Of a stretch of 16,052 bases of DNA, positions 1-16,052 are shown in pieces (position 1 is the stretch's first letter; every line of letters starts with the position of its first letter). This DNA is from Abditibacteriaceae bacterium (GTDB taxonomy: Bacteria; Armatimonadota; Abditibacteriia; Abditibacteriales; Abditibacteriaceae). Below the pieces are notes generated by a model. The model did not search any database. It was not told the origin of the DNA and was given only the letters and a program-made list of their open reading frames with translations. A program made the position numbers and the translations under genes. Location of the stretch: NCBI GenBank assembly GCA_031372065.1, contig JANMKN010000359.1, positions 1 through 16,052 of the forward strand. The letters run 5' to 3'.

Positions 1-1110
1 GTTTTGGTCATGTAAGTTTTTTAAATCGCGTCGCAGTTGGGCAATTTGTGATGTGATGGTGCGGGCACGGTTCATCGCGCTTTCGAGTGGTGTTGGCCCG
101 GCGCTGGTTGGGTGCAGTGCGCCTTTGGTTGAAGGGACACTGCCGGTGCTGGAGGCGCTGTTGCCCGCATTTAAGTCTTTGGCAGCTTGTGCGGCTTGTG
201 GCCCCGTAAGACCATGTGTTTTGATTTGTTGCACGAGGGCACGCTGTTGGTTGCCATCTTTCAATTGGGCAATGGCGCGCGCTTGGTGTTGGCTGATGTT
301 GCCATCGGTGATTTCTTGAAGGATGTCGGTTGGCAGTTTGCTGATGGCAATGTAGTAATGAATGGAGCGAGGATCGGTAAAACCGACTTCAGAGGCCACA
401 TCGTCCCAACTCACTTTGGGCGTCTTGCTGCTGCTTTCGTAGCGTTCCAGCACATGGCTCATCCATTGTGGGCGACTTAGAAAATCCTTTTTCATTTTTT
501 CGTAAGTTGCTGCTTGCAATTTTTGATTGGGCGAATTTTTGGTGAAACCTGCCAGATATTCATCCAACTCGCTTTGCATATCGGCTTTGAGTTCGATAAG
601 AGCTTCGCCCATGTCAGCGTCGGCCAAGTCGCTGCGATGGATGTTCTCCATCAAGTTGATGCGCCGCGCCGTGCGGTCATCCACGTTTTTAATAATGATG
701 GGAATTTTTTCGAGTCCGGCCCGCTGCGCGGCCATCAGGCGGCAGTCGCCCGCCATGTTTTCATATTGAGGAATTTCTGCCGGTCCCCATTTGCGTGGGC
801 GCACCAGAATCGGCTGAAGCATTCCGATATCGGTTTGCTTCATGGAGTTGGCGATGTCGTCAATTTTTTTCTCCAACGCTGGTGTCACGGTTTTACGCGA
901 GTTGCCGGGGTTAAGAAAAACCTGTGAGGTGTTGACGATCAAGGCGTCGGGATTATGCTCGATGCGTTGCAAATCCGCTTTAGGCACCGGCATTTCATCG
1001 GTGCGCAGTCGGCGGCGCCGCGCACTGTCGGCTATTTGTTGAGCTACCGAAGAGCCACTGGTGCCTTGGTTGCCTTGACGGGCTTGGGTGATTTGATTGG
1101 CTTTTGCCAT
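1..1110 (-). CDS. parB: ParB/Spo0J-family partition protein (3' end beyond window)
   Basis: Manual translation from ATG at 1110 is open to position 1: MAKANQITQARQG...NPGNSRK...GMLQPILVRP...MAGDCRLMAAQRAGLEKIPIII...LMENIHRSDL...SWDDVASEVGFTDPRSIHYYIAISKLP...ISQHQARAIAQL. Has the ParB N-domain motifs (GxxRxxA, ENxxRxDL) and an HTH. AAGGA SD upstream; directly downstream of parA with a 67-nt overlap. Confidence 0.92.
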   Translation of the reverse strand, partial: MAKANQITQARQGNQGTSGSSVAQQIADSARRRRLRTDEMPVPKADLQRIEHNPDALIVNTSQVFLNPGNSRKTVTPALEKKIDDIANSMKQTDIGMLQPILVRPRKWGPAEIPQYENMAGDCRLMAAQRAGLEKIPIIIKNVDDRTARRINLMENIHRSDLADADMGEALIELKADMQSELDEYLAGFTKNSPNQKLQAATYEKMKKDFLSRPQWMSHVLERYESSSKTPKVSWDDVASEVGFTDPRSIHYYIAISKLPTDILQEITDGNISQHQARAIAQLKDGNQQRALVQQIKTHGLTGPQAAQAAKDLNAGNSASSTGSVPSTKGALHPTSAGPTPLESAMNRARTITSQIAQLRRDLKNLHDQN

Positions 1111-1865
1111 ATCTTTGAAATTTCCTTTGCGAGGTCTTGATAATCTTCGCGGGCCGTGCCGGTTTGTTTAGCGGTTTGGGTTGTGACGGTTTTCCACGAG
1201 CTTGCCAACTCCTTGATTTTCACGGTATGGCGTATTCTGGTTTTGCAGAGCTTTTTCGGCCATGTGGACAGGCAGGCGCTTTCGATATTCTGGTCGTTGA
1301 TGAGATTAGCGCGGTAGGCCGTTAGCAGAACGCGAAAGTCAAGTGGCTCAAAGTTATAGGCTTCGCGTAGGCTTTCCGCTCGGTCTGTTGTGTCCACTGC
1401 ACAATCAAATGCCATACGCTCCGAGTTGACGGGCACAATCAGCCCCGTTGCCGCCAGAAGGGCGTTACGCGAAACGTAATCAAAACGGGACGGGCAGTCT
1501 ATGATGCAAATATCAAAGAATTTGCTGGCAGCAGCGTGGCGCAAGGCGCGCGACAGGCGCAGTTCACCGGCGGGCAAATCAGGCAACTGGCGCGCGGCAC
1601 TTTCCATGCGCGGGTCACTGGCGACAACATGGAGGTGTGGTGTAATTTTTGTGGCCGCCGCTTCGATGGCTAAATCATCCATCAGCACATCGTAAATAGA
1701 ATGCGCAGGTGGCTCATTCTCCTGAAGGAAAAATGAGGTCGCCGAGTATTGTGCATCAAGGTCAATGAGCAATACTTTGCAAGACGCGGCATAAACAGCG
1801 GCCAGATTAACTGCTGTGATGGTTTTGCCTACCCCGCCCTTGCTATTGTAGGTGGCTAAGATCAT
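1044..1865 (-). CDS. parA: ParA/Soj-family partition ATPase
   Basis: Deviant Walker A KGGVGKT, VLLIDLDAQ and Walker B IIDCP. Start placed at ATG 1865 (MILATYNSKGG) rather than 1958. No N-terminal HTH. Confidence 0.95.
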   Translation of the reverse strand: MILATYNSKGGVGKTITAVNLAAVYAASCKVLLIDLDAQYSATSFFLQENEPPAHSIYDVLMDDLAIEAAATKITPHLHVVASDPRMESAARQLPDLPAGELRLSRALRHAAASKFFDICIIDCPSRFDYVSRNALLAATGLIVPVNSERMAFDCAVDTTDRAESLREAYNFEPLDFRVLLTAYRANLINDQNIESACLSTWPKKLCKTRIRHTVKIKELASSWKTVTTQTAKQTGTAREDYQDLAKEISKIWQKPIKSPKPVKATKAPVALR

Positions 1866-2017
1866 TTTGAATGTTTTCCCATCAGTGGCACAATGACAAA
1901 CCAAATGCAAAACCACAGTAAGAAGGTGACAAACGTCACACCCTGTGGGCCAATCCAATCAAGAAAGGCAACGCCGGGCTGTGCCAGAAGAGCAAGGATT
2001 GAGTGAGTTATCTCCAT
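1862..2017 (-). CDS. Small hydrophobic (single-TM) protein, 51 aa
   Basis: MEITHSILALLAQPGVAFLDWIGPQGVTFVTFLLWFCIWFVIVPLMGKHSK fills the repressor-parA gap, and its TGA overlaps the parA ATG (ATGA). SD is weak. Confidence 0.55.
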   Translation of the reverse strand: MEITHSILALLAQPGVAFLDWIGPQGVTFVTFLLWFCIWFVIVPLMGKHSK

Positions 2018-2049
2018 ACTGTTGCAGTTTTTCTTTGAATTACCGCAAC

Positions 2050-2655
2050 TTACGCAGGCGGCCACGCTGTAACCAGAACACCTTTGATTTCAATATCTTG
2101 AGCGCGCATGGTGCGCGGCGTGTAACGCGGATCGGGATTTGTTGGTTTCAAATCAACCCACTCGCCGCCGGACTGAAACGTGAGTTTTTTCACGGTGCAT
2201 TTGCGGATGCCGTCTTCTTCGAATTCAACATGAGCAATGCAGCCATTGTCGCACGGTTTTTGAGGGTCGAATAAAGCGAACATCCCGTCTGCGATGGATT
2301 GCCCATTCAGTCCCGCCATCGAATTGCCAACAACGATCAAGGTATACATATCGGGCCGCACGCGCACTTTATCAGGAACGCGAGTAATGGTGTCATCCAG
2401 CGGGCGAATCTCTTCGGCATCGCCACCGGGAATATAACCAAGAACACGAACGCGACCTGGCAAGCCAGCCTCACTTAAACCGGACTTGTAAATGAAGTCA
2501 ACAACTTCATTTTGGTTTTTCTTTTGAAGCGAACGAATGAGTGTGCGCACGAAATCACTCTCGTTCTCCATATGTAGAGCCTCTACATATGTGCGCACAG
2601 TGCGTTTTTCGTCTTCGCTAACCCTTAAATTTAGTGATTTATCGCGTTCTGCCAT
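2050..2655 (-). CDS. CI/LexA-like repressor: N-terminal RHH-like domain plus C-terminal S24 autopeptidase
   Basis: S24 catalytic motifs VGNSM (Ser) and TVKKL (Lys), cleavage-loop-like VLGYIPGG, and C-terminal IEIKGVLV. N-terminus SLNLRVSEDEK...NESDFVRTLI fits the RHH pattern. AAAGGA SD. Confidence 0.88.
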   Translation of the reverse strand: MAERDKSLNLRVSEDEKRTVRTYVEALHMENESDFVRTLIRSLQKKNQNEVVDFIYKSGLSEAGLPGRVRVLGYIPGGDAEEIRPLDDTITRVPDKVRVRPDMYTLIVVGNSMAGLNGQSIADGMFALFDPQKPCDNGCIAHVEFEEDGIRKCTVKKLTFQSGGEWVDLKPTNPDPRYTPRTMRAQDIEIKGVLVTAWPPA

Positions 2656-2674
2656 CGTAATCCTTTAACGGCTT

Positions 2675-2691
2675 GTGTCACATTGTAACCC
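2675..2691. promoter_or_regulatory. Putative operator O3, overlapping the leftward (repressor) -10 box
   Basis: GTGTCACA-T-TGTAACCC matches consensus GTGTTGCA-N-TGCAACAC at 12/16 and contains minus-strand TACAAT (2687-2682). A perfect half-site TGCAACAC lies next to it at 2694-2701. Confidence 0.6.
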
Positions 2692-2753
2692 TATGCAACA
2701 CAACTGAATCGCACATAAACCGGAAATTATTCGAAAAAAACCTTTTTTTACCA

Positions 2754-2782
2754 TTGACGTGTTGCAATGCATCACATATCAT
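2754..2782 (+). promoter_or_regulatory. Rightward sigma70-type early promoter with operator O2 (2759-2775) in the spacer
   Basis: TTGACG (2754-2759), 17-bp spacer, TATCAT (2777-2782). Palindrome GTGTTGCA-A-TGCATCAC at 2759-2775. Confidence 0.75.
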
Positions 2783-2791
2783 AGCTTTAAT

Positions 2792-2808
2792 GCGTTGCGT
2801 TGCAACAC
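2792..2808. promoter_or_regulatory. Putative operator O1
   Basis: GCGTTGCG-T-TGCAACAC (14/16 to consensus) lies just downstream of the predicted transcription start and abuts the AAAGGAGG SD of the Cro-like gene. Confidence 0.7.
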
Positions 2809-2824
2809 AAAAGGAGGCAGAAAT

Positions 2825-3085
2825 ATGGCTCAAAGCGGACAACTGACCCTGAGCGAGGGAGAGAATGGTAATTCCCCTTCCTTACGAGATCCTGATCATC
2901 TGAGTTTGCGAGTGGGGATGGAGGGTCGCACTAAAGCCGAATCATTAACTCGGTTGGCGGGCTATGAGAAAATGAATCAATTTTACAAGGCCCTGATCAA
3001 CCATCTCTCTGACTTGGCGGACGACAAGCCGTTTGACATCCGCAATCTGGTTTTTAAAGAAGCCAACCAACCGAATTTGCCTTAA
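2825..3085 (+). CDS. Small Cro-analogue regulator, RHH-like
   Basis: Strong SD AAAGGAGG then ATG 2825; divergent from the repressor. HLSLRVGMEGRTKAESLTRLAGYEKMNQFYKALINHL aligns without gaps to the repressor N-terminus. Confidence 0.75.
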   Translation: MAQSGQLTLSEGENGNSPSLRDPDHLSLRVGMEGRTKAESLTRLAGYEKMNQFYKALINHLSDLADDKPFDIRNLVFKEANQPNLP

Positions 3086-3113
3086 AACGCAAAAAGAACT
3101 CAAGGAGAAGTCA

Positions 3114-3998
3114 ATGCAAAACTCAGCCACAACCCCGTCGTTATCAGTCGTTTCCTCCATTGTGTCATCTGTTGTGTCATCTGTTGACACATCTGTTGAC
3201 ACATCTACCGATTCACTATCCCCGGTATCCACCACACCGTTTGATGCCTACGCCCAGTCCACTTCACCAGCGGCAAACCACCCCGGCCATGCGCCTGAGT
3301 GGTTAAGTGATCTCATCGCGGCAAGGGACAGCGTGCGCCATTTTCTGCTTCATCATTGGCGTTATAATCGCGTGCGCCGCTTGGTGCGTCGCCAGCAAAT
3401 TCGTTGGATTCGCTCCGTTCGCTCTGGGCGTGACAAAGATTCATCTCTCACGAATTTTATTTGTGAGAAGTTTGATGCTTTTACTGGCGCTGATGTCCTG
3501 ATTGATGAGTTGTTCGACGAGCGCGCGCAGATGGCACAGCACATAGCTCAGTTGCAGCAGAGCGTGACCGAGCAGGAAGAGTTGGCCGAAACCGAAAAAC
3601 TCAATCGCCAAGATTTGGAGCGGGTCGTTTTACAATTTGAAGCGGAAACGCAGCACAGTCTGGATGCACGAGACCGCGTTATCGCGGCGCAACAAAAGCA
3701 GATTGACGATCTCATGCAGGAGAAATTGCAGTTCATGGCGCAGATTAGCCACCTGCATAACATCGTGATAGGTATGGGAGCGGATTTTTGCACCGAAAAC
3801 GCCGATGGAAAGATGAACCATGGTTCGCAAGAAGCGCCGTCTTATAACCAGCCTTTGCAAACCATCAAACCGCTGCCGCGCCCAGCGTCCTTTCAGGATT
3901 ATTCTCAGGGCGGTGGGGCGTCCGGTAATGATTGTCAACGGCCAACCAGCCGGTTGGTCGTTATTCACACGGTTTGCCCTCCGTTGGAGGAAAAGTAA
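3114..3998 (+). CDS. Hypothetical coiled-coil protein
   Basis: SD AAGGAG then ATG 3114. Ser/Thr-rich N-terminus, Arg-rich segment, then a Q/E/L-rich heptad region. No family recognised. Confidence 0.75.
   Translation: MQNSATTPSLSVVSSIVSSVVSSVDTSVDTSTDSLSPVSTTPFDAYAQSTSPAANHPGHAPEWLSDLIAARDSVRHFLLHHWRYNRVRRLVRRQQIRWIRSVRSGRDKDSSLTNFICEKFDAFTGADVLIDELFDERAQMAQHIAQLQQSVTEQEELAETEKLNRQDLERVVLQFEAETQHSLDARDRVIAAQQKQIDDLMQEKLQFMAQISHLHNIVIGMGADFCTENADGKMNHGSQEAPSYNQPLQTIKPLPRPASFQDYSQGGGASGNDCQRPTSRLVVIHTVCPPLEEK
3160..3207. repeat. 4 x 12-bp tandem repeat with internal inversion
   Basis: TTGTGTCATCTG x2, then TTGACACATCTG and TTGACACATCTA. TGTGTCA and TGACACA are reverse complements. Confidence 0.85.
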
Positions 3999-4032
3999 GC
4001 GAGCGAGTCACAACGAGCAAGCAACACCAAGA

Positions 4033-4056
4033 CGTAACGGCGTAACAACGTAACAA
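4033..4056. repeat. 3 x 8-bp tandem repeat abutting a ribosome-binding site
   Basis: CGTAACGG CGTAACAA CGTAACAA immediately before GGAG and ATG 4066. Confidence 0.8.
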
Positions 4057-4065
4057 GGAGATTTC

Positions 4066-5100
4066 ATGTCACAAAACGGCAATAACGCGCTTGCCACGCG
4101 TTCTGATGTGGTCGAGGGTGAAGTTGTAGCTTCGGCCATTGCACCAGCCCTGACGATGGTGCTGGATTTAAATGAAATGGAGAAGCGCTACAAACTTCTC
4201 CAAGAGTTCATCAATCGCTTGATGAAGGACGGACACGATTATGGAGTCATCCCCGGCACCGGCAATAAACCAACTTTGTTGTTACCGGGCGCTCACAAGC
4301 TGAACAGTATTTACGGCTTGTCGCCTATCGTGGAAATCTTGGAAGCTGTCGAAGATTTTGAGGGTGGCTTCCTAAAATACAACATCAAAGTGAAATTGGT
4401 GGACAAGCGCAACGGCATGGTCGTCGCCGAAGGCATTGGCAGTTGCAACACGCAGGAAAGGCGGTATGCCAACGCCATTCGTGCGGGCAAACAAACGGCA
4501 GCCGACTACGCCAACACCTGTTTAAAAATCGCCAAGAAGCGCGCCTTGATTGACGCCACGCTGACAGCCACCGGCACCAGTGGCATTTTTGAACAGGACT
4601 TCGATGATGAGCCTGCCACAGGTAATCATAACAACAGTCAGCGCGGTAATGGCAACCAAAATAACAACCAAAATGCCAACCGCCAAAATCCGCCTCAAAA
4701 CCAAAGGCAGCAACGCCCGGACTATAACCGTCCAGCGGCGGCAGTTGCCGTCGAATCTTGCACGCAGCCGCAAATAGAGGAAATTTGGCGTTTAGCAAAT
4801 CAAGCCTATCCCAGACAAGCGGAAAAAACGCTGCAAGGTTGGCTGCAATGCCCGGTTGAGAAACTCTCCAAGCAACGTGCCTCCGAAGTCATTGAGGAAT
4901 TGCTGGGAGTCGTATCAAAGCAAGCGTTTCCTGATGATCCCCGCAACGAAAACACCGCCGAGCCTCTGACAGCTTCTCCGACATTCGCGCCCGCGTCGGC
5001 AGGAAATAACAACGATGATGGTGTGCCTCGTGGCGAGTCTCATGGCGAGTCTCGTCGTATGCCCAGTGATGATGTTCCCGATCCTTTCGCCGACGAATAA
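4066..5100 (+). CDS. Probable phage single-strand annealing/recombination protein (Rad52/RecT/Erf-like superfamily)
   Basis: DYGVIPGT..KPTLLLPGAHKL, EGIGSCNTQE and NTCLKIAKKRALIDATL...IFEQD resemble the conserved C-terminal helix of SSAP annealing domains. N/Q-rich linker, small helical domain, acidic tail; early-operon position. The family assignment is inference. Confidence 0.65.
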   Translation: MSQNGNNALATRSDVVEGEVVASAIAPALTMVLDLNEMEKRYKLLQEFINRLMKDGHDYGVIPGTGNKPTLLLPGAHKLNSIYGLSPIVEILEAVEDFEGGFLKYNIKVKLVDKRNGMVVAEGIGSCNTQERRYANAIRAGKQTAADYANTCLKIAKKRALIDATLTATGTSGIFEQDFDDEPATGNHNNSQRGNGNQNNNQNANRQNPPQNQRQQRPDYNRPAAAVAVESCTQPQIEEIWRLANQAYPRQAEKTLQGWLQCPVEKLSKQRASEVIEELLGVVSKQAFPDDPRNENTAEPLTASPTFAPASAGNNNDDGVPRGESHGESRRMPSDDVPDPFADE

Positions 5101-5131
5101 TCACTAAGCACTTAGTAATAAGGGGGTTTTT

Positions 5132-5446
5132 GTGAGCCAAACTTCAGTTATTGATGCACCATCCATCGCCGATTCATTATCCACCGATCAAAATTCTGTT
5201 TGCACCACGGTTCGCCTTTGCCCTTATTGCCAAGCGGCGCTATTGTCCGATGGACGCTGTAGCGCTGCTTGTTTTCCCCATCCGGGCCATGTTGTCGGAC
5301 TGCCCAAACACCCTTGCCCTCGTTGCGGCCAGATGATGGCGCTGACCATTGCCAAAGATAACCGCAAGCTGCTGCTCAATCCACGTAGCGGCAACAAACA
5401 CGTCTGCTCCTTGGGAGCGAGGCAGGGAAGGAGTTCGGATTTATGA
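5132..5446 (+). CDS. Small Cys-rich (zinc-binding) hypothetical protein
   Basis: GTG start after AAGGGGG; CPYC..CSAAC and CPRC..HVC motifs; ATGA overlap with the next ORF. Confidence 0.65.
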   Translation: MSQTSVIDAPSIADSLSTDQNSVCTTVRLCPYCQAALLSDGRCSAACFPHPGHVVGLPKHPCPRCGQMMALTIAKDNRKLLLNPRSGNKHVCSLGARQGRSSDL

Positions 5447-5643
5447 AATCCATTCGCCATTTGCTGGCGCTTTTGATTGCCGTGCCTCTTCTGTCTGTTT
5501 TTCTGTCCCTTCTGGTTTTGATTAGTCTGTGCGACGAAATCATTGGCCTGGCGCGCAAAAAATTCCGGTGTCATTTCCGCAAGTCCGCAGAGAATCCAGA
5601 AGCAGAAAATTCCGGCGAGTGGTCACTTTTTGAGACTGGATAA
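5443..5643 (+). CDS. Small hypothetical membrane protein
   Basis: Hydrophobic N-terminal stretch LLALLIAVPLLSVFLSLLVLISL; AGGAG SD; fills the operon gap. Confidence 0.6.
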   Translation: MKSIRHLLALLIAVPLLSVFLSLLVLISLCDEIIGLARKKFRCHFRKSAENPEAENSGEWSLFETG

Positions 5644-5664
5644 AGGATTTATGAAGGAGTCATC

Positions 5665-6300
5665 ATGAAAGAATTTTTCACGCCCGCACCCGCCGTCGAA
5701 GAAATCGGGCGCGAGCTAATCGAGGAATATCACAAGCATTTGCTGGATCATAGCGTGCGCGTCGAGTTCCTTTTTCGCAGCAAAACACCAGTGAAAGCGG
5801 GCCGCGCCCAGTGGGGCACCGCGCGCAAAGTGAGCGGCCTCAATGCGCATTTGCGCTATTTCAGTGCGGCCAAGAATGATGTTTTAATGAGTTCGCGGCG
5901 CGAATTGAACTTCACCGATGAGGAAAAATACAACGAGCCGTTTTTCCTCATTTTGATTAGTCGCCCCATTTGGGAGAACATCAAAGACCCTCAACGGCGC
6001 GCGCTGGTGGATCATGAGCTAATGCACCTTGATTCGGATTACGACGACAAGGGAGAAATCAAACTTTCCATTGTCGGCCACGATTTCGAGGCGTTTAACC
6101 GCGAATTTGAGTTACATGGTTTGTGGCGCGACGATGCCAAGAAAATGCTGAAAACCCTGAAAGATGCCAATCAATTAAAACTGGATTTTCAGCCCGACAA
6201 ACAACCAGATCAACAAACGAAAAAAGAACCCTCACCGCTTTCGCGGCCATCGCCACCCTTAACCGAAACTGATGGCAGCCATCCGGTGGTAGTGCATTAA
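5665..6300 (+). CDS. Putative phage metallopeptidase (zincin HExxH)
   Basis: ALVDHELMH and HDFEAF..E..HG motifs, plus WGTARKV, typical of the putative phage metallopeptidase family. AAGGAG SD. Confidence 0.85.
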   Translation: MKEFFTPAPAVEEIGRELIEEYHKHLLDHSVRVEFLFRSKTPVKAGRAQWGTARKVSGLNAHLRYFSAAKNDVLMSSRRELNFTDEEKYNEPFFLILISRPIWENIKDPQRRALVDHELMHLDSDYDDKGEIKLSIVGHDFEAFNREFELHGLWRDDAKKMLKTLKDANQLKLDFQPDKQPDQQTKKEPSPLSRPSPPLTETDGSHPVVVH

Positions 6301-6330
6301 ATGCATTTGCAAGTGCATTAAGCGCAGATC

Positions 6331-6367
6331 AGGAGCGGCCCCACAATAAAATGGGCCGCTCCTTTTT
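6331..6367 (+). terminator. Intrinsic terminator upstream of the replication gene
   Basis: AGGAGCGGCCC, 11-nt loop, GGGCCGCTCCT, followed by TTTT. Confidence 0.8.
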
Positions 6368-6393
6368 AATTCGGTAATTTAGGAGAGGATTTT

Positions 6394-8481
6394 ATGTCCG
6401 ATCAAACACGGGTGCCCCTTCCGCAACGGAACGGGGTCGCACCGAACGCCTTTGTGCGCCCGCAGCAAGGCGCTCAAAACAGCGTGCTGCACCAAAAAGC
6501 CGCACCGCCAACGCGATCATCAACGCTATCATCACCGCATCCGCAAAATCAATCACGTCCCGCGCAGCAGCTGGAGGCCACGCGACAACGCCGTCGGCGC
6601 TTCGAGGAAAATCGCTTTTTCATCGTCAACGGCATGACGACACGCTTTAGTCCTGATTTGGCGCGTGAGATCGGAGATCGGGAAAGCCAGCTCCTTTTGC
6701 AATACGAATACTGGATTGCTACCGAAGGCCTGCAATTATCCGATGGGCGCCGGTGTTTGCAAGATTCGTTGCGGGCCTTGCATGGCTTTTTCAGTTGGTG
6801 GACATTTAGCACGGTGCGACGCACCTTTGATAGTGTGGTGTCGCAAGGCTACCTTTACACGGAATCTGTGCCAGATGAGCGCTGCCAGTCCGGCACAAAC
6901 AAAAACGCGGGGCGTCTGGTCTTCATTCACTACGGCCATTGCGCGCGTCTGCAAAGCATTCAAGTTTCCTCGCGTAATTTCCTGCTTGACCCACCCAAAA
7001 ACGAACCCGGCAGCGAACCCGGCAGTGACATGGAAAACCACATGAAAAACCATGCAGGCAATGAGCCAGAATTGTTGGCAAACGCGCCTTGTTTAGGTGT
7101 CGAAAATGGTGTGCCAACTATGAATAATAAGGTGTGTCATAATGGCACACCTTGCGCCGAGGTGTTTCAAAATGGGGCCGAGGTGTGCCAAAATCAAGCA
7201 TTGGTGTGCCATAGTGGCACACCTCTCATATATAAAGAGCGCGCGCGTGAAAGAGTAAGAGAATATAAAGAGTCTTCGAGCGAAGAGCGCGCAGGCGCGC
7301 CCGGCGGCGCGCACGAAGCAACACCTTTGCCAGCTTCCTCCCCTCCCATACCAACGAGCGACGAACGGACGGACGACAGACGACGAAATTTTTCAAATTT
7401 TGAAAACGGCGGAAACGGCAAAAACGGCGAAACTGACGGTTTGCAGGTTGATGATTGGGGTAATTTGACCTGTGACGACGATGTGTTGGGTTTGCTGTAT
7501 GCTTTTGGCATCAGCGCCCAGAACATTCGTCACATCGAAACCAAAGACTGGGACGAAATTCCCGATGCGATTTGCTTCATGCGCCGAGAAAGTTTGAGCA
7601 TCGAAGAAATCGAAGAGTATGTTTCACGCTCTCGCAAACGCTATCATGCCGCCTATCTGTCGCAATTCGTCAAGCGCTTTTATCAAACCATGCCGCATTT
7701 GGCATCGCGCAAAAATGCGACCCGGCGTGCCAGTCAGCAAGGGAGTCAAGTGCCTAAATCGGCCCCGCCGCCAGCTTCCCCATCACCCGCGCTGCCCGCG
7801 CCAAAGGCGTCATCAGGCGAGGCGCCATCACACCAAACTTCGTCGCACCAAACTTCATCACACCAGCAGCCAAGCGAAACTCGCAGCTATGAAACGGAAT
7901 CTGACCGGCAGAGGCGTGTGCTGTATGCCGCACAAAGTGTCTTTCAAGCCCTTTCAAACGCTGATGCGGCAAATCTGCGAGATCGAGCTGAAAGTCAATT
8001 ACCGCCGCTCTTTGGTGACCGCCTGCGTTTGGCCCGCGCCAACCACAAAGAACCCGGTTATTCTGAATTGCGTGCCATCCAAGAGATGATTTTCCGGGTT
8101 CTCTGGCAAGAGCAAACATCCCTGTGCGAGGCCGCGTTAGGTGCGCAGCCCGAAGATATTGAAGCCGTGCCCTTGGTGCCAGTCTCGTTCGGAGGACTGC
8201 GCTACCCTGCCCTGCCAGCCGCGCCAGAAGAGCCAAGCAATGCACCGGGCCATGCAGCGGATAATACACCGCGTGAGAGCGAAATTTCCCAGACGAGGCC
8301 CAGCCCAGCAACGCCATCTAACTCGGCAACGGCACTCGAAAACACCGCGCCGCCAGCGCGCAGTCCGATGGCGAACGGATTCGCGAGCGGATTCGCAGGC
8401 GCAACTGACGTGATCGGCGGCGTGCTGCGCCAGATGCAAAACGGCGGCGTGTCCGAGGAGAGGCAGTTCCGCGCCGCTTAA
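6394..8481 (+). CDS. Phage replication initiator (lambda O-like / replisome organiser), N-terminal winged helix
   Basis: FSPDLAREIGDRESQLLLQYEYW...FFSWWTFSTVRRTFDSVVSQGYL resembles the wHTH of prophage initiators. An internal iteron cluster and A-rich tract follow the domain. AGGAGAGG SD. Confidence 0.78.
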   Translation: MSDQTRVPLPQRNGVAPNAFVRPQQGAQNSVLHQKAAPPTRSSTLSSPHPQNQSRPAQQLEATRQRRRRFEENRFFIVNGMTTRFSPDLAREIGDRESQLLLQYEYWIATEGLQLSDGRRCLQDSLRALHGFFSWWTFSTVRRTFDSVVSQGYLYTESVPDERCQSGTNKNAGRLVFIHYGHCARLQSIQVSSRNFLLDPPKNEPGSEPGSDMENHMKNHAGNEPELLANAPCLGVENGVPTMNNKVCHNGTPCAEVFQNGAEVCQNQALVCHSGTPLIYKERARERVREYKESSSEERAGAPGGAHEATPLPASSPPIPTSDERTDDRRRNFSNFENGGNGKNGETDGLQVDDWGNLTCDDDVLGLLYAFGISAQNIRHIETKDWDEIPDAICFMRRESLSIEEIEEYVSRSRKRYHAAYLSQFVKRFYQTMPHLASRKNATRRASQQGSQVPKSAPPPASPSPALPAPKASSGEAPSHQTSSHQTSSHQQPSETRSYETESDRQRRVLYAAQSVFQALSNADAANLRDRAESQLPPLFGDRLRLARANHKEPGYSELRAIQEMIFRVLWQEQTSLCEAALGAQPEDIEAVPLVPVSFGGLRYPALPAAPEEPSNAPGHAADNTPRESEISQTRPSPATPSNSATALENTAPPARSPMANGFASGFAGATDVIGGVLRQMQNGGVSEERQFRAA
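7096..7270. repeat. Iteron cluster / probable replication origin inside the initiator gene
   Basis: GGTGTGCCAWAATGG-like units at 7096, 7108, 7131, 7161, 7182 and 7203 (last three at 21-bp spacing). The 7129-7153 and 7203-7223 copies are near-perfect palindromes. Followed by a purine/A-rich tract with ATATAAAGAG twice. Confidence 0.75.
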
Positions 8482-8526
8482 AACCCCAATTAAGAACCAA
8501 GAAAACCCAAGGAGACACAGAATTTT

Positions 8527-9555
8527 ATGAGCCAGATCATCGAAATCCCCGAAGCAAAAACCGAAATTGCCACCGAAGCAAAGAGCGAAAAAGCAGACAA
8601 AAAACCGCGCCGCTATCCGCGCCTTGCGGATCGCATTTTAGGCGGCACGCCGTGGCTGGTGGCCCCGCATTACCGGCAGTCTCCCGAAGCCACCAAACGC
8701 TTTATCGCCAATGTGCGCGCTGAACTTTGTAACGAGCGCACGACTGTTATCGCGTGCGACACCATTGCCGAGTTTTTGCGTGACCAAGAAGCGCGACACC
8801 CCGAAGAATGGGACTTGACACGCGATATTCCCAACGCCAAACCGCACAATGATTTGATGTTCTGGGAATGGATTAACAAAGAGCCGGAGCCGCTTTACAC
8901 CGGCGTGCTGGTAAAAGGCGTTATCAAGCGTTCGCTATACGACGCCATTGAAGAGTTCACCGCGATTCAATCCAAGACCTTTGATTACGACGTGGCCATG
9001 GTGCTGGACAGTGCCCAGCGTGCCGAAAAAGCCGTCGAAGCAGCGGACGGGCAAAAAGTCGCCATGTTTTTGGTTGGCTCTGTGTTTCAGGGCACTCTGT
9101 TCCCCGTATTGGGAAAACGCAACAAGGAATTTCGAATTCGCACCGTCGGCTCGTTTGCGCTCACTATGAACGCCAGTGGCCGTCCCGTTCCCGACTCGCT
9201 TGCGCTCATGACTTGGGATGATGATGAAGGCGCCAAAGACCCCAATGCCGAGGCCGATTGGTCTGAAGCGGCCATGCGCCAAGAACTGCTGCAAGCTACA
9301 CGGCGTGTGCTTTTGATGCACACGTTGACGCGCGCCATCGAGTGCAACGTCACCACCATCGAACCGGCGCCTTTCAAAGGAGGCCGCACCGGGAAAGCCC
9401 ATGCCCGTGATTTTTGTTCGTTCAACAGCGTGGATTTGGGCACCCTGCCGCGCAAATTGGTGGAGGAAGGTTTTGCCGCCCGCGAAGGTCTCAAGCAAGC
9501 TTTGGTTTATATGGCGTTCAAGTTCGCCGCCTCGCCCGTTGAGTGGAGGGACTGA
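8527..9555 (+). CDS. Hypothetical protein (342 aa)
   Basis: Long co-oriented ORF with AAGGAG upstream. No motif recognised. Confidence 0.8.
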   Translation: MSQIIEIPEAKTEIATEAKSEKADKKPRRYPRLADRILGGTPWLVAPHYRQSPEATKRFIANVRAELCNERTTVIACDTIAEFLRDQEARHPEEWDLTRDIPNAKPHNDLMFWEWINKEPEPLYTGVLVKGVIKRSLYDAIEEFTAIQSKTFDYDVAMVLDSAQRAEKAVEAADGQKVAMFLVGSVFQGTLFPVLGKRNKEFRIRTVGSFALTMNASGRPVPDSLALMTWDDDEGAKDPNAEADWSEAAMRQELLQATRRVLLMHTLTRAIECNVTTIEPAPFKGGRTGKAHARDFCSFNSVDLGTLPRKLVEEGFAAREGLKQALVYMAFKFAASPVEWRD

Positions 9556-9565
9556 GAGGCCAAGC

Positions 9566-9877
9566 ATGACAAATAAGACAACCAGAATCTGCGGAGGCTG
9601 TATTCATCTCCAGTTTGATAACAGTTACCGGATGGATACCCTCCGCGAGACAGGGATTTCTATACCGAAGGTGTGCGCTGTCGGCTCTAACCAAGTCAGG
9701 CGATTTATTCCTCTTTTCGGAAGTTGGGTGCTTTGCCCCGCAGAAAACTGTCCGCGCCAGCAAAAAGGGACAGCGGCGGAGATTATAGATTTGGAATGGA
9801 CTGACGAAAGGCCCGCAGGTGAGGGTTATCCAAATCAGGGCTGCGAAAACTGCAAAAATTCACCAGAAGGTTTTTAA
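9566..9877 (+). CDS. Small Cys-rich hypothetical protein
   Basis: ATG 9566 after GAGG; CGGC, C..CPAENC and CENC motifs; fills the gap between flanking genes. Confidence 0.6.
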   Translation: MTNKTTRICGGCIHLQFDNSYRMDTLRETGISIPKVCAVGSNQVRRFIPLFGSWVLCPAENCPRQQKGTAAEIIDLEWTDERPAGEGYPNQGCENCKNSPEGF

Positions 9878-9893
9878 GAATGTGACCAACATT

Positions 9894-11081
9894 ATGCAAC
9901 CTTTAAAACTCCTCACAGCGGAACGAGCGCCACTCAGCAACGGCATCAGCACGACGCCCGAAATCATGACTCTACTCACCAACGGGGCACCTGTCGCATT
10001 GGGTGTCAGCGGTGGTAAAGATTCCTGTGCCCTTGCCATTGCCACCAACGAATATCTGAATTCCATTAGTCATACCGGCCCACGCGTTTTGATACACAGC
10101 GATCTGGGCCGCGTTGAGTGGCGCGATTCACTGCCGACCTGCCAGCGCCTTGCCCAGTTTTTGGACTTGGAATTGACTGTGGTGCAGCGCGGCGCCGGTG
10201 ACATGATGGACAGGTGGCAAGTGCGCTGGGAAAACAACATGGCGCGCTATGCCAATCTCTCTTGTGTCAAGATCATTTTGCCGTGGTCGACCCCGTCCAT
10301 GCGCTTTTGCACCTCGGAATTGAAAACCGCTGTTATCTGCGCCGAGTTGAAAAAGCGTTTCCCCGGCCAGACCATCATCAGTGCTTCGGGCATTCGCCGC
10401 GATGAAAGCGCCAAACGCGCCAAGGCTCCTGTTGCCGCCGCGCAAGAGAAACTTACTGGTAAAACATTAGGCACCACTGGCTTCGATTGGCATCCCATCG
10501 TGGAATGGTCAACCGAGGACGTTTTCGCTCTGCTGTGTAATCGCGGCTTTGCTTTGCACGAGGCGTATACCACCTACAGCGCCTCACGCGTTTCCTGTGT
10601 ATTTTGCATCATGTCCGCGCTGAGGGATTTAAAGGCCGGGGCCAGCTGCTCGGATAACCATGCCATCTATCGCCAAATGTGTGCGCTGGAGATTGCTTCA
10701 ACCTTCTCTTTTCAAGAGAATCAGTGGCTCAGTGATATTGCACCGCATCTGCTGGACAGTGAAATCCGCGAACATCTGCCGGAAGCCAAGCACCGCGCCG
10801 CTCTGCGCGAAAAGGCTGAGGCGCAAATTCCAAAGCACTTATTGTATTGCAAGCAATGGCCGATCTGCATTCCGACGTTGGCCGAGGCGGAGCTACTCAC
10901 CCAAGTGCGCCTGAGCGTGGCTGAAACTGTTGGCTTGACAATCCGCTGCACCGATCCGTTTTCGATTATCGCGCGCTACGAGGAATTGACGCAATTGAAA
11001 AAGCAAAAAAGCAAAGCCAAGGACAGATTAACCTCTGCGCCAGATTGCACTGCCCAGAGAAGATTGGAGTGGGCGGCATGA
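9894..11081 (+). CDS. PAPS-reductase-family (CysH/DndC-like) PP-loop protein
   Basis: VALGVSGGKDS PP-loop, RFCTSELK, GIRRDESAKR, HPIVEWS and RVSCVFC. Start uncertain (ATG 9894 chosen; frame is open from 9819). Confidence 0.9.
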   Translation: MQPLKLLTAERAPLSNGISTTPEIMTLLTNGAPVALGVSGGKDSCALAIATNEYLNSISHTGPRVLIHSDLGRVEWRDSLPTCQRLAQFLDLELTVVQRGAGDMMDRWQVRWENNMARYANLSCVKIILPWSTPSMRFCTSELKTAVICAELKKRFPGQTIISASGIRRDESAKRAKAPVAAAQEKLTGKTLGTTGFDWHPIVEWSTEDVFALLCNRGFALHEAYTTYSASRVSCVFCIMSALRDLKAGASCSDNHAIYRQMCALEIASTFSFQENQWLSDIAPHLLDSEIREHLPEAKHRAALREKAEAQIPKHLLYCKQWPICIPTLAEAELLTQVRLSVAETVGLTIRCTDPFSIIARYEELTQLKKQKSKAKDRLTSAPDCTAQRRLEWAA

Positions 11082-11527
11082 TCACAAAACGATTTCCTAT
11101 CACACCCAAAACGGGATACAGGCTGCTTGATAAAATGAACCAGCTACACGCTGATATGGCAGCACAGGTGTTGGAATTCATTTTGTTAAAAAATGACGGT
11201 GCACCCGCCCGGTGGATCAGCTATCAATCCGGCTTGTCTGATGATGAGCTGGAAGCAGCCATCGCATTTGAATTCGGCGCCTATCAAGAGAAAAACTACA
11301 TCACTGGGTGGCATGGCGAGATTTGTTTTCAATTTATGGGTAAGAATTGGGCGCCGTTGGTTATACGCACCGTCGAAGATAGCCAAGCCATCTTGTTTGG
11401 CAAGCCATTATTGCAGGCTGTTCGCCAGTTGTTGGAAATTCCAAACACACAGCCGGGGCACAGCGATAGTGAAGCACCCTCTGTCCAACTTGAGCTTGTC
11501 TTTGAAAAAATAGGATCCCTTGCATGA
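11078..11527 (+). CDS. Hypothetical protein
   Basis: ATGA overlaps with both neighbours (11078-11081 and 11524-11527); GGAG SD. Confidence 0.75.
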   Translation: MITKRFPITPKTGYRLLDKMNQLHADMAAQVLEFILLKNDGAPARWISYQSGLSDDELEAAIAFEFGAYQEKNYITGWHGEICFQFMGKNWAPLVIRTVEDSQAILFGKPLLQAVRQLLEIPNTQPGHSDSEAPSVQLELVFEKIGSLA

Positions 11528-12177
11528 ACTATCAATTTCGTTCCTTGACCGTTTGGCCGCGCGCCTTTGCCCAAGACCAGCGGCCCTCCCAATTCTCGTC
11601 CACTTATAGTTCTACACTTCAACTTTTGGAAAAAGAACTGAATTTCATCGACGCGCGCCATGTGGTGATTGAATTGGCAGTTCCATCTGACCAAATCCGC
11701 AACGATGGCTTGCCACGCTCCACAGCGCGCCCCACGCATCCGGGCGTGATTGTGTCCTTTGATTTGCCATGCTATATAAATGGGAAATGGGCAACGCGAC
11801 CATTGAATATGCCATGCGATTCCTTTACCAAGTGGCAGGATAATTTGCGGGCAATTGCTTTGACCCTCGAAGCGTTACGCAAAATCAATCGCTATGGCGT
11901 GACGCAAGGTGGTGAGCAATATAAAGGTTGGGCCGCCTTACCAGAGCCAGAACCGAAAACAGATTTAGCGAAGGTTGGTGATGCCGTCGCGTTTGTAGCA
12001 CGTCATTCGGAGACGGGGATAGCCCCCTCCAAACTCTTAAAGAGTGCCGAGCAAACAAAAAATGCTTACCGCGCCGCCGCGCGCCGCTTGCATCCCGATG
12101 TTGGAGGGAATGAAGAGGATTTCAAAAACTTGCAAACGGCTTATGAAACGCTGAATCGTCACCATCAGCAAAAGTGA
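11524..12177 (+). CDS. Phage J-domain (DnaJ-like) protein
   Basis: C-terminal AYRAAARRLHPDVGGNEEDFKNLQTAYETL (HPD motif). N-terminal RNDGLPR..PGVIVSF..CDSF..NLRAIALTLEALR..RYGV domain is typical of phage-borne J proteins. Confidence 0.9.
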   Translation: MNYQFRSLTVWPRAFAQDQRPSQFSSTYSSTLQLLEKELNFIDARHVVIELAVPSDQIRNDGLPRSTARPTHPGVIVSFDLPCYINGKWATRPLNMPCDSFTKWQDNLRAIALTLEALRKINRYGVTQGGEQYKGWAALPEPEPKTDLAKVGDAVAFVARHSETGIAPSKLLKSAEQTKNAYRAAARRLHPDVGGNEEDFKNLQTAYETLNRHHQQK

Positions 12178-12333
12178 CGAGGAAGATGTATATAGACACA
12201 ACTGGAACAAATTTTGCACAAAAATGAACGTCGCTGAAATCACAGGGGTATTGGAATTAAAACTACAGCGACTTAGTGAAGACTATGAGGAAAGTGGAAC
12301 TCCATAGAAGTCTGCCTTGCAAGGCCTTTTCTC

Positions 12334-13071
12334 TTAGTCTTCTTTTTTTGTTGCTTCGCCACCGGCCTGTTCCTGCATCGCTATTTCTTCACTGACCAAC
12401 TCATCCAGACGCGCGCCGAGTTCCCGGCGCGCCACGAACTCGATAACCCGCAGACGTAGCCATTCAGCGCGCGTAGGGCGGTTTGCCTCGCGCGCGACTA
12501 TGGCGCTCGTGATTTCATCGGCGCTTTGCCAGTCTCGCAAAACATGAACTGTGACCTTGAAGCGGGCCGCGAACTCAATAAAACGCACCTGTGAGTCGCG
12601 CAACTGCCCCAGCCGGTCTTTGACTTCGATCAAAATCACGCGGCTGCCACGCAACGCAATTACATCGGGCAGGCCGCTGCTGGCCCAACGCGGCTCCATT
12701 CCGAAAATCCGATAGGCGCGCAGATAGCTGCCCGTTTCGGTTTTCATTCTGCCGGAGTTCATGCGCACCACCAGCCACCCGGCGGCGAACAAACGTTCCA
12801 TAATGCGTTGCTGGATTACCTTTTCGGGAATCTCTTCCGGTTTGAGAATGCCCTTGCCACCAGAAAAGCGCTCCGTGCGGCGTGGGCCACGCGCGGCGTC
12901 TTTTATGGCTTTTTGCTCTGGCGTGAGGGTTTCTTTTGGGTTTTTGCTGTTGTTGGCTTTAACCCCTTTGCCATTGCTTTTGCCATTGCATTGTGGGCAG
13001 CGCGCCCGTTGTGATTTTTCGGAATATTCCAATTGTGAGGAACAACGCGAACAGAAAAGAGGAATTTGCAC
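12334..13071 (-). CDS. VRR-NUC (PD-(D/E)xK) nuclease with N-terminal zinc ribbon
   Basis: EKVIQQRI...GLPDVIALRGSRVILIEVK...GQLRDSQVRF; N-terminal CSRC..CPQC; GTG start with weak SD. Confidence 0.88.
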   Translation of the reverse strand: MQIPLFCSRCSSQLEYSEKSQRARCPQCNGKSNGKGVKANNSKNPKETLTPEQKAIKDAARGPRRTERFSGGKGILKPEEIPEKVIQQRIMERLFAAGWLVVRMNSGRMKTETGSYLRAYRIFGMEPRWASSGLPDVIALRGSRVILIEVKDRLGQLRDSQVRFIEFAARFKVTVHVLRDWQSADEITSAIVAREANRPTRAEWLRLRVIEFVARRELGARLDELVSEEIAMQEQAGGEATKKED

Positions 13072-13113
13072 GGCCTAACCAATCGGTGGTGAATGGGGAA
13101 ATCCCTCTGACGG

Positions 13114-13226
13114 GTGGACTAATTTCAGATTAAGCCTCGAAATATGCCACTCTCGAACAACGATATTGGCGAGTGAAAAACGTCCAAGTGGACTAATTTC
13201 AAAATTAAGTCTCGAAATATACCACT
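13114..13226 (-). repeat. Two 38/39-bp hairpin direct repeats separated by a 36-bp unique spacer
   Basis: GTGGACTAATTTCAGATTAAGCCTCGAAATATGCCACT (13114-13151) and GTGGACTAATTTCAAAATTAAGTCTCGAAATATACCACT (13188-13226). Confidence 0.9.
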
Positions 13227-13670
13227 TTACGGCGAACGGGCAGAAGCCTCCGCAGGCTGGTCGCTGCTTTCCGAACTGCGTTCCAAATCGCCGCCGAGCA
13301 GCTTCACAAGGCGGCGGCCTTCTGCATCAATTTCATCCGCTAAAATTCGATACTTAGCGGGTAAAAAATGACGCACCAAATGATTCATGCGAAGGACATT
13401 GTGGGTGAACCGCACGAGATTATCGGTGTAGCGGTCTACGCGCCGCTTTAATACATCGTTTTCGAGGCGAACGGCCTTAATTTCGGCTTCGTTTGCGTCC
13501 AGATCGGCGCGCAAAGAAGCGCGCACTTCGGTTTCGATGGCGCGGATTTGTTCGCTGTTTTTTGAGGATTGTGTGTAACGCGCTGTGATGAGAGCAGCTA
13601 AAACACTACTGCCCATCACAGCGGCAATCAAAAGTAGCACAACGTGCCAGAGCGTCAGCGTAGCGGGCAT
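13227..13670 (-). CDS. Membrane-anchored coiled-coil protein, probable lysis accessory
   Basis: ATG 13670 after AAGGGG; N-terminal TM (WHVVLLLIAAVMGSSVLAALITA) then a coiled coil; immediately downstream of the holin-like gene. Confidence 0.72.
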   Translation of the reverse strand: MPATLTLWHVVLLLIAAVMGSSVLAALITARYTQSSKNSEQIRAIETEVRASLRADLDANEAEIKAVRLENDVLKRRVDRYTDNLVRFTHNVLRMNHLVRHFLPAKYRILADEIDAEGRRLVKLLGGDLERSSESSDQPAEASARSP

Positions 13671-13793
13671 CACTGACCCCTTTCCAACACAGTAGAACCC
13701 TGCCTGTGAGGTGCTACTGTGTGCAATGAGAATAGCCGCAAACGCGGTCAAAAGTTTTGAGGTTTGATTTTTAAGTTTTTGGTTGGAAAAAGA

Positions 13794-14204
13794 TTATGAA
13801 AAATCTTCGTCGTTCGTCGTTTGGTCAGTCGTTTTTTCGCCTGTTGTATTTTCCAACAGGGTATTTTCCAACAAGGCGGATGCGAACCCTGTTGAGAACT
13901 CTTCCAGCGCCGCCGCGCCATTTGCTTTGGCAAAATGCCGGTAAATCGTCACAGTGAGCGCAAACAAGGCGATGCTGGTCGAAGCCAAATCGGAGAAATC
14001 AAGGTGCCCAGTTCGCTTCAGTAAAACAGCGGCCACCACAGCGCAGGCGCCAAGCGTGACGCGAGAGCGCACCGCATCCGACCAGTGGCGCTGTTGCATC
14101 AGGGCAATAAGATACGGCATCACGAAGCTGATTATCATCAGGAGCGGTGCCAGTTGCGCCAAGGCAGTGGCGGGCAAAACCAGTGTTAAATCGGGGAATT
14201 CCAT
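13794..14204 (-). CDS. Holin-like membrane protein
   Basis: Three hydrophobic segments, IALMQQRHWS motif reminiscent of phage holins, charged C-terminus; strong SD GGAGGTG. Confidence 0.65.
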   Translation of the reverse strand: MEFPDLTLVLPATALAQLAPLLMIISFVMPYLIALMQQRHWSDAVRSRVTLGACAVVAAVLLKRTGHLDFSDLASTSIALFALTVTIYRHFAKANGAAALEEFSTGFASALLENTLLENTTGEKTTDQTTNDEDFS

Positions 14205-14256
14205 CTAAATCACCTCCCAAAGTCCAAAATAAACTCCGAAACAAACAGCGCAAGCC

Positions 14257-14298
14257 AAAAACAAAAAACCGGACTTCTCTGTTTTTAGAGAAGTCCGG
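14257..14298 (-). terminator. Intrinsic terminator in the leader of the holin-like gene
   Basis: Perfect 12-bp stem CCGGACTTCTCT/AGAGAAGTCCGG (14269-14298), followed on the minus strand by TTTTTTGTTTTT. Confidence 0.85.
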
Positions 14299-14335
14299 CT
14301 CTGGGCCTGGACAAAATACGTTGGAGCAAATCAAT

Positions 14336-14386
14336 TGTGAACCAAATGCGAACCATGGTTCACAGCACATCAGTGCAATGTATAAT
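14336..14386 (+). promoter_or_regulatory. Promoter (TTCACA-16-TATAAT) overlapped by a palindromic operator resembling a Gram-positive LexA box
   Basis: TATAAT 14381-14386, TTCACA 14359-14364, CGAACCATGGTTCA 14349-14362, and wider inverted repeat TGTGAACCA/TGGTTCACA 14336-14364. Confidence 0.55.
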
Positions 14387-14476
14387 TATTAAAACAGATT
14401 TTTCGCCAAAGTGTTGGGAATCACCTGTTTATTCTCGCGCACTCTCTCGTGGTTGCCTCCGTTTTGGGCCTTCTTT

Positions 14477-15820
14477 ATGGCGACATTTTATTATTCGTTC
14501 GACGACACCAAAAATGACGGCTCCTCCCTCCACGGCGCCGAATGGGACGCTTTAACACGCATTTTCTCTTCACAGTTGCAGGGCGCCTTGCGCTTGCATG
14601 GTCCGGGCGTGGTGGCGTTGCCCGATGCAACATCATTTCAGGTGACAGCAGGCGGAGCAGGCGAGCCGTTTGTTGTTAACGCGGGCAGCGCACTTATCAA
14701 ACATGGCGTTGGCATTGTATGGTGTCTGGCAAATGACGAAACAGAGATCCCGTTATCCGCGCTCAGTGACGGCGATCAAAATTATATTCATGTCGCCGTT
14801 CAGGTGGCCGTGGCCGTGGCCGTTGGCGCGCCCGATACCAGAGAAAATGCTACGCCCATATTTGCGGTCTCCGATGAAGAGACGCTGGACGGCCACGAAC
14901 TTTTAGCCCAAATCACGTTTGAAGATGACGCCATCTTACTCGTTGTTGATCGGCGACGATTTTCACCCGCGCTGGGCCATAATCCGCTGCTTGCTTTGCT
15001 GTTTGGCAATGGGCGCATTGCCGGTTTCGATACCGCCATTGGTGCCCCCACGTTCGATGCGGGAACGCTCAACATCACCCTACCCGCCGGTTCGCAGTGG
15101 ATTATCTCCGGCACTTTCGTTCAGCTTGATAGTGATTTAACTATCGAAGTTCCCGCAAATGCTGCTGGACTGTGGGGCAAACTTTCTCTGGACGAATCGG
15201 GATTGCCCACGGTCTTGGAAGATGATTGGTTAAGCGTGGCACCCGCGCGCGGCGTTGGCGTGCTGGGCAACGTGACCAGCGATGCCACGCAGATTACCGC
15301 TTTTACCGATACGGCGCGTGACATCATCCAAACCGAAGCAGCGAAACAACAGCGTTTTGAAGCGATTGAAGCACGTCTGACCGTTGTAGAAGGCGGCGGT
15401 GGTGGAGGCGGCTCCACTTACACGGGTCTGGGGTTGTGGCTGCCAGATCCGGGCGACTCACGCCAAACCTACATCGTCATCGCGGCGATGATCGCTGCAC
15501 TGCGCGCTGAATTGCTGGCGCTGATTCGCGATGGCGGTGTGCGGCCCCAGCAAACCGATCTGGCAAAGCTGATTGGCGAAAATGCCATCATGCGTCAGGA
15601 AATCGCCAAGTGCCAGCTATTTCTGCGGAAGATTTCCGGCTTGCTCGATTTGGATTTGATGGTCGAACTGGGCCTTGAGCGAAGCCAATCAGCGAACATC
15701 GTCGGCATCCCCGGCGGCACGGAGATTTACGGTGCCGGTGGCAGCGTGGGCGCCACGTTCCCCGACCACTTGGGCGCTTCAACGCTAACGATGAACGACG
15801 ATGGCACCGTAGAGCCGTAA
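14477..15820 (+). CDS. Probable virion structural protein (minor tail/baseplate/fibre-like)
   Basis: Acidic, G/A/V/T-rich protein with two similar beta-rich modules (VNAGSALI..LLAQITF..VVDRR and LPAGSQWII..VLGNVTS..FTDTAR), a short coiled coil and a poly-Gly hinge. Start uncertain (no SD at ATG 14477). Confidence 0.55.
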   Translation: MATFYYSFDDTKNDGSSLHGAEWDALTRIFSSQLQGALRLHGPGVVALPDATSFQVTAGGAGEPFVVNAGSALIKHGVGIVWCLANDETEIPLSALSDGDQNYIHVAVQVAVAVAVGAPDTRENATPIFAVSDEETLDGHELLAQITFEDDAILLVVDRRRFSPALGHNPLLALLFGNGRIAGFDTAIGAPTFDAGTLNITLPAGSQWIISGTFVQLDSDLTIEVPANAAGLWGKLSLDESGLPTVLEDDWLSVAPARGVGVLGNVTSDATQITAFTDTARDIIQTEAAKQQRFEAIEARLTVVEGGGGGGGSTYTGLGLWLPDPGDSRQTYIVIAAMIAALRAELLALIRDGGVRPQQTDLAKLIGENAIMRQEIAKCQLFLRKISGLLDLDLMVELGLERSQSANIVGIPGGTEIYGAGGSVGATFPDHLGASTLTMNDDGTVEP

Positions 15821-15912
15821 AAACAGCCGTAAAAAGCAAGTTGGCAACATCGGGCGATGCTTTGGCGATGTCTTGGCTTTGACCCGTTTGCATATTTTTG
15901 GAGGAAAGAACA

Positions 15913-16052
15913 ATGGAAGAAAACACGATCAATGCACTTGATTATCTGGCCCCACAACAAGGCCAAAGCGAAATGTCACAGTTCGTGCTGGAAGAGTCGA
16001 GGGCGCTCTTGCGCTTGACTCATGGCAAGCGGCAACTGGACGCAAAGTTGAA
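15913..16052 (+). CDS. Hypothetical protein, 5' part only
   Basis: GGAGG SD, ATG 15913, MEENTINALDYLAPQQGQSEMSQFVLEESRALLRLTHGKRQLDAKL open to the window edge. Confidence 0.7.
   Translation, partial: MEENTINALDYLAPQQGQSEMSQFVLEESRALLRLTHGKRQLDAKL

Follow-up and report, generated by a model that had tools for sequence, protein, structure and literature searches.

The window analysed here, a stretch of 16,052 nucleotides, is the whole of contig C370 of a 6.14-Mb assembly (GCA_031372065.1). It contains two divergent genes separated by a 169-bp intergenic gap (2656-2824). On the minus strand, positions 2050..2655 encode P0001, a cI-like protein of 201 aa that, as assigned from Pfam, AlphaFold2 and profile comparisons, is composed of a predicted ribbon-helix-helix (RHH) domain with an added third helix, a linker and an S24 autopeptidase domain. 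On the plus strand, positions 2825..3085, preceded by AGGAGG (2812-2817, plus strand), encode the cro-like partner P0002, 86 aa, of which residues ~24-78 likely adopt the RHH fold of the repressor's three-helix subfamily, judging from sequence similarity. An earlier, sequence-only reading had placed both open reading frames at these positions and had described a lambda-style CI/Cro switch; the positions are confirmed, and the sequence shows a lambda-like divergent layout with operator-like palindromes between the genes.

Downstream of the repressor gene, on the same strand, lie parA (1044..1865, minus strand; Pfam AAA_31, E 1.7e-29; phrog_164, E 4e-51) and parB (1..1110, minus strand; Pfam ParB_N, E 3.6e-17, and HTH_ParB, E 9e-10), the latter cut by the contig end and with an uncertain start codon. 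Behind the partner gene, early-type genes recognized with Pfam and PHROGs occupy 3117..8481 on the plus strand, encoding a coiled-coil protein (3117-3998), a phrog_10048 protein (4066-5100), a protein of a phage metallopeptidase family (5665-6300) and a replication-initiator/DnaD-like protein (6394-8481, a weak match). The window shares its last 48 bases with contig C37, and at its tail-like end it has 90% identity to another phage contig, C145. Five loci were read in all: the window, L001 (counted once with G237:C307), L009, L045 and L034.

The repressor and its family

The AlphaFold2 monomer model of P0001, built from a 37-row alignment, has a pLDDT of 90.8, with values of 77-96 by blocks of ten residues within the N-domain. 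The predicted RHH domain spans residues 4-57 (2485..2646, minus strand), in which an extended strand at 7-12 (the extended segment reaching residue 13) is followed by helices at 14-26, 32-44 and 48-57. Its best structural matches are NikR (Z 6.4, rmsd 1.8 over 46), Arc (Z 6.2, rmsd 2.1 over 51) and the RHH domain of PutA (Z 6.0, rmsd 1.7 over 44), followed by AmrZ; a Z of ~6 is middling and falls within the range that the search tool calls common. Among the 50 structural matches listed, 34 begin in the N-domain; most of the 34 are RHH proteins, two of them by their titles, and none is known to be a helix-turn-helix (HTH) protein. Weak N-terminal PDB matches of the family profile, ranked below its S24 matches, are to ParG (E 0.037), CopG-family proteins, ORF56 and NikR. 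At the sequence level, a Pfam search that admits E values as high as 1 assigns P0001 to no HTH family, the protein stays under every RHH Pfam cut-off (NikA-like, E 0.23), and an ESM Atlas search with residues 1-62 gave no usable match. An HTH/XRE fold, which the three helices might suggest, was set aside, as no HTH family or structure was matched. The structure-modelling check on the N-terminus, claimed by the sequence-only reading to be an RHH, is thus RHH-like and not HTH/XRE, and the confident strand-helix-helix model, the RHH structures, the profile matches and the lack of any HTH match make the predicted RHH fold of the repressor N-domain well supported. Within the ribbon S-L-N-L-R-V (2620..2637, minus strand), the RHH pattern predicts Ser7, Asn9 and Arg11 as base-reading positions, and positions 10 and 12 are hydrophobic in nearly all 37 aligned members.

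Pfam Peptidase_S24 (PF00717) covers residues 87-195 (E 3e-11; 43.4 bits against a cut-off of 23.3), the best PDB sequence match of P0001 is the lambda CI C-domain (E 0.0018), and in the structural comparison the S24 part of the model scores Z 14.5 with LexA and lambda CI; the top ten structural matches of the model are LexA, lambda CI, 186 CI and UmuD' (Z 10.5-14.5; 48,161 representative chains). The protein scores 33.4 with TIGR00498 (LexA), far under the cut-off of 110.95. The fusion of an S24 autopeptidase to the predicted RHH domain is almost certainly real.

Searching 1.84 billion representatives with a profile of three close proteins gave 59 matches, which were sorted by eye and Pfam into 35 RHH-like plus S24 proteins, 4 zinc-ribbon-like plus S24 proteins, 13 HTH/LexA plus S24 proteins, 3 S24-only fragments, 1 RHH protein without S24 and 3 long unrelated proteins. 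The 35 RHH-like plus S24 proteins together with P0003 and P0004 form alignment A2 (37 members), none of which has an HTH family match in Pfam, while RHH_1 is matched in four, two of them above the cut-off (P0043, which clears both the RHH_1 and the S24 cut-offs, and P0056, which clears RHH_1). When each row was left out in turn, 36 of 37 family N-termini beat all 200 shuffles versus 1 of 15 HTH controls, a test that is partly circular because the rows were picked by eye. Most members share 24-40% identity with P0001, and nearly all of the 20 looked up are singletons. Of 401 genomes of the phylum, 3 have a strong match, and these all belong to the window's own family (3 of 27); a weaker match lies in G188. 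Among cultured phages 13 records match, in the S24 part only, and among plasmids 58 records match, the three examined (two from Thermus, one from Abditibacteriota) being winged-helix LexA proteins. When viral contigs were scanned for the repressor, alignments A1 and A4 yielded no locus, A5 yielded two weak loci matching in S24 only, and P0019 yielded one true locus. A locus from a metagenome scan was dropped as an outer-membrane-type protein. Taken together, the sequence searches confirm that the predicted RHH-S24 proteins are a family of dozens and not a one-off.

The two domains do not diverge evenly. The repressors of the window and L001 share 39% identity in the N-domain and 79% in S24, and this faster N-domain divergence would fit immunity variants; P0004 and P0016 share 54% and 34%, respectively, and the S24 domain of P0016 is 46% identical to the host LexA. 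A careful tree of the S24 domains places three RHH rows together with host LexA (99/90) and the zinc-ribbon rows at three separate points, and it needs at least 4 label changes. An AU test on 54 of 64 rows (34 RHH rows versus 20), from which four long branches, one short row, P0003 and four zinc rows had been dropped, did not reject a single RHH clade (p 0.468), and we therefore do not claim several origins of the fusion. Swapping of domains between N-domain and S24 is nevertheless likely from these comparisons. In two genomes of the same genus the N-domain also stands by itself, encoded upstream of a gene recognised by eye as ammonium-transporter-like.

The partner and the intergenic DNA

The gapless alignment of 37-residue N-terminal segments of repressor and partner, on which the sequence-only reading had based its paralogous ribbons, indeed has 9 identities, a number reached by 208 of 10,000 shuffles and thus weak alone; only 4 of 10,000 attain its BLOSUM score of 32, a figure somewhat optimistic because the 37-residue segment was chosen by that reading. 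BLASTP finds no alignment between full-length P0001 and P0002. The N-domains of P0001, P0003 and P0013 align to P0002 in the same register, with scores reached by 0, 1 and 0 of 2000 shuffles, and the same three reach 21, 4 and 2 of 2000 against P0007, the only clear homologue of the partner (none was found in viral contigs). Six other N-domains, that of P0007's own repressor included, are mostly without similarity to P0002 or P0007. A profile-profile comparison of the partner with the repressor subfamily gives P 0.0026 over 55 columns, third helix included, versus 0.8 and 0.22 for the XRE and winged-helix controls; hhalign against the family gives E 0.13-0.21, and against the broad 37-member N-domain profile the partner scores no better than shuffles (118 of 500). 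The cognate pair of L001 (P0004 and its own partner) shows no significant similarity (732 of 2000 shuffles), so that repressor and partner are not recent paralogues.

Structure prediction is less informative for the partner. Its model has a pLDDT of 59, with a helix at the expected ribbon position and no strand, and a fold search gives a best Z of 4.0; a four-partner profile found no RHH in the PDB, and one Atlas set contains 14% RHH_1 at 0.92. The homodimer prediction (median 0.38 against a mark of 0.42) was not used as evidence. What survives of the earlier claims is thus graded: similarity to one RHH subfamily makes the partner probably an RHH, even though its low-confidence, strandless model and the missing PDB match speak against it; the related ribbons persist as same-register, three-helix similarity (P ~0.0004-0.003), of which the L001 pair shows none; and a switch built entirely from RHH proteins, which the RHH repressor and probable RHH partner would make here, is not general, because L034 pairs an RHH-S24 gene with an HTH-like gene.

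In the intergenic DNA the best 8-mer occurs in 6 copies, a number reached by 0 of 60 dinucleotide shuffles. A motif scan with the consensus GTGTTGCA-N-TGCAACAC, built from one of the sites (the left half of 2759-2775), identifies four operator-like 17-bp palindromes. The first, at 2759..2775 (15/16), fills the spacer of a rightward sigma-70-like promoter (TTGACG - 17 nt - TATCAT, 10/12; 2754..2782, plus strand), and the second, at 2792..2808 (14/16), lies just past the expected start site. The promoter call is weak alone because the scan found 3 sites against 1.5 expected by chance. The other two palindromes (2675, 12/16; 2685, 11/16) overlap, 10 bp apart, to form a left array (2675..2701) that covers a candidate leftward -10 element, TACAAT (2688-2683, minus strand), seen by eye and not called by the promoter scan. 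Across the 6.14-Mb assembly the consensus is matched at 14/16 or better by just two sites, 2759 and 2792, which both lie at the rightward promoter. A score of 13 is attained by 27 sites and one of 12 by 350, and the left sites therefore owe their significance to position alone.

In L001 another 17-mer, GCTAATCA-A-TGATTAGC, this one perfect, lies close to the partner gene; the locus also has weaker 17-mers (9-11/16) at 10-bp steps beside both genes, and a repeated 8-mer beyond shuffles whose motif is not that of the window. The intergenic DNA of the two loci gives no usable alignment, and the promoter scan of L001 returned nothing. In L009 and L045 the intergenic DNA has repeated hexamers but no 17-bp palindromes. 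The ribbons differ as well: Q-I-G-V-R-L in the L001 repressor and M-I-G-Y-R in its partner, compared with S-L-N-L-R-V and H-L-S-L-R in the window, the middle ribbon residue becoming Gly in both proteins of L001. Operators and ribbons would thus appear to change in step across two loci, a hint and not a statistic. From these two loci, the odds lean slightly towards the partner binding the repressor's operators.

The partner may instead not be an operator-sharing Cro at all, the repressor remaining as described, and may use other sites, another fold or a protein contact, such as pairing with the RHH of the repressor into mixed dimers that are inactive. Its poor model and the missing PDB and broad-profile signal would fit such a role, as would its predicted base-reading residues, His, Ser and Arg against Ser, Asn and Arg in the repressor, the dissimilar cognate pair of L001, the longer partners of L009 and L045 and the HTH-like one of L034. 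We nevertheless regard this as unlikely, since the partner is the first gene of the rightward unit in five of five loci, resembles the repressor subfamily in the same register over three helices and has a ribbon that changes together with that of the repressor, and since the intergenic DNA, in the window as in L001, has a single conspicuous family of repeated motifs.

Predicted cleavage and genetic context

Ser112 (2320..2322, minus strand) and Lys156 (2188..2190, minus strand) of P0001 align with the dyad of LexA and lambda CI, which upholds the earlier claim of an intact S24 dyad, and each predicted catalytic residue is kept in 36 of 37 members. The predicted scissile bond, Gly77-Gly78 (2422..2427, minus strand), aligns in the family-profile alignment with Ala84-Gly85 of LexA, and is thus Gly-Gly instead of the canonical Ala-Gly. 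Across the 37 aligned members the bond is AG in 18, GG in 15, AS in 2, LA in 1 and LS in 1, such that Gly follows the bond in 33, and a Gly-x-Ile-x-small-Gly loop is also conserved. The model superposes, loop included, on RecA-bound and on hyper-cleavable lambda CI fragments, and the host assembly encodes both RecA and a LexA of winged-helix type. In LexA, the pocket that takes RecA Phe203 comprises V79, V82, F111, L113, V146 and V153, according to one preprint (bioRxiv 10.1101/2023.10.30.564768); the counterparts in P0001 are Leu72, Ile75, Tyr104, Leu106, His142 and Cys153, the His being a family trait (32 of 37).

RecA-driven cleavage of P0001 is on these grounds a good probability. The alternative, that S24 serves oligomerisation only, as does the C-domain of the phage 186 repressor, and that induction proceeds via an antirepressor or another signal, would find room in the Gly-Gly bonds (15 of 37), in the four members with a non-Gly residue after the bond, in the His at the LexA Val146 position within the RecA-binding pocket and in the expectation that a cut RHH fragment stays dimeric; retention of Ser and Lys at such low sequence identity, the conserved loop and the superposition on the lambda CI fragments make it quite unlikely.

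The genes beside the repressor point to a plasmid-like phage. As the window has no capsid or terminase match in Pfam or PHROGs, its phage-plasmid status rests on its relatives. In four of the five loci (window, L001, L009 and L045), two of these on phage contigs, the repressor precedes parA-parB. L001 has the gene order of the window plus one extra small gene. In L009, on a 100-kb contig (G107:C4), the order is repressor-parA-parB-RepA-tyrosine recombinase, with the partner and a lambda-O-like initiator on the other side; the contig also encodes terminase, major head and tail fibre, and so carries virion genes together with plasmid partition and replication genes (rep, parAB). In L045, on a 139-kb IMG/VR viral contig, the repressor gene overlaps a parA-like open reading frame (Walker motif by eye), followed by a ParB-like gene and a recombinase. 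In L034 (G188), the RHH-S24 gene faces the HTH-like gene (HTH_17, E 0.049 only) and a YqaJ recombinase. Judged by the context of the five loci, lysogen maintenance looks to be the role of the leftward unit and lytic growth that of the rightward one.

It is very unlikely that P0001 and its RHH-S24 relatives serve mainly as ParG/CopG-type autoregulators of a partition-replication operon with an SOS off-switch rather than as master repressors. In the window, L009 and L045 the gene does immediately precede parA (with a 4-nt overlap in L045), and among RHH proteins the family profile matches ParG best. Yet each of the four par loci has a ParB, the sites that match best lie over the rightward and not the leftward promoter, L034 carries the RHH-S24 gene with no par gene seen beside it, and a scan of 17 window proteins matched no further repressor family. 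P0001 is in all likelihood the phage immunity repressor.

A proposed switch and its relation to known systems

We propose, with a probability of roughly 0.6, that the locus is the lysis-lysogeny switch of a plasmid-like temperate phage, with an RHH-S24 repressor inactivated through RecA and the partner acting as Cro. In the lysogen, the repressor would be made together with the partition genes, and in relatives with plasmid replication genes as well. Its RHH dimers would bind 8-bp half-sites, adjacent dimers would be linked through their S24 domains along the 17-bp operators and 10-bp arrays, and the bound repressor would shut the rightward promoter. When DNA is damaged, RecA filaments would set off cleavage of the Gly77-Gly78 bond. 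RHH domains dimerise on their own, and cleavage cannot work quite as in lambda because the RHH fragment should remain a dimer; inactivation may instead come from loss of dimer-dimer cooperativity, perhaps plus proteolysis of the fragment, rather than from monomerisation. The partner, encoded by the first gene of the rightward transcript, would then bind the same half-sites as Cro does and turn off the leftward repressor-partition transcript, locking in lysis. Cleavage of LexA parts the DNA-binding domain from the dimerisation domain (bioRxiv 10.1101/2023.10.30.564768), and clearance of the fragment by a protease is reported for HdiR and Clp (PMC8565304).

Extended to the whole class, the proposal becomes tentative, at slightly under even odds: RHH-S24 proteins would be RecA-inducible phage repressors, the first without HTH, in which cleavage breaks cooperativity and a paralogous RHH acts as Cro, and S24 would be a portable damage sensor, attached also to a zinc-ribbon-like N-domain as a second non-HTH class. 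If so, at least 35 divergent RHH-S24 proteins would break the rule that S24 regulators bind DNA by HTH, and lambda switch logic would prove rebuildable on another DNA-binding fold, raising the question of how cutting inactivates a repressor whose DNA-binding domain is already dimeric. It would also explain why annotation overlooks the repressors of such phages or names them 'LexA' or 'S24 family peptidase'. As the proteins are small, the sites mapped and the ribbons widely varying, the set is directly testable and could yield orthogonal damage-inducible repressors.

Like lambda CI/Cro (and P22 C2), the locus pairs a divergent repressor bearing a C-terminal S24 domain with a small partner, and, as in lambda, 17-bp palindromes lie over the rightward promoter with early genes behind the partner. 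Unlike lambda CI, the repressor is predicted to be an RHH and not an XRE helix-turn-helix protein and has a Gly-Gly bond; unlike in lambda, it heads parA-parB, and its operators form half-site arrays with a 10-bp step. With LexA, HdiR, the SOS regulators of Bacteroidetes and FddR it shares the Ser-Lys autopeptidase and the cleavage loop, whereas the LexA-like S24 regulators are all described with HTH-type N-domains in two sources, one stating that S24 regulators use HTH-domain variants (PMC8565304, 2021) and the other that they contain an N-terminal HTH (PMC13148647, 2026); the word 'ribbon' is absent from both. The sequence-only reading knew of no characterised RHH-S24 repressor, and none was found in the literature searched, which left closed-access papers and supplements outside; InterPro or supplement tables could list the fusion. 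By sequence, the locus would thus count as a lambda-type switch and its repressor as an S24 member that is predicted to lack the HTH of CI and LexA, an architecture not found in print within that search.

Like plasmid regulators of the ParG/CopG/Omega type, the repressor has a predicted RHH fold, tandem half-sites and a gene near parA; unlike them, it has S24 attached, a ParB gene is present and its best sites lie on the opposite promoter. The nearest RHH precedent is P22 Mnt/Arc, Arc being among the best structural matches of the N-domain. Mnt and Arc are both RHH proteins, related and divergently transcribed, and control an antirepressor gene as a secondary immunity region; neither is known to carry an autopeptidase. 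One source describes P22 immI, with Mnt and Arc, as two repressors controlling the phage decision (PMC2629481). The gene behind the partner in the window has no antirepressor family match in Pfam, PHROGs or NCBIfam. Unlike in P22 immI, the window's RHH protein itself carries the damage sensor and looks like the primary repressor.

Predicted RHH domains outside the repressor fusion

The N-terminal domain of the repressor P0001, a predicted ribbon-helix-helix (RHH), has lone homologues of 59-68 aa in two genomes of the same genus (L011:6483-6662 and L013:7035-7241), each sharing approximately 30% identity with the repressor domain and followed downstream by an ammonium-transporter-like gene. These lone proteins are perhaps domesticated or donor RHH proteins. 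In the window's own assembly, no homologue of this domain was found outside the repressor itself. A different arrangement is seen in P0040, a 149-aa protein in which a repressor-type RHH at the N-terminus is followed by a second segment weakly resembling the divergent partner (43/1000 shuffles); P0040 is possibly a tandem RHH protein without S24. Separately, the partner gene at the RHH-S24 locus of genome G107 starts with a six-residue repeat in five tandem copies (L009:10843-10950), after which come an RHH-like segment and a terminal coiled coil.

Related prophages and further genes of the window

The assembly contains more than one related prophage: the tail-like end of the window (15392-16052) is common to three of its other contigs, C145, C74 and C37, at 85-100%. 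Among the genes of C145 are those for a terminase, a major-head-like protein and a tape measure. C145 also encodes a homologue of the window's PAPS-reductase-domain protein (9819-11081), which matches DndC weakly (E 7.6e-5, well under the cut-off) and possibly acts in DNA modification. The gene at 11524-12177, whose product has at its C-terminus a DnaJ-like domain (phrog_9210), converges with that for a zinc-finger VRR-NUC nuclease at 12334-13071. A terminase large subunit (L036:16504-18699) contains an internal endonuclease-like insert, a possible intein.

Zinc-ribbon-like S24 proteins and the putative RecA contact

Four S24 proteins among the profile hits, P0017, P0025, P0035 and P0050, bear in place of an RHH or HTH a zinc-ribbon-like N-terminal segment (CxxC...CxxC) with weak, below-cut-off Pfam zinc-ribbon matches. 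In the S24 tree they fall at three places adjoining RHH-S24 rows, and they may constitute, after the RHH-S24 proteins, another class of self-cleaving regulators that lacks an HTH. Mutagenesis cassettes on Thermus and Abditibacteriota plasmids (L048, L049), comprising an IMS-family gene and dnaE, are headed by winged-helix LexA proteins whose S24 domains lie close to those of some RHH-S24 members.

The RHH-S24 family has a His at one position of the RecA-binding pocket (His142 in P0001, aligned with LexA Val146), and the host RecA (L031) presents in its loop a Tyr at the position of the key Phe203 of E. coli RecA, a pairing that could reflect a tuned RecA contact.
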